Origin: Candidatus Spongiisociaceae bacterium
Lineage (GTDB): Bacteria > Actinomycetota > Acidimicrobiia > Spongiisociales > Spongiisociaceae
Assembly: GCA_965262915.1 (NCBI GenBank)
Contig: OZ253564.1
Location: 3,840,001 to 3,904,000 of the forward strand
Direction of reading: 5' to 3'
Length of the DNA: 64,000 nt
The notes below the pieces were generated by a model, which saw nothing but the letters and a program-made list of their open reading frames with translations, was not told where the DNA came from and made no database searches. A program made the translations under genes and the position numbers. Shown piece after piece: positions 1-64,000 of this stretch. Numbering within the stretch: the stretch's first letter is position 1; the number at the start of each line of letters is the position of its first letter.

Positions 1-140
1 AATGGTGAGGTGCGCACGTCAACCACCACCTCGACCCCGTACCGCTGGAGAAGATCCACGAAGACCCCGAGCGGATGGGTCGAGTGCCCGATCGACATGA
101 GCACGGGACCGCCCTCCCGCCCCGGATCAGCCTCGCTCAT
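1..140 (-). CDS. DUF488-family protein, N-terminal part (runs off the window edge)
   Basis: Manual translation from ATG at 140: MSEADPGREGGPVLMSIGHSTHPLGVFVDLLQRYGVEVVVDVRTSP; the IGHS...VDVR.xP pattern is typical of DUF488. Confidence 0.7.
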   Translation of the reverse strand, partial: MSEADPGREGGPVLMSIGHSTHPLGVFVDLLQRYGVEVVVDVRTSP

Positions 141-232
141 GCCGGATCATCCGCCGTAACCGACCACACATGCATACATATACGTATGCCTTCACCGCAC
201 AGGCATGCCACACGGCGAGGATTTCCGGAGCC

Positions 233-622
233 TTAGCCGGAAGGCCAGTGTTGGACATCGAGTTCCGGCATCGGGAAATCGGAAACGTTCGCCGTGGCCA
301 ACGCTGCGGCGATCCCGACGGCCGAGGATGCGATCAAGCAGTCAGCCTGGTGGAGGGTGACCCCGCGCTCGGCGAACTCACGACGCCAGCGGCCTGCACG
401 CTGCGCTTCGGCGGCGCGGAGCGGCGCCAGCCGGAGAGCCCGAACCAGGCGACGAGCGGAAGGTTCCTCCTGAGACCGAAGACCACGCCAGATCTCCTCG
501 ATCGAGATGGCCGATACCCACGGCTCGACACCGACGCGTCTGAGTCCCTTGATGCGACCGGCGGCGGGCCGTCCTCGGAGCGCGTCGATCAGCACCGTCG
601 AGTCGAGCAGCAGCCGGGACAC
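233..622 (-). CDS. vapC: VapC-type PIN domain toxin
   Basis: GTG start 2 nt after the antitoxin stop; LLDSTVLID, SIEE, DCLIA, ATANVSDF PIN motifs. Confidence 0.85.
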   Translation of the reverse strand: MSRLLLDSTVLIDALRGRPAAGRIKGLRRVGVEPWVSAISIEEIWRGLRSQEEPSARRLVRALRLAPLRAAEAQRAGRWRREFAERGVTLHQADCLIASSAVGIAAALATANVSDFPMPELDVQHWPSG

Positions 623-624
623 GC

Positions 625-864
625 TCAGCCCACCCGCCGAGGATCGCCTTTGCGCTGTGCCCGAACCCAACTCGCAGGACCGTCATCCCAGTCGTGGCCC
701 GTGTCCGAAATGGTCCCCAACGATGCTTCTATTTCATCCCAACGACGCTCGTCATCCAGACCCCGACGGATCAATGCAGCGATGAAGGCGCTGCGGCGCC
801 TCGGCCCCGCCCGCCGATCAAGGTCGGCCACGAGTTCATCATCCAGGTGTATGTGTAATCGCAT
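625..864 (-). CDS. vapB: VapB-type ribbon-helix-helix antitoxin
   Basis: MRLHIHLDDELVADLDRRAG...RSAFIAALIRR RHH pattern, directly upstream of the PIN gene. Confidence 0.8.
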   Translation of the reverse strand: MRLHIHLDDELVADLDRRAGPRRRSAFIAALIRRGLDDERRWDEIEASLGTISDTGHDWDDGPASWVRAQRKGDPRRVG

Positions 865-960
865 GTGTTCTTCTCTACACACTAGTACCGATCCACGGCT
901 CCTACGGCGTCTTCCCGCTCGACGACCGAGGGAACGTCCGGATCAACCCAAGGTTGTCCC

Positions 961-998
961 TTGTACTGTTGCGAGACATGGTGTACGTTGACCCTATG
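961..998 (+). promoter_or_regulatory. Leaderless sigma70-type promoter of TA copy 1
   Basis: TTGTAC(961-966), 17 bp, TACGTT(984-989), 6 nt, ATG(996). Confidence 0.6.
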
Positions 999-1253
999 GA
1001 CGATATCCAGTTCTTGCATGTGACCCGCGGATCCGGACCGGACGACGAGCAGTTGGCCGCCGCCATGGAGGAGGTCTACGAGGCCAGCTCCAAGGACCCG
1101 AACCGTTGGCACAACAACCCGGAGAAGCAGCGCGAAGCCCTCGAAGGTCTCGGCAGGCTGCTCGCCGAATGGCAGGAGGAGAACGGGGCCTTCACCGAAG
1201 AGGAACTCGCCAGGGCACGTGCCCGCAAGTCCGGTGTCGACGTTCGTTCTTGA
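996..1253 (+). CDS. Antitoxin, repeated TA family, copy 1
   Basis: EQLAAA...WHNNPEK.REALEGLGRLLAEWQEENGAFTEEELARAR; overlaps the PIN gene by 20 nt. Confidence 0.75.
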   Translation: MDDIQFLHVTRGSGPDDEQLAAAMEEVYEASSKDPNRWHNNPEKQREALEGLGRLLAEWQEENGAFTEEELARARARKSGVDVRS

Positions 1254-1632
1254 TGCGGGGGCGCTGATTGCGCTGGACCGCGGCAACCGTGAGCTGTTGT
1301 CGACCCTTCAAACGGCGTTTGAGGACGGCGACCGGGTCATAGCTCCCACCGGAGCCATCGGCCAGGCTTGGAGGAACCCGAATCGACAAGTCGCTCTGTC
1401 GCGTTCGCTCAAGCGCTGTGACGAGGTGCCGCTGGACGGATCGGCGGCTCGGGCGTCCGGACGGCTCTGCGGTCGAGCCGGCACCTCCGATCTGATCGAC
1501 GCCTCTATTGCGGTCGCCGTGGCGAATGCCACGCTCCGCCATGGTGATGTCGTACTCCTCACATCCGACTCGAGGGACATGAAGGACCTGCTCGCAGCCC
1601 TGGATGCCGACGCTAGAGTCGTCGCTGTCTGA
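1234..1632 (+). CDS. PIN domain toxin, repeated TA family, copy 1
   Basis: GTG start; VLDAGALIALDRG...GTSDLIDAS...LLTSD. Confidence 0.8.
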   Translation: MSTFVLDAGALIALDRGNRELLSTLQTAFEDGDRVIAPTGAIGQAWRNPNRQVALSRSLKRCDEVPLDGSAARASGRLCGRAGTSDLIDASIAVAVANATLRHGDVVLLTSDSRDMKDLLAALDADARVVAV

Positions 1633-1826
1633 CCGCCTCCCAACCCTGATGGATGCGACATTGGCGACCGTCACCAACGGAGTCCGAGCCGGGCGGTGGG
1701 CGTGGATACCGCTGTCAACTCTCCTGGATCGCTGCCCCTCCACCACCGGATCATCTCAGCAGGAAGCCCATCTCCCCACCGTGTGACTCCACGACCGTGC
1801 CGGTGGACACCCTCTTGTGGGGGCGG

Positions 1827-2741
1827 TCAAGTCGAGGGTCGGGGCGTCACACCGAAGGTGAACAGGTCCGATCTGCTGTAGTGCCCGGCCACGTCGAGGT
1901 CGTACTTTCCCCGGATGGTGTTGGACGGATCGATCTCGGCCAGGAGGATCGTCTCGCTCCCGTAGTGAGGACCGGCCAGCACCTCTCCGAACGGGTCGAC
2001 GATGCAGCTTCCGCCCCGGGTCATCACCTCGTCGGGCGCCTCCCCGAAGACGGACGGGTAGTCGTCCGGGTAATCGGATCGGGTCGCATACTGGTTGGCG
2101 GACAGCACGTAGCAACGGCCCTCCACCGCGATATGCCTCATCGACGCGGTCCAACTGTCCCTGGCGTCGGCGGTCGGAGCGCACCAGATCTGGATGTTCT
2201 GGCGATACAGGGAGTAACGGAGGAGCGGCATGTAGTTCTCCCAGCAGATGGCCGCGCCGAGGTTGCCGTGCCGTGTCTCGTGGACCTTCAACGTCGAACC
2301 GTCACCGAAACCCCAGATGAGGCGTTCCGATCCTGTGGGCATGACCTTGCGATGCTTGCCGTACATACCCTCTTCGGGGGAGAAGAAGAGAACCGAGCAA
2401 TAGAGGGTCCCTCCGCCGCGCTCGATGACGCCGATCACTATGTCCAACGACAGGTCTCCCGCCATCTCGGAGAGTCCGTCGGTGATAGGTCCGGGGACGT
2501 CGATCGCCGATTCCCAGTAGCGAAGGAACATGTCGCGCCCGGCCTCGCTCCTCGATCCTACGACGGCGCCGAAATCCTGGCCGCGAGGGTATGCCGAGAG
2601 GAACGCTTCGGGAAACACCGCCAACTCGGCACCGGAAGCCCTGGCTCGTCCGGCGAGTTCGACGGCCTTGGAGAGCGTGGCCGCCGGCCGGAATGCGACC
2701 GGAGCGGCTTGCACGACTGCCGCGATGAAGGTCTTGCCCAC
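1827..2741 (-). CDS. Nitrilase (carbon-nitrogen hydrolase family)
   Basis: E-K-C triad motifs FPEAF, KHRKVMPT, ICWENYMP; C-terminal D..GHYSR. Confidence 0.9.
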   Translation of the reverse strand: MGKTFIAAVVQAAPVAFRPAATLSKAVELAGRARASGAELAVFPEAFLSAYPRGQDFGAVVGSRSEAGRDMFLRYWESAIDVPGPITDGLSEMAGDLSLDIVIGVIERGGGTLYCSVLFFSPEEGMYGKHRKVMPTGSERLIWGFGDGSTLKVHETRHGNLGAAICWENYMPLLRYSLYRQNIQIWCAPTADARDSWTASMRHIAVEGRCYVLSANQYATRSDYPDDYPSVFGEAPDEVMTRGGSCIVDPFGEVLAGPHYGSETILLAEIDPSNTIRGKYDLDVAGHYSRSDLFTFGVTPRPST

Positions 2742-2840
2742 CCTCCGCCTCCTGGCGTGGGCGGCAACGACGGGAGCGAATCGGGGGCCACGCCGTTGCC
2801 TGTTACCGGACCGTCGTCACGACCCGTGCGGCAAACCTGA

Positions 2841-2868
2841 TTGACACGTGTGACATACGCCGTATCGT
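2841..2868 (+). promoter_or_regulatory. Putative sigma70 promoter for the cupin/hydrolase genes
   Basis: TTGACA, 16 bp, TATCGT. Confidence 0.45.
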
Positions 2869-2937
2869 GGCCTCGTTCCAGCGAGATTCCCATCCCTCTG
2901 AAAGGCTACCCAGGTTGGATTCGACGAAAGGGTTCCC

Positions 2938-3384
2938 ATGGCCAAGCGCAGATTCACCGATGTCGAGGCGTACCAGCACGCGGACGATCAGTACTACTAC
3001 CGCCCCGTCGTGGCGGGCGTTGAACTGTTCACCTACGTCGCCCACGTACCGGCCGGGGGCCACATGCCGGCCGACGCCGAGGAGGCGGAACTCTTCGAGC
3101 TCTCGCTGTTCATGCTGGAGGGCCAACTCGACACCGTGCTGGGTGACGAAACGGTACCGATTGCCAAGGGCGACGCGCTACATATCCGCCGGGGCGTGGC
3201 CTTCGGTGTCACCAACAATGGTTCAGGTCCGGCATCGTTCGTCCTGAGCTTCTCGCCCCCGCCCCCCAATGTCGATCTGGACACGATGAAGCAATCGGCC
3301 ATCGATCGTGGCCGGAACGTGATCGAAGCATCCGACGTGGAAGGTGTGGTCGGAGCCCTCTCGTTTCCCGGCACCGGGTCTTGA
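2938..3384 (+). CDS. Cupin-domain protein
   Basis: VPAGG...FMLEGQL...GDALHI..GVAFGVTN.G beta-barrel pattern; the metal-binding His residues are largely absent. Confidence 0.75.
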   Translation: MAKRRFTDVEAYQHADDQYYYRPVVAGVELFTYVAHVPAGGHMPADAEEAELFELSLFMLEGQLDTVLGDETVPIAKGDALHIRRGVAFGVTNNGSGPASFVLSFSPPPPNVDLDTMKQSAIDRGRNVIEASDVEGVVGALSFPGTGS

Positions 3385-3422
3385 TCAACCGCCGGATGGA
3401 CTACGTGCGTAGGCTCTGAGAC

Positions 3423-4412
3423 GTGACCGACGCCGCGAACTACCGGGAGGAGACACGGCTCGTCGACGTTGAGGGAGCGGTACTTGCCGGAACCCTCACC
3501 CACCCCGCCGACGATGGACCGTGGCCGGTGACCCTCCTGCTGGGCGGAACGTTCTCCGACCTCCGTGACGCGGATGTCGACCCGAGGTTGTTCCCCGGTG
3601 CGCCCAAGCGTGGCATGTATGCCCTCCTGGCGCGTGGCCTGGCGGAAGCCGGTATCGCGTCCTACCGTTTCGACCGGAGGGGCGCCGGCGAGAGCACGGG
3701 CGAATTCGGTACGGGCCGCGCCCGGGAGGTGGCCGACGCGGGCGCCGTCTGGCAATGGATCCGGTCGCTCGACGAGGGCAGCGGGAAAGCGGCCATGCTC
3801 GGTCACAGCGCCGGCGCCTACGTGCTCTGCCGCGTGGCCCTGGAAGTCGGACAACCCGATGCGGCGGTCCTGCAGGGAGCGCTGTACCGATCGATCCCCG
3901 AGTTGCTGGAATACAACTACCGCCTCGTGCTCGACTACATGGAGACCGGAGAGGCGCGGACCCGATGGGTGCAAACCCATGCCCCCAAGGCCTACCAGGA
4001 CGCCCTGATGCTGGAATCGACCCTCGCCGCGCTCGAGAGCGGCGCCCGGACGGTCCGAGTGGAAATCGACGATGTCGCGGTCGAACGGGACCTCACCCCC
4101 CTCGCATACGACTTGGACCTCCCACCCGAGGACCAGTTCCGGCATCTCAGCGCCCCGACCCTCGTGTTGCACGCCGGCGAGGACCTCAACGTCCCGGTAG
4201 AAGACGCCTTCAACACTGTCCGGGCCCTATGGGCCGCCGGCAACCGAGAAGTGGAACTACGCATCGTCCCCGGGGCTAACCACTCGTTCCAACTGGACTC
4301 CGACGACTACGACATCAGGGTCCAGGAGAAGATCACGCTCCACAACTTCAACCGCCCCTTCCACGCCCTGTACCCGGCCGCCGTAATCGACTACCTGGCA
4401 CGCAATCTGTGA
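3423..4412 (+). CDS. Alpha/beta hydrolase
   Basis: RFDRRGAGES, GHSAG nucleophile elbow, GEDLNVP, GANHSF. Confidence 0.85.
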   Translation: MTDAANYREETRLVDVEGAVLAGTLTHPADDGPWPVTLLLGGTFSDLRDADVDPRLFPGAPKRGMYALLARGLAEAGIASYRFDRRGAGESTGEFGTGRAREVADAGAVWQWIRSLDEGSGKAAMLGHSAGAYVLCRVALEVGQPDAAVLQGALYRSIPELLEYNYRLVLDYMETGEARTRWVQTHAPKAYQDALMLESTLAALESGARTVRVEIDDVAVERDLTPLAYDLDLPPEDQFRHLSAPTLVLHAGEDLNVPVEDAFNTVRALWAAGNREVELRIVPGANHSFQLDSDDYDIRVQEKITLHNFNRPFHALYPAAVIDYLARNL

Positions 4413-4536
4413 CCACGTAATATGAAGTACCGGTCGTTGTTGACACCCCCCGGTACGCCGCAAAACATGGACGCCGCGCGTGCGCGGGCTGATACAGTGT
4501 GGCTATCGAGGGAGTTCAGCCGTTCGGGAGAACGAC

Positions 4537-6180
4537 ATGCCCGGTTTGGCCTATTCAAGAGGCGAAGATACGACCCCCCTGTTGAGGGAGACCATCGGCC
4601 AGAACCTCGAATCGATGGTTGCACGGTTCCCCGACCGCGACGCCCTCGTGTCGGTGCATCAAGGAATCAGCCAGACCTACCGGGCCTTCGACGAGTCGGT
4701 CGACCTGCTCGCTATGGGCCTGCTGCGCCTCGGACTCGAAGTCGGTGACCGGGTGGGCATCTGGAGCCCGAACTGCGCGGAGTGGGTATGGCTGCAGTAC
4801 GCCACCGCCAAGGTCGGGGTGGTCCTCGTCAACATCAACCCCGCCTACCGGACCCACGAACTGCGCTACGTATTGACGCAATCGGGATGCCGGGTACTGG
4901 TCTCGGCACAGAAGTACCTTTCCTCGGACTACCGCCACATGGTCTCCGAGGTCGAGGACGATCTGGACGACCTGGAGCAGGTGATCTTCCTCGGCACCCC
5001 CGAGTGGGATGCCCTCATGGAGCCGTCGGAGGACGGGATGGACGAAGTGATGGCCAGCCGGGCCGCCACCCTGCACCACCACGACGCCATCAACATCCAG
5101 TACACATCCGGTACCACCGGGTTCCCCAAGGGCGCCACGCTCAGCCACTCCAACATCCTCAACAACGCCTTCTTCGTCGGTGAGTCGTGCGCCTACACCG
5201 AGGAGGACCGGGTCTGCATCCCGGTGCCCCTCTACCACTGCTTCGGCATGGTCTTGGGAACCCTCGCCTGCACGACGCACGGTTCCGCCATCGTGCTTCC
5301 GGGCCTTGGCTTCAACCCGGAGGAGGTTCTCACCGCGGTCCAGGAGGAGAGGTGCACCAGCCTGTACGGGGTGCCAACGATGTTCATCGCCGAACTAGCA
5401 CATCCCGACCTGCAGTCGTTCGACCTGTCGTCGCTCCGTACCGGGATCATGGCCGGCTCCCCGTGCCCGGTGGAAGTGATGAAGCAGGTGTTGAACGAGA
5501 TGAACATGACTGACGTGACCATCGCCTACGGCATGACCGAGACGTCCCCGGTGTCCACCCAGACGATGACCACCGACACCATCGAGCGGAGGGTCTCCAC
5601 CGTCGGCCGGGTCCATCCCCATGTGGAGATCAAGATCATCGACCCCGAAACCGGCGAGACAGTCGAGCGGGGTGGGGACGGCGAACTGTGCACCCGTGGC
5701 TACTCGGTCATGCTCGGCTACTGGAACGACCCGCAGCGGACCACCGAATCGATCGACGCGGACGGGTGGATGCATTCCGGGGACCTGGCCACGATGGACT
5801 CGGACGGCTATATGAACATCGTCGGGCGGATCAAGGACATGATCATCCGGGGTGGTGAGAACATCTACCCCAGGGAGATCGAGGAGTACCTGTACGGGCA
5901 TCCCGCCATCGAGGACGTGCAGGTCATCGGCGTCCCCGACGAGAAGTACGGTGAACAGGTCATGGCCTGGGTCAAGCTGCGCGAAGGCAGCGACGCGACC
6001 GGAGAGGACATCCGGGACTTCTGCCGGGGCCGGATCGCCCACTTCAAGGTCCCCAGGTATGTGAAGTTCGTGGACGGATTCCCGATGACCGTCACCGGCA
6101 AGATCCGCAAGGTGGAGATGCGGGAGATCTCCATCGCCGAGTTGGGGCTGGAGGACGCCGCCGGCATCAAGTCCGCCTAG
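4537..6180 (+). CDS. AMP-binding acyl-CoA synthetase
   Basis: [43 protein letters not shown] motifs. Confidence 0.92.
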
Positions 6181-6344
6181 TGGTCTGTCTGCAAAACAAC
6201 CTGGCGTGCTCTGCTTGCCATCGACGCTCCTCGCTGCGTTCCGCCTCCTCGACGTACGCTGCCGGTACGCTTTCGTCGGCGGGCCTTGCGAGGAACGGCA
6301 CTGCCTGCGCATACCACACCGCCATTTCACAGACAGACCACTAG
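6177..6344. repeat. Palindromic MITE/REP-like element (family C)
   Basis: CTAGTGGTCTGTCTG ... CAGACAGACCACTAG terminal inverted repeat with nested internal hairpins, between convergent genes. Confidence 0.7.
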
Positions 6345-7480
6345 CAGCACCTCGTAACCGACGGTGCCGAGCCGACCCCTCGAGGAAGGTTGTCCGCCGT
6401 CTTGCTGTGCCGGTCCAGCTTGTGGAAGAAGTCGCGATAGACAGCATCCCTATCGACATCCGTTGCTTCGCTCATGAGGGGCCGGTCGGGATGATGCTGC
6501 CAGATGAGGTCGCCGTCGAGGGTCGGTGTGGGTAGGAACATGGTCGGCACCCAGGTCGGGTCGATCAACCACGCGAAGTTGATGAAGTCCCAGCAGACCC
6601 AGGACTGGCCCGGGAAGGGCTCGACGAGCCGCTGAGCGCGCAGGCGGTTGTGCGTGTACAGGTAATGGAGATAGTTACCGATCTCTCCACGGCCGTTGAC
6701 CCACCGTTCCGACTCCGGCAGCGACATCACGAGTTGCTCGCCGATGTAATACCCCGGCAGGTACAGGAAGGGTACACCCGAGTCGAACAGCAGGCGCGAG
6801 GCGTGCTGGTCCTGCACCAGGTTCATCGAGGGCGAATTGCTGAACTTCACGAACGTCGGGAAGCCGGACGTCCAGGACACCACCATCCGGGTGATGATCT
6901 CCGGTTCCATCAGCAGCGCCGCGGCGATGTTGGTGAGAGCGCCGATCGCCACGACATGGAGAAGCCGATCGTCGTCGGCCATGGCGGCTTCGATGATGCG
7001 GCGGGCACCCTCGCTGTCCACGATGTCGTCGGGCGCCTCCATGAAACGGTCGGCTCCGCGGAAGGCCACCCCCTCCGAAGACATGCCGAGCCAGCCCATG
7101 ATGGTGCCGATCTCAGCGAACGACATCTCCATACCTTCGGCCGTCGTCTCGAAGCGGACATCCTCGGGGTCGATACCGGCGTCCCTCAGCCGGTGTACCC
7201 ACGCCGCGATGTCGTCAACCTCGGCGGCCGTCGAGTCGTCCACATTTGCCCGGGCCGCCGCCAGCAGCGGCTCCCTGAAGTAAGCCCGCGAGAACGGCGC
7301 GGCCACGATCGCCTCTATGTCAAGCCGTTCAGGCGACAGCAGCCCCCACGTGAGCGCGAACTGGTCATCGACCTCGTTCGCCGCATCCGTGTCGATGACA
7401 ACCCGAACCCTGCCGGGCTGCGGGGCCAGCATCTCCTTGCGACGATCGTCGCTGATATGGGGGAAGGTTGCTGTGCTCAC
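6341..7480 (-). CDS. Nucleoside hydrolase family protein
   Basis: VVIDTDAANEVDD, AIGALTNIA, N...D, CWD motifs. Confidence 0.85.
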   Translation of the reverse strand: MSTATFPHISDDRRKEMLAPQPGRVRVVIDTDAANEVDDQFALTWGLLSPERLDIEAIVAAPFSRAYFREPLLAAARANVDDSTAAEVDDIAAWVHRLRDAGIDPEDVRFETTAEGMEMSFAEIGTIMGWLGMSSEGVAFRGADRFMEAPDDIVDSEGARRIIEAAMADDDRLLHVVAIGALTNIAAALLMEPEIITRMVVSWTSGFPTFVKFSNSPSMNLVQDQHASRLLFDSGVPFLYLPGYYIGEQLVMSLPESERWVNGRGEIGNYLHYLYTHNRLRAQRLVEPFPGQSWVCWDFINFAWLIDPTWVPTMFLPTPTLDGDLIWQHHPDRPLMSEATDVDRDAVYRDFFHKLDRHSKTADNLPRGVGSAPSVTRCC

Positions 7481-7522
7481 GGCGCCATATCGTAGTGAGG
7501 TCGCCTGGTCTCCGCGCGAGCC

Positions 7523-8599
7523 CTACCGGATCCGGTCGGCGATGGCTGTACCGACCTCGTCGGTGGTGTTGGTCCCGCCCATGTCGCGAGTACCAACTTC
7601 GCCTTCCGCCAGTACATCGGTGATTGCTATACCCACGGCATCGGCCGCTTGATGCTCACCCAGGTGGTCCAGCATCATCCGCACCGCTTCGATCGACGCG
7701 ATCGGGTTCACCCGCCGCTGACCCGTGTACTTGGGTGCGGAACCGTGGATCGGTTCGAACATCGACGGGAACCGATGCTCCGGATCGATATTGCCGCCGG
7801 CGGCGAAACCCATACCCCCCTGCAACATGGCGCCCAGATCGGTGATGATGTCTCCGAACAAGTTGGACGCCACCACCACGTCGAACCACTCCGGGTTCTT
7901 CACCATCCACATCGACAGGGCGTCCACCAACGCCATGTCGGTCTCCACATCCGGGTAGTTGCCGGCCACCTCGTCGAACACCGTGTCCCAGAACACCATC
8001 GAGTAGTTGAGCGCGTTCGACTTGGTGCAGTTGGTGACCCGACCGACCGGCGCCTCGGTACCCAGCTTGGAGCGCGACCGGGCCAGCTCGAACGAGTACC
8101 GCATGACTCGCTCGCAGCCCTTGTAGGTGAACACGGCCGTTTGCATCGCCACCGCGTCGGGGGTGCCCGCTTTGAAGATGCCACCCTGCGCGGCATACTC
8201 GCCCTCGGTGTTCTCCCGGACCACCACCATGTCCAGCGTCTCCGGTGTAGCTGTGCGGATCGGTGTTGCGACCCCCGGGTACAGCCGGATCGGCCTCAGG
8301 TTGACGTACTGGTCGAACCCGCGCCGTACCCCGAGTATCAACTCCAGCGACAAATGGTCGGGCACCTTGGACACGTCACCCACGGAACCGAGGAATATCG
8401 CATCGAACGCGGCCAGGGTGTCGAGATAGTCGTCCGGCATCATCTTCCCGTCGGCTAGGTACCGGTCGCAGCCCCAGTCGAACCATTCCGTCTCCACCTC
8501 GAAACCGTGACGGCTCGCCGTCGCCCTAAGAGCCCGCTCCGCCTCCTCCGACACTTCCGGACCGACACCATCCGCCGGAATCACAGCTATCCGATACAC
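7523..8599 (-). CDS. Tartrate dehydrogenase / isopropylmalate dehydrogenase family, copy 1
   Basis: IPADGVGPEV, VRENTEGEY, KSNAL, ASNLFGDIITDL, FEPIHGSAP; start GTG 8599 or TTG 8605. Confidence 0.9.
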   Translation of the reverse strand: MYRIAVIPADGVGPEVSEEAERALRATASRHGFEVETEWFDWGCDRYLADGKMMPDDYLDTLAAFDAIFLGSVGDVSKVPDHLSLELILGVRRGFDQYVNLRPIRLYPGVATPIRTATPETLDMVVVRENTEGEYAAQGGIFKAGTPDAVAMQTAVFTYKGCERVMRYSFELARSRSKLGTEAPVGRVTNCTKSNALNYSMVFWDTVFDEVAGNYPDVETDMALVDALSMWMVKNPEWFDVVVASNLFGDIITDLGAMLQGGMGFAAGGNIDPEHRFPSMFEPIHGSAPKYTGQRRVNPIASIEAVRMMLDHLGEHQAADAVGIAITDVLAEGEVGTRDMGGTNTTDEVGTAIADRIR

Positions 8600-8838
8600 G
8601 CTCAAGACCCCTCACTCTCGGTACACCGCGGCACCGTAACACCGCTCCACACAACGGCTCAAACCGTCCGGCTAGCGGGAAAGGACCCTCACCCCCGTAC
8701 ACCACAAGAATGGACACCACTCGCCGCTCTCGCCGAACAGTGAGGAAGGCAGATTCGCGACCCTACACAGCCACAGCGAACTGTCAGCTCACCGGCTCGC
8801 GACGCGAAGATCGCCTAGTCGAGGCTACTTCACGACCC

Positions 8839-8985
8839 TTGAACACACCGGGATGACACCGTACGTTGGACGTATGCGCAGCGACAAGCTCAACGCCATA
8901 ACGTGTAGCATGCGTGAACACCGATCCCATGAGCAGCGAGCCGGGACCACCCCTAACGCATTGAGGGTCCGAGCATCCGGTCAAC
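8839..8985 (+). pseudogene. Relic of the repeated TA unit: intact promoter plus decayed antitoxin
   Basis: CCC-TTGAAC, 17 bp, TACGTT, 6 nt, ATG(8874), same geometry as the other copies; MRSDKL...HEQRA...RASG echoes MAYDEL...EEQLA...RVSG. Confidence 0.5.
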
Positions 8986-9055
8986 CGCGTGCTGGGACTA
9001 ACGCCGCCGACTTGACCGATCGTCGGCCTAACGTAGTTATACACCTCGGACAACC

Positions 9056-9438
9056 ATGATCGATTTTGTCGTGCGGGGCACACCCAGATCGCAGCAGGCG
9101 AAGAACAAGAAGGGCTGGATAGAGCGAGCCCAAAGGGCCGTTCCGTCCACCGCCGACCTTCTCGAAGGCCCGCTGCGCGTACGGATCGATTCTTCTTCAG
9201 GGGCTCAACCGACCTGGACACCGACAACATCATCAAGCCGATCCAAGACGCGCTCAAGGAAATCCTCTACGATGACGACGAGACCGTCGTAGACGTGTGC
9301 GCCCGCAAGATCAACCTCTACCGGCTCCCTACTATCCTCAGTGTCCCAGACAAGCTGCTACGAGCATTGGAAGATTTGTCGAGTGACTTCGTGTTCGTAA
9401 GAGTCGCGCCCGCGCACCGTAGTCTGGCCTTCACATGA
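9056..9438 (+). pseudogene. RusA-family Holliday junction resolvase-like gene with a one-base frameshift near 9190
   Basis: MIDFVVRGTPRSQQ... continues after +1 T as FFFRGSTDLDTDNIIKPIQDALKEILYDDDETV, the RusA D.DN..K...DAL...DD motif; stop TGA overlaps the next ATG. Confidence 0.75.
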
Positions 9439-9528
9439 GCAACCGATTAGCAGCACTACGCGCCCTTGATCGTGTACGAGCGCGGTACGAGGAGGAGGGG
9501 TACGAAGTCACCGTCGGGCAACGGCTAC

Positions 9529-10317
9529 CTAGGGCGTGTTCACGTTTCTGAGCGTGTCGTGTATGAGCGCGAGGGTGATGAATGCTAGGAACATCACGTC
9601 GAGTTTGTCGTAGCGGGTGAAGACACGCCGGTAGCCTTTGAGCCGTCGGAAGAGCCGTTCGACCTCGTTCCGTCGCTTGTATATCGGACGGTTGTAGTCC
9701 CACGGGTGGCGGCGGTTGCTTCGGGGTGGGATGACCGGCGTGTAGCCCAGAGCGACGGCCAGTTGCCGTGTTTCGTCCCCTTCATAGGCGCGGTCCGCTA
9801 CCAGGAACAGCTCTAGCTGCTCCCCTTCCTGCTCCTTTTTTCGTGGGCCCATCTTTTTGAGGAGCTCCCGCCCATGGGGAGCATCATGGTCCTGACCTGG
9901 GGAAAGAGCGAATAAGACGGCGCTACAAGCGCTGGCCGCGACCATGTGGATCTTGGTGTTCAACCCTCCCCGGGAGCGACCGATGGCCTGGGGACCCCGC
10001 TTTCGGAGAGCACCACAGCCGTCGGGATGAACCTTGACCGACGTGCTGTCCAGGCCCAGAACTTCGAGGTCGATGAGCTGTTCCTGCTGTAGACGCTGGA
10101 ACACCCGGTCCAAGACGCCGCTGGCCGCCCAGCGGCTCATCCGCATGTAAACGGTGTGCCAGTTCCCGAACCGTTCGGGAAGCGCCCGCCATTTGCAGCC
10201 GTGCTCCAGTACGTACAGGATGCCGTTGAGGGCTTGGAGGTTGGATACCTTGACGGTACCGCGGGGTTTCGGGAACACGTCTACTATGAGTTGGTATTGT
10301 TCTTGTGTTATTGTCAT
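9529..10317 (-). CDS. IS5-family transposase
   Basis: GCKWRALPERFGNWHTVY, LDSTSVKVH, GRSRGGLNTKIH, ADRAY, YKRRNEVERLFRRLK. Confidence 0.95.
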   Translation of the reverse strand: MTITQEQYQLIVDVFPKPRGTVKVSNLQALNGILYVLEHGCKWRALPERFGNWHTVYMRMSRWAASGVLDRVFQRLQQEQLIDLEVLGLDSTSVKVHPDGCGALRKRGPQAIGRSRGGLNTKIHMVAASACSAVLFALSPGQDHDAPHGRELLKKMGPRKKEQEGEQLELFLVADRAYEGDETRQLAVALGYTPVIPPRSNRRHPWDYNRPIYKRRNEVERLFRRLKGYRRVFTRYDKLDVMFLAFITLALIHDTLRNVNTP

Positions 10318-10361
10318 ATCGTAATGATATCACATCAGTGTAACTTTAGGTGAACACGCCC
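9532..10361 (-). mobile_element. IS5-family insertion sequence, copy 1 (830 bp)
   Basis: TIR GGGCGTGTTCAC/GTGAACACGCCC; TA duplicated within CTAG on both sides. Confidence 0.92.
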
Positions 10362-11167
10362 TAGTCCATTCGAGGGATTCCAAGCGGACGCCGTCGCCCG
10401 ACGGGATAGCGAGACCATCATAATCGAGATCCGCTCTTCCGATATGAGCGACGTTGTTCGCAATCGCTTCGATCGCCTGGCCGACATCCTCGCCTCCGAG
10501 GCAGGATGGCGGGTCGATCTCGTTACGTTCGACCCTGAAGCACCTCTCCCGAAGCCAGATACGGCTGACGTTGTCCGTCGTGTCGAAGAGGCCCAGCGGG
10601 TTGCTGACTTGTCCCCCGACGCGTCTGTCTTGCTGACGTGGTCGGCTGTGGAAGGCACACTGCTGGACCTGCAGACCCGGCGAGATGCAGCTCGCCGCGA
10701 CCTTCCTCCGGCACGCCAACTCATCCTCGACTTGAAGATTGAGGGTATTCTCAGCGACGCTCAAGCCGACCGTCTCGACCGGTTCGCCAAACTCCGTCAC
10801 GAGATTGCCCACGGGCTACGATCTCGAATGGTCAACCCTGATGAACTCGATTGGGCTGCCCGCTTCGCGCTCGCAGCCACCGAAGGGCAGGTCGCCACGA
10901 TCGAGAACATGATCGAGTGGTTCCGCGAGAACTATGAACCTCCAGATGTCGCCGGCCTCCCATACGACTCAGAAGATGGCAAGTACATGTGGTTTGATCG
11001 TGGACCGCACTACGTCGACGACGTGTTGTGGGAGCACTTTGGTAGCGCCATCGAGTCGGACGTCACCGAAGCCGCGGAGATCCTTGAGTACGAGGGCGGT
11101 GTTCGATGGGCGAAACGTCACCACGGGTGAATCCCTCGTTCGGACCTGATCGACCCCAACTCGGTAG

Positions 11168-11707
11168 CTAGACAGGTGGATGATTGGCCGCTACCCACGA
11201 CAGTTTTGGTCTGACGCTTGCAGTTGGTTTTTCTGCCGCGCTCACGGTTCGACCGAGCCAGATGTTCCTGCCTACAGCGGCCAGTGTGGTCTTGTGGGTC
11301 TGGTAGCCGGGCATGAGGCGTTCGACGGTGGACCAGAACTCGGGGGTGTGGTTCGCCTCGCGGAGGTGGGCGAGTTCGTGGACGAGGACGTAGTCGATGA
11401 GACTTGGGGGGAGTTGGAGGGTGGCCCAGTGGATGTTCATCCGTGGGGGGCCGTCGGAGGGACGGGCTGAGGCCCAGCGGAAACCTAGGTCGCGAACCTC
11501 GACCCTCACGAATTCCTTACCCAGACGTGCGGCCCAGGGGCGGATCCTCTTGCGGAGCCACTTTGTGCCGACGTCGGTGTACCACCGCTGCATGGCCTCG
11601 GCGCCCTGATCGACCTCGCCGACCGGGAGGTCAAATCGGCCCCGGTCGAGGCGCACTCCTTTGCCCTCGGACTTGAGGGTAAGCCGGTAGCTGCGGCCCA
11701 GGCAGGT
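11168..11707 (-). pseudogene. M48/YgjP-like (DUF45) metallopeptidase, 5'-truncated fragment 1
   Basis: LGRSYRL...RDLGFRWAS...IDYVLVHELAHLREANHTPEFW; the N-terminus of the family is missing. Confidence 0.75.
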
Positions 11708-11920
11708 ATCCAGGTTTGTCCGTCGGCCTGACCGAGCCGGCAAACTCTCGGGGAGCCGCGACTGGCGACCACTGCTCGTGGGTCTTGCCTGGCGTCCACG
11801 ACCCGTGTGGGCAGAACGCCCGCGGTGGCTTTACCCTTGAAAGGCGTAACCCCGGCCGTTTGCCGAGGCATTGACGGTTCCGGGGTCTTCGGATATTACT
11901 GTAAATCTGCTGTGGGACAG

Positions 11921-12593
11921 ATGTCAAGCGTCAATCACCAGGTGGTCGCCGACCGCCTCACGCGGGACCGGCTCGACTCGTACCTCCAAGCGACCGGGGG
12001 CAGCGTAACGTTAGCCATCGACCTGTACGATTGGAATACCCTGGCAGGTGCCGCCCTTCACGAGGACCTCGGCCGCCTTGAGGTCCTCTTCCGAAACGCG
12101 ATGGACGATGCGCTCGTCAGACACGGCTCGGCCCGAGCGTGGCAGAGTCCCTGGTACCGGCAAGGGCGTCTCTTTCAAGGTCGACAGAAGTCCCGGGCCA
12201 GAGTTGACATTTCCGATGCTCGCCGACGCGCAACCAGGCGAGGTCGGCCCGAGTTGCACGGCAAGGTAATCGCCGAACTCGGATTCGGGTTCTGGAGGTA
12301 CCTGTGCAGCTCGCAGTACTTAACTTCGCTGTGGGTGCCCGCCCTTGCCTCTGGTTTCGCTCAACACCCATCGCCCAATGACCCGCAACAGATCCGGACT
12401 GACGTGGAGGATCGTGTCCAACCTCTCCACCTCCTTCGGAACCGGATCGCGCATCACGAGCCGATACACCGGCGCGATCTGGCGCGCGATCACGACCAGC
12501 TGCTGGAAGTGGTCGGATGGATTTTGCTCCGACAGCCATTCCTGGGTCGTCGCGCGGAGCCGAACACCAGCCGTCCTCGCTTCCCGGCCCTGA
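11921..12593 (+). CDS. Abi-like (HEPN, AbiD/Abi_2-type) protein with an apparent +1 frameshift at 12522-12525
   Basis: RLDSYL...LYDWN...LEVLFRNA...LGFGFWRYL...LRNRIAHHEP; removing one T gives GWICSDSHSWV...SRP* ending at 12593. Confidence 0.75.
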
Positions 12594-12596
12594 CCG

Positions 12597-12905
12597 TCAA
12601 CGGCGTTCGACGATGGACCAGAACTCAGGAGTGTGGTTCGCCTCGCGGAGGTGGGCGAGTTCGTGGACGAGGACGTAGTCGATGAGACTTGGGGGGAGTT
12701 GGAGGGTGGCCCAGTGGATGTTGATTCGTTGGGCACCGGGCTGCGGACGGGCTGAGCCCCAGCGGAAGCCGAGGTCGCGAACCTCGACCCTCACGGAGTT
12801 CTCACCCATGCGGGCAGCCCAGGGACGGATCCTCTTGTTGAGCCACTTGGTGCCGACTTCGGTGTACCAGCGGCGCATTCTCTCGGCTCCTCGATCCAAC
12901 TCTGC
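12597..12905 (-). pseudogene. M48/YgjP-like metallopeptidase, fragment 2
   Basis: RWYTEVGTKWL...HELAHLREANHTPEFW; close direct repeat of 11320-11590. Confidence 0.75.
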
Positions 12906-12906
12906 A

Positions 12907-13158
12907 GCTAGTGCCGGTCTGACCGCATAGTTGTCCTGCCGATCGGGCTGTCCGACCGTTCAGCGGTATCTCTTCGCATCGATTGAGAGCACGTGACAGG
13001 AGGGTCTGGCGACCGCCGTCCCTCCATACCTGGCCGATCACCCCGCCGGGAGCACGAATCCGGTCGCCGTTCTCGAGGGCAGTCTGCAATCGGGACAGCA
13101 GGTCACGGCGACCGCGGTCGACGGCGATGAGTGCTCCGGTGTCGAGGACGATGGTCAT
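12907..13158 (-). pseudogene. PIN toxin of the repeated TA family, 3'-truncated and fused to the M48 fragment
   Basis: MTIVLDTGALIAVDRG...LCGQTGTS, then homology stops before the DVIDAS and LTSD motifs. Confidence 0.8.
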
Positions 13159-13439
13159 TCCCCGTACAGGCTAAGCCGGGCGGCCTCCAGCTCCTCGTTG
13201 GTCAACGCCCCATTCTCCTCCTGCCACTCAGCGAGCAGCCGGCCGAGACCCTCCAGGGCCTCCCGATGCTTCTGAGGTTTGTTGTAGAAGTTGTCAGGGT
13301 TGCTGAGGCTGGCCTGGTGGACCTCTTCCATAGCCGCGGCCAGGTGCGGATCCATCTCTCCGTTGGTACCCGTCACAACTATGGCGTAGAGTTTCGGCAC
13401 CTCCTCGAGTGCGGGCTCGCGTGCTTGCCGGGTATCCAT
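13155..13439 (-). CDS. Antitoxin, repeated TA family, copy 2
   Basis: MDTRQ...LAAAMEEV...REALEGLGRLLAEWQEENGALTNEELEAARLSLYGE; ATGA overlap with the toxin; promoter TTGAAG-17-TACGTT at 13475-13447. Confidence 0.8.
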   Translation of the reverse strand: MDTRQAREPALEEVPKLYAIVVTGTNGEMDPHLAAAMEEVHQASLSNPDNFYNKPQKHREALEGLGRLLAEWQEENGALTNEELEAARLSLYGE

Positions 13440-13610
13440 ACCGGTCAACGTACCCCATCCTCGTACCGCCTTCAAGGGTGTCGTGAGGCACGGACTCTGC
13501 ACCACCGTGATCTCCTCCGCCAAGGGAACGGACCCGAGTCGGTGAGGTCGTCTATCAATCGTCAACGTACGGAACAGGCGTCAAGTACCAGCCAACGCGA
13601 GCAGCGTCGC

Positions 13611-14024
13611 TTATCCCGAGCGGAAGCTCTCAGCGATTCGAAGCAACGACCTCATAGACCTCAGGACCCGCTTCGTTTCGGAGATGGTTGGATTGCGATC
13701 GTCGTACTGAGCCTTGTACTTGACAGATAGCAACATACGTAAATGATATCCGGCATCCTGACCCATCCCTGGTGTCTCGCTTAGCAGCGCCACAGCCTTC
13801 TTATGGTCGCTGCTGGCAGAGCGTTTCCCGAGAGCGATACAGCAGATTACATCGGTGCCGGCCACCCCGGCCAACACTGCATTGCTCACAGCCACGGACC
13901 GCTGCGGCCCGGATTCTGACAACGGATCCAACTCAGCCGCGAGCGCGAACGCCTGCGCCTTCTCGAACCGAGCTGCAGCGTAGGCGTTGTTACACGGTAC
14001 CGTCCGTCCGCTCCCACGGGTCAT
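13611..14024 (-). CDS. HEPN-domain protein (partner of the nucleotidyltransferase)
   Basis: AVLAGVAGTDVICC..LG.RS...DH..AV.LL...LL..KYKAQY helical HEPN pattern; ATGA overlap with the MNT gene. Confidence 0.65.
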   Translation of the reverse strand: MTRGSGRTVPCNNAYAAARFEKAQAFALAAELDPLSESGPQRSVAVSNAVLAGVAGTDVICCIALGKRSASSDHKKAVALLSETPGMGQDAGYHLRMLLSVKYKAQYDDRNPTISETKRVLRSMRSLLRIAESFRSG

Positions 14025-14380
14025 ACGCCATATGTGAGCAGGTCGATGCCATCTCGGTCAAGGGAGCCAGCAAGCCCGGACGAGAGATGCTCGTACTCGT
14101 TATGTGTGTATACCAAGGGGATGCAGACCCTTCCGGCAACATCGTCCACGATCTGAGCCACCCTCATGGATATATCCCATCGGGCGTCGTCATCAGAGTT
14201 GTCCGGCCAGACCAGCAACAGATCAACGTCGCTATCCGGTCGCTCCTCTCCGCGTGCTACCGAGCCGAACAGTATCGCTCGGGAAACCCCGTCGGCGTGA
14301 TCTCGTACAGCTGAGGCGATCCGTGCAGGCAAGGCAGCCTCACCGGCACCGACGAGGCGCTCGACCCCCATGGTGTCCAT
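14021..14380 (-). CDS. Minimal nucleotidyltransferase (MNT)
   Basis: LFGSVARGEERPDSDVDLL; AGGGAGG RBS before ATG 14380. Confidence 0.85.
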   Translation of the reverse strand: MDTMGVERLVGAGEAALPARIASAVRDHADGVSRAILFGSVARGEERPDSDVDLLLVWPDNSDDDARWDISMRVAQIVDDVAGRVCIPLVYTHNEYEHLSSGLAGSLDRDGIDLLTYGV

Positions 14381-14729
14381 GTCCGCCTCCCTTTCTGTTG
14401 CGACCTCCAACATAGCGCCCACCGCCTTGGTTGCTTCCACGCTCTGCCTGCGGACACCTCGCCGGAACGGGAATTGCCGACTCGGCTCGTCATGGTGGCC
14501 CCGTTCGGAGGGCGACAGCCGCGGGACCACGAGCATGGCGTCGACCGTAGACCTCGGGGCACTGCAAACCCTCATCCGGGTAGTGAATGAACGAAGCCCG
14601 GATACGACAAGAATCCTCCTTCGCTCCAAGCGAGGAGTGTCCCGTAGATCACCCCAGTCCAAAGCCATCCCCGGGCGGATGATCTATCAACCGCCACAGA
14701 CCGACCCGGCGGGCACCTGCGGCGGGCTC

Positions 14730-14805
14730 GCGATGAGGGGGCTCCAGTCGGGAATGACGGTCATTCGCCGTACAAGCCGAGCCGGGCGGTCTCCAACTCC
14801 TCGTC
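14730..14805 (-). pseudogene. Relic of the repeated TA unit: antitoxin 3' end plus decayed toxin start
   Basis: Encodes DEELETARLGLYGE*, then ATGA-CCGTCATTCCCGAC..., matching the 13200-13130 junction. Confidence 0.7.
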
Positions 14806-15843
14806 GGTGGTCTCGGTCCCGCCCATGTCCCGGGTGCCGACCTCACGGTCGGCCAGCACCTCCGCGATCGCTCTGCCGACCGCGTCAGCCGCCTGGTTCT
14901 CGCCCAGATGGTCCAGCATCATGCGCACCGCTTCGATCGACGCGATCGGGTTCACCCGCCGCTCACCCGTGTACTTGGGCGCCGAGCCATGGATCGGTTC
15001 GAACATCGACGGGAGCCTGTGCTCCGGGTCGACGTTGCCGCCCGCAGCGAACCCCATGCCTCCCTGCAGCATGGCGCCGAGATCGATGATGATGTCGCCG
15101 AACAGGTAGGAGGCCACAATTACGTCGAACCACTCCGGGTTCTTCACCATCCACATCGACAATGCGTCAACCAGCGCCATGTCCGTCTCCACGTCCGGGT
15201 AGCCGGCCGCCACCTCGTCGAACACCGAGTCCCAGAACACCATCGAATAGTTGAGCGCGTTCGACTTGGTGCAGTTGGTAACCCTGCCAACCGGCGCCTC
15301 GGCGCCCAGCTTGGAACGCGATCGGGCCAACTCGAACGAGTAACGCATCACCCGCTCGCAGCCCTTGTAGGTGAACACGGCCGTTTGCATCGCCACCGCA
15401 TCCGGCGTGCCCGCCTTGAACACCCCACCCTGCGCGGCATACTCGCCCTCGGTGTTCTCCCGCACCACCACCATGTCCAGCGTCTCCGGTGTAGCTGTGC
15501 GGATCGGTGTTGCGACCCCCGGGTACAGCCGAATCGGCCTCAGGTTGACGTACTGGTCGAACCCGCGCCGTACCCCGAGTATCAACTCCAGCGACAAATG
15601 GTCGGGCACCTTGGACACGTCACCCACGGAACCGAAGAATATCGCATCGAACGCGGCCAGGGTGTCGAGATAGTCGTCCGGCATCATCTTCCCGTCGGCT
15701 AGGTACCGGTCGCAGCCCCAGTCGAACCACTCCGTCTGCACGGAGAAGCCGTACCGTTGTGCGGCCGCTCGGAGAGCCCGCTCCGCCTCCTCCGAAACCT
15801 CCGGACCCACACCATCCGCCGGAATCACAGCTATCCGATACAC
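14761..15843 (-). CDS. Tartrate/isopropylmalate dehydrogenase family, copy 2 (chimeric C-terminus, possibly decaying)
   Basis: Near-identical to 7523-8599, but ASYLFGDIIIDL replaces ASNLFGDIITDL and the last helix is replaced by an antitoxin tail. Confidence 0.8.
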   Translation of the reverse strand: MYRIAVIPADGVGPEVSEEAERALRAAAQRYGFSVQTEWFDWGCDRYLADGKMMPDDYLDTLAAFDAIFFGSVGDVSKVPDHLSLELILGVRRGFDQYVNLRPIRLYPGVATPIRTATPETLDMVVVRENTEGEYAAQGGVFKAGTPDAVAMQTAVFTYKGCERVMRYSFELARSRSKLGAEAPVGRVTNCTKSNALNYSMVFWDSVFDEVAAGYPDVETDMALVDALSMWMVKNPEWFDVIVASYLFGDIIIDLGAMLQGGMGFAAGGNVDPEHRLPSMFEPIHGSAPKYTGERRVNPIASIEAVRMMLDHLGENQAADAVGRAIAEVLADREVGTRDMGGTETTDEELETARLGLYGE

Positions 15844-15983
15844 CCTGAGACCTCTCACTCGCGATACCCGCGGCACCGTAACACCATCGGATGTTGCGGC
15901 TCAAACTGTCCGCCTATCAGGAGGAACCGCCCTGGGCTGCGTCGACTCGTGGCTGTTGAACCCCAGGACTAACACGATCCCTC

Positions 15984-16388
15984 ATGCCAATGAGGATGAT
16001 GTACGGACCCCGCCAGATCCTCCAAACCCTCACTCCCGACACGAAGTTAGCCGGCATGATCTTCGACCGGAGGGGCCGTCCCCTCTGGTTGGGCCGAAAC
16101 CAGCGATTGGGCAACATTGCCCAACGCCTCGCCGTCGCCATCCGCGACGGCGGCTGCTTCGAGTGCGGCGCCCCCATGCACAGATGCGAACTCCACCACA
16201 TGAAGGAATGGCACCGCGACCAAGGACCCACCAACATCGACAACCTCGTCGCCGTCTGCCGCCGCCACCACAAATGGTTAGAATCCAACAACCTCGTAGT
16301 CCAGAGAACCCCCAACGGCTACCAAACCCAACCCCGCGCCGGTCGACAAGCCAATCCGAAGCCCCCGAAACCGCTCGAACCAGGCTGA
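15984..16388 (+). pseudogene. C-terminal HNH endonuclease fragment of a DUF222-type protein
   Basis: PLWLGR..R....QRLAVAIRDGGCFECG....CELHH..EW....GPTNIDNLVAVCRRHH; the long N-terminal domain is absent. Confidence 0.75.
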
Positions 16389-16633
16389 CAAAGCCTCGCG
16401 ACTCCCAGTACGGACGACATTGGACGAAGGGCCGGGGCGGCGGTTACAGGACAATTCCCAGGCACCGGAGCGATCGTGTCACTCTTCGCCCTGCTAACCG
16501 CGACACAGTTTCCAGACGGTCACCGGGTACCATGATCTCTCAGACAATCCGGCCGGGAGTTGCCAGCGCCGCTGTAGACATATCGACCGGTGTCGCTCCG
16601 GTATCTTGGGCGAGAGTAGGAGGGAAGCGGGAG

Positions 16634-19351
16634 GTGAGCGCTTCATGGGATTGGCCCGGGTCGCGCTGGTGGCGGGTCGATCTGCACTGTCACTCGCCGG
16701 CATCCCACGACTTTAGGTCCGACCAGGCCTCGTCTGCCCCTGACTGGATCGGCTGGGTAGAAGCCGCTCGCGATGCGGGTCTAGATGCTGTTGCCGTGAC
16801 CGACCACAATACAGCGACCGGAATTGAACACCTGCAGAAGGTGGCCGCACAGGTGGAGAACGCGCCCGTGCTATTCCCCGGCGTCGAACTCACAACTGCG
16901 GACCGCTGTCACTTGTTGCTGCTTATGGACCCGGCGCGCGAACGAAGACACATCGAAGATCTGCTCTCGAGGTTGGAGGTCCCGGTTGACGGGCGGGGCA
17001 ATCCGGAAACTGGTTCACCTCTCAGCACCCAGCAGGTCTTGGACCGGTGCAACGACCGCGTGATCGTCATTGCAGCACATGTGAACGGTCCGCGTGGGCT
17101 GTTGACGGAACACACCGGCCAGCCAAGAATTCGGGAGCTCGGGGAGCGTCGGCTGGCTGCAGCGGAAGTGGATCCTGCCCAGGAAATCGATCGTAGGTGG
17201 ATTGACGGCAGTCTTCCGGAGGTTGGACGCCAGATACCGGAAGTGCAGTCTTCAGACAGCCACTGCCTAGCGGACCTGGGCCGCCGCCACACGTGGGTGA
17301 AGATGACCCGCCCAGATCTGGACGGTCTCCGTTTGGCACTGCTGGACGGACCAGGGTCCCTGCTGAAGACCACCGGAGGCGATGCACACGATCCCAACGA
17401 TCAGCGGGCTGCCCTTGCCATCGAAAGTGTTGTAGTCGATTCCGCCAGACACATGGGCCGTCCATCCCCGACCCGGATCGACTTGAACCCCTGGCTCAAC
17501 GTGATCATAGGAGGGCGCGGTACCGGCAAATCAACGCTCGTGGACTTCTGTCGAAAGACGTTGCGGCGGGACAATGAACTCGACGATGTGAAGCGCAGCG
17601 AGGACGGTGCCTTGCGTAGCCTGTTCGACCGTCGATTGAGGGTACCCTCCCGGCGCGATCAGGAAGGCCTTCTTGCCAGAGAAACGAGGGTCGAGGTCAG
17701 ATACCGGAAGGACGACACCCGGTTCAGCCTCGCCTGGAACCAGGATGGATCGGCCCATCCGATAACGCTGATCGACGGTGATGCCCTGCGGGAGGAAGAG
17801 GGCGACATCCGTGAGCTGTTTCCCGCACGTATCTACAGCCAGAAACAGCTGTTCGCGATAGCCCAGGATCCGAAGGCGCTCCTCACCGTCATCGACGACA
17901 GCCCGGAGGTGAACGGCACCGACCTTCGACGTCGTAGGGGCGAACTGAGAGACCGTTACCTCGCCCTGCGAGCGGGAGCGCGCTCGGAAGCCCGCAAGGC
18001 TCGGGAACGGCCCAACCGTACCGCCGCGCTGGCCGACGTGCGACGGAAGCTCAAAGTTCTCGAGGAGGGTGGACAGGCACAAATACTCAACGACTATCGA
18101 CATCAGCGCCGCTCTCACAGCGATTGGGACACGATCCTCGAGTTCTCCGAGTCCACGCTGGATGCTGTCGAGCAAAGCGTCGAGGACCTGTCGGTTCCTG
18201 ACCTGGACAGCAGCGACGACAGCCACCCCGACGGTCAGCAATTGACGCGCCTGCACACCTTGCTGGTAACGACCTTCGAGGGGGCGCGATCCGACTTGAG
18301 CAGGGTTCTCCGGAAGGTACGGCGAGATCTCGACGCCATCCGATCAGGCCCCGATGCCGTGCAGTGGCAGGAGCGTCTGGAATCCAGCTATAGAGAATTC
18401 GAGAGGGTGAAAGCCGAACTCGAGGCCGAAGGAATCTCGGATCCGAACGATTACTCGCAACTGCTCGTGCATGAGAGCCGTCTCCGGAATGAGATCGAAG
18501 GGTTGGTCGAAGCGGAGGCTCGCGCTACAGAACTTGAAAGAGAAGCTGCCGAAGTCTTGGCCGCCTACCGGAATGTCCGCCGAGAACTGAGTGATCGGCG
18601 TCGCCGGTTCGCCCTCGACACTTCCACCGACACCATCAGGGTTGAGGTTGGAGCATTCGGAGACACCCGGGACCTCCTAGAGGATCTGGGGGACAGGCTC
18701 GGAACGGAAGGGTTCGAGAGAGACCGCCGGGTTCTGGCAAGAATGATCGAACCCGATGAGAGCACGGGGTGGGATTGGCAGCATCTCGATGAAGTGGTGG
18801 AGCAGATGGCGTCGGTCTCGGCGGGCGATCCAGCCAATTGGGACATTCGGGATGTGCGATTCGTGAATAAGCTTCAGAGTACGGAACCCGAGAAGCTGGA
18901 CCGGATCGCGCTGTACCTTCCGGACGACATGGTGACGGTTAGCTTCCGAGACCATCCGAATACGGGTTGGCGGTGCCTGGAGCAGGGCTCGCCGGGCCAG
19001 CAGACAGCCGCATTGCTGGCGTTCGTCCTGGGGTACGGAAGCGAGCCAATCGTCCTCGACCAGCCCGAGGACGACTTGGACAACACCCTGATCTACGACC
19101 TACTGGTGACCAGCCTGCGCCAAACCAAGAAGGCCCGCCAGATCATCATCGTGACCCACAATCCCAACATCGTCGTTCATGGAGACGCTGAACTCGTCAT
19201 ATCGCTGGAGTCGGGCCGAGGCCAGAGCCATGTGAACTCGATCGGAGGCCTGCAGGAAAGCAAGGTACGAGCCGAGGTCTGCAGGGTGATGGAAGGCGGC
19301 CAGGAGGCCTTCGAGAGCCGTTACCGGCGGATCATGCCGCCCACGATGTGA
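16634..19351 (+). CDS. PHP-domain + SMC/ABC-type ATPase fusion (TrlF / Ppl-like)
   Basis: GTG after GGGAG; WWRVDLHCHSPAS, VTDHN, GVEL, AAH, SSDSH (PHP); GGRGTGKST Walker A, SPGQ signature, LDQPEDDLD Walker B, VTHN. Confidence 0.88.
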   Translation: MSASWDWPGSRWWRVDLHCHSPASHDFRSDQASSAPDWIGWVEAARDAGLDAVAVTDHNTATGIEHLQKVAAQVENAPVLFPGVELTTADRCHLLLLMDPARERRHIEDLLSRLEVPVDGRGNPETGSPLSTQQVLDRCNDRVIVIAAHVNGPRGLLTEHTGQPRIRELGERRLAAAEVDPAQEIDRRWIDGSLPEVGRQIPEVQSSDSHCLADLGRRHTWVKMTRPDLDGLRLALLDGPGSLLKTTGGDAHDPNDQRAALAIESVVVDSARHMGRPSPTRIDLNPWLNVIIGGRGTGKSTLVDFCRKTLRRDNELDDVKRSEDGALRSLFDRRLRVPSRRDQEGLLARETRVEVRYRKDDTRFSLAWNQDGSAHPITLIDGDALREEEGDIRELFPARIYSQKQLFAIAQDPKALLTVIDDSPEVNGTDLRRRRGELRDRYLALRAGARSEARKARERPNRTAALADVRRKLKVLEEGGQAQILNDYRHQRRSHSDWDTILEFSESTLDAVEQSVEDLSVPDLDSSDDSHPDGQQLTRLHTLLVTTFEGARSDLSRVLRKVRRDLDAIRSGPDAVQWQERLESSYREFERVKAELEAEGISDPNDYSQLLVHESRLRNEIEGLVEAEARATELEREAAEVLAAYRNVRRELSDRRRRFALDTSTDTIRVEVGAFGDTRDLLEDLGDRLGTEGFERDRRVLARMIEPDESTGWDWQHLDEVVEQMASVSAGDPANWDIRDVRFVNKLQSTEPEKLDRIALYLPDDMVTVSFRDHPNTGWRCLEQGSPGQQTAALLAFVLGYGSEPIVLDQPEDDLDNTLIYDLLVTSLRQTKKARQIIIVTHNPNIVVHGDAELVISLESGRGQSHVNSIGGLQESKVRAEVCRVMEGGQEAFESRYRRIMPPTM

Positions 19352-19357
19352 CCTCGC

Positions 19358-20599
19358 ATGCCCTCCAACACTGATCTGGAGAGGATGATCCGCCTGGGTG
19401 AAGACTCGTCCCTGGAGTTGAAGCGAGTACTACTTCAAGGGTCGAAGGTCATCGGGCCTCGGCGCGCGGCGATGGCCGACGTGGTTGCAGGGATGGCGAA
19501 CAGCGAGGGCGGCACGATCGTTCTCGGTGTCGATGACAGGACACGCGAAGTACTGGGTATTCCCCTTGCCAGGCTGGACATCGTGGAGCAGTGGATAGCC
19601 GGGATATGCCTGGACTCGCTGAAACCGCCACTCAACGCCACCATCCGTCGACTCGAACTGCCCGGTGTGTCAGGGGATCCGGTACCTGTACTGCGCGTCG
19701 ATGTGCCGCGCAGCCTGTTCGTCCATCAGAGCCCGGGGGGCTATTACCAGAGGACCGGGAGTTCCACCCGCAGCCTGCAGCCGCAAGTGCTGGCCCGGCT
19801 ACTCCAAGAACGTAGCCAGACCCGGCTCATCAGGTTCGACGAGTCAGTGGTGCCAGGGAGCGGACCCGAAGACCTCGTACCAGAACTCGCCACCCGGTTC
19901 CTACGGAGCCACGGCGATATGAGCGAGCAGAACCTACACAGGATCGGGGTCATAGCCCACGCCGACCAAGGCACCACATGCCTCACCGTGGCGGGCGTGC
20001 TCATGTGCACCAGATCGCCGGGAGATTGGCTCCCGCATGCATACGTCCAAGCCGTGAGCTACGCAGGCGAGCGGCGAGACATCAACTACCAGCGAGACGC
20101 GGCTGATCTGTCCGGTCCGCTCGATAGCCAGGTGTCTGAAGCGTTGCACTTCGTGCGAAGGAACATGTCCGTCAGGGCCACGAAGGGGATTGGACGCGCC
20201 GAACGCCCGCAATACAGCGAGCGGGCGGTTTTCGAGGCGCTGGTGAACGCGGTCGCCCATCGCGACTATTCGATGGCGGGTGCCCGTATTCGCCTGCATA
20301 TGTTCAGGAACCGGATCGAGCTTTACGTACCGGGATCCCTCGCCAATACCCTCACGACGGACAGCATGGCCGATCGACAGTATTGCCGCAATGAGCTGAT
20401 CGTGTCGCTCCTCGCCCGCTGCCCCGTAGCTGAAGACGGTCTTGCCCGAAAGTACATGATGGAACGGCGCGGAGACGGCGTACCGATCATTCTGGATGAA
20501 AGCCGCGACCTATCGGGACGTTACCCCGAATACAGAATGATCGACGACAGCGAGCTTCGTCTGATCATCTGGGCAGCCGGCGCGGAACCAGCCGAGTAA
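19358..20599 (+). CDS. AlbA_2 (Schlafen-like) + HATPase_c_4 domain protein
   Basis: GEDSSLELK...MANSEGGTIVLGVDD...YYQRTGS; FEALVNAVAHRDYS...RNELI...MERRGDG; no C-terminal wHTH. Confidence 0.85.
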   Translation: MPSNTDLERMIRLGEDSSLELKRVLLQGSKVIGPRRAAMADVVAGMANSEGGTIVLGVDDRTREVLGIPLARLDIVEQWIAGICLDSLKPPLNATIRRLELPGVSGDPVPVLRVDVPRSLFVHQSPGGYYQRTGSSTRSLQPQVLARLLQERSQTRLIRFDESVVPGSGPEDLVPELATRFLRSHGDMSEQNLHRIGVIAHADQGTTCLTVAGVLMCTRSPGDWLPHAYVQAVSYAGERRDINYQRDAADLSGPLDSQVSEALHFVRRNMSVRATKGIGRAERPQYSERAVFEALVNAVAHRDYSMAGARIRLHMFRNRIELYVPGSLANTLTTDSMADRQYCRNELIVSLLARCPVAEDGLARKYMMERRGDGVPIILDESRDLSGRYPEYRMIDDSELRLIIWAAGAEPAE

Positions 20600-21166
20600 C
20601 CCCGCTCCGAACTCCCAAGTAGGGAGCTGACAACGTGCAGCCACTCCCTTACAGACTTCGTCGCGCCATCGACCCGTCATTCGCAGGAGAACACTTGGCG
20701 ACCGGGGTCTCTCCATGCCGGACCAACCCAAGAACGATCGTGGGCCGGAGAACGAAATCATCCGCCCGGCAGATACCATCCCGGCGGACACCGACCCGGT
20801 CCCCGTTTCCGAACACTGGCCCGACCCCCGCTCCCACCATCGGCCCCGACCGGGACGCCACTCACTCCCGGCTACCTGCCCAACATCCAACCCATCTCCG
20901 CCAGAGGGGCAGTCAACACTCTCAACCGGGGCTACGACATCGTTGTTGACATCACCCCCAACCCAACCTACCCGAGGCGGCACGCCCCACCAACCATGGC
21001 ATCGGTCGAGGAACTTCGTGCAGTCACCGTTCCCGGATGTGGTCTCTCCGCCAGAGCCCGGTCCGCTCCGACCAGTGCCCGCACAGCATCACCACTCGCT
21101 GCGCTGTTGCCGCCCTCCGGGGTCGTGCACCCAGAGCCAATTGACGGAACGATTATCAACACCGCC

Positions 21167-21204
21167 TTGAATAGCTCGATGGGTTATGTTAGTTTGACGG
21201 TATG
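21167..21204 (+). promoter_or_regulatory. Leaderless promoter of TA copy 3
   Basis: TTGAAT, 17 bp ending TGt, TAGTTT, 6 nt, ATG. Confidence 0.7.
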
Positions 21205-21498
21205 GACGTAGAACACGAAACCGACCTGCCCGACGGAGGGACCGGAGATCTCTACTGCATCAGGGTGACACCTGCCGACGGTCCGATGGACGAGCAATTG
21301 GCCGCCGCGTTGCGCGAGTACAGGGAGGCATTCGCCAGGGATCCCGAGCGCTGGCACAACAACCCGGAAAAGAAGCGCGAGGCCCTTGAGGGTCTTGGCA
21401 GGGTGCTTGCTGATTGGGAAGCCGAGAATGGCGCGTTCACCGAGGAGGAAATGGCCCGAGCCCGCGCTCTCAAGTCCGGTGTCGACGTTCGTTGTTGA
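21202..21498 (+). CDS. Antitoxin, repeated TA family, copy 3
   Basis: Same conserved C-terminal two-thirds; ends KSGVDVRC, overlapping the toxin by 20 nt. Confidence 0.8.
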   Translation: MDVEHETDLPDGGTGDLYCIRVTPADGPMDEQLAAALREYREAFARDPERWHNNPEKKREALEGLGRVLADWEAENGAFTEEEMARARALKSGVDVRC

Positions 21499-21877
21499 CG
21501 CCGGGGCCCTGATCGCGGTCGATCGCGGCAACCGGAAAGTACTTTCGATGCTCAAGACAGCGTTTCAAGACGGCGACGCGGTTCTTGTGCCCGCCGGGGT
21601 GATCGGCCAGGTGTGGAGAGACTCGAACCGCCAAGTCGTGCTGGCGAGAACCTTGAAACGATGCGATGAGGTAGCCCTTGACGGAACGATGGCGCGGGTG
21701 GCCGGTCAACTATGTGGCTGGATAGGCACGTCCGATGTGATCGACGCTTCGGTTGCGGTCGTGGCGTCGACCACGGAGGGTCCCGACAACGAGATCCTGG
21801 TTCTCACATCCGACACGGCAGACATGCGAAACCTGCTCTCGACGGTGCAGAACAAAGCCCGGATCGTCAGGGTCTGA
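21479..21877 (+). CDS. PIN toxin, repeated TA family, copy 3
   Basis: GTG start; VVDAGALIAVDRG...GTSDVIDAS...VLTSD. Confidence 0.82.
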   Translation: MSTFVVDAGALIAVDRGNRKVLSMLKTAFQDGDAVLVPAGVIGQVWRDSNRQVVLARTLKRCDEVALDGTMARVAGQLCGWIGTSDVIDASVAVVASTTEGPDNEILVLTSDTADMRNLLSTVQNKARIVRV

Positions 21878-22093
21878 CTACCCGACCCATCCTTGCCTGA
21901 AGCGGCTAACAACATCAACCATATCGCCGGTCGAAGAGCCTCGGGCTGTCACCGCTCCCCCGATGTGACCTATCCGCCCAGAACTCGGTCTGCTCCGACC
22001 AGAGCCCTCACAGCATCACCACCCACCCCACTGTCTTCCGCCCTCCGGGGAGGTTCGCCTAGACCCAGTATCGGGATGATTGTCAATACCGCC

Positions 22094-22131
22094 TTGAATA
22101 TCTCAATAGCTTATGTTAGTTTGCCGGTATG
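22094..22131 (+). promoter_or_regulatory. Leaderless promoter of TA copy 4
   Basis: TTGAAT, 17 bp, TAGTTT, 6 nt, ATG. Confidence 0.7.
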
Positions 22132-22413
22132 GACGCCAGATCTGAAGCCGACGTGCCCGACGGAGCGACCGGAGAACTGTATTGCATCAGGGTGACACCT
22201 GGCGACGGTCAGATGGATGAACAGTTGGCCGCCGCCATGGAAGAGGTCTACAAAGCTTCCGCTCGGGACCCCAACCGTTGGCACAACAATCCGGAGAAGA
22301 AGCGTAAGGCCTTGGAGGGCCTCGGCAAGCTGCTCGCCGAATGGCAGGAGGAGAACGGCGCCTTCACCGAAGAAGAACTCGCCCGAGCCCGCGCCAGCAT
22401 GTATGGCGAATGA
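22129..22413 (+). CDS. Antitoxin, repeated TA family, copy 4
   Basis: Ends ARASMYGE with an ATGA overlap. Confidence 0.8.
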   Translation: MDARSEADVPDGATGELYCIRVTPGDGQMDEQLAAAMEEVYKASARDPNRWHNNPEKKRKALEGLGKLLAEWQEENGAFTEEELARARASMYGE

Positions 22414-22805
22414 CCATCGTTCTGGACACGGGAGCCCTGATAGCGCTCGACCGCGGTAGCCGCACCGTGTTGTCGAGGCTTCAGACCGCCTTCGACAAAG
22501 GTGACGAGGTTCAAGTTCCCGCTGGCGTGATCGGCCAGGCTTGGAGGCAACCGAACCAGCACGCCCTTCTCTCACGCGCATTGAAACGATGCGAGGAGGT
22601 TGCCCTCGACGGATCGATCGCGCGCTCCTCCGGGCACCTCTGCGGCCAGACCGGTACATCGGATGTGATCGACGCCTCCGTTGCCGTAGCCGTAGCGGAC
22701 TCGAACCGTCGCGACAGCAAGGTCACCCTCCTCACGTCCGACCCGGGGGACATGAGAAACCTGCTTTCGGCACTTCGAAGCGATGCCCGGATCGTCAAGG
22801 TTTGA
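22410..22805 (+). CDS. PIN toxin, repeated TA family, copy 4
   Basis: MTIVLDTGALIALDRG...GTSDVIDAS...LLTSDP. Confidence 0.82.
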   Translation: MTIVLDTGALIALDRGSRTVLSRLQTAFDKGDEVQVPAGVIGQAWRQPNQHALLSRALKRCEEVALDGSIARSSGHLCGQTGTSDVIDASVAVAVADSNRRDSKVTLLTSDPGDMRNLLSALRSDARIVKV

Positions 22806-22876
22806 ATCGTTCGGGCCTGGCCGATGGATCAGAGGAGATCGTTCGCGATGACAGGAAGACTTCTGCAGATGCCGCT

Positions 22877-23360
22877 CTACCGAGGACACGCCTCTCTCGG
22901 GAGACTCCTACTTTCTAATAGTCGTCGCCGGCGGCGGTTGACCCTGATCTCAGAACCCAGGCGGAAGCTGACGCGCTGCAGATTCCCCTGGAACGGGAAG
23001 GGAGCTTCGTAGCGGGTGCTGATGGGACCGTAGGCGTCGCGGCCCAGGTCCATACCGGCCAGCGAGATCCACACGAGCACCCGGTCGAAGTCGAACCATT
23101 CACCTCGGTTGCCACCGGCGGTGAGGCGACCCCTCCCGGCCCGATCGCCGAGCAGCTCGAAGTCGAAATGCACCGCCAGCGGATCGCGGTCCGACAATTC
23201 GATGCTGTGGGCCATGACGGGTCCTGCCGCGTTGTACTCGTAGTGGAGGCGCCCGTCCTGCATGTACAACACGAAACCGGATGTGGGGTGGCCGTAGGCA
23301 ACGACCACACCTTCCATCGGGGAGGAGGCCACTACGATGCTCCCTTCGCCTTCACTGGCC
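22877..23360 (-). pseudogene. Arylsulfatase C-terminal domain fragment
   Basis: EGVVVAYG....GFVLYMQDGRLHYEYN...MDLGRD..GPIS..YEAPFPFQG resembles the tail of large arylsulfatases; no catalytic domain. Confidence 0.6.
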
Positions 23361-23559
23361 ATATATATAAGGTGTCGGTCACCGTCGGCGAACAAGGCAC
23401 CCTGGACAAAGCCAAGATCCTCGAAGCCGCCCTCGCCGAGCAGTGAGGGAGCCAGAAACCGGACCTTCGGCAGACTTATCTTCCAAGATGCGGACATCCC
23501 ACCCGCATCGGCTTCACGGCACCCTTGAGCATGGCGGGATGATGGTGTACGTTGATCGT

Positions 23560-23823
23560 ATGGCTTACGACGAGCTTTGCGTGATGCACACAACGTTCGA
23601 TGACCGACTGATGGAGGAACAACTGGCGGCCGCGTTGCGGGAGTCGAGGGAAGTATTCGCCAAGGACCCGGAGGGCTGGCACAACAACCCGGCCAAGAAG
23701 CGAGAGGCTCTCGAGGGTCTTGGCAGGGTGCTGGCGGAATGGCAGGAAGAGAACGGCGCGTTCACCGAAGAAGAACTCGCCCGTGCCCGCGCTCGCGTAT
23801 CCGGTGTTGACGTTCGTTCTTGA
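23560..23823 (+). CDS. Antitoxin, repeated TA family, copy 5
   Basis: Promoter TTGAGC(23525)-17-TACGTT(23548)-6-ATG; conserved WHNNP...GAFTEEELARAR. Confidence 0.8.
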   Translation: MAYDELCVMHTTFDDRLMEEQLAAALRESREVFAKDPEGWHNNPAKKREALEGLGRVLAEWQEENGAFTEEELARARARVSGVDVRS

Positions 23824-24080
23824 CGCCGGGGCACTGATCGCCGTCGACCGCGGAGACCGAGAAGTGCTGTCGATGCTGCAGACCGCGTTCGAGCACGGCT
23901 ACTCGGTTCGAGTTCCCGCCAGCGTGGTCGGCCAGGTCTGGAGGAATCCGAATCGCTAGGTCGTGCTGGCTCGGACGTTGAAACGGTGCAACGAGGTGGT
24001 ACTTCTCACATCGGACGCGTCAGACATAGGAACCTTGCTCTCGGAGGTGCGGACCAAAGCCCGGATCGTCAACATGCGAC
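23804..24080 (+). pseudogene. PIN toxin pseudogene, copy 5
   Basis: In-frame TAG at 23957 where paralogues have Gln, plus an internal deletion joining RCNEV directly to VLLTSD. Confidence 0.85.
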
Positions 24081-24113
24081 TGCGTGACCCCCGATGGGCT
24101 GCCTGATTGGCTA

Positions 24114-24943
24114 GGGCGTGTTCACCTAAAGTTACACTGATGTGATATCATTACGATATGACAATAACACAAGAACAATACCAACTCATAGTAGACGTGT
24201 TCCCGAAACCCCGCGGTACCGTCAAGGTATCCAACCTCCAAGCCCTCAACGGCATCCTGTACGTACTGGAGCACGGCTGCAAGTGGCGGGCGCTTCCCGA
24301 ACGGTTCGGGAACTGGCACACCGTTTACATGCGGATGAGCCGCTGGGCGGCCAGCGGCGTCTTGGACCGGGTGTTCCAGCGTCTACAGCAGGAACAGCTC
24401 ATCGACCTCGAAGTTCTGGGCCTGGACAGCACGTCGGTCAAGGTTCATCCCGACGGCTGTGGTGCTCTCCGAAAGCGGGGTCCCCAGGCCATCGGTCGCT
24501 CCCGGGGAGGGTTGAACACCAAGATCCACATGGTCGCGGCCAGCGCTTGTAGCGCCGTCTTATTCGCTCTTTCCCCAGGTCAGGACCATGATGCTCCCCA
24601 TGGGCGGGAGCTCCTCAAAAAGATGGGCCCACGAAAAAAGGAGCAGGAAGGGGAGCAGCTAGAGCTGTTCCTGGTAGCGGACCGCGCCTATGAAGGGGAC
24701 GAAACACGGCAACTGGCCGTCGCTCTGGGCTACACGCCGGTCATCCCACCCCGAAGCAACCGCCGCCACCCGTGGGACTACAACCGTCCGATATACAAGC
24801 GACGGAACGAGGTCGAACGGCTCTTCCGACGGCTCAAAGGCTACCGGCGTGTCTTCACCCGCTACGACAAACTCGACGTGATGTTCCTAGCATTCATCAC
24901 CCTCGCGCTCATACACGACACGCTCAGAAACGTGAACACGCCC
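24114..24943 (+). mobile_element. IS5-family insertion sequence, copy 2 (830 bp)
   Basis: Same TIRs and TA duplication; inverted relative to copy 1; I saw one synonymous difference (TGC AAA vs TGC AAG). Confidence 0.92.
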
Positions 24944-24946
24944 TAG
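24158..24946 (+). CDS. IS5-family transposase
   Basis: Protein identical to 9529..10317. Confidence 0.95.
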   Translation: MTITQEQYQLIVDVFPKPRGTVKVSNLQALNGILYVLEHGCKWRALPERFGNWHTVYMRMSRWAASGVLDRVFQRLQQEQLIDLEVLGLDSTSVKVHPDGCGALRKRGPQAIGRSRGGLNTKIHMVAASACSAVLFALSPGQDHDAPHGRELLKKMGPRKKEQEGEQLELFLVADRAYEGDETRQLAVALGYTPVIPPRSNRRHPWDYNRPIYKRRNEVERLFRRLKGYRRVFTRYDKLDVMFLAFITLALIHDTLRNVNTP

Positions 24947-24983
24947 CCAACACACCTATCAGCGATCACACCCCCCTGATCGG

Positions 24984-25020
24984 CGGGGCCTTCACCGAAG
25001 AGGAACTAGCAACCGCCCGG
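24984..25020 (+). pseudogene. Antitoxin relic (GAFTEEELATAR)
   Basis: cggggccttcaccgaagaggaact matches 1184-1207 exactly. Confidence 0.65.
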
Positions 25021-25096
25021 GATAGGCCGGGAACCGGCAGTCGGTGCACGTTGACCGCAAGCACCTCTCGACTTGGGGTTTGGTTACCCGATCCAC

Positions 25097-25212
25097 TAGT
25101 AGGGTGCCCAAGAACCCCGTGCAAAGGGGTTCGCCCGCTAGCCCACAACGCTCAGACCAGGTAGGTTGCCGACCAGCGAACCCCGCAAGATTCTTTTTTC
25201 AGCACCCTACTA
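25097..25212. repeat. MITE-like inverted-repeat element (related to family B)
   Basis: TAGTAGGGTG ... CACCCTACTA ends; internal GGGGTTCGC/GCGAACCCC stem. Confidence 0.6.
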
Positions 25213-25244
25213 AACCGGTGCCGAGCTCTTACCCGAAGGTTTGA

Positions 25245-26561
25245 ATGCCCACTGTTTCCCCATCTGATGTTGCCGGGCCCGCCCGGCGGTTCCTCGGCTG
25301 GCGGATCGCCGGGCTGGCCACCATCACCGGTGCCATGACCGGCCCCGGCCAGACCATCGGTGTGTCTATCTCGATCGACCCGTTGATAGCCGTCCTGGGA
25401 CTCAGCCGACCCCAGGTAGCGGCGGCCTACCTCATCGGCACGCTCGCCGGCGCCGCTGCCCTTCTACCTGTCGGCGGTTGGATCGACCGCGTCGGCGCCC
25501 GCCATGCCATGAGATGTATCGGGGTGGCTTTCGGTATCGGCCTGCTCGTCATGGCGGGCGTCCAAGGCTTCGTCACCCTGGCGATCGGATTCACCCTCAT
25601 CCGTTGGCTCGGCCAGGGTTCACTATCACTGGTCAGCCGGGTAGCCGTGATTCACTGGTTCGAACGCCGGCGCGGTCTGGTGTTCGGGGTGACGACCACC
25701 GCCGTCAGCGCCCTGATGAGTCTCACTCCACTGATCCTGGGACTGGCCGTTGTGGCCTACGGCTTGCGCACCGCGTGGCTGCTCGCCGCAGCCGCCGTCT
25801 GGCTCGTCGTCGTGCCGATCGGGCATTTCGGCATCGTCGACCGCCCCTCCGATGTCGGTCAGCGACCTGACGGCGACGACCGCGCAGCCTCTGTCGCCTT
25901 TGCAGGCCCCGCAACCGTCGGCACCTCCTCCACACGGGGCCAAGCCATCACGCAACGCAGGTTCGTTCTGATGTCCTGCGTCGTCGCCACCACCGCCATG
26001 GTTGTCACCGGACTCAACTTCCACCAGATCTCGATCCTGGGTGGAGCCGGCCTGTCAGCAACTGAAGCCGCGGCTATGTTCGTGCCCCAGGTCTTCGGTA
26101 CCATCGCTGTCGGGCTTGCTGTAGGGGCTCTCGCCGATCGACTCCCTGCTCGGTTCCTGCTGGCGGCCTCGATGGTTCTTCTGATCTGTGCCCTGGCGAT
26201 GGTCGGGAGCCTCGAGCCGGGCTGGCAGGTATTCGTCTACGCAGCCCTCCTCGGCGCTGCCGGCGGAGCGCAATTCCCGCTGATCCCGACCATATTGCCC
26301 CGCTGGTTCGGCCTTGAGAACATCGGCGGTATTCAGGGCTTCTCCACGCTGATCATGGTCGGAGCGTCAGCCGCCGGACCGGTGACCCTGGCGGTGCTCG
26401 CCGAGAGCAGCGGGGGGTACTCGGCGGCAGCGTGGTGGCTTACCTCCATCCCGCTGGCCACAGGCTTGGGTGCTCTATGGATCACCGAGCCGGATCGCGA
26501 GTCACCCTCCCGTGTCGTTCACCCAGAACCCACCGACGGAGTTAGGTCAGAGCCCTCCTGA
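25245..26561 (+). CDS. MFS transporter
   Basis: About 12 hydrophobic segments; GGWIDRVGAR and GALADRLPAR MFS motif A copies. Confidence 0.88.
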   Translation: MPTVSPSDVAGPARRFLGWRIAGLATITGAMTGPGQTIGVSISIDPLIAVLGLSRPQVAAAYLIGTLAGAAALLPVGGWIDRVGARHAMRCIGVAFGIGLLVMAGVQGFVTLAIGFTLIRWLGQGSLSLVSRVAVIHWFERRRGLVFGVTTTAVSALMSLTPLILGLAVVAYGLRTAWLLAAAAVWLVVVPIGHFGIVDRPSDVGQRPDGDDRAASVAFAGPATVGTSSTRGQAITQRRFVLMSCVVATTAMVVTGLNFHQISILGGAGLSATEAAAMFVPQVFGTIAVGLAVGALADRLPARFLLAASMVLLICALAMVGSLEPGWQVFVYAALLGAAGGAQFPLIPTILPRWFGLENIGGIQGFSTLIMVGASAAGPVTLAVLAESSGGYSAAAWWLTSIPLATGLGALWITEPDRESPSRVVHPEPTDGVRSEPS

Positions 26562-26592
26562 GCAGGTGAGTGGATCAGGTTGCTTCGGTGGC

Positions 26593-26640
26593 ATGGACAC
26601 CAGACGTGAATCCGATGTGTCCGACGGGAAGACGGACGCT
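26593..26640 (+). pseudogene. Possible antitoxin 5' relic
   Basis: MDTRRESDVSDGKT resembles MDARSEADVPDGAT (22129) and MDTRQ (13439). Confidence 0.45.
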
Positions 26641-26773
26641 CGGGGTTGGGGACCAGAGCCCGGATCGTCAAGGTCCCAACGGATCAGGCTCACAGGTCCA
26701 GTGGGGCTACTGTTAGCTTGATCGGGGATCTGTCCCCGGGTATCGAGTGACGGACGGTTGACAGGAGGCCGGT

Positions 26774-27946
26774 ATGGGTAACGGTTTGGCGACAGCGGCA
26801 GACGCTGTTCTCGATGGTGTGGTATCCGGTAGTCCGAGGGTGCCGGGCGTGGTCGCGTTGGCGACCAACCGTGAGGGCAACATCTATGAGGGAGCCGCGG
26901 GTCTGCGGTCGCTGGGCAACGGTCAGGCGATGACCACCGACACCGTATGCGCGATCTTCTCGACCACCAAGGCCCTTGCGGGTACCGCCTGCCTGCAGTT
27001 GGTGGAGGACGGCAGGCTCGACCTGGACGCGCCGGCCAAGAATTACGCACCCGACATCGGCGGAATACAGGTTCTGGACGGGTTCGACGCCGACGGCGAT
27101 CCCATCCTCCGTCCACCGAAACGGGACGTGACAACGAGGATGCTGCTCCTGCACACCGCGGGCTTCGGGTATGACTTCTTCAACGAGCAGTACAACCGTC
27201 TGGCGGAGGAGCACGGCCAACCCAGCATCGTCACCTCTTCTCGGGCCTCGCTCATGACTCCTCTTCTGTTCGATCCGGGCGACGAGTGGGAGTACGGCTC
27301 GAACATCGACTGGGCCGGCCAGGTGATCGAAGGGATCGCCGGGAAGCGCCTCGGCGAGGTCATGCACGAACGGATCCTCGAGCCTCTCGGTATGGATTCC
27401 ACGTCCTTCACCCTGGACGGGGACATGCGAAACCGCATGGCGGTGATACATCAGCGTGAGGACGACGGGTCGCTGGACCCTCTGGACTTCGAGCTGCCGG
27501 ATCCTGAAGTGCACATGGGGGGTCACGGCCTTTATTCGACCGTGGAGGACTACTGCAAGTTCATCCGGATGTGGTTGAACGACGGCATGGGTCCGGACGG
27601 ACAGGTGCTCGACAGCCAAACCGTGGAGAAGGCGGAGCAGAACGGGTTGGGCGAGATGAAGATCAAAGGTCTTCCCGGCGTCATACCGACATTGTCCAAC
27701 TATGCCGAGTTCTTCCCGGGCATGCCCAAGTCCTGGGCGTTGACCTTCATGATCAACGATGAGGAGGCTCCCACCGGCCGCCCGGCGGGATCGCTGGCCT
27801 GGGCCGGGTTGGCCAACCTCTACTACTGGATCGACCGGAGTAACGGAGTCGGAGGCTTCTGGGCTACCCAGATATTCCCGTTCGCCGATCCTACGTCGGT
27901 AGTCGGCTATCTCGACTTCGAGACAGCGATCTACAAGAACCTATAG
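26774..27946 (+). CDS. Beta-lactamase-family serine hydrolase (family VIII esterase-like)
   Basis: FSTTK (SxxK), LLLHTAG, WEYG, WAGLAN. Confidence 0.88.
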
Positions 27947-28268
27947 TTCTATCCCTTCTGGAGGTTATTGCCGCTTGACCTGAGGGCCTGCCCGGCTTGT
28001 AATCGCGGATGAACCCAGAGTCCACCGCTCAGAAGGGCAGGCCCTGGCTTCAGCGGCGATTTGCCCATGCCGTGTGGTTGCCGGGCGTGATCCCCGGATG
28101 CGTCCATATCCGGATGCGTCCATATATGGAGGAGATCTTGGAATGATCCTGTTCGACAACTGCCGGTTTCTGAACGCGACGCCGGACTTCAGGAACGGTG
28201 TGCGGTCGAACCGGAACATCCGTTGTGATCGACGGGACGACCGATCGCCCTCGCTGCCGGGACCGGAA

Positions 28269-29498
28269 TCAGCAAACTGCGGGCGCTGGAACCAACTCAC
28301 CTCTGAGCGCATCGTCCGCCGCGGCGTGGAGGCCGCGAACTGCTCGTTCTATGGTGCCGGCGCTGCCGCCGAACGGTAGGCGCAGGTAGCCGCCCCTCTG
28401 CATTTCGCCTCCGGCGAAGGACCTACCCGGAACTGTCGGCACGCCGTATCGCGCCAGGAGATGCCCACAGAACTCATCTTCCCCTACTCCGAGTCGGCTG
28501 AAGTTCAGGTAGTAGAAGGTCGCTCCCTGAGGGACGACCGCCGATATCAGGTCCGATTCCTGCAGGCGCCGCTGGATGAGATCACGGTTGTCGAGGAGTC
28601 CCTTCATACCCTTCTCGATCCAGTCCTGGGGACCGACCAGCGCCGCCCAGGCCATGGCTTGGGAAGCGGGATTGCCCGTCAGGGTCGCCCACTCGAAGAC
28701 CTTGGCCACGGGACCGACGAGTTCCTGGCAGCCGGCCGCGTAACCGATGCGCCCGGCGCGCAGCCCGTAGCACTTGGTGAAGCTGTGAATGGTCAGGGTG
28801 CGCCGATCCATTCCGGGGAGGGATGCGATGCTGGTATGCACGTTGCCGTCGTAGACGAACCGCTCGTACGCCTCGTCGGAAATGACGAGGAGATCGTGGG
28901 ACTCGGCCAGCCTCGCAATGTCCTGTAGTTCCTCCAGGGTGAAGACGACACCGGTCGGGTTGACCGGATTGATGAACAGAAGGGCTTTGGTGCGTTCGGT
29001 GATCGCCGCTCTGAGCCGATCGATATCGAGGCGGTAGCCGTCTTGCTCCCTGCAGAGCACGACACGGGGCTCGCCTCCATAGAAACCGATGAGGTAGTGG
29101 ACGAAGAAACCCGGTCCCAGCATCAGGACCTGGTCGCCCGGCTGGAGGTAGGCCTGCAAGGTGCAGGCCACTGCCTGCATGGCCCCGTTGGTGACGACGA
29201 CACCGGATTCGGGATCGACCGAGACATCGTTGTCACGCAACAGCTTCTCCGAGATGGCCTCGCGGAGTCGAGCCTCACCTCGCGAGTGGGGCCGTCTATC
29301 GGCTGCCAGGGCGGCCTGCCCTGCCTCCACGACGTGGGGGGGCAGCGGATCGGTGATACCTCCGGCGAGGCTGATCACGTCGGCGCCCCGTCTCTTGGCG
29401 ACTGCGGCTATGTCCTGTGCCCATATCGTGCTGGGCACCCTCGGCGTCGAACTGACAGCAGTCGAAGTCCAGCCGGATTCCGGCGCTGCGCTAGGCAT
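28269..29498 (-). CDS. PLP-dependent aminotransferase, class I/II
   Basis: NPVNPTG, SDEAYE, SFTKCYGLRAGRIGY. Confidence 0.9.
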   Translation of the reverse strand: MPSAAPESGWTSTAVSSTPRVPSTIWAQDIAAVAKRRGADVISLAGGITDPLPPHVVEAGQAALAADRRPHSRGEARLREAISEKLLRDNDVSVDPESGVVVTNGAMQAVACTLQAYLQPGDQVLMLGPGFFVHYLIGFYGGEPRVVLCREQDGYRLDIDRLRAAITERTKALLFINPVNPTGVVFTLEELQDIARLAESHDLLVISDEAYERFVYDGNVHTSIASLPGMDRRTLTIHSFTKCYGLRAGRIGYAAGCQELVGPVAKVFEWATLTGNPASQAMAWAALVGPQDWIEKGMKGLLDNRDLIQRRLQESDLISAVVPQGATFYYLNFSRLGVGEDEFCGHLLARYGVPTVPGRSFAGGEMQRGGYLRLPFGGSAGTIERAVRGLHAAADDALRGELVPAPAVC

Positions 29499-31254
29499 GA
29501 ACGTGCGGTTCCACGGACGAGCGGCTGTCCGCGGTGACACCGGTGAAGCCGTAGGCGGTGCGGGCGTGCATTTGGGTGATCTTCCCTTCTTCGAGGTCGT
29601 ATGCGATCAACTCGGCGGACCGATCCTGCGGAACTCCCACCCCTCCGCCCCCGGCCGTGACGTGCCGGAGAACATCACCGTGCTTGATGTCGCGGGTGAA
29701 CTTGGTCGGGAGCAGCACCTCGTCGGGACGGCCGGGGTTGAGGACATTCCAGGACGGACTACCGGGGAGGCCACCGTCGAGGCCGTAAGGGGGATGATCC
29801 CGCCGATCCGAACGTATCGACAGGACCCCCCAGTCCCCGACGAACCGGAGCTGCCGGGCGATGGACAGGCACCCACGGTTGGCGCCCGGACCTCCGGTAT
29901 CGGGAACGAACGAGTACTCATCGACGATGATCGAGTAGTCCCTCTCGATCTGCTCTACGGGGACGTTGGCGAGGTTCGCTCCTAGCGGGCTGATGGCATC
30001 GACACCGTCCTGCGTCTGGCGCGCTCCCCAACCTCCGCAGACGAAATCGACGAACACATGGGACAGGCCGTCGGGATCGACCGTCCCGATCGAGATCATG
30101 GTCGGTCCGCCCTCGCCTGCCGCGAAGCACCGTTCGGGAACCGCCTTGTGGAACGCTCCGATCACGGCATCGATCACCCGGAAGCCGGTGAGCCCGCGCG
30201 CGGCGCGAGGGGCCGGCCGCCTCGGGTTGAGGATGCTCCCCTCCGGAACGGTCACGGTGATGGCGCGGTAGAGGCCGTCGTTGTTGAGTATCTCGGTCTT
30301 GGGCGTCACGCACAGGAAGGCTGCGTAGACCGAGGCTCTCGTGAACGAGGTGGTGGCGTTCAGCGCCGACATTACCTGCCCGGACGTTCCCTCGAAGTCG
30401 ACGTGCAGACGGTCGCCCTGGATCTCGACCCTGGCGCTGATCCGGATAGGGCCGGATCCGAAGCCGTCATCGTCTATGTAGTCGTCGAACGAGTATGTCC
30501 CGTCCGGTAAGCGGGCGATCTCTTCTCGGACGATCCCCTCCGTGTAGGCGAGGATGTCGTCGAAGGTCGCGAGGAGAACCTCGCGGCCGTGTTCCGCCAC
30601 GAGTTTCCGCAGACCTCGCTCACCGACGTTGATGGAGGACAGCTGCGCCCGTATGTCGCCCATCACCATGGCCGGCAGCCTGACGTTCCTGGCGATGATC
30701 GAGGACAGGGTTTCGTTCTCCACCCCCTCCTCGTAGAGCTTCAGGATCGGGATCTGGAGACCTTCTGCGTAGATCTCCCTCGAGTCGACGGCGTTGCTTC
30801 CTGCTACGCGCCCGCCCATGTCCGCATGGTGAGCTATGCAGCCCACCCAGCCGAGGATCTCACCGTCGACGAAGACCGCCTTGAACATGAAGATGTCGGG
30901 TAGGTGCATGCCGCCTTCGTCGGGATCGTTCAGGACGAACACGTCGCCGTCCGAGACGGCGCCCGCATAACGGTGCATGATCCGGCTCAACGCATCCGGC
31001 ATCGCTCCGAGGTGCAACGGAATCGCCAGACCCTGCGCGACGACACGACCGTCCGGGTCAAACACGGCCGTGGAGAAGTCCAGGCTGTCACGCACGACCT
31101 GCGAGTGAGCCGTCCGCACGACCACTACCGCCATCTCGTTGGCCAGCGAGGTGAGGCCGTTGCTGATGACCTCCCGGGTGATGGGATCAACCTCGATGGT
31201 CTGGGGCGTATCTCTCGCCTCTGTCAATTCGCTTACGATGACCATCCGCCTCAC
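29491..31254 (-). CDS. Hydantoinase B / 5-oxoprolinase subunit
   Basis: DFSTA, HLGAM, NDPDEGGMHLPD, HHADMGG..GS, GGGG.G. Confidence 0.92.
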   Translation of the reverse strand: MRRMVIVSELTEARDTPQTIEVDPITREVISNGLTSLANEMAVVVVRTAHSQVVRDSLDFSTAVFDPDGRVVAQGLAIPLHLGAMPDALSRIMHRYAGAVSDGDVFVLNDPDEGGMHLPDIFMFKAVFVDGEILGWVGCIAHHADMGGRVAGSNAVDSREIYAEGLQIPILKLYEEGVENETLSSIIARNVRLPAMVMGDIRAQLSSINVGERGLRKLVAEHGREVLLATFDDILAYTEGIVREEIARLPDGTYSFDDYIDDDGFGSGPIRISARVEIQGDRLHVDFEGTSGQVMSALNATTSFTRASVYAAFLCVTPKTEILNNDGLYRAITVTVPEGSILNPRRPAPRAARGLTGFRVIDAVIGAFHKAVPERCFAAGEGGPTMISIGTVDPDGLSHVFVDFVCGGWGARQTQDGVDAISPLGANLANVPVEQIERDYSIIVDEYSFVPDTGGPGANRGCLSIARQLRFVGDWGVLSIRSDRRDHPPYGLDGGLPGSPSWNVLNPGRPDEVLLPTKFTRDIKHGDVLRHVTAGGGGVGVPQDRSAELIAYDLEEGKITQMHARTAYGFTGVTADSRSSVEPHVHA

Positions 31255-33341
31255 CTCTTCGATCTGACTACGAGGTTTCCCATATCATCGCGCCTGACGA
31301 TGAACCTCGGCGGGACCACCGTCGTCGCGTCCATATCTTCCACGATCATCGGCCCGTCAACTTCGTCTGCGGGAACTGAAGAGCGCGCCACGACGGGGGT
31401 GGACAGGACACCGTCTTCGTTTCCGAAATAGGCTAGGCGGCTTCCCTCCACGTTGTTGTCGCCGTTGGGCTCCATTGCGAAGATGTGCTCGGCCTTGGGT
31501 GTCCGCACCGTTGCCCGCAGCCGCAAGCTGATCAGCTGGACAGCCTCGGCCGGCGTCGAATGCCCGTAGGTGAGTTCGTGGGCCAGGTGGAAGTCTTGAC
31601 CGGCGTTCCGCAAGTCGCCCTGATCGAGGGCCCGACCTCCCGGTACGGGCACCGACAATTCATGGGCCTGGCCTCGGTAGCGTTGGTCCACGAACCGCTC
31701 GAGGGTGAGATCGCCGACTGACAAACCGGAGGCGATGACGAATCGCTCCGCTCGATCCTCGAGCTGCTCGAAGAGGTTCGAGACTATGTCACCCTTCGGA
31801 TCGTTGGGAAGCTCGTAGGCGACCACGTAATCGTGCCTGAGGTCGGCGACCTGCAGGCCGATAGCGCAGAACAAACCGGGGCTGGCCGGAACGACGACGC
31901 GTTCAACCTCGAAGTGCCGAGCGATCAAGGCCGCATGCATGGGGCCCGCACCGCCGAAGGCAACCAGCATGAAGTTGCGAGGATCGCGCCCCCGCTCGAT
32001 CGATACGCCTCGTATCGCCTGGCTCATGTTGGTGTTGGCCAGTCGGTGGATCCCGTAGGCCGCCTCCAGCCGGGACATTCCCAGAGGTCCCGCTACTTGG
32101 ATATCCACCGCTTTCTCCGCCGCGGTCCGGTCGAGCTTCTGGCTGCCCCCGGCTATGGCATGGGGGTTCAGGTAGCCGAGCACGAGGTTAACATCGGTGA
32201 CGGTCACCTTCGTCCCGCCGGCGCCGTAGCAGACGGGACCCGGTATGGCGCCCGCGCTCTGCGGCCCCACGTGCGGCGCCCCGCCCTGGTCGAGCCAGAA
32301 GATGCTCCCACCGCCCGCGCCGACCTCGGCGATGTCCAGTGACGGGATCCGGACCGTGAACCCGCCGCCCTGTATGAACAGGCGGCTCTGATTCATGCCG
32401 CCGCCGACCTCGTGCTCGGCGGCTTCGAACGCCTGCCCGTTCTCGATCAGGGAAGCCTTGGCGGTGGTGCCTCCCATATCGAACGCGATCACATTCGGTT
32501 CGCCCAGCTCGGCCGCCAGGGACCGGGCGGCTATCACCCCGGCGGCCGGGCCTGACTCGATCAGCCGTACCGGCTGGGCCCGCGCGGTACGCGAACCGAA
32601 CAATGACCCGTTCGACTGCATGACCTGGACTTCGCAGTCGAACCCGATCTCGGACAGGCCCTTCTCGAGACTCTCGAGATACTGCCCGACCGTCGGCTGT
32701 ATGTAGGAGTTCACCACCGTCGTACTCGTCCGCTCGTACTCCTTGAGTTCGGGAAGCAGTTCGTGTGAAGCCGTTATATGGACATGGGGGAGGAGATCCC
32801 GCAGGCGTCCGGCCACCGTGATCTCGTTGATCGAGTTTCTATACGAGTGCAGGAAGCAGATGGCAACCGATTCCACATCGCCGGCAGCCAGCGTATGGGC
32901 AAGCGCATCGATGTCGCGATCAGGGGGTCGTCGCACCACCTCGCCTTGTGCGTTCATCCGCTCATCAAGCTCGAACCGAAGATTCCTGGGCGCCAGAGGA
33001 ACCGGTTTCTCGAAACCGGTGTCGAAGAGCGCCGGACGACGCATGCGGGCTATTTCGAGTACGTCCCTGAAGCCTTTCGTGGTGACGAGAGCTGTCCGGG
33101 CGCCTCGTCGCTCCAGGAGAGAGTTCGTCGCCACGGTGGTGCCATGGGCCAGGCGTGTGACACCCCGGCGATCCAGGTCGGCTGGGAACAGTTCGTCCAA
33201 GCCTTGGAGGATGGCTTGCTCGAAGTCGGGCGGCGTCGACGATATCTTGAGGCGACCTCCGACTCCGTCGTCTCCCAGAAGGACGATGTCGGTGAACGTC
33301 CCGCCGATATCAACCGCCAGCACATACCGACTCTGCGACAT
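31251..33341 (-). CDS. Hydantoinase A / 5-oxoprolinase ATP-binding subunit
   Basis: DIGGTFTD, HGTTVATN, EYERTST, SGPAAG, DMGGTT, GAGGGS, FGGAGP. Confidence 0.92.
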   Translation of the reverse strand: MSQSRYVLAVDIGGTFTDIVLLGDDGVGGRLKISSTPPDFEQAILQGLDELFPADLDRRGVTRLAHGTTVATNSLLERRGARTALVTTKGFRDVLEIARMRRPALFDTGFEKPVPLAPRNLRFELDERMNAQGEVVRRPPDRDIDALAHTLAAGDVESVAICFLHSYRNSINEITVAGRLRDLLPHVHITASHELLPELKEYERTSTTVVNSYIQPTVGQYLESLEKGLSEIGFDCEVQVMQSNGSLFGSRTARAQPVRLIESGPAAGVIAARSLAAELGEPNVIAFDMGGTTAKASLIENGQAFEAAEHEVGGGMNQSRLFIQGGGFTVRIPSLDIAEVGAGGGSIFWLDQGGAPHVGPQSAGAIPGPVCYGAGGTKVTVTDVNLVLGYLNPHAIAGGSQKLDRTAAEKAVDIQVAGPLGMSRLEAAYGIHRLANTNMSQAIRGVSIERGRDPRNFMLVAFGGAGPMHAALIARHFEVERVVVPASPGLFCAIGLQVADLRHDYVVAYELPNDPKGDIVSNLFEQLEDRAERFVIASGLSVGDLTLERFVDQRYRGQAHELSVPVPGGRALDQGDLRNAGQDFHLAHELTYGHSTPAEAVQLISLRLRATVRTPKAEHIFAMEPNGDNNVEGSRLAYFGNEDGVLSTPVVARSSVPADEVDGPMIVEDMDATTVVPPRFIVRRDDMGNLVVRSKR

Positions 33342-33506
33342 ACCACTCCGTTCGGGACCATCCTCTTGCGTCGGCCATGCTACCAATCAACGCCGGAACA
33401 TAGTCATGCATGCGCCCTCGGCGCTTGTGCCCTTGTGCCCTTGTGCGCTCCACCGAACTGCTAGCCTCTATCCGGGCTCAGCGACTGGGGAAAAGCCGTC
33501 GAACAC

Positions 33507-34343
33507 CTCCGGATATCGGTCTGCCAAGCAGATAGCGACATCGATGAACGAGACCCGACCGGGTCCGTTCGTCGGAACTTCGACCGGATGCGCGACGCCC
33601 TGGGGAAAGCTTCTGCGGACGGCACAAGGCTCGTCATCTTCGGCGAGGGGTTCCTCAACGGTTACCAGTCCGGCGCGCTGCTACCTGAGATAGCTCTGGA
33701 GGTCGGCGGGGAACCGGGCCAACTCGGAGACCTGATGGCCGCCGTCGACGAAACCGGCGTATCGCTCGTTTTCGGGGCTACGACTTCGAGAGGTTCCTAC
33801 CCGGGATCCCTGTTCAACTCTGCTGTGGTGCTCCGCCCCGGCCACCAGCCCCTAGTCGTCGACAAGACCCACCTCTCCGAGTTCAGGTACGAGGGAGAAC
33901 CGGTCGTCGCCGAACGGATGGACTGGGCTGTCGGCAGCCAACTCGGTCCGGTGTTCGACGTGGACGGATTCAACATCGGAGTCGAGATCTGCCACGACAT
34001 CGTCTTTCCGGAGGTGGCCAGGTCCCACAGCATGAGGGGCGCCGAAGTGGTGATCAACGTCTCCGCCGCGGTCGGGGGCTTCGACTGGTTCTGGAATGCG
34101 ATTCCGGCTACGAGGGCCTTCGAGAACTGCGTCTGGTACGTGCATGCCACGGTGGTGTCGGCGAAAGGCCAACCTCCGTTGCTCGGGCACAGCCGAGTGA
34201 TAAGCCCCGTCGGCGCGGTGGTGTGTGAGGTACCGGACGGCGCCGAATGCACCATGGCCTACACGCTCGACCGCACGTCGGTGTTGCGAGCCCGCGCTTC
34301 GCTCAAACCATTCACGGAGCGCCGCCCCGACATCTACGAGTGA
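33507..34343 (+). CDS. Carbon-nitrogen hydrolase (amidase/nitrilase family); start uncertain
   Basis: FGEGF, DKTHL, EICHD..FPE triad; the family N-terminal strand LRISVCQ lies upstream of the first ATG (33588). Confidence 0.8.
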   Translation, partial: LRISVCQADSDIDERDPTGSVRRNFDRMRDALGKASADGTRLVIFGEGFLNGYQSGALLPEIALEVGGEPGQLGDLMAAVDETGVSLVFGATTSRGSYPGSLFNSAVVLRPGHQPLVVDKTHLSEFRYEGEPVVAERMDWAVGSQLGPVFDVDGFNIGVEICHDIVFPEVARSHSMRGAEVVINVSAAVGGFDWFWNAIPATRAFENCVWYVHATVVSAKGQPPLLGHSRVISPVGAVVCEVPDGAECTMAYTLDRTSVLRARASLKPFTERRPDIYE

Positions 34344-34387
34344 TGTCTCCCCTGCCGGCCCCTAGCCCTGATTCTTCAATGGTTGGT

Positions 34388-34435
34388 CAGGTGCCAGGTG
34401 CCAGGTGCCAGGTGCCAGGTGCCAGGTGCCAGGTG
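34388..34435. repeat. Heptamer tandem repeat (CAGGTGC) x ~7
   Basis: Six perfect units plus CAGGTG. Confidence 0.95.
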
Positions 34436-34589
34436 AATCGACAAGTGCGTTCTGTCGGCGCTCACCCTGTGGGTGAGACTCCTGTGCGGGGCACCCGGGT
34501 TCGTCAACACTCACAAATCCCAGGTCAGAGGTTCCTGCCCCACCAGCTTCAAGGGAGCTGGCCCTCCAAATCCTGAAGAATTGGAGCTA

Positions 34590-34734
34590 GAGGGTGCGCG
34601 GATAGGTGCTCACCCGGGGGAAACACGGAGTACGACCGTTGACGGGTACACAGCGATGACCAGGAGTTCTTCGATCTGGAGCCGGGTAGGTCCATTGACA
34701 GGGGCGGTTACGGTCCGCCTCTCCGCGCACCCTC
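34590..34734. repeat. MITE-like element, family A, copy 1
   Basis: GAGGGTGCGCGGATAGG ... CCTCTCCGCGCACCCTC, 145 bp. Confidence 0.7.
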
Positions 34735-34767
34735 TTGCTCTCCAGCGGCGACGGCTGCAGGCGCTGA

Positions 34768-35601
34768 TCAATCGTTAGGCGATGCCGGTTCAGCCGTTCG
34801 GAGGTGGCGACGTCTCGGCACGCTGGACAGGAGAGTCCGGGTGTAGTGGTGCACCGGTTCGCGGAACACCTGCTCGGCCTGCCCTATCTCGACGATCTCT
34901 CCTCTTTGCATCACCGCAATCCGGTCGCTCATCGTGTACACGATCGACAGATCGTGGGAAATGAACAGGTAGGAAAGGCCCAGTTCGTCCTGCAGATCCT
35001 TGAGTAGGTTGATGATCTGTGCCTGTACCGACACGTCCACCGAGGAGGTCGGTTCGTCGCAGATGACCAGTTTCGGGTTCAGGGCGAGGGCGCGGGCGAT
35101 CGCCATCCTCTGGCGTTGTCCTCCCGAGAATTCGCCCGGAGATCTGTGCCCGATGTCGGAGGGCATGCCGACCAGATCGAGCAGTTCGAGAACGCGTTGG
35201 CGTCTGGAGTGCCGGTCACCCACCCGGTGCACGACCAGCGGCTCGGCAATGATCGAGGCGATGCTCATCCGCGGATCGAGCGACGAGTAGGGATCCTGGA
35301 ACACGATCTGCATTTCCCGTCGGACGTCCTTCAACTCGGATCGCTCGCAGTTCACCAGGTCGACCCCCATGAACGTGATCGAGCCTTCGGTCGGAGGGAC
35401 CAGCTGCAGGACACAGTAGGCCGTGGTGGACTTTCCGGATCCCGACTCTCCTACCAGCCCCAAGGTCTCCCCGCCGGCGAGCGAGAAACTCACGTTGTCC
35501 ACGGCCCTGATGAAACCTGGTTCGGCGTTGGTTCCCCTACGCATGCTGCGCGGCGCCGAGAAGACCTTCGAAAGACCCTCGACGACCAGGATGTCGGTCA
35601 T
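34768..35601 (-). CDS. Oligopeptide/dipeptide ABC transporter ATP-binding subunit (OppF-like)
   Basis: GESGSGKST, FSGGQRQR, ICDEP, SHDL. Confidence 0.9.
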   Translation of the reverse strand: MTDILVVEGLSKVFSAPRSMRRGTNAEPGFIRAVDNVSFSLAGGETLGLVGESGSGKSTTAYCVLQLVPPTEGSITFMGVDLVNCERSELKDVRREMQIVFQDPYSSLDPRMSIASIIAEPLVVHRVGDRHSRRQRVLELLDLVGMPSDIGHRSPGEFSGGQRQRMAIARALALNPKLVICDEPTSSVDVSVQAQIINLLKDLQDELGLSYLFISHDLSIVYTMSDRIAVMQRGEIVEIGQAEQVFREPVHHYTRTLLSSVPRRRHLRTAEPASPND

Positions 35602-35656
35602 GCCAACCCCCTGCCCCGGCCCAGGACCGCGGTAGTGGCGACCGAGGGTCTCCGGT

Positions 35657-36691
35657 TCATAGGTCCGGCCCTCCTGCAGGTTCGCAAGCTGCTGATGAGC
35701 GTTCGCTGGCCGGGTGGGTGGTCCGTACCCAGTGGTCAGGCCTGATCTCCCGCAGATCCGGCATGGTCGACAGGCAGCCGCTCTCGGGGGTCGCATACCT
35801 GCATCGTTCGGCGAACCGGCATGTAGCAGGCAGGGACGCGGCATTCGGAGGAGATCCGGGAATGGTGGTGAGTCGCTCGTTGCGGACGACGGTGTGGCTT
35901 CTGTCGATCGACGGTATCGATCCGAGCAGTCCCTCGGTGTACGGATGCTCCGGCCTTTTGAAGAGTTCCTCGGCAGACGCGTATTCGACAATCTGTCCTG
36001 CATACATGACGGCAACGGTGTCCGCGACGTTCGAGACCACGTTGAGATCATGGCTGACCAGTATCAGTGCCATACCGTGGTTGGATTGAAGGTTCTTCAG
36101 CAACGCGAGGATCTCTGCTTCGACGGTGACGTCCAGAGCTGTGGTGGGCTCGTCGGCGATGAGCAGTCTCGGGCGGCACGCGGTTGCCGCGGCGATCAGC
36201 GCCCGCTGCCGCATGCCGCCGGAGAACTCGTGCGGGTAGGAGTTCACCCGTTGGGAGGCGTCGGGAATGCGCACTTCTTCCAGCAGTTCCACGGCTCTGG
36301 CACGAGCGTCCGACCTGGACATCCCGAGATGCCGGCGAAGAGGCTCGGCTACCTGGTTTCCCACCCTCAGTACCGGATTCAGCGAACTCATCGGGTCCTG
36401 GAAGACCATCCCGATGTGGCGACCTCTTATCGCGGTGAGACGTTTCTCCGAGGCCGTCAACATGTCCTCACCCAGGAAGTGGACCTCTCCGGACCGGCGG
36501 TGGACCATCCGTTGCGGAAACAGACCGACTATGGACCGAGCAGTCACCGACTTTCCACTTCCGGATTCTCCGACGATGGCCAGAGTTTCGCGCTCTCCCA
36601 CACTGAAGCTGACATTGTCGACCGCGTGTACCAGCCCGCGTCTGGTCCTCAGGTGAACACTGAGGCCGGCAACCTCGAGGACGGGCGCCAT
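35657..36691 (-). CDS. Oligopeptide/dipeptide ABC transporter ATP-binding subunit (OppD-like)
   Basis: GESGSGKS, YPHEFSGGMRQR, ADEPTTALD, HPYT, C.F..RC. Confidence 0.92.
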   Translation of the reverse strand: MAPVLEVAGLSVHLRTRRGLVHAVDNVSFSVGERETLAIVGESGSGKSVTARSIVGLFPQRMVHRRSGEVHFLGEDMLTASEKRLTAIRGRHIGMVFQDPMSSLNPVLRVGNQVAEPLRRHLGMSRSDARARAVELLEEVRIPDASQRVNSYPHEFSGGMRQRALIAAATACRPRLLIADEPTTALDVTVEAEILALLKNLQSNHGMALILVSHDLNVVSNVADTVAVMYAGQIVEYASAEELFKRPEHPYTEGLLGSIPSIDRSHTVVRNERLTTIPGSPPNAASLPATCRFAERCRYATPESGCLSTMPDLREIRPDHWVRTTHPASERSSAACEPAGGPDL

Positions 36692-37522
36692 CTATCCCCG
36701 CCTCGCCAGCAGTCGTTGTATCCAATCGCCGACCAGGATGAAGCCCATACCAACTACGAAGATGGCCAGACCGGGCAGGGTAGAGACGTGGGGTGCCGTG
36801 GCGAGGATCACTCGACCCTCGTTCACCATTCGACCCCAGTCGGCCGTAGGCGGTTGGACACCCAGGCCTACGAAGCTCAGACCGGCGCCGAACACGACCA
36901 TGATCCCGACCAGCGGGAAGGCATATGCCAAGGTAGGGCCGAGGGCATTCGGCACGATGTGGCGCATCAGGATGAACCAGCGCGGTGCTCCGAGCGATCG
37001 AGCCGCCCTAACGTAGTCGCGCTCCTTGAGCGACTGCACGGTGCCGCGGGAGACGCGTGCTATGGGTGCTATGAGAACGGCTGTCATGGCGATGACCAGG
37101 TTGCGAAGGCCGGGCCCCAGAGCTGCCGCCACTGCGATGCCCATCAGGACGGGTGGTATGGCCAGGAAGATGTCGACCACCCGCATCGTGATCGTGTCCC
37201 CGACCGTCCCGCCGAACCCACTGACGATCCCTAGGACGTAACCGACCAGCGTCGCGACCAGAACGGGTAGGACGCCCTGGAGCAACCCGGGGCGTGCTCC
37301 CCATATCAGCCGGCTCCATAGGTCCCTGCCCAGCTCGTCGGTCCCCAGGAAGTGACCCGTCGTTCCCGGCGGTTGGAATGCGTTTCCGAGGTTCCCTTGG
37401 TTCGGGTCGTAGGGCGCCAGCAGGGGCGCGGCTACCGCGAACACCAGGGCGACCAGGACGAGGACGACGCCGACAATGTCTGCGGGGCGCAGGCCGGCGC
37501 GAACTCGTGTGGCTATCGCCAT
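36692..37522 (-). CDS. ABC transporter permease (OppC-like)
   Basis: HFLGTDELGRDLWSRL, YVRAARSLGA, LSFVGLG.QPP..DWG. Confidence 0.9.
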   Translation of the reverse strand: MAIATRVRAGLRPADIVGVVLVLVALVFAVAAPLLAPYDPNQGNLGNAFQPPGTTGHFLGTDELGRDLWSRLIWGARPGLLQGVLPVLVATLVGYVLGIVSGFGGTVGDTITMRVVDIFLAIPPVLMGIAVAAALGPGLRNLVIAMTAVLIAPIARVSRGTVQSLKERDYVRAARSLGAPRWFILMRHIVPNALGPTLAYAFPLVGIMVVFGAGLSFVGLGVQPPTADWGRMVNEGRVILATAPHVSTLPGLAIFVVGMGFILVGDWIQRLLARRG

Positions 37523-38490
37523 GCCGCAACCGAGGACTCTCGTCCGAGACTCGTGCGTGGGTCGACGTAGCGATGGATCACATCTACGACCAGGTTGATG
37601 ATGACGGTCGCGACCGCAGCCAGCAGGACAACGCCCTGGATCATCGGGAAGTCCCGGGATGAGACCGCGTGGATCGTTTGTAGTCCGATCCCCGGCCAGT
37701 TGAACACGACCTCGGCAAACACGATGGTGCCGCCGATCAGGTAGGCGAACTGCAGGCCTACGAGGTGCAGGACCATTGGCAGCACCGGTTTGATGATGTG
37801 TCGCGAGAGGAGGGCCGGGGATCGAACCCCTCGCCCTTTGGCAGCCCATACGAAGTCCTCGTCGAGGATCTCACGGACCGCGCTCCTCGAGCTGCGAGCG
37901 ATGATCGCAGCCGGAATCGCGGCGGTTGTCACCACCGGGAGGACCAGATAGCGGACCGTTTCCAAGAGGGTCGCGTCCCGTCCGATCGGGCCCATACCCC
38001 CGCCCGGAAACCAGCCAAGCTCCAGTGCGAACACCCAGACCAGGATCAGTCCGAGCCAGAAGATCGGCATCGTGCCCAGGAACACCACCAGAACCTGGAG
38101 AGTCCGGTCCAGGAACCCGTCCGTCCGGAGGGCTGCCAAGGCTCCTGATACCAACCCCACGATCAGAGCCAGGACAAAGCTCGGAACACCCAGACGAAGG
38201 GTGTTGTTGAAGCGCTCGAAGAGCACGTCGGTTACCGGAGACCGCAGCTGTATCGACCTGCCGAGGTCCCCGGTCACCGTTCGTCCTAGCCATCGGCCGT
38301 ACTGAACCGGCAGCGGCTGATCCAGTGCCAGGGCAGATCGCATCGCGTCCCGGTCCTCCTCGGCGGCATACGGACCCAGCAAGACGTTGACCGGGTCTCC
38401 AGGGGCCAGGTGGACAAGCCCGAACGAGAACATCGAAGCTCCGACGAGGACAGGAACGATCACCGCGATGCGAAGGGCTAGGAACCGCAT
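37513..38490 (-). CDS. ABC transporter permease (OppB-like)
   Basis: LAPGDP, LDQPLPVQY, GDLGRS, EVVFNWPGIG, RDFPMIQG. Confidence 0.9.
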   Translation of the reverse strand: MRFLALRIAVIVPVLVGASMFSFGLVHLAPGDPVNVLLGPYAAEEDRDAMRSALALDQPLPVQYGRWLGRTVTGDLGRSIQLRSPVTDVLFERFNNTLRLGVPSFVLALIVGLVSGALAALRTDGFLDRTLQVLVVFLGTMPIFWLGLILVWVFALELGWFPGGGMGPIGRDATLLETVRYLVLPVVTTAAIPAAIIARSSRSAVREILDEDFVWAAKGRGVRSPALLSRHIIKPVLPMVLHLVGLQFAYLIGGTIVFAEVVFNWPGIGLQTIHAVSSRDFPMIQGVVLLAAVATVIINLVVDVIHRYVDPRTSLGRESSVAAWR

Positions 38491-38594
38491 CCGAACCTAC
38501 GCTCCCCGACTGGTGGCCACTTCACACACAGACCACTTGATCCTTCCGGCTGCCGAACCCCCGATCCGGCAACCTCATCGGTCCAGGCAACTAA

Positions 38595-38738
38595 GAGGGT
38601 GCGCGGATAGGCGGACGCGACCGCCCCTACCTGTAAACTCTACGCGGTTCCACGCGGAGGAACCGCCGCTCATAGCCACAGGGTCGTCAAACGTCGCAGT
38701 CACTGTTTCCCCAGGTGAGCACCTATCCGCGCACCCTC
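38595..38738. repeat. MITE-like element, family A, copy 2
   Basis: Perfect 17-bp TIR GAGGGTGCGCGGATAGG/CCTATCCGCGCACCCTC flanked by TAA on both sides; 144 bp; opposite orientation to copy 1. Confidence 0.8.
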
Positions 38739-38792
38739 TAAGACCAACGGCTCGCCCTGGTTGCAGCTGGTACGGCAGCAGGTTACGGGGCC

Positions 38793-38849
38793 CCGGTCCG
38801 GTCGTCAGGCGCTCGGCTATCCGCCGAAAACCGACGACGACCGGACCGG
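38793..38849. terminator. Stem-loop downstream of the substrate-binding protein gene
   Basis: 14-bp perfect inverted repeat CCGGTCCGGTCGTC/GACGACCGGACCGG; no U-tract, so it may be a stabilising hairpin. Confidence 0.5.
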
Positions 38850-38863
38850 ATAAGGCCCTCGAA

Positions 38864-40588
38864 TCACGCGCCGCGGGCCAGCTTGAGGTTCTGGGCCCAG
38901 GCGGCGGCCGGTGCCCATTCGAGATCGTTGCTTATGCCATAGGGTGACAGCCCGTGGAAGATGTAGATGTAGGGCCTGTCGGCCAGCATCGCCCGTTGAG
39001 CGGCCCTCAAATGACCGATCAGTTCTTCCTCGCTGGTCGCCCCACCGGTAGCGGCGAGGTGGTTGTCGACCTCCTCGTTGGAGTACCAGGCGTAGTTGAC
39101 GCCGCCTTCGGTCGGGAAGCTGCCCGTGCCTATGTAGGCACCCAGGAGCATGTTGGTGTCCCATCCCATGGCCATCGACAGCAGCGGGATCGGTTCTCCG
39201 GGTACCGGCTCGGGAACGCCGGCGAACCACTCACCGAGATATGACGTCCATTCGAGGATCTGGATCTGCATCTCGATACCCACGGCGAGCATATCGGACT
39301 GGACCTGCTCGAGTATGCGACCCGGAGTGGGAACCCCCATCGCCGAGGTGGATGTCTTGATGTTCACGACGAGGTCGGACACCCCCGCCTCGGAGAGCAG
39401 CGCGGCGGCCCGGTCCGGATCGTAGGGGAAGGGCGTGAGATCCGGGTCGTACGCCGAGTTGCCGAGCCCGTAGAACTGGCTGGCCGGTACCCCGGCACCT
39501 CGCAGAAGCCCATCGGTGATGGCCTCCCGGTTGATGGCGAGGCTGAAGGCCTCCCGGACTCTCGGGTCGCTCCACGGTTCGTGGCCGATGTGCCCTGCGA
39601 AGCCGAAGGTCACCGGCTTGCCGGCGAACTCGATGCGGAGGTCCGGGGAGGCCTCGATCTGCGGGATGCTGTCGGGAGTCAGTTCCTGTGCGATGTGGAA
39701 GCTGCCGGTGACCAGACCCGACACCTTGGTCGGTTCGTCGGCCACCGGAACGAAGATGAGCCGCTCGATGTCGGGAGCGCCGCCCCAGTAGTCGGCGTTC
39801 CGTACGAGAACCAGCTCGCTGCCCCTCTCGTAGGACTCGACCGCGAACGGTCCGGTACCGACACCGATATTGGCGAACGCGTCGTTCCCCGATTCCTGGA
39901 CTGCGGTAGGGCTGACCATATAGAAAGTGGGCGCCCGTCCCAGGTAGTCGAACCAACCGGCGTTCGGCTCCGCCAGCTGCACGGTGAACTCATATTCGCT
40001 TGCTGCCTCGTAGCTCTCCACGCCGCCGATGAACCCTGCAACGGTTGCGTTCGCCATCTCGAAGTAGTGCTCGAATCCCTCGTCGAACCACCGCCGGAAA
40101 TTGAACACCGCGGCTTCGCTGTTCCATGGAGTCCCGTCGTGGAAGGTGACCCCCTGCCTGAGGTTGAAGCTGTACGTCGTCCCGTCGGGTGAGATATCCC
40201 ACGATTCGGCCAGACCGGCGATCAGCGGAACCGGGGCCTCCAGGCTCGAGTAGTCGAGCATGGTCAGACCGTCGAAGATGTTGCAGAGAGCAATCCAGGC
40301 ATTGCCGGCAATGGTCGTATGGGGATCGAGCGTATCGGGGTCACCACTGAGTCCGAAGACAACTTCGCTGAGGGCAGGCGCAGCAGTTGTGGTGCTCGCC
40401 GGTTGCGCTGCGGTCGTAGCCGGGGCTGCCGTAGTCGTCGTCTCACTGGTCCCGGCACAGGCCGCCAGCAACAGGTATCCGACGCTGCCGCCAGCAGTCA
40501 TGAGGAACCGTCGCCGTGTCAGGCCGTTGCTTGGAAGCTCCTGCAATCCCCTAATGCTCGACAGGCTCTGGTCGACGTCTCTGTCCAT
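38864..40588 (-). CDS. ABC transporter substrate-binding lipoprotein, family 5 (Tat signal)
   Basis: TRRRFL twin-arginine motif, LAAC lipobox, Thr/Ala linker, GLAESW.ISPDG.TY.F.LR.GV.FHDGTP. Confidence 0.92.
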   Translation of the reverse strand: MDRDVDQSLSSIRGLQELPSNGLTRRRFLMTAGGSVGYLLLAACAGTSETTTTAAPATTAAQPASTTTAAPALSEVVFGLSGDPDTLDPHTTIAGNAWIALCNIFDGLTMLDYSSLEAPVPLIAGLAESWDISPDGTTYSFNLRQGVTFHDGTPWNSEAAVFNFRRWFDEGFEHYFEMANATVAGFIGGVESYEAASEYEFTVQLAEPNAGWFDYLGRAPTFYMVSPTAVQESGNDAFANIGVGTGPFAVESYERGSELVLVRNADYWGGAPDIERLIFVPVADEPTKVSGLVTGSFHIAQELTPDSIPQIEASPDLRIEFAGKPVTFGFAGHIGHEPWSDPRVREAFSLAINREAITDGLLRGAGVPASQFYGLGNSAYDPDLTPFPYDPDRAAALLSEAGVSDLVVNIKTSTSAMGVPTPGRILEQVQSDMLAVGIEMQIQILEWTSYLGEWFAGVPEPVPGEPIPLLSMAMGWDTNMLLGAYIGTGSFPTEGGVNYAWYSNEEVDNHLAATGGATSEEELIGHLRAAQRAMLADRPYIYIFHGLSPYGISNDLEWAPAAAWAQNLKLARGA

Positions 40589-41090
40589 GCTCTCCGCCCT
40601 TCCCGGGACCATCCACATCGCCCTGCACCCTCCGCCCGATAGCCGTGCCGTGGCATCCCGGTCCGGCGCAACCGTCTCTTCAAACCCGAGGGCAGCATTC
40701 TGGGATGTCTAACCAGCCATAGTCCTGCTGTCAACTCGTATTGCCGGGGTCCGGACAAGGTCGGGGGCTGAAGACATGCGATACAGGCTGATGCCGTAGT
40801 GGAGTCTCTGGATTTGCCACGATACCGATCCAAGGGTGGCCAAGATGGTGACGCTGCAGTGTCTCACAGATCGGCTGTTCGAGCGCTATCGACGAGCCGA
40901 TCTGAAACGTGCCCGCTCGAAGATGTGGGTCGAAGCGGATCTCGGGAAGTCGGACCTCGCCGGGAGGTGCCTCGCCAAGATCCTCTCGGGCATCGTCAGT
41001 CACCGCATGGGGGCTTCTACCCGTCCCGGCGAGTCGTCAACGCTTACCCGGCAACCGGCCTTGAGAGCGAGCAGGCAGATCCGGCCTGCC

Positions 41091-42014
41091 TCATCCGGCG
41101 CTCCTCGGCTGCCGGTGCCCGTTGAGGCCCTTCATGGTGGCGAAGGAATGCATGGCGAGGACAACGATGAGAATCAACCCTCCTGCAAGTGTGGCCGTAT
41201 GCGGTGCCTCGCCTACAGCTATCCAGACCCAGTAGGCCCCGAGCACCGTCTGCAGCAGCAACAGCAACGCGACCTCGGCCGCCGGAATGTATCGGGGTCC
41301 GGTGGCGATCAGGCCGAACGCCAATGGCATCACGAGGAGACCGAGAAGAAGCAGCAGGATCCAATCTCGCAGGTCGGCCGAGGCCGGGCTTGCAGCCGGC
41401 AGGCCGACAAGGCCGCTCAAACCCCCTCCAATCGCCACTGCGGGCACCAGGTTCAGGGATGGTTTGGACCTCAGGACCACCAGCGTCCCACCGATTGCGA
41501 TCGCGGCTACGAGACCGGCGAGAGTGCCCGGCAGATCCCCTGCGACCAGCGAGCCGAGCATGATCACCAGCGTCGCCACGGCCCCTCCCCCGATGGCGAG
41601 CCATGTCCGTCGAGGAACCTGCCGCCGTAACACGATACGGGTCAGCAGCCCGGCGAACAGAGGGCTCAGGCTGATCATCAGCAGGGTGTTGGCCACCGAT
41701 GTGCGGGTGATCGAAATGATGAACATCACGTTGTCCAGGGCGAACAGCAGCGCCGCCGTCAGGCCGGCGAGTCCCATCGCTGCCCGGAGTTCATCCCTCC
41801 ACCTGGTCCGCTCCACTATCAGAAAAAAAGCGAACAGGCCCGGCGCCGACAGCACTCCCCGCACGAACAGGAGCGTCCAGGCGTCCACCTCGACCAGCCG
41901 GATAGGGATGCCCTGGAAGCTCAGGACGACAACGCCCACAGAAGTAATCAAGAACCCTTTGGCTTGTCGGGAGAGGGACGAGAACCTACCTAGGACCGTA
42001 AACCTCCTGGCCAC
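41091..42014 (-). CDS. EamA/DMT family transporter 1
   Basis: 10 TM pattern; TSVANTLL..SLSPLFA, GPRYIPAAEVALL. Confidence 0.85.
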   Translation of the reverse strand: MARRFTVLGRFSSLSRQAKGFLITSVGVVVLSFQGIPIRLVEVDAWTLLFVRGVLSAPGLFAFFLIVERTRWRDELRAAMGLAGLTAALLFALDNVMFIISITRTSVANTLLMISLSPLFAGLLTRIVLRRQVPRRTWLAIGGGAVATLVIMLGSLVAGDLPGTLAGLVAAIAIGGTLVVLRSKPSLNLVPAVAIGGGLSGLVGLPAASPASADLRDWILLLLLGLLVMPLAFGLIATGPRYIPAAEVALLLLLQTVLGAYWVWIAVGEAPHTATLAGGLILIVVLAMHSFATMKGLNGHRQPRSAG

Positions 42015-42143
42015 TCGGATGCCACGAGCAGGATCGCAGGGTCGGCCCTGCCTTGTCGATTCCGGGATCGTGGGGCTGTCGATCCCTCCAAAGACCGGTG
42101 TCGGATGTTCAACCCGGGTTTCCCCGAAGACGATACGTATCCA

Positions 42144-42202
42144 GATTTGGTAGATCGTGAGAACCGGATTTAGTAGATCGGATCTATCCGATCTGGTAGA
42201 TC
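42144..42202. promoter_or_regulatory. Three 13-bp near-palindromes at exact 23-bp spacing (putative operator array)
   Basis: GATTTGGTAGATC (42144), GATTTAGTAGATC (42167), GATCTGGTAGATC (42190). Confidence 0.6.
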
Positions 42203-42232
42203 ATCCAATAGCGCGGCTCTTTCAACTTCGTG

Positions 42233-44593
42233 CTAAGCACCTCCACTCGCCGCTCGATCGATGAAACCCAGTACTCTCTCCGGCGTGAGCGGGAGTTCGT
42301 TGACGAACACTTTGCCGATAGGGCGGATGGCGTCCTGAACCGCCGCGGCCATGATGGCGTAGGGAGCGACCGCGCCGCCTTCTCCTACCCCTTTGATGCC
42401 GTTGGGACTGGTCGGTGAGAGAGTCTTGAGGTGGCTTATCTCGAATTTGGGCAACTCGGTCGGCCCGGGAATCAAGTAATCCATGAATGAGGTGGTCAGC
42501 AACTGGCCCTCCTCGTCGTAGATGAGCTCCTCGTATAACGCACCGCCGATACCTTGGGCGACGCCTCCGTGGATCTGGCCCTCGACAATGGTCGGGTTGA
42601 TCATCTGACCGCAGTCCTCGACGATGTGGTATTCGAGGATCTCCACCGCTCCGGTCTCGGCGTCGACCTCCACGAGGACGATCTGGGACGCATTGGCGTA
42701 CGTGCCGTGGCCCGAATCGAACGTCCCGGCCGCTTCCAGCAACGGACTCCATCCGAACGGGAACCGCTCGGGGTGGTAATAGGTGGCCCTCGCCACCTCC
42801 CCCACAGACAGCCCCCGGGTCCCGGACCCTCGAACGGTCACACGGCCGGCTACGAACTCGACATCCTCCGCCGCGGCTTCCATCAGGTGGGCGCCTCGTT
42901 CGAGCACCATCTCCTTGACCTCGCCCGACGCTATGTGCGCGGCTCCCCCGGCCACCACCGCCGAGCGGCTGGCGAAGGTACCGATACCCTGGGCCGTCTG
43001 CTGGGTGTCTCCGTAGAGGATCCGGATGTGCTCCATGGGGATCGTCAGCTGGTCGGCCACGATCTGGGCGATGGTTGTCTCGTGCCCCTGTCCATGGGAG
43101 TGGGTTCCGAGCTGCACGGTCGCCGAGCCGGACGGGTCAAGGCGGACGATGGCCGAGTCGTACCTGAAGTTGATCGGCACACCCTCGTCCACGGCCGGTG
43201 CGGTCTGCTCGATGAAGGTGACCACCCCGATGCCGAGGAGGCGTCCCTCCTCGCGGGCGAGGCGCTGGCGTTCCCGCATCCCTTCGTAATCGGCCTCGGT
43301 ACGCACCTTGTCCAGCGACTCGATGAGGCTCGCATTGTCATATACGAAACCCGTCGCGGACGTGTACGGGAACTCCTCGTCCCGGATCAGGTTACGTCGC
43401 CGCACCTCGACGGGGTCCATGCCGAGAGCATCCGCCACCGCGTCCATCGCCCGTTCGACCGTCAGGCAGTTCGCAGAACGGGCTACCCCCCGGTAGGCGC
43501 CGTACGGGCACTTGTTGGTGGCGACTCCGGCTGCCTCGCATCGGAAGTTCCTTATCCGGTACGGCCCGGGCATGATGAACAGCGACATCCCCGGATCCAG
43601 GGCGGCCGTCCACGGATACACCGAGTAGGCGCCACAATCGACCGTCACCCGCGCGCTCAGGGCCAGAACCTCCCCCTCCTCGGAATAGGCCACCCTGGCG
43701 TTGTGGTAATGCTCCCGGGAGTGGAAACACGCGAGCATGTGCTCCCGCCGGTCCTCGATCCACCGGACCGGACACCTTGCCTCCATGGCAAGCACGCATA
43801 CGGCGACCACTTCGGGGTCCAGGTGTGACTTAGGCCCGAAGCCGCCGCCCACGTCGGGGGCGATCACCCGTATCCGATTCTCCGGCATGTCGAAGCAGAC
43901 GGCGAGTTCACTTCTGATCATGTGAGGGATCTGGGTTGCGTTCCACAAGGTGAGCACCCGTTCGATGGGGTCGTAGCTGGCAATGCAGCCCCGGCCTTCC
44001 ATCGGGATGCCGCCGTGACGCCGGGTCGCGACTTCGAACTCCACCACCCCGTACGCATCGGCAAACGCCTGATCGGGATCGCCCGACACGAGCCGGTCCT
44101 TGTAGAAGTAATTGTCCTTCCATCCCTCATGGAGAGGCGCGGCCGTAGGCTGCTGAGCCGCCTCCACCGACGGGAGCGGGGTGAGCGGCTCGTAGTCAAC
44201 GTCGACCAAGGCTGCACCATCCTCGGCGAGGTACCGGTCGTCGGCCGCAACCACCGCCACCGCCTCACCGACGTACCGAACCCGGTCAATGGCCAGGGCG
44301 GGGTATTCCGAGCTTTGCCAGCCTTCGGCGATCGCGTCGCAGACCGTGGGTTTGACCCGACCCACCAAGTCCTGCCCGTGCAAGGCGGCCACCACTCCCG
44401 GAACCGCCAAAGCCTCCGAGACATCGACCGAGGTGATCTCGGCATGGGCGAAAGGGCTCCGTACGAAAGCGGCGTCGATCATCCCCGGCAGCTCGATGTC
44501 CTCGATGTAGCGGGCCTTGCCCATCAGAAAACGGGGGTCTTCGACCCGCCGGACCCGGGCACCGAGCAGGGTCGGCTGCTTGGCGTATGTCAT
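42233..44593 (-). CDS. Xanthine dehydrogenase family Mo-binding large subunit (L1)
   Basis: RVEDPRFL.G, DVGGGFG.K, AYRGVAR, HGQGHET, SRS, KGVGEG. Confidence 0.92.
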   Translation of the reverse strand: MTYAKQPTLLGARVRRVEDPRFLMGKARYIEDIELPGMIDAAFVRSPFAHAEITSVDVSEALAVPGVVAALHGQDLVGRVKPTVCDAIAEGWQSSEYPALAIDRVRYVGEAVAVVAADDRYLAEDGAALVDVDYEPLTPLPSVEAAQQPTAAPLHEGWKDNYFYKDRLVSGDPDQAFADAYGVVEFEVATRRHGGIPMEGRGCIASYDPIERVLTLWNATQIPHMIRSELAVCFDMPENRIRVIAPDVGGGFGPKSHLDPEVVAVCVLAMEARCPVRWIEDRREHMLACFHSREHYHNARVAYSEEGEVLALSARVTVDCGAYSVYPWTAALDPGMSLFIMPGPYRIRNFRCEAAGVATNKCPYGAYRGVARSANCLTVERAMDAVADALGMDPVEVRRRNLIRDEEFPYTSATGFVYDNASLIESLDKVRTEADYEGMRERQRLAREEGRLLGIGVVTFIEQTAPAVDEGVPINFRYDSAIVRLDPSGSATVQLGTHSHGQGHETTIAQIVADQLTIPMEHIRILYGDTQQTAQGIGTFASRSAVVAGGAAHIASGEVKEMVLERGAHLMEAAAEDVEFVAGRVTVRGSGTRGLSVGEVARATYYHPERFPFGWSPLLEAAGTFDSGHGTYANASQIVLVEVDAETGAVEILEYHIVEDCGQMINPTIVEGQIHGGVAQGIGGALYEELIYDEEGQLLTTSFMDYLIPGPTELPKFEISHLKTLSPTSPNGIKGVGEGGAVAPYAIMAAAVQDAIRPIGKVFVNELPLTPERVLGFIDRAASGGA

Positions 44594-45105
44594 GCGGTCC
44601 CCCCCGCCGGGGAGGGTCTCGCCATCCGTTCAGCCGCCGCCTTCACCGAGTCGACGATGAATACGTACCCGGTGCACCGGCAGAGGTTGCCCGCAAGAGC
44701 TTCCCTTATCTCGGCCTCCGAAGGGTCCGGGTTCTCCTCCAGGAGGGCCTTGGCGGTGAGCACCATGCCGGGCGTGCAGAAGCCGCACTGCAAACCGTGG
44801 TGGTCCCAGAAGGCCTGCTGAACGGGATGCAGATGATCGGGATCGCTAGCCAACCCTTCGATCGTTTGGATTTCGGCCCCGTCAGCCTGCACGGCGAACG
44901 TCAGGCAGGATCGTACCGTCTCGCCGTCGATCACCACCGTGCAGCTCCCGCAAACACCGTGCTCGCATCCGAGATGTGTCCCGGTCAGGCCCAGGTTCCG
45001 GCGCAGGAAGTCGGCAAGCAGCAGGCGTGGTTCGACAATGGCCCGGTGCATGCGTCCGTTCACGGTGAGGCTGATGGCCACATCCTGTTGGACCGGATCA
45101 ACCAT
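44590..45105 (-). CDS. 2Fe-2S small subunit (CoxS/CutS-like)
   Basis: GCEHGVCGSCT, QCGFCTPG, GNLCRCTGY. Confidence 0.93.
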   Translation of the reverse strand: MVDPVQQDVAISLTVNGRMHRAIVEPRLLLADFLRRNLGLTGTHLGCEHGVCGSCTVVIDGETVRSCLTFAVQADGAEIQTIEGLASDPDHLHPVQQAFWDHHGLQCGFCTPGMVLTAKALLEENPDPSEAEIREALAGNLCRCTGYVFIVDSVKAAAERMARPSPAGGTA

Positions 45106-45973
45106 GCTTCAACTCCGGTCGGCCCACCGCCTCTTGAAGCGCTCTGCGGGTCAGGGTCAGAACCAGCCGACGCCGGTAGTCGGCTGATCCGTGGATATCC
45201 GACATCGGGTCGACGGTCTCCCCCGCGGCGACCGCGGCGGACTCGATGGTCTCATCGTCGGGGGAGGAACCGACGAGCACTCGCTCCGCTGCGAGAGCGC
45301 GCCTGGGAGTGGCTTCCACTCCCCCCAACCCGATCCTGGCCGAGGTCACCCGACCGGCACCGATCCTCAGGACGGCCGCCACCATCACCACGGCGAAGTC
45401 TCCCACCTTCCGAGCGAACTCCTTGAAGCCCCACCGCTCATCGGGACGGATCCGGGGGACCTGCACGGATGACACTATCTCGTCGGGAGCAAGCGTCGTG
45501 GTCATGTGATCCAGAAAGAACTCATCCGCACCAATGGTCCGCCCTCCGTTGGCCCCCACCGCGTGGATATCCGCTCCCAGAGTGACGGCTACACAGGGGA
45601 GTTCGGAGGCCGGGTCGGCATGGGCCAGGCTCCCGCCCATCGTTCCCCGGTATCGGATCGCCCGGTAACCGATATGGCCCGCCGCGTGGCTGAGCAGGGG
45701 CGCTCCACTCATGATCCGAGGCGAAGTCGCCACCGTGTGGTGTCGCGTCATGGCCCCGATTGTCAGATGGTCGTCGTCAGACTTCACGAAGGCGAGCTCG
45801 TCCACCCGGTTGAGGTCCACCAGCACCGCAGGCCGGGCCAGCCGCAGGTTCATGAGCGGGACCAGGCTCTGCCCGCCGGCGAGCAACTTGGCCTCGTATC
45901 CGTGCTCATCGAGCAGGAAGATCGCCTCCTCCAAGGTTCGGGGAGCAAAATATGCGAACTCGGCCGGTTTCAT
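45098..45973 (-). CDS. FAD-binding medium subunit (CoxM/CutM-like)
   Basis: MKPAEFAY, LAGGQSL, IRYRGTMGGSLAHADP. Confidence 0.93.
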   Translation of the reverse strand: MKPAEFAYFAPRTLEEAIFLLDEHGYEAKLLAGGQSLVPLMNLRLARPAVLVDLNRVDELAFVKSDDDHLTIGAMTRHHTVATSPRIMSGAPLLSHAAGHIGYRAIRYRGTMGGSLAHADPASELPCVAVTLGADIHAVGANGGRTIGADEFFLDHMTTTLAPDEIVSSVQVPRIRPDERWGFKEFARKVGDFAVVMVAAVLRIGAGRVTSARIGLGGVEATPRRALAAERVLVGSSPDDETIESAAVAAGETVDPMSDIHGSADYRRRLVLTLTRRALQEAVGRPELKHG

Positions 45974-45987
45974 ATGGAGATCTCCGC

Positions 45988-46890
45988 CTAGGAGTGTCTG
46001 TCGAGGCTTCGCAGGGTGGCGACGGAATGGGCCGCCAGCACCGCGACGAGGATGAGCCCGCCCACGACCGTAGGGAGGGCCGGTACCTCATCGACGACCA
46101 TCCAGACCCACAAGGCCCCGAGCACTGTCTCGAGCAGGAGGAACAGGGCCACTTCGGCAGCAGGGATGAACCTCGGTCCGGTGGCTATGAGGCCGAAAGC
46201 TATCGGTACGACAAAGAGGCCGAGGGCGATGAGATACATCCAGTCCTGGGAACCGGCGGACGCCGGATGGGAGGCCGGCAAGCCCACGAGAGCCGCCAAC
46301 CCTGCTCCTAAGGCCACCGCCGGGACCATATTCAGCGTAGGATTGGCCCTCAGCACCACCAGCGTCCCGCCGATGGCTGCTGACGCGATCAGACCGGCAA
46401 TAGTGCCCGAGAGGTCACCCTCTACCAGCGATCCGAGCATGATGATCAACGTAGCCACCGCTCCCCCTGCGATAGCCAGCCAAGTGCGTCTCGGAACCGC
46501 CTCCCGCAGCACGATGCGGGTGAACAGGCCGGCGAACAGCGGGCTGAGGCTGATAAGGAGAAGGGTGTTCGCCACCGAAGTGTGGGTGATCGAATAGATG
46601 AACCCGACGTTGTCGATCGCAAACAGCACTGCTGCGAGGACCCCGGCCAGGCCCATCGAGCGCAGTTGGCCCCTCCACTTTCCCCGCTCCACCACCAGAA
46701 AGAACACGAAGAGGCCCGGGGACGCGAGCAGGCCTCGCAAGAAGAGCAGCGTCCACGGATCGACCTCGATCAACCGGATCAGAACGCCTTCGACGCTGAG
46801 AACCAGAACCCCGATGAACGTGATCAGCAACCCGAACCCCGCAGGTGACAGACCCCGGTACGGCTGCCGTTGGGAGGGCTTAGCCGTCAT
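45988..46890 (-). CDS. EamA/DMT family transporter 2
   Basis: Clear paralogue of 41091..42014. Confidence 0.85.
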   Translation of the reverse strand: MTAKPSQRQPYRGLSPAGFGLLITFIGVLVLSVEGVLIRLIEVDPWTLLFLRGLLASPGLFVFFLVVERGKWRGQLRSMGLAGVLAAVLFAIDNVGFIYSITHTSVANTLLLISLSPLFAGLFTRIVLREAVPRRTWLAIAGGAVATLIIMLGSLVEGDLSGTIAGLIASAAIGGTLVVLRANPTLNMVPAVALGAGLAALVGLPASHPASAGSQDWMYLIALGLFVVPIAFGLIATGPRFIPAAEVALFLLLETVLGALWVWMVVDEVPALPTVVGGLILVAVLAAHSVATLRSLDRHS

Positions 46891-47252
46891 GCAGGCTCCG
46901 GAGGGAACGTGGTTCGGGTTGCCGAGACCCGAACCCGATGGTTGTGTGGGTGGGGTATCCGGCTCGGGCCGGACCGAACCGGTCGGGATGGTTCCGGTAC
47001 ATGGCTCGGGTTGGTTCAAGTCCTGCTCGACACCGAGCAGCAGACAGTTTGTGGGTCATCTGGGCAGCCGTTCGACTAGACCATCCGGAGGATAACCCTT
47101 CGCCGGCGAGCCGAGTGCCCGGTGGGCACCTTCCTTGGAACCATCAACCGGGTCTGGAGATCCATTGCGAACCACCTCGGCCCGCTTGTGCAGATCGCGA
47201 AACTCGCCGCGACCGACCGCGCGCCCACGGACGATTCGGGACGCGACTAGGC

Positions 47253-47588
47253 CTACAGCAGAGCGCGGACGGCTCCGCGCAGCCCGGCCAGAGCGAGGAA
47301 GAGGGCAGTCTGCTGGCCGCTCGCCGTCGTGTGGTCACGTATTTTGAGGCTGTGGGTGTATTCGGACAGGGCGAACCGGAGATACTGGACCTCACCCGAA
47401 ACAGGATCGGGCCATTCGGTGACCTCTTCCAGCGTCAAGCGTGCCTCTTCCAGGGCGGGAAGAGCCATGTCGAGCCCCACGCCAGGTGAGTCCCACCGGA
47501 GCTTGTAGACGCTCGCCTTGTAGATCTGAAGGTCGATGTCGGTCACGGCCGCCCACAGCAGCGCCTTGTATCCTTTGCCGATCGTCAT
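47253..47588 (-). CDS. Hypothetical helical protein (111 aa) directly downstream of UbiD 1
   Basis: GGGAGGG RBS before ATG 47588; 34 nt after the ubiD stop; no motif recognised. Confidence 0.55.
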   Translation of the reverse strand: MTIGKGYKALLWAAVTDIDLQIYKASVYKLRWDSPGVGLDMALPALEEARLTLEEVTEWPDPVSGEVQYLRFALSEYTHSLKIRDHTTASGQQTALFLALAGLRGAVRALL

Positions 47589-47622
47589 GCCAACCCTCCC
47601 GGTGTGATCGCGTTGCCCGCAG

Positions 47623-49029
47623 TCATGTTCCGTCCACGGACCGCCACTCGGTGAGGTAGTCCGAGAGATCCATATCCTCCCAGACATCCCTCGGGACATC
47701 CGCACGTTCCTCGAACGGAGCCTCGACCGGTTTCGTGGCGTCGATGGCCCACTTGGTGTTCATGGTGTCCTTCTCCCAGCGGCTCCAGATCGAGTACGAG
47801 GCAGGATCGAGCCGCGAGGTCGCGGACTCGGGAACGAAGAACGTGGAGCGATCCGGCTGGGTCCTGGTGGCGATGGCCCACAGAACCTCGGCGTCGTTGT
47901 GGATGTCGACATCCTCGTCGACGACAACCGCGAGCTTCACGAAGGGATCCGACGAGAGCGCCGCCAAGGCAGCGAGCTTGCCCGCTCCGTCGTACTCCTT
48001 GCATATCCGGACGTACGCGTGGAACCGGCATATACCGGACATCGGCATCGCCACGTCGATGACCGACGGGACGGCGGCCTTGACCCTCTTGTAGAGAACC
48101 GACTCCCTCCCGAGCCGCCCGGTGAGGTTGTGCTCCGGGTGCGCCGCGAAGAGATGGTGGAAGATCGCATCCTTGCGATGGGTGATGGCGGTCACCTCCA
48201 TCACGGGGCTCGGGCGCTCCAGCCCGTAGTACCAGGTGAACTCGCCGTAGGGACCCTCACCGATGCGCTCGTGGGGAAGGATCCGACCCTCTATCACCAC
48301 CTCGGCGTGGGCGGGAACCAGCACGTCCACCGTCTTGGCCATGGTGACCGCCAAAGGCTCTTTGAGCAGCCCGCCCATGACCTCGTACTCGTCCTCGCCG
48401 AAGGGGATCTTCGACTGGCAGCCCAGCAGGCAGGCCGGGTGATGACCGATCCAGGTCACCACCTCCAGCGGCTCGCCCCGTGCCTCGAAGGGCCGATGCA
48501 CCTGGCCGATGTGGGTGTGCTTCTCGTAGCTCATGCCCAGCGTATTGCGGGAGTGGACCATCATCCGGTAGATGCCGGAGTTGAAATTGTCGGTTCCGGG
48601 ATGCCGGACGGTGGTGATACCCGCGCTGATGAAGGGCCCGGAGTCCTTCCCGCAGTTGGTCACTATGGGGACCTCATGGAGGTTCACGTCCTCGGCCGGG
48701 ATGACAACGTCGTGGACCGGTCCCGTGTCGACCACCTCATAGGGAATGCGGGCGTCCTCCCGGTCGATATAAGCCTTCGTCATCTCGGTGGGCGTAGTCT
48801 CGAGCGCCTCGGCCAGCAAGGCGGCACTGCCCAAGACGTTGGAGATCGTTCGTAGCTTCGATCCCTCCACAGATTCGAAGAGCACCGCCGGGTAGCGGCC
48901 CTCCGACTGCAGTTTCCGCAGCACCCCGGGGAGTTCGAATAGCGGACTGACCGGCCGTGAGACACGAACCAACTCGGATGGAGCGTTCGTCTCGACACGC
49001 TTGAGGAAACTCCTCAGGTCCTTGGCCAC
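47623..49029 (-). CDS. UbiD-family (prFMN-dependent) decarboxylase 1
   Basis: DLRSFL, D.GPFISAG, NSGIYR, VPAHAEVVIEG, EGPYGEFTWYY, VVVDEDVDI; GTG with GGAGG RBS. Confidence 0.92.
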   Translation of the reverse strand: MAKDLRSFLKRVETNAPSELVRVSRPVSPLFELPGVLRKLQSEGRYPAVLFESVEGSKLRTISNVLGSAALLAEALETTPTEMTKAYIDREDARIPYEVVDTGPVHDVVIPAEDVNLHEVPIVTNCGKDSGPFISAGITTVRHPGTDNFNSGIYRMMVHSRNTLGMSYEKHTHIGQVHRPFEARGEPLEVVTWIGHHPACLLGCQSKIPFGEDEYEVMGGLLKEPLAVTMAKTVDVLVPAHAEVVIEGRILPHERIGEGPYGEFTWYYGLERPSPVMEVTAITHRKDAIFHHLFAAHPEHNLTGRLGRESVLYKRVKAAVPSVIDVAMPMSGICRFHAYVRICKEYDGAGKLAALAALSSDPFVKLAVVVDEDVDIHNDAEVLWAIATRTQPDRSTFFVPESATSRLDPASYSIWSRWEKDTMNTKWAIDATKPVEAPFEERADVPRDVWEDMDLSDYLTEWRSVDGT

Positions 49030-49308
49030 GAAACACTCCCTCCCTCGTATGCGGGTTGCCGGACGGATGCTAGCCCACGGAAGTCGGCCCCGTTGCGCGC
49101 CTCCGAACTCCTGCCGGAGCAGCACCGAACATCAATGATCCTCATTACCTACCTATCAATCGCCCTCCGACTGATCCGACAACAGGATGGCCCGAGACAA
49201 CCACCCGACCGCCTGCTACCCCGACATGGCGAGAATCACCCGGACAAGGCACCCGGCGAGGAGCCAATCCGTCAACGGAGACACCCGCGCGCGGCTGCCC
49301 GCTCTTGT

Positions 49309-49557
49309 GAGGGTCCCCGAATGGGTGCTCACCTTGGGGGAACAGAGCATGCGACGATTCATGAGTTGACATCGATTACCAGGTGTTTCCCGATCTGCGG
49401 CCGGATAGGGCTAACGACAGGAGCGATCGACCTCCGCCTATCGCCCGTGTAGTCATTTCGAGGCGGCTGCTGGTCGAGAAACCCCAGGTCATCGCGGGCG
49501 GCTCTTGAAATGTCGCAACCCGTGTCTCCCCAGGTGAGCACCTATCCGCTAGCCCTC
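49309..49557. repeat. Two head-to-head degenerate family A elements in the ubiD/idi divergent region
   Basis: GAGGGT...GGTGCTCACC.TGGGGGAACA at the left end and TCCCCAGGTGAGCACCTATCCGCTAGCCCTC-TAA at the right end. Confidence 0.6.
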
Positions 49558-49628
49558 TAAGATGCTTGATCACCGAACATCGCACCACGACATCTCGAGT
49601 CCTTCCGCCCATCGAGGGGAGCAAATAG

Positions 49629-50723
49629 GTGACCATCATCGAGAACCGCAAGCGCGAACACATCGAGCTGGCGCTCTCGGAAGGTTCTCAGAGTCGTTGC
49701 TCCGCACTCTGGGAGGATGTTCGCCTCGTACCCGAGTCCGTACCGGATATCGGCCCGACCGACGTGGATCTCTCCGTCGAGTTCCTCGGCCATCGGCTGT
49801 CCACCCCGCTCGTGATCAGCGGGATGACGGGAGGACACGCGCGAGCGCTCGAGATCAACCGGAATCTGGCGGTGGCAGCCGAGGAGTTGGGGCTCGCGAT
49901 CGGGGTCGGCAGCCAGCGGGCTGCCTTGGCGAACCCGAACCTTATCGACACCTACTCGGTCATACGCACTCGGGCTCGCGGAGCGTTTGTCATCGGCAAC
50001 ATCGGCATGAGCCAACTGGTAGGCCAGAACGGCGATCCGCCGCTGGGCAGGGCAGAGATCGAACAGGCGGTGTCCATGATCGATGCCGACGCACTAGCCG
50101 TCCATCTGAATGCGGTCGAAGAACTCATACAGCCTGAAGGCGACCGGAACATGAGAGGGCTAACCGCCGGGATCGGCAACGCCGTGCGGTGGTCACCCGT
50201 TCCTGTCATCGGCAAGGAAACGGGTGCCGGCATGGCGAGAGAGTCGGCCACCAAGCTTGCCGCAACGGGTGTGGCAGCCCTCGATGTCGGAGGCGCAGGA
50301 GGTACGAGCTTCGCCCGGATCGAGGCCCTCCGTGCGCAGGCGGTGGACGACACGACCGGTGTAAGGATCGGACGGACCTTCGCCGACTGGGGGCTTCCCA
50401 CCGTGCTTTCGCTCCTCGAGGCGGGATCGGCGGGACTGCCGTTGATCGGTACGGGCGGGGTACGCAACGGACTCCATGCCGCCAAGGCCATGGCCCTGGG
50501 TGCATCTCTCGTCGGAATGGGCGGCCCCTTCATTCGAGCTGCGCTCACGGGCCCCGAAGCTGTCATCGCAGAGGGGCGGCTGGTGCTCGAAGAACTCAGA
50601 GTGGCGATGGTCCTGACGGGTGCGAGGGACATCGCTTCGCTTCGTGGGATGCAACCCGTGCTGGTGGGGAGGGTGGCGGAATGGCTCGCCTCGAGGCGCA
50701 GGACCGGCTCATCAGGATCATGA
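49629..50723 (+). CDS. fni: Type 2 isopentenyl-diphosphate delta-isomerase (IDI-2)
   Basis: RKREHI, SGMTGG, GVGSQR, GNIG, HLN...E..QPEGD, KETGAG, GAGGTSF, WGLPT, GGVRNG. Confidence 0.88.
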   Translation: MTIIENRKREHIELALSEGSQSRCSALWEDVRLVPESVPDIGPTDVDLSVEFLGHRLSTPLVISGMTGGHARALEINRNLAVAAEELGLAIGVGSQRAALANPNLIDTYSVIRTRARGAFVIGNIGMSQLVGQNGDPPLGRAEIEQAVSMIDADALAVHLNAVEELIQPEGDRNMRGLTAGIGNAVRWSPVPVIGKETGAGMARESATKLAATGVAALDVGGAGGTSFARIEALRAQAVDDTTGVRIGRTFADWGLPTVLSLLEAGSAGLPLIGTGGVRNGLHAAKAMALGASLVGMGGPFIRAALTGPEAVIAEGRLVLEELRVAMVLTGARDIASLRGMQPVLVGRVAEWLASRRRTGSSGS

Positions 50724-50747
50724 CCGAGGGGAAACGAGGGAGGCCGG

Positions 50748-51221
50748 ATGTCACGGATTGAAGACAGCGAGCTCAGCCCCGACCTGATGGATCTGCTCGA
50801 CGGAACCGACCTTGACAGCAAAGTGGGCGAGACCGTTCTCCTCCTGACCGTCAGCGAGACCGGCTGGCCCCACCTTGCCATGCTGAGCGTCGGCGAGTTG
50901 CTCGCTGTGCAGCCCGACGAGGTGCGGATCGCTCTGTGGTCCGGCACCCGAACCGGCAACAACCTGCGCCGCACCTCCAAGGGAACTCTGGCCCTCGTAC
51001 ACGGCGGCGCCGGCCACTACATCGAACTGCAGGTAACCGATGCGGGAACTCTCGAAGTCGGCAGCAAGGCCCTGGACTCCTTCTCCTGCAGCGTGACGAA
51101 GGTCCTCTCCGACGTCGTGGGCTACGCGAAGCTGACCACCGGCATCCGTTTCGAGCTTCCCCGACGGGAAGCTGTGGTACCTCGTTGGGAACGCACCGTG
51201 GCGGCAATGCGGACCGCCTGA
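50748..51221 (+). CDS. Pyridoxamine 5'-phosphate oxidase-like split-barrel flavin-binding protein
   Basis: LLTVSETGWPHLAMLSVGE...ALW.GTRT..NLRR; GGAGG RBS. Confidence 0.75.
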   Translation: MSRIEDSELSPDLMDLLDGTDLDSKVGETVLLLTVSETGWPHLAMLSVGELLAVQPDEVRIALWSGTRTGNNLRRTSKGTLALVHGGAGHYIELQVTDAGTLEVGSKALDSFSCSVTKVLSDVVGYAKLTTGIRFELPRREAVVPRWERTVAAMRTA

Positions 51222-51442
51222 CGATTGACCTTCCCACCCGCCCGTGAGGTAGAAACAGAAAGAGGGCCGGCCCCGGACGCCGCACTTCGATACCTCCTCT
51301 TGCCGGTGGTCGGAGTTCGTCGGGGCTGGTCGACGACGTGTACAACATCGGACCCATCTATCCGTCGGACAGCCCACGCTCAATCCGGACAGATCGCGAA
51401 AACCGCCGCGCTAGTCCTCGACCTCAGGCCCACAGCCCCGGC

Positions 51443-52222
51443 CTACTCCCGGAGTCCGGCCCGAATCTCGTTGACCAGACGGAAGAAGCGGTCGTCTTCG
51501 CGCGTCCGCTCATCCCTCGGATGCGGCAGATCGATGTGTCTGTCGAGAACTATCTTGCCGGGCCTCGGACTCATCACCAGGACGCGGTTGGAGAGGAACA
51601 CGGCCTCGGGAATCGAATGCGTGATGAAGAGGATTGTGGTGTGGGTGGTTTCCCAGATCCGTTGCAGTTCGGCATTCATACGTTCTCTCGTGATCTCGTC
51701 CAGAGCACCGAAGGGCTCGTCCATCAGCAAGATGTCGGGGTTGAACGAGAGGGCACGGGCGATCGACACCCGCTGCTGCATACCACCCGAGAGCTGCCAG
51801 GGGCTCTTGCGAGCAAAGTCGTCGAGGGCGACCAACTCCAGCATCTCCGTAGCGCGGCGACGACGCTCGGCCCGGCTGAGGCTCATCACCTCCAGGGGAA
51901 GCTCGACGTTTCGTCGAACCGAACGCCATGCATACAGCACGGGGTTCTGGAAGACCACGCCGATGGCCCGGCTCTGCCTGGCTTCCCGAGCGCTCTGGCC
52001 TGCCACCCTGATCGACCCGGACGACGGAGGCAACAGGTCGGCTATCAGTCTGAGCATGGTCGACTTGCCACATCCCGAAGGTCCGACGATCGAGACGAAC
52101 TCGTTCTGCCCGACTGAGAACGAGATGTCCTCCACCGCGACGACAGCATCGTAGGTTTTACCGAAGCGCTTGGTGACATCGCGCACCTCTATGGCGTGAG
52201 CAACATTGTCAACTGTGGCCAT
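51443..52222 (-). CDS. NitT/TauT-type ABC transporter ATP-binding protein
   Basis: GPSGCGKST, LSGGMQQR, LMDEPFGALD, THSIPEAVFLS.RV.VMSPRPG. Confidence 0.9.
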   Translation of the reverse strand: MATVDNVAHAIEVRDVTKRFGKTYDAVVAVEDISFSVGQNEFVSIVGPSGCGKSTMLRLIADLLPPSSGSIRVAGQSAREARQSRAIGVVFQNPVLYAWRSVRRNVELPLEVMSLSRAERRRRATEMLELVALDDFARKSPWQLSGGMQQRVSIARALSFNPDILLMDEPFGALDEITRERMNAELQRIWETTHTTILFITHSIPEAVFLSNRVLVMSPRPGKIVLDRHIDLPHPRDERTREDDRFFRLVNEIRAGLRE

Positions 52223-52376
52223 CAGCCCATCCTCCGGCTATGCCCGGCTTCTCGACCGAGGTGGTTGCCGGCCACCTCGCAACCCGGATCGGTAACAATG
52301 TAGCCGCGGTCCGCTCCCCGGTCGTGTCGCCTCATCTGGAAGCTGCTGCGGTAGCCACGCCGGCGCCATTGCGATC

Positions 52377-52481
52377 TAGGAGGGTGGTGCGAAACCCCTT
52401 CACGGCCCGTCGACCGATGACATAGTGTCTGTTCAGAGGAAGACGGGCCCTTGCTCCCCACCGTTTTAGACCACCCTCCTA
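52377..52481. repeat. MITE-like element, family B, copy 1 (105 bp)
   Basis: TAGGAGGGTGGT ... ACCACCCTCCTA; internal GGCCCGTC/GACGGGCC stem. Confidence 0.7.
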
Positions 52482-52493
52482 AGCGCGGCACCT

Positions 52494-53861
52494 TCACCGC
52501 ATTCCCAACCACTGCGACCAATCCGGGACCTGGTCGACACCTGGGATCTCCACCACCTCGGCGAACTCTGCGCCATACGGAATCGTCGCATCGATGCCCA
52601 TCAGCGACGACCCGAACTTGCTCGGCGCGGAGGGGTCGAGCTGGCCTCCGGCCGCGCGCGGGATGATGATCACGTCTTCCGCAGGCTGAGCACGCGTGAG
52701 CACCGCCCACCAGACCTTGGCGGTGTCATAGATATCGATGTCGTCGTCCACCACTATCACCACCTTCGGATGTGCAACGCTTCCCAGGGCTGCCAGCAGC
52801 ACGTTCTTCGCCTGGTTCACGTACCGCTGCTTCATACCGATGACCGCCAGGAACTCCGCCCCGCCCTCCGGCGCGTAGCGGACCCCGGTGATATCGGGAT
52901 ATACCTGCCTCATGGCCTTCAGCAGGTTGGCTTCCATCGGAAGCAGCTTGAGGACGTGGTTCTCCGTTACCGGGATGCCGGTCAGCCCGGCCTGGTAGAT
53001 GGGGTCGATGCGGGAGGTGATCGCGGTGCACGTGAACACCGGCTCGGGCCCTCCGGGCCCTACGTAGCCGGTCATCTCCCCGAACGGTCCTTCTTCACGC
53101 CGAACGTGAGGTTCGAGGTATCCCTCGATGACCAACTCGGACGTAGCCGGCACCTCCAAGTCTATTGTCCGGCATTTTACGAGCTCGACGGGCGATCCGT
53201 GCAGCCCTCCCGCTATGGCAAGCTCGTCAACACCGAAGGGCACCCGGGCCTGCGTCGCCAGTTGGATTACCGGGTCCACACCGATGGCCACGGCTACCTC
53301 CAGGCGCTGTCCGAGCTCTTCGGCGTGGGTACGGATTGCATCGAAGTCCGAGTATGGGCTGACGGCCAACCCCATTTCGGTGGGACCGTAGAGCTGCATC
53401 CGGTAGATGCCGGCATTCCGCTCGCCGCTGATCGGGTCTCTGGCTATCTCGACCCCCACTGTGATGAACGGGCCGGGGTCCTGTTTCGAGTACGTGGGGA
53501 TGGGAAGGGTGGTGAGATCGACGTCATCGCCGGTGATGACGATCTCCTGGCACGGCCCGTCGTCCACGAGCACCGGCGGGATGGGATTGTCCAGGCCGTT
53601 GATGAACACCTCGAGCGCGTCGCCCGGTCCGGCCGCCCGTAGCGCATGCTCGGCCTTGGACGGTGAGCAGAAGACGCCTGCCGCCACCCTCATCTCGCTC
53701 CCCTTTGCTTCATCGAAGAGGAAGGCCGGCCCCAGCATGTCGGAGCTCTTCCGTATGTACGCCGCTACCTCGTAGAGAGGGTCGACAGGTCCCGGGATAT
53801 GGGCAAGCTCGCCCTTGTCGGACAGGTAGCTCAGAAACCCGCGCAGATCCTTGTGCAGCAT
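52494..53861 (-). CDS. UbiD-family (prFMN-dependent) decarboxylase 2
   Basis: DLRGFL, DPGPFIT.G, NAGIYR, VPATSELVIEG, EGPFGEMTGY, VVDDDIDI, LDPS, GIDAT. Confidence 0.93.
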   Translation of the reverse strand: MLHKDLRGFLSYLSDKGELAHIPGPVDPLYEVAAYIRKSSDMLGPAFLFDEAKGSEMRVAAGVFCSPSKAEHALRAAGPGDALEVFINGLDNPIPPVLVDDGPCQEIVITGDDVDLTTLPIPTYSKQDPGPFITVGVEIARDPISGERNAGIYRMQLYGPTEMGLAVSPYSDFDAIRTHAEELGQRLEVAVAIGVDPVIQLATQARVPFGVDELAIAGGLHGSPVELVKCRTIDLEVPATSELVIEGYLEPHVRREEGPFGEMTGYVGPGGPEPVFTCTAITSRIDPIYQAGLTGIPVTENHVLKLLPMEANLLKAMRQVYPDITGVRYAPEGGAEFLAVIGMKQRYVNQAKNVLLAALGSVAHPKVVIVVDDDIDIYDTAKVWWAVLTRAQPAEDVIIIPRAAGGQLDPSAPSKFGSSLMGIDATIPYGAEFAEVVEIPGVDQVPDWSQWLGMR

Positions 53862-53871
53862 GATTCTCTCC

Positions 53872-53976
53872 TAGGAGGGTGGTCAAGACCTCCGGTTGGC
53901 CCGGCGGTCGATGAGAAAATACCTGGTCAGTGGACGACGGGCCAACCATCTACCGGTTTTTTTGAGCACCCTCCTA
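53872..53976. repeat. MITE-like element, family B, copy 2 (105 bp)
   Basis: TAGGAGGGTGGTCAA ... TTGAGCACCCTCCTA; internal TTGGCCCG/CGGGCCAA stem. Confidence 0.7.
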
Positions 53977-56397
53977 TTGTCGAAGTCGATCGGCCGGCGA
54001 ACCCGTCGCCGTAGCGGCCCGAATGGCTTCCCAGACTCTTGAGGGCGTCATCGGGATCTCGTTGATGCGAGCGTCATAGTCGCGGAGCGCGTCCTCGACG
54101 GCGCTGACCACCGAGCTCAGCGCGCATCCGAGCCCGGACTCCCCCGCACCCTTCGTACCCAGCGGCGTGAATGGTGACGGGTAGACCTGGTGGGCGACCT
54201 CTACGCGTGGCATCTCGACCGCGGTCGGGATCGTGTAGTCCATGAGGGTGGCGGTCTGGATCTGGCCGGACTCGTCGTATCTGATCTCCTCGTACAGGGC
54301 ACCGCCCAGCGCCTGGGCGGTCGCCCCGTGCAGGTTCGCATCGACGAGCAACGGGTTAACGATGTTCCCCGCGTCCTCGACCAGGTAGTAGTCGAGCACC
54401 TCGACCATGCCCGTCTCCGGATCCACAGCCACGACGCACGCAGCCGCAGCGCTCGGCCAGGTCGGGTAGGCGTTGAACCGTCCCTGGGTGGCCGGCTGGT
54501 GGTAGATGTTCTCGGCCCGGTAGTAACGGGTCACCTCCAGCCCGGGCTCGACGTTCTCGGTGGCCGGGCCGTAGGGCCGCCTGTACATCTCGTCCGCGAC
54601 ATCCGAGATACGGACCGAACGCTGCTGAGCACCGATCACGCTGATGCGGCCGTCCGAAGCTTCCAGATCCTCCGGCGAAACCTCCAGCATGTTGGCGGCC
54701 ACCTTCATGAGCCGGGCCTTCAGCTCGGCCGCAGCCTTGCCGACCGCCGACCCCCCGATGATCACGCCTCGCGAGCTGTAGTTCCCGAGACCCCAGGGAC
54801 AGATGACGGTGTCCCCCTGCACAACTCGCACGTCGTCGAACCGGCAGCCCAGACTGTCGGCCGCGATCTGTGCCAGGGCCGTCTCGTTCCCGTTGCCCGG
54901 AGAGGTGACGCCGCTCAACACGGTGACCTCCCCGGTAGGACCTACCCGCACGGTCGCTCCGTCGTACGCGGATATCATCACCGAGCCCGGCATGGCGCAT
55001 CCCTCGGGTGTGAGTTCATAGCCGATCCCGATGCCGATATGGCGGCCCCGCTCGCGCTCGCCCCGGCGGCGCTCCTCGAACCCTTCGTAGTTGACCAACT
55101 CCATCGCGGCCCGCAGGGTTGCGTGGTAGTCACCGCTCCCTATGATGCCGCCCCCCTCCCGAGCGAAGGGGAACTCCTCGGACCGCAGGAAGTTACGCAT
55201 CCGTACCTCTCCTCGGTCGAGGCCGGTTGCTCGCGCCACTTCATCCATCACCCGTTCGAGCCAGAGATTGGCGATGTCCTTGCCGAAGCCTCGGTAGGAG
55301 TTCCAGGGCGTCTTGTTGGTGACGACCGTGGTCAACCGGACGCGGGTGTTGGGAATGCGGTACGGGCCGGGAATGAGGCCGCTGGCGGCGAAGGTCATGC
55401 CCCATCCGACCAGGCTGGTCGGAGCACCCACGTCGGCGAGGATCCGAACATCGATACCGGTTACCACACCTTGGTCGTCATAACCGGCCTTGACCCTGGC
55501 CGTCATCTCGCGAGCGTGACCTATGGATGCGAAGTTCTCGTCGCGCGACTCGATCCACTTGATGGTCCGGCGAAGCTTGAAGGCCAGGTAGGCGATGAGC
55601 GGCTCTTCTTGGAAGGTCGGCTGTTTGAGCCCGAACGCTCCACCCACCTGCGGCTGTATCACCCTGATACGGGATTCCCGGATGCCCAGAGTCTGGGCAA
55701 GATAGACGCGTAGGGGATGCGGGTTCTGGGTGGAGTCCCAAAGCGTGAGGGTCTCCCGTTTGCGATCGAAGGAAGCGAGCAAGCCCCGCGGCTCGATGGG
55801 AACACCCGTTCCACGATTGCTCGTGACCTCGGTTTCGACGATTCCCTTCGCTTCGGCGAACGCATCGGCAACGTCGCCCACCTTGAGGTCGCGTCTCACC
55901 AGGACGTTGGTGCCCCAGTCGGGCTCGACAAGCGCCGCACCCGGTTCGAGAGCAGCCCCCACATCGGCGACGGCCGTGAGAGGCTCGTAGTCCACATCGA
56001 TGTGACCGAGAGCAAGATTCGCAGCGTGCTTCGTCTCCGCGACGACCGCCGCCACCGCCTCGCCGACGTAGCGAGCCCGATCAACGCACAACGCGTACCA
56101 CCGGACCTGGTGGGCGCCGATGGCAGCCGTGTCCCAACCCTGAGGTATCGGGTTGGTGTGAGCCGCGATCTCGGCGCCGGTGACAACGGCCACAACGCCG
56201 GGGAGTGCCTCAGCACGCGACGTGTCGATAGAGCAGATCAGGGCATGGGCGTGCGGGCTGCGGAGGACCGCCATGAAGTTCATGACGCCGGGAGGCCGGA
56301 CATCGTCCACGTAGATGCCCCGGCCTGCGACCAGAGTCCTGTTGGTGCGACCCGGGTAGCGCTTCCCTACGTGGGTGTCGGCAGCAGGAGAACTCAT
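53974..56397 (-). CDS. Xanthine dehydrogenase family Mo-binding large subunit (L2)
   Basis: VGGAFGLK, SYRGFGK, GNGNET, SSR, KGAGES. Confidence 0.9.
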   Translation of the reverse strand: MSSPAADTHVGKRYPGRTNRTLVAGRGIYVDDVRPPGVMNFMAVLRSPHAHALICSIDTSRAEALPGVVAVVTGAEIAAHTNPIPQGWDTAAIGAHQVRWYALCVDRARYVGEAVAAVVAETKHAANLALGHIDVDYEPLTAVADVGAALEPGAALVEPDWGTNVLVRRDLKVGDVADAFAEAKGIVETEVTSNRGTGVPIEPRGLLASFDRKRETLTLWDSTQNPHPLRVYLAQTLGIRESRIRVIQPQVGGAFGLKQPTFQEEPLIAYLAFKLRRTIKWIESRDENFASIGHAREMTARVKAGYDDQGVVTGIDVRILADVGAPTSLVGWGMTFAASGLIPGPYRIPNTRVRLTTVVTNKTPWNSYRGFGKDIANLWLERVMDEVARATGLDRGEVRMRNFLRSEEFPFAREGGGIIGSGDYHATLRAAMELVNYEGFEERRRGERERGRHIGIGIGYELTPEGCAMPGSVMISAYDGATVRVGPTGEVTVLSGVTSPGNGNETALAQIAADSLGCRFDDVRVVQGDTVICPWGLGNYSSRGVIIGGSAVGKAAAELKARLMKVAANMLEVSPEDLEASDGRISVIGAQQRSVRISDVADEMYRRPYGPATENVEPGLEVTRYYRAENIYHQPATQGRFNAYPTWPSAAAACVVAVDPETGMVEVLDYYLVEDAGNIVNPLLVDANLHGATAQALGGALYEEIRYDESGQIQTATLMDYTIPTAVEMPRVEVAHQVYPSPFTPLGTKGAGESGLGCALSSVVSAVEDALRDYDARINEIPMTPSRVWEAIRAATATGSPADRLRQ

Positions 56398-58826
56398 CGT
56401 CGTTCCTCCTCTTCCGATCGAGCCCGCGCCGCCCTGATGGCGTTCCAGACCCGCGCAGGGGAAAGCGGCAGTTCCTCGAACCAGACCTCAAGATGGGGAA
56501 ACGCATCTTCGATCGCGTTGCACACCGCTCCAAGCGCCGCGCCGAGCCCCGACTCTCCCACCCCCTTGGCGCCCAGCGGTGTGAAGGGGGACGGGGTGTG
56601 TTGATGCCGGACATCGAAGCGGGGAAGCTCCACCGCCGTGGGAATCGTATAATCCATGAGCGTGGCTGTGATCAACTGCCCGTTGTCGTCGTAACTCACC
56701 TGCTCGTAGAGCACGCTTCCGAGACCCTGAGCGATACCCCCGTGCATGGTGGCATCGGCTAGTAGCGGATTGATAACGGTGCCCGCATCCTCGACCATGC
56801 AGTACCGGAGGATCCTCACCCCGCCCGTATCCGGATCGACCTCGACTATGCACGCGGCCATACCGTTGGGCCAGGTCGGATAGACAGAGAAGCGGCCATC
56901 TCGCTCAGGCTGGTGGTAGATGTTGGATATCCGGAAATAGCGGGTTGCCTCCAGCCCGGGCTCCACCAGATCGGCATGTTCCTCGAAGGCATGCCAGTAG
57001 ACACGCTCCACCACCTCGGAGAACTCGACGGAGCGCGCCGGCTCTTCCACGATCCAGATGCGCCCATCCGCGGCGGCCAGGTTCTCCGGCTCGGTGGCCA
57101 GCATGGACGCCGCTACCTTGTGCATCCGCTGCCGCAGCTCCCGGCCGGCCTCGAAAACAGCCGACCCTCCGATGATGATGCTGCGCGAGCTGTAGTTTCC
57201 CAGGCCCCACGGGCAAGACTCCGTGTCTCCCTGTACGACGGTGACAAGGTCGATATCGCATGCAAGGGTGTCGGCGGCAATCTGGGCCAGCGCTGTCTCG
57301 TTACCGTTGCCCGGGGAGGTGACCCCGGTCAGCACCATCACCTCCCCGGTGGGCATGACCCTTACGGTCGCCCCGTCATACCCGTTGTTGGTGATGCTCC
57401 CCGGCATGGCCACCCCTTCGGGTGTGAGTTCCTGCCCGATACCGAGCCCGATGTACCGTCCCTCGGCCCGGGCGGCCGCCTGCATCCGGCGAAACTCCGA
57501 GTATCCGATCGACTCCAGGGCCGTATCGAGTACCTGCTCGTACGCCCCGCTGTCGAGCATGGCTCCGGACGCCTGGGAGTAGGGGAAGGCATCGCTAGGA
57601 ATGAAGTTACGGCGCCGCACATCGGCGCTCGGTATTCCGAGACTGCGGGCCACCTTCTCTACGACCCGGTCCATGAGGAAGGACGCTATGTCCTTCCCGA
57701 ACCCCCGATACGGGGTCCAGGGGCACTTGTTGGTCACGACGCTGGTGAGGTGGACGCGGACGTTGTCGATCTCGTACACGGTGGGAAGGGAGTACATGGT
57801 CACGTACGACATTCCCCAACCCAGATAGGACGTGGGCGCTCCGACATCGGCGACGATCTCGACCGAGAGCGCGGTGATGTTCCCATCCGACTCGAACCCC
57901 ACCCGGTACCGGCACTCGGTCTCCCTGGCGTGGCCCCCGACCATGAAGCTCTCGGACCGGCTCTCCAACCACCGAAGGGGCTTCTGCAGGCGGCGAGCCG
58001 CGAACGCAACGATCACCTCCTCCTGGGAGGTCGGTTGCTTCAGGCCGAACGCACCGCCCACATCGGTCTGGATGACCCTTATGGAAGCCTCCCGCACCCC
58101 CAGGGAAGCAGCCAGGAAGGTCTGCACCTGATGAGGTTGCTGGGTTGATTCCCAGAATGTGAGCAGATCCGCGATCGGGTCGTACTCGGCCACGATGCCG
58201 CGCGGCTCGATCGGGACGCCGGTCAGGCGCTGGGACTTGACCCGTCCCGCGGCCGTGTGCTCCGCCGACGCGATGGCGACTTCGAAGTCCCCGGTTTCGA
58301 AGCCGTCGGACACGAGGATGTTGTCCTCCCACGACGGTTCGACCTTGACGGCTCCCGGACGGAGGGCCTCTTCGGCGGAGCTGATGGCGTCAAGGATCTC
58401 GTACTCGGCGTTCACATGCCCGGCAGCGGCCCTGGCGGTGTACGGGTCGGTTGCGACGACCGCTGCTACCGCTTCGCCCAGATACCGCACCCGTCCCTGG
58501 GCTAGCGCGTACCAGTCCACCCCCCTCGCTCCCGCTTCGGCCGTGTCCCAACCTTCCGGGATCGGTCGTGTTCCCTCCGCGACGTCGGTCGGGAGGATCA
58601 CGTCGACGACGCCTTCGATAGCCAGCGCTTCCGATGCGTCCACGGACAGGATCCGCGCATGGGCATGAGGGCTCCGCACCACCGTCAGGTAATGCATGTC
58701 GGCACGGTCGAGATCGCCCACGTATTCGCCGTCGCCACGCGCCAGCCGCCGGTTGTTGGCACCTACCCGAGGAGTTCCCACCGCCCTCAGCACGAGGTGT
58801 TCGACACCCGGACCTGGCCGGGTCAT
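56394..58826 (-). CDS. Xanthine dehydrogenase family Mo-binding large subunit (L3); start uncertain (58808-58868)
   Basis: VGGAFGLK, PYRGFGK, GNGNET, KGVGES; ATGA overlap with L2; close paralogue of L2. Confidence 0.9.
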   Translation of the reverse strand: MTRPGPGVEHLVLRAVGTPRVGANNRRLARGDGEYVGDLDRADMHYLTVVRSPHAHARILSVDASEALAIEGVVDVILPTDVAEGTRPIPEGWDTAEAGARGVDWYALAQGRVRYLGEAVAAVVATDPYTARAAAGHVNAEYEILDAISSAEEALRPGAVKVEPSWEDNILVSDGFETGDFEVAIASAEHTAAGRVKSQRLTGVPIEPRGIVAEYDPIADLLTFWESTQQPHQVQTFLAASLGVREASIRVIQTDVGGAFGLKQPTSQEEVIVAFAARRLQKPLRWLESRSESFMVGGHARETECRYRVGFESDGNITALSVEIVADVGAPTSYLGWGMSYVTMYSLPTVYEIDNVRVHLTSVVTNKCPWTPYRGFGKDIASFLMDRVVEKVARSLGIPSADVRRRNFIPSDAFPYSQASGAMLDSGAYEQVLDTALESIGYSEFRRMQAAARAEGRYIGLGIGQELTPEGVAMPGSITNNGYDGATVRVMPTGEVMVLTGVTSPGNGNETALAQIAADTLACDIDLVTVVQGDTESCPWGLGNYSSRSIIIGGSAVFEAGRELRQRMHKVAASMLATEPENLAAADGRIWIVEEPARSVEFSEVVERVYWHAFEEHADLVEPGLEATRYFRISNIYHQPERDGRFSVYPTWPNGMAACIVEVDPDTGGVRILRYCMVEDAGTVINPLLADATMHGGIAQGLGSVLYEQVSYDDNGQLITATLMDYTIPTAVELPRFDVRHQHTPSPFTPLGAKGVGESGLGAALGAVCNAIEDAFPHLEVWFEELPLSPARVWNAIRAARARSEEEERR

Positions 58827-59275
58827 GGAAGACGGTCGGGTGAGCGGCATGGGCCGGTCCCATGGCATCGACCTGTTGCCGGGGACCGCAGCCCGGAGAT
58901 GGCCCGCGCCACAGAGACGGAAGCCACCGACGTCACGAGGGATACGTCAGGTAGCGAACAACAGGATCCGACGGCGTATGGCATCGTGGGCATCCTATCC
59001 GACGACCGCTCACGGATCGGAGAGGTGGCGGGTGTCGTGCGGCGAGTTGGGGTCTTAGGTTCGAGAACCACCCGAGCGGATCGTATGCGGAGGTCGCGCC
59101 GGGACTCTATATAGACCGGTCCGATCCACACATCTCCCTACAACCGTCTAACCCTTCCGGGGGCGCTGACTCCCGGAACGACCCATCGTCGTCCGGCGCC
59201 AAACCGGCGACCACCCCACTGTGATAGGTTGTGATCGGCAGACGACGCACCTTTTCAGACAGTGAGAGAGACCGG

Positions 59276-60157
59276 GTGTACCCTCCGATTTTCAAGCACC
59301 TGCCCGCGCGGTCCGTCGAAGAAGCCGTGAGAGCACTGGCCCGGTATGGCTACGAAGCCAAAGTTCTAGCGGGCGGCCAGAGCCTGATTCCGATGATGAA
59401 GCTCCGGCTGGCGTCACCGTCGGTTCTGGTCGACATCTCCCGCCTGGAGTCCCTCTCCACGATCGACGAAACAGGGAACGATCTTCGTATCGGGGCCATG
59501 GTGAACGAGTCGGATCTGGAACGCTCCCCCGCGGTGGCGCGCTGGGCGGCCGGTTTGGTCGACACGAGCCGGGTCATCGCCGATCCCTTGGTCCGGAACC
59601 TGGCGACCGTGGGTGGGAACGTAGCGCATGGCGATCCGGCCAATGACCATCCTGCCACCATGGTTGCCGTACAAGCGTCGTTCGTCCTGGTCGGCCCCGG
59701 CGGAACTCGGACCGTCCCGGCGGAGGATTTCTTCATCGACCTGTTCACCACATCTCTGGAACCGGACGAGCTCCTGACCGAGATCCGAGTACCCAAACAA
59801 CAGGCCGGAGCGGCCAGCGCCTACGTGAAGTACGAGCGACAAGTAGGCGACTACGCCATAGCCGGGGCTGCCATCTGTCTCAGTTCGAGGGACGGATCGT
59901 CGATCGACGATGCGCGGATCGTCCTCACCAACCTGGGACCGACGCCGGTTCGGGCCGTCGAGGCGGAGGCCCACCTCCGAGGACAGGTTGGATCCCGGCA
60001 GCTATTCACCGAGGGGGCGGATGCGGCTGCTACGGCGGCGGAACCGTGGTCGGACATGCGGGGATCAGCCGAATACCGGCGGCGCGTGGCAGCAATGGTG
60101 ACCCGCCAGGCTCTCGCCAAAGCCTGGAACAGAGCCAGGAGCGATCGCGGTGAGTGA
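59276..60157 (+). CDS. FAD-binding medium subunit (CoxM-like) 2
   Basis: GTG YPPIF; LAGGQSLIPMMKLR, VRNLATVGGN.AHGDPAND. Confidence 0.92.
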   Translation: MYPPIFKHLPARSVEEAVRALARYGYEAKVLAGGQSLIPMMKLRLASPSVLVDISRLESLSTIDETGNDLRIGAMVNESDLERSPAVARWAAGLVDTSRVIADPLVRNLATVGGNVAHGDPANDHPATMVAVQASFVLVGPGGTRTVPAEDFFIDLFTTSLEPDELLTEIRVPKQQAGAASAYVKYERQVGDYAIAGAAICLSSRDGSSIDDARIVLTNLGPTPVRAVEAEAHLRGQVGSRQLFTEGADAAATAAEPWSDMRGSAEYRRRVAAMVTRQALAKAWNRARSDRGE

Positions 60158-60662
60158 GATGGTGAGCGACGGGGTCGGCCAGCACATCTCGATGATCGTC
60201 AACGGCGAGTCGCTGGAAGCCGCTGCTGAGACCCGCATGCTCCTCGCCCATTTCCTCCGCGAGGAAGCGAACCTGGCCGGAGTACGGATCGGATGCGACA
60301 CGACCAGCTGCGGAGCGTGCGCCGTGCTGCTCGACGGGCGGGCTATCAAGTCCTGCACCCTCTTCGCGGTGCAGGCTGCCGGCCGGACCGTCACGACCGT
60401 AGAAGGTCTCGGCAACGGGGAAGACCTTCATCCCGTGCAAGCGGCGTTCCGCCAGTGCCACGCCCTCCAGTGCGGTTTCTGCACCTCGGGTTTCGTCATG
60501 GCCGCCCTCGAGTTGCTGAGAAACGTTCCGGACCCGACGGAGATGGAAGTTCGAGAAGGTATCTCGGGCAACCTCTGCCGGTGTACGGGCTACGCCAACA
60601 TCGTGACTGCCATCCTCACAGCGGCTGAGGTCATGCAGCAGGGGGGGACGGACCAGGCTTGA
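60150..60662 (+). CDS. 2Fe-2S small subunit (CoxS-like) 2
   Basis: GCDTTSCGAC, QCGFCT.G, GNLCRCTGY. Confidence 0.93.
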   Translation: MSEMVSDGVGQHISMIVNGESLEAAAETRMLLAHFLREEANLAGVRIGCDTTSCGACAVLLDGRAIKSCTLFAVQAAGRTVTTVEGLGNGEDLHPVQAAFRQCHALQCGFCTSGFVMAALELLRNVPDPTEMEVREGISGNLCRCTGYANIVTAILTAAEVMQQGGTDQA

Positions 60663-62968
60663 AGCTCACAGGCACGTCGGTTCGAAGGGTCGAAGACCGA
60701 GCCATCCTGACGGGACGCACCAGGTATCTCGATGATATTCGGATTCCCGGAGCGCTCCACTGTTCGATCGTCCGCAGCCACTTAGCCCGCGCCGATCTGA
60801 CGTCGATAGATGTCTCGGCCGCGGAAGCGACCCCCGGCGTCGTAGCGGTGTTCACCGCCACCGACCTGGGTCCTGCCAACGGTCCGATCCTCCAGGCAAC
60901 CTGGTTCCCTCCCCCCGAGGGGTTGCAGCGACACATCGAGGTGATGTCCCGACCCGAGTACACGCACCTGCTGGCGCCGGGACGCGTGCGCTACGTCGGG
61001 GAACCGGTGGCGGTGGTTATCGCCACCGGTCCGTACGCGGCTGCGGACGGGGCCCGTGGCGTATATGTTGACTATGAGCCTCGAGAGCCGGTCACCGATG
61101 TCCAACAATCTCAGGCCCTGGTAGGCGGGCCGCTCAACGACGGCTGGCCCGACAACATCGCAGCCAGCTTCGTAGTCCGGAAGGGAGACGTGGATCTTGC
61201 GTTCTCCCGGGCCGATCATGTGGTCAGCGGAACCTTCCGGACCGGCCGCCAGACCGGCACACCGATCGAACCGAGGGGCGTGCTCGCCGACCCGACCGAA
61301 CCTGTATTCACGGTCTGGTCGTCCAACCAGGCACCGCACTGGCTCCGCGATGCTCTGGCGGACTACTTCGGGCTCGACGCGAGCGAGATACGGGTCGTGG
61401 CGCCCGACGTGGGGGGTGGTTTCGGCATAAAGTCGATGGTTTATCCCGAAGAGTTGCTGGTCCCGGAACTGGCCCGGCGGTTAGGATCACCGGTCAAGTG
61501 GGTGGAGACCCGCACGGAGAACTTCCTGGCGGCCGTTCACGCAAGGGATCAGTGCCACCACATGGAACTCGCCCTGACGAGCGACGGTGAGTTCCTCGCT
61601 CTACGCGACCGGTACACCACCGACGCCGGAGCCGCGAACCTCGAAAGCCTCGTGGTGCCATACAACACCGCTGCGCACCTGCAGGGAAGCTACCGTATCC
61701 CCGCGGCGCTGATCGTTTCGGAGTCGTATCTCACCAACAAGTCACCCCTCTCGGCCTATCGGGGCGCGGGCCGGCCCGAAGCAGTCTTCGCGATGGAGCG
61801 GATCATCGACACCGCCGCTCGGGAACTAGGAATCGACACAGCGATCATCAGGCAGAGGAACCTGATCACTGCGGACGAGATGCCTTACAGCGCGGGCATC
61901 AGATACAGGGACGGGACCCCCCTCAGCCTGGACGGGGGCGACTACCGAGCCGTGTTCGATGCGGCTCTCCGGCACGCCGACATCGCCGGATGGCGTCGGG
62001 AACAGACCCGGGCCAGAGCTCGAGGCCGCCTCCTGGGCATCGGATTCGCCAACTACATCGAGGGTACGGGGATCGGACCGACCGAAACGGCCACGGCGAC
62101 CTTGGAGCACGACGGACAGGTTTCGGTTCTGGTTGCCATCCCCTCACAGGGACAAGGCCACGCCACGATCCTCGGCCAAGTGGCCGCCGATGCGTTGGGT
62201 GTGCCACTCGGTAGCGTGCATGTCCAGCAGGGGGACACAGCCCTGATGCAGTCCGGCGCCGGAACGATCGCCAGCCGCACTGCGGTGGTGGTAGGAAACG
62301 CGGTCGCCGCAGCGGGTACCGAACTCCGAGCCCAGGTGTTGGCTCGCGCCTCGGAACTACTCGAGGTAGACCCCGAAGACCTGACCATCGAAGAAGGACG
62401 GGTGTCGGTAATCGGAGCCCCCGGTCTCTCGATGTCGCTGGCCGAATGTGCTGACCCGCGGGTTGGCCCCGCTCTCACAGCTACAGCCGGATTCGATCCT
62501 GGGCGGGCGACTTTCGGCTACGGAACCCACATAGCCGTGGCCGAAGTGCATCCGGTTACCGGACACGTATCCGTCTTGTGCTACGTCGTCGTCCATGACT
62601 GCGGAAAGCTCATCAATCCGCTCATAGTTGATGGTCAAGTGGTGGGGGGAGTCGCGCAAGGAATAGGGGCGGCCCTGTCCGAGGAACTCGTCTACGACGA
62701 GGCCGGGCAGTTGATCACTGCCAGTTTCCTGGACTATCAGATACCGCGTGCCACCGACATTCCGAGTCCGGAGACTCACCACGTGGAAACGCCTTCGGAA
62801 CTCAACCCTCTCGGTATACGCGGCGTGGGAGAGGCCGGAACGATCGGGCCTCCCGCTGCGCTGGCCGGCGCGATCGAGGATGCGATCGGGAGAACCGATG
62901 TCGTCATCGACCGCTGCCCGATGCCACCCTCATACATCGCCGGACTTATCGACCCCGGCGTCGCGTAA
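60659..62968 (+). CDS. Xanthine dehydrogenase family large subunit (L4), form II CoxL-like
   Basis: RVEDRAILTG, DVGGGFGIK, AYRGAGRPEA, QGQGHAT, RGVGEAG. Confidence 0.92.
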   Translation: MKLTGTSVRRVEDRAILTGRTRYLDDIRIPGALHCSIVRSHLARADLTSIDVSAAEATPGVVAVFTATDLGPANGPILQATWFPPPEGLQRHIEVMSRPEYTHLLAPGRVRYVGEPVAVVIATGPYAAADGARGVYVDYEPREPVTDVQQSQALVGGPLNDGWPDNIAASFVVRKGDVDLAFSRADHVVSGTFRTGRQTGTPIEPRGVLADPTEPVFTVWSSNQAPHWLRDALADYFGLDASEIRVVAPDVGGGFGIKSMVYPEELLVPELARRLGSPVKWVETRTENFLAAVHARDQCHHMELALTSDGEFLALRDRYTTDAGAANLESLVVPYNTAAHLQGSYRIPAALIVSESYLTNKSPLSAYRGAGRPEAVFAMERIIDTAARELGIDTAIIRQRNLITADEMPYSAGIRYRDGTPLSLDGGDYRAVFDAALRHADIAGWRREQTRARARGRLLGIGFANYIEGTGIGPTETATATLEHDGQVSVLVAIPSQGQGHATILGQVAADALGVPLGSVHVQQGDTALMQSGAGTIASRTAVVVGNAVAAAGTELRAQVLARASELLEVDPEDLTIEEGRVSVIGAPGLSMSLAECADPRVGPALTATAGFDPGRATFGYGTHIAVAEVHPVTGHVSVLCYVVVHDCGKLINPLIVDGQVVGGVAQGIGAALSEELVYDEAGQLITASFLDYQIPRATDIPSPETHHVETPSELNPLGIRGVGEAGTIGPPAALAGAIEDAIGRTDVVIDRCPMPPSYIAGLIDPGVA

Positions 62969-63046
62969 AACGGCTACCAGTCACAAGTTGTCCGTCGCCG
63001 GCCTCCGGTCAGCGAAGACGCCGACCCGTACTCCGGACACTATCGG

Positions 63047-63307
63047 TCAACGACCTATCGTGTCGTATACCTCCCGCCGGTGTCCGATCAGTTCGATGTC
63101 GCCGGTGCTGATGTTGAAGATGATCCGGTAGGCCCCGCATCGCAGCGACCACAAGGCTGGGTTGGTACCGCTGAGTTTCTTGATCCGTACGCCGGTCGGA
63201 TCGGCATTGTATCGGTCGATACATCCTATTATCTGGTCACTTACATTCTCCGGCAGGCCTTTCAGGCTGCGGCGGGCGCGCCGGGTGTGTGATAGGCGTT
63301 GTGGCAC
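63047..63307 (-). CDS. RelE/ParE-family toxin
   Basis: ARRSLKGL...IKKLSG...WSLRCGAYRIIF...IGHRREVY. Confidence 0.8.
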   Translation of the reverse strand: MPQRLSHTRRARRSLKGLPENVSDQIIGCIDRYNADPTGVRIKKLSGTNPALWSLRCGAYRIIFNISTGDIELIGHRREVYDTIGR

Positions 63308-63526
63308 CGATCAGTCAGTCGTCGCCTAAGCCTGGATCCACCGATGGGGTTTGGTTGTTGGGGGAGTAGGACCACCCGATCACTTCCGGACGGTCCGGTG
63401 CTTCGGCGACACCCCTGATCGGGACCGGTTGGCTTCCCACGGTCAGTAGCGTATTCACCCAGGTCAACGTCAACATACCCGCGCATGTACGAGGCGATGG
63501 CATTCGGGGAGCTACACTGCATGGCT

Positions 63527-63685
63527 ATGCCAACCAAGAAAGGCTCGGGAAACCGACCGCCGCCCTCTAAGAAGAACCCACGGGGCAGACGTATCCGTCT
63601 GGGTGACCAGGGTCAACAGCGGCCACCGAACGCACCGGCAGCGTCGACAAGCTCTTCGCTTCCAAAGCCGCCACCCAAGGGCTGA
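63527..63685 (+). CDS. Small Pro/Lys-rich peptide (52 aa)
   Basis: TACACT -10-like box 8 nt before the ATG; MPTKK...PKPPPKG; lies directly before the DUF6338-like gene. Confidence 0.35.
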   Translation: MPTKKGSGNRPPPSKKNPRGRRIRLGDQGQQRPPNAPAASTSSSLPKPPPKG

Positions 63686-63719
63686 CTCGTCCCCCGCTGA
63701 CCTCTGAGGAAACGGGACC

Positions 63720-64000
63720 ATGCCGACGACTATCAGTAGCCTGTTCGTTTTCGTCGCGATCCTGACCCCGGGGTTCGTCTACCTGACACGAACCGAGACG
63801 AGGCTCCCTGGCCGTCGGTACAGTGCGCTCCGCGAGACTGCTTCGATCGTGTCGGTCAGCGTTGCCACCAACGCTGTCGTCCTCGTGGGCTTCTGGATCG
63901 TCCGATCCGTGCTGTCGAGTATCACCCCGGACGTGGGGGCGCTTCTACGCGATCCACAGACTTACCTCGCGAACCACCCCGCGCAGGTGACGATGTGGTT
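63720..64000 (+). CDS. DUF6338-like membrane protein, N-terminal part (runs off the window edge)
   Basis: MPTTISSLFVFVAILTPGFVY...RETASIVSVS; GAGG RBS. Confidence 0.6.
   Translation, partial: MPTTISSLFVFVAILTPGFVYLTRTETRLPGRRYSALRETASIVSVSVATNAVVLVGFWIVRSVLSSITPDVGALLRDPQTYLANHPAQVTMW

Follow-up and report, generated by a model that had tools for sequence, protein, structure and literature searches.

The 64-kb window analyzed in this study raises the question of what a type 2 IPP isomerase (IDI-2) homolog and a 157-aa flavoprotein, which are encoded between two UbiD genes, contribute to the UbiD system. UbiD enzymes are widespread, and their reversible (de)carboxylation is exploited in biocatalysis. 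However, UbiDs that are produced recombinantly often contain little of their active cofactor, prenylated FMN (prFMN), and to our knowledge the source of the prenyl donor of UbiX in bacteria is still unclear.

A previous sequence-only reading of this DNA described UbiD1 as divergent from a two-gene unit of IDI-2 followed by the gene of the 157-aa protein, and all four genes of the locus were found to be real and correctly placed (Table 1). The second UbiD gene, which was said to lie ~1.3 kb further on, is indeed 1.27 kb away, but the gap holds an ABC transporter ATPase gene that had gone unmentioned. The gene of the 157-aa protein starts 24 nt past the stop codon of IDI-2 and is preceded by a GGGAGG ribosome-binding site. 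Given that no Rfam family and no sigma-70 or terminator consensus was found in the divergent intergenic region, we only infer its presumed function as a shared control region. Consistent with the earlier description, no Pfam family for prenyl synthases or for the mevalonate or MEP pathway was found among the window ORFs scanned, a non-exhaustive set picked by length and GC3.

Table 1. Features of the UbiD1/IDI-2/PhdC-like/UbiD2 locus, in window coordinates.
Feature	Coordinates	Strand	Description and basis
Small conserved ORF, 3' of UbiD1	47253..47588	-	111 aa from internal ATG
UbiD1, UbiD-family (de)carboxylase	47623..49125	-	Pfam UbiD_N, UbiD, UbiD_C; TIGR00148
Divergent intergenic region, UbiD1 vs IDI-2/PhdC-like unit	49126..49628	.	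503 bp; gene coordinates
Type 2 IPP isomerase homolog (IDI-2), Glu variant	49629..50723	+	TIGR02151, PDB 2ZRU
PhdC-like split-barrel flavoprotein, candidate prFMN oxidative maturase	50748..51221	+	157 aa; PDB 9SRG/9SRJ, AlphaFold2/Foldseek
NitT/TauT-type ABC transporter ATPase, downstream of UbiD2	51443..52222	-	Pfam ABC_tran, NCBIfam
UbiD2, UbiD-family (de)carboxylase	52494..53861	-	Pfam UbiD_N, UbiD, UbiD_C; TIGR00148

UbiD1 and UbiD2 each contained three UbiD Pfam domains and matched TIGR00148 with 330 and 369 bits, respectively (cut-off, 244.85). The closest solved relative of both was PDB 6H6V (E-values of 1.6e-79 and 2.2e-93, respectively), which we take to be HmfF of P. thermopropionicum, although the PDB record gives a generic name only. 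A third UbiD gene was found past the window end, at 3905533-3907041. The genome possesses five UbiD genes in all, three of which are within this catabolic island, and those of UbiD1 and UbiD2 are surrounded by four sets of xanthine-dehydrogenase-type molybdenum hydroxylase genes. In the hmf clusters for furan degradation, HmfF (UbiD) and HmfG (UbiX) are encoded beside the molybdenum hydroxylase HmfABC. Similar to these clusters, the locus in this study has UbiDs that are nearest to 6H6V and molybdenum hydroxylase genes nearby. Different from them, it belongs to a genome region with several UbiD paralogs, and its accessory genes encode IDI-2 and the 157-aa protein, neither of which is known to be part of the hmf cluster.

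The PhdC entries 9SRG and 9SRJ were the only significant PDB sequence matches of the 157-aa protein (E-values of 4.9e-7 with phmmer and 2.1e-8 with a profile), and these matches covered residues 7-98 only. According to PMC13040415, both entries are PhdC of M. fortuitum. The AlphaFold2 model of the 157-aa protein (pLDDT of 94) predicted a barrel of strands and a helix at residues 140-156, a split-barrel fold with a C-terminal helix like that of 9SRG and 9NK0. The nine best Foldseek matches in the PDB were all PhdC, with TM scores of 0.70-0.76 and identities of 26-27% over ~154 columns. Both the sequence matches and the predicted fold thus support the assignment of this protein as a PhdC relative, as the sequence-only reading had suspected; its statement that PhdC has a PNPOx-like (split-barrel) fold agrees with PMC13040415. 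Moreover, the active-site Glu47 of PhdC aligned with Glu50 of the 157-aa protein, a residue that all 27 family members share. The C-terminal ExW motif of PhdC (Glu136 and Trp138) does not seem to be kept in the family, although the sequence alignment to PhdC ends at residue 98. At the C-terminus of the family, Trp147 was invariant, position 145 was variable and position 141 was acidic in 21 of the 27 members. According to PMC13040415, E. coli UbiD is also activated by YclD of Priestia megaterium, a distantly PhdC-like protein in which both Glu residues are present but the Trp is not. Therefore, the PhdC motif can vary. As a distant PhdC relative by that description, YclD may be comparable to the 157-aa protein.

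In the phdABC operon of Mycolicibacterium fortuitum, PhdA is the UbiD, PhdB the UbiX and PhdC the prFMN maturase (PMC13040415). PhdC is a dimer whose active site lies at the interface, and it oxidizes the prFMN radical to the iminium form. Similar to phdABC, a small split-barrel flavoprotein with the same predicted fold and the conserved Glu is encoded together with UbiD and UbiX in the genome of this study. Different from phdABC, UbiX is encoded ~30 kb away and not within the operon, the PhdC-like gene is paired with that of IDI-2, which is not part of the phd operon as described in PMC13040415, and the ExW motif is apparently not kept. In addition, the family identified here reaches beyond the Actinomycetota, to which PhdC was confined in the BLAST survey of that paper.

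The sequence-only reading had reported no UbiX gene, which is correct for the window but not for the genome. The genome profile search identified exactly one UbiX gene (G000:C1:3920530-3921075, reverse strand; 242 bits to TIGR00421, whose cut-off is 108.9), which is located 16.5 kb past the window end and ~30 kb from the IDI-2 gene. The premise that this system lacks UbiX was hence not supported. Among 21 PhdC-like gene loci from several phyla, UbiX was in the flank of 12 and directly adjacent in 10, UbiD was nearby in 17 and IDI-2 was within 10 kb in 10. In loci L026 and L027, the genes of IDI-2, the PhdC-like protein and UbiX follow each other in this order, and their ORF ends overlap or abut in L026. 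IDI-2 genes adjacent to PhdC-like/UbiX genes were found in Acidimicrobiia, other Actinomycetota, Dormibacterota, a Terriglobales MAG and Chloroflexota. The survey thus found the adjacency that the earlier reading had relied on to be conserved, and because the arrangement recurs in other genomes it is more than chance. In a sample of 401 Chloroflexota genomes, 22 possessed the PhdC-like family, and 20 of these had UbiX, as compared to 112 (28%) of all 401.

These associations also bear on whether the 157-aa protein might instead be a split-barrel flavin reductase or flavin-binding protein of a generic kind, without a specific role in prFMN maturation. Such a protein would fit the sole, sub-threshold Pfam match (PNPOx_N, E-value of 0.0042), the many split-barrel FMN proteins that rank after PhdC in the fold search and the apparent lack of the ExW motif. 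It is nevertheless very unlikely, given that PhdC accounts for the best structural and the only significant sequence matches in the PDB, that UbiX so often adjoins the gene and that UbiX is enriched in the Chloroflexota genomes with this family.

Seven close relatives share the UbiD1/PhdC-like/ABC/UbiD2 locus; IDI-2 and UbiX were both present in four of them and both absent from the other three, in which no UbiX was found even at an E-value of 0.001. The co-loss of IDI-2 and UbiX may represent one or two events in related lineages. It is the opposite of the pattern expected if the IDI-2 homolog itself prenylated FMN in place of UbiX, the bolder proposal of the sequence-only reading. The absence of UbiX from the window and the placement of FMNH2 next to DMAPP by IDI-2 (review PMC3509576) made this proposal attractive. 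It is unsupported, however, because the single UbiX of the genome lies beyond the window and because IDI-2, the PhdC-like protein and UbiX are encoded in a row elsewhere, with UbiX in the flank of 6 of the 10 loci where IDI-2 is near a PhdC-like gene. We regard it as extremely improbable; the co-occurrence of both genes already contradicts it.

We instead hold with moderate confidence that the two-gene unit is a prFMN accessory module serving the five UbiD decarboxylases of this genome. We infer its enzymatic steps as follows. The IDI-2 homolog would interconvert IPP and DMAPP and thereby provide the dimethylallyl donor for the distant UbiX, which would make prFMNH2. The PhdC-like flavoprotein would then oxidize prFMN, in its radical or reduced form, to the active iminium form and pass it to the UbiD enzymes. 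The linkage of IDI-2 to the prFMN system across phyla and its co-loss with UbiX fit a role in prenyl-donor supply. Of the supply module proposed in the earlier reading, this linkage and the PhdC relative therefore stand, whereas the lack of UbiX does not. The module seems to be an accessory of the UbiX/UbiD system that has not been described before, and its chemistry is putative.

IDI-2 of the window is a member of the TIGR02151 equivalog family (367 bits, or 366.9 bits in the genome search; cut-off, 281.3) and matched PDB 2ZRU with an E-value of 2.4e-65. Profile searches of the genome identified IspH but no IDI-1; basic isoprenoid synthesis therefore does not require an IDI. It speaks against the module, however, that prFMN is a cofactor with a small demand for DMAPP, for which a dedicated isomerase would seem more than is necessary where IspH already yields DMAPP. 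Close relatives of IDI-2 occur as fusions with isopentenyl-phosphate-kinase-type, UbiA, polyprenyl synthase and DXS domains; this clade therefore acts on isoprenoid precursors. The second, housekeeping IDI that the sequence-only reading had looked to is missing, and IDI-2 of the window is the only IDI in the genome, which counts against that reading. Together with the equivalog-level match and the finding that the one IDI-2 gene usually present in many Chloroflexota is a Gln-type member of the same subclade, this would suit a general isoprenoid isomerase that is in the island by chance. Such an enzyme is unlikely, however, as IDI-2 is encoded next to PhdC-like and UbiX genes in several phyla, close relatives lose precisely IDI-2 along with UbiX and none of 89 sampled non-Glu IDI-2 genes (33 + 56) was near UbiX, UbiD or PhdC-like genes.

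Similar to the canonical IDI-2 of S. shibatae (2ZRU), B. subtilis (1P0K) and T. thermophilus (1VCF), the window enzyme shows homology over its full length (E-values of 1e-49 to 2e-65) and has the same FMN- and diphosphate-site residues. The substrate and diphosphate sites include R-K-x-x-H, GSQR, His155, Asn157 and Glu161 (S. shibatae numbering, from the alignment). At least 41 of the 43 sequences in the alignment, among them every Glu variant, share R7, K8, H11, S95, H159, N161 and E165 (window numbering). Different from the canonical enzymes, Glu164 of the window enzyme replaces the substrate-facing Gln160 of S. shibatae, as seen from HLNAVEE in the window versus HLNPAQE in 2ZRU, HLNVIQE in 1P0K and HVNPLQE in 1VCF. 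Moreover, the Glu variant is coupled in the genome to UbiX, PhdC-like and UbiD genes, not to isoprenoid genes. Mutation of this glutamine lowers the activity of IDI-2. PMC3509576 lists this glutamine, as 'Gln161', among the residues that adjoin the substrate.

Glu takes the place of Gln160 of the three solved enzymes in every one of the 10 IDI-2 genes near PhdC-like genes that could be typed, so the linked enzyme may not be an ordinary isomerase, an observation that speaks against the accessory module as described above. None of the 33 IDI-2 genes sampled from Actinomycetota encoded Glu; it was found in 4 of the 60 sampled from Chloroflexota and in 3 of the 150 nearest family representatives. 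Elsewhere in the family, the position is also occupied by His, Met or Leu. In the FastTree tree, Glu forms fell into two or more subclades with Gln forms branching between them (supports of 0.92-0.95), suggesting a repeated Gln/Glu change, and five genomes carry a canonical IDI-2 elsewhere in addition to the Glu variant. The linkage is not universal: in the unbiased Chloroflexota sample, 1 of 4 Glu-variant genes was near UbiX and UbiD, no UbiX was found in 2 of 6 Chloroflexota genomes with the Glu variant, and two Glu-variant genes had unrelated, FabD/NMT1-like neighbors. The monophosphate DMAP, the preferred donor of bacterial UbiX, is not made by an IPP/DMAPP isomerase. Like the incomplete linkage, the apparent lack of the ExW motif and the few events that may underlie the co-loss with UbiX, this preference is at odds with the module.

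It is possible, albeit doubtful, that the Glu variant is no plain IPP/DMAPP isomerase but has taken on a different role in the biosynthesis of prFMN. Candidate activities are the conversion of isopentenyl phosphate to DMAP, the transfer of reduced FMN to UbiX and the handling of a flavin-prenyl intermediate alongside UbiX. The presence of Glu in all typable linked genes, its rarity otherwise, its apparently repeated origin, the canonical copies retained beside it and the co-loss with UbiX favor such a change. However, R7, K8, H11, GSQR, H159, N161 and E165, which hold the diphosphate in solved IDI-2, are all kept, which argues against a monophosphate substrate. In addition, the position varies to His, Met or Leu and is therefore not strictly essential, and the genes in the FabD/NMT1-like context also speak against a changed job. 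Only tentatively, then, may the Glu variant be viewed as a dedicated, mechanistically altered enzyme of prFMN biosynthesis and an obligate partner of UbiX. Its product may be the prenyl donor that UbiX itself uses, such as DMAP derived from isopentenyl phosphate, or its substrate may be a flavin-prenyl species. If so, the relatives with UbiD and the PhdC-like protein but without UbiX and IDI-2 would scavenge prFMN from their neighbors, and the PhdC-like maturase would re-activate it. Complete genomes with UbiD but no UbiX likewise raise the question of prFMN cross-feeding.

With regard to the accessory module, the recurrence of a natural set of IDI-2 paralog, PhdC-type maturase, UbiX and UbiD points to an in vivo solution for cofactor supply and activation. 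The same genes could serve as ready-made helper genes for the expression of UbiD enzymes. Moreover, our results extend the PhdC family far past the Actinomycetota, to which earlier reports had confined it.

The ABC transporter ATPase gene between the two-gene unit and UbiD2 matched Pfam ABC_tran (E-value of 5.7e-34) and NCBIfam models of taurine/nitrate-type ATPases, and its homologs in six related MAG loci (L008-L013) are 86-92% identical and in the same place. Position 47253, from which the sequence-only reading had begun the feature, belongs to the separate small ORF downstream of UbiD1. This ORF matched no Pfam or NCBIfam family and the ESM Atlas search gave no usable lead for it, but tblastn found it at the same position in the same six MAG loci with identities of 76-86%.

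The function best supported for the UbiD/IDI-2 module is cofactor supply and activation for prenylated FMN (prFMN), the UbiD cofactor, in which the type 2 IPP isomerase homolog (IDI-2) would supply the dimethylallyl donor to the flavin prenyltransferase UbiX, UbiX would produce prFMNH2 and a PhdC-like protein would mature prFMN for the UbiD paralogs. The gene order of the window was taken from the ORF listing and family scans. The 157-aa ORF for the PhdC-like protein starts 24 nt past the IDI-2 stop and has a GGGAGG ribosome-binding site in front; because of this spacing and site, the two genes are, judged by position, one transcription unit. ORFs that overlap IDI-2 and the 157-aa gene on the opposite strand (49952-50980 and 50751-51383) and a + strand ORF (51225-52154) belonged to no family, and the family-matched genes were preferred. 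The window contained no Rfam family, and 47000-54200 showed neither a promoter nor a terminator consensus. The nearest PDB entry for both UbiD1 (E 1.6e-79) and UbiD2 (E 2.2e-93) was 6H6V, which we take to be the furandicarboxylate decarboxylase HmfF. The setting of the UbiD/IDI-2 genes is a catabolic island, whose Pfam scan gave four sets of xanthine-dehydrogenase-type molybdenum hydroxylase genes, EamA and ABC transporters, hydantoinase/oxoprolinase genes and amidohydrolases.

Features of the UbiD/IDI-2 locus in window coordinates, with the UbiX gene in contig coordinates
Feature	Coordinates	Strand	Basis
Small ORF, 111 aa	47253-47588	-	ORF listing
UbiD1	47623-49125	-	Family scan
Divergent spacer, 503 bp	Between UbiD1 and IDI-2		
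IDI-2	49629-50723	+	Family scan
157-aa PhdC-like ORF	50748-51221	+	ORF listing and PhdC match
NitT/TauT-type ABC ATPase	51443-52222	-	Family scan
UbiD2	52494-53861	-	Family scan
UbiX	3920530-3921075	-	

In Pfam, the 157-aa protein gave only a sub-threshold match, to PNPOx_N (E 0.0042). Among PDB sequences, 9SRG/9SRJ and 9NK0-4/9O5M were its sole significant matches (E 4.9e-7 to 2.9e-6; profile E 2.1e-8), of which 9SRG and 9SRJ are PhdC of M. fortuitum, a prFMN oxidative maturase (PMC13040415). Moreover, when its AlphaFold2 model (pLDDT 94, from a 27-member alignment) was compared with the PDB by Foldseek, the nine best matches were all PhdC (TM 0.70-0.76, 26-27% identity over ~154 columns). 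Thus, the small flavoprotein of the sequence-only reading is a relative of PhdC. Glu50, the aligned counterpart of PhdC Glu47, was invariant in 27/27 members. The C-terminal ExW of PhdC was apparently not retained: Trp147 was invariant, the residue two before it varied, and position 141 was acidic in 21/27 members. YclD, a distant homolog, is also without the Trp yet activates UbiD (PMC13040415).

PhdC and its role have already been published (PMC13040415). A word-indexed search identified 92 clusters of the PhdC-like family, mainly metagenomic, and a scan with one genome per GTDB species identified 21 PhdC-like loci from Acidimicrobiia, other Actinomycetota (including Nocardioides endophyticus and a Thermoleophilaceae MAG), Chloroflexota, Dormibacterota, a Terriglobales MAG and a MAG labelled Bacillota. 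Because the BLAST survey of PMC13040415 found PhdC-like sequences in Actinomycetota only, the family found here is a wider and more distant branch than the published PhdC.

Neighbors in the 21 loci were called with Pfam and by tblastn with the window proteins (E <=1e-8, at least half of the query). UbiD was found in 17 of the loci and IDI-2 in 10, the truncated copy of locus L023 included; the association of IDI-2 with prFMN genes extends to other genomes. An IDI-2/PhdC-like fusion in L023 was rejected, as the stop codon at L023:946-948 separates two ORFs. UbiX was present in the fetched flank of 12/21 loci and directly adjacent in 10/21; of the nine loci without it, six (L008-L013) are those of close relatives, one is L020 and two are contigs 4-4.6 kb long. 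Among 401 evenly sampled Chloroflexota genomes, 22 had the PhdC-like family, with unpublished G453 counted in; UbiX was found in 20 of these 22 and in 112/401 overall.

The genome under study (G000) is a single contig of 5.06 Mb, of which the window covers 3840001-3904000, with a completeness of 96.4% and a contamination of 5.9%. The sequence-only reading had noted the lack of UbiX, which held for the 64-kb window but not for the genome, where one UbiX gene lies 16.5 kb beyond the window end and ~30 kb from IDI-2. Of the five UbiD genes identified, three cluster within 20 kb in this region, a fourth is ~44 kb beyond the window and the fifth is distant; the genome has one PhdC-like gene. A bolder reading, in which IDI-2 would itself prenylate flavin in place of UbiX, is contradicted by the co-occurrence of IDI-2 with UbiX. 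A second, housekeeping IDI, the search for which the sequence-only reading had proposed as a check, was not found: the genome search returned one IDI-2 above the cut-off and no IDI-1. IspH is present and isoprenoids are made via the MEP route; therefore, IDI is dispensable for basic isoprenoid synthesis in this bacterium.

UbiD1, the PhdC-like protein, the ABC ATPase and UbiD2 were common to seven close relatives, with protein identities of 75-95%. UbiD1 and the PhdC-like gene flanked IDI-2 in G000, G817, G815 and G816, and UbiX was found in 4/4. In G406, G407 and G408 (loci L010, L011 and L013), a 190-bp spacer took the place of IDI-2; these three genomes had no IDI-2 anywhere and no UbiX, not even at a threshold of E 0.001. 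Two of them, G406 and G408, are assembled as single chromosomes. Given that IDI-2 and UbiX are ~24-31 kb apart where both are present, a single small deletion does not account for the absence of both. These genomes may nevertheless form one lineage, and the absence could reflect as few as two events. One idea is that their UbiDs use scavenged prFMN that is re-activated by the PhdC-like protein.

The IDI-2 of the window aligned end to end with those of S. shibatae, B. subtilis and T. thermophilus (E 2.4e-65 to 1.1e-49) and retained the R-K-x-x-H, GSQR, His, Asn and Glu residues. It had E-E, however, where the three solved IDI-2 have Q-E (Gln160-Glu161, alignment count). Mutation of this Gln lowers IDI-2 activity. 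The role of Gln160 considered here draws on such general background and on one review, which names it, as "Gln161", among the substrate-adjacent residues (PMC3509576).

All 10 typable IDI-2 genes located no more than 10 kb from a PhdC-like gene (the window, L008, L009, L012, L015, L017, L018, L022, L026 and L027) were of the Glu type. In a 401-genome sample of Actinomycetota, the phylum of the window, 33/33 were of the Gln type (fetched from 35 IDI-2-bearing genomes, with G000 and unpublished G268 left out), and the flanks retrieved for these 33 (up to 9.5 kb) contained no UbiX, UbiD or PhdC-like gene. The nearest 150 representatives at 50% identity comprised 134 Gln, 8 His, 5 Met and 3 Glu forms. 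The 60 genes fetched of ~73 high-scoring Chloroflexota IDI-2 genes comprised 53 Gln, 3 Leu and 4 Glu forms; prFMN genes were near 0/56 of the non-Glu genes and 1/4 of the Glu genes (L093, with UbiD at 2.6 kb and UbiX at 6.4 kb). KETGAG, as opposed to KEVG[FWH]G, was rejected as a mark of the linked IDI-2, for it was also carried by 56 Chloroflexota genes of the Gln or Leu type that were not linked. A genome-wide search of 15 other genomes with a PhdC-like gene found the Glu variant in 10, five of which also held a canonical IDI-2 elsewhere (HLNPLQE, KEVGWG); three had no IDI-2 and two a Gln-type gene only.

Strict coupling of IDI-2 to prFMN is argued against by two observations. In two Chloroflexota MAGs (L077:1919-4214 and L110:9464-12025), the Glu-variant IDI-2 comes after a gene for an NMT1/THI5-like binding protein beside FabD; the pairing is conserved, and the flank contains no prFMN gene. 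In addition, 2/6 Chloroflexota genomes with the Glu variant, which are MAGs and may be incomplete, showed no UbiX.

In a FastTree tree of 193 IDI-2 sequences (L023 dropped and L018 trimmed before alignment), which was rooted at the midpoint only and had moderate supports, the Glu forms were not one clade. The Glu group of the window was sister to Gln-bearing sequences (support 0.92, inside a 0.94 node), and the remaining Glu sequences were intermingled with Gln forms in a different subclade (0.95, 0.81). Because the Glu forms are split over two subclades with Gln forms, the Gln-to-Glu change, a single base change, seems to have arisen more than once. An altered function of the Glu variant would be consistent with this recurrence, with a small, cofactor-level demand for DMAPP and with the preference of bacterial UbiX for DMAP, and we regard it as unlikely. 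IPP and DMAPP are favored as substrates, since relatives are fused to isoprenoid-type domains and the diphosphate site is intact. The fusions among representatives P0099, P0150, P0217, P0246, P0225 and P0114 were to amino-acid-kinase-type (a family that includes isopentenyl phosphate kinase), UbiA, polyprenyl synthase, DXS and CTP-dependent riboflavin kinase domains. A full-text search of papers available without subscription found none describing a link of IDI-2 to UbiX, UbiD or prFMN.

The 111-aa ORF directly after UbiD1 gave no lead in Pfam, NCBIfam or ESM Atlas; it was 76-86% identical in six related loci and could be a UbiD accessory subunit. The third UbiD (L007:1533-3041, -) is followed by an unrelated 145-aa ORF (L007:1085-1522, -; together genome 3905085-3907041) with no Pfam family, and a CoxG-like and a DUF6282 gene adjoin this UbiD. 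The ABC ATPase adjoins UbiD2 without a permease or binding protein alongside. Some 27 kb from it, directly upstream of an amidohydrolase gene and UbiX, are genes for an NMT1-type binding protein and two permeases that lack an ATPase (L007:12343-15106, +). A NitT/TauT-type transporter was also beside UbiD in L014, L018, L019 and L027. In an Actinomycetes MAG, a CBASS-like pair of SMODS nucleotidyltransferase and bacterial HORMA domain genes (L015:12094-13192) was a few kb from the PhdC-like gene. Finally, two inverted IS4/5-family transposase genes of the window with the same Pfam scores (9529-10317, -; 24158-24946, +) enclose ~14 kb with HNH, Schlafen/AlbA_2 and YgjP-like genes, a stretch that may be a composite mobile or defense region.
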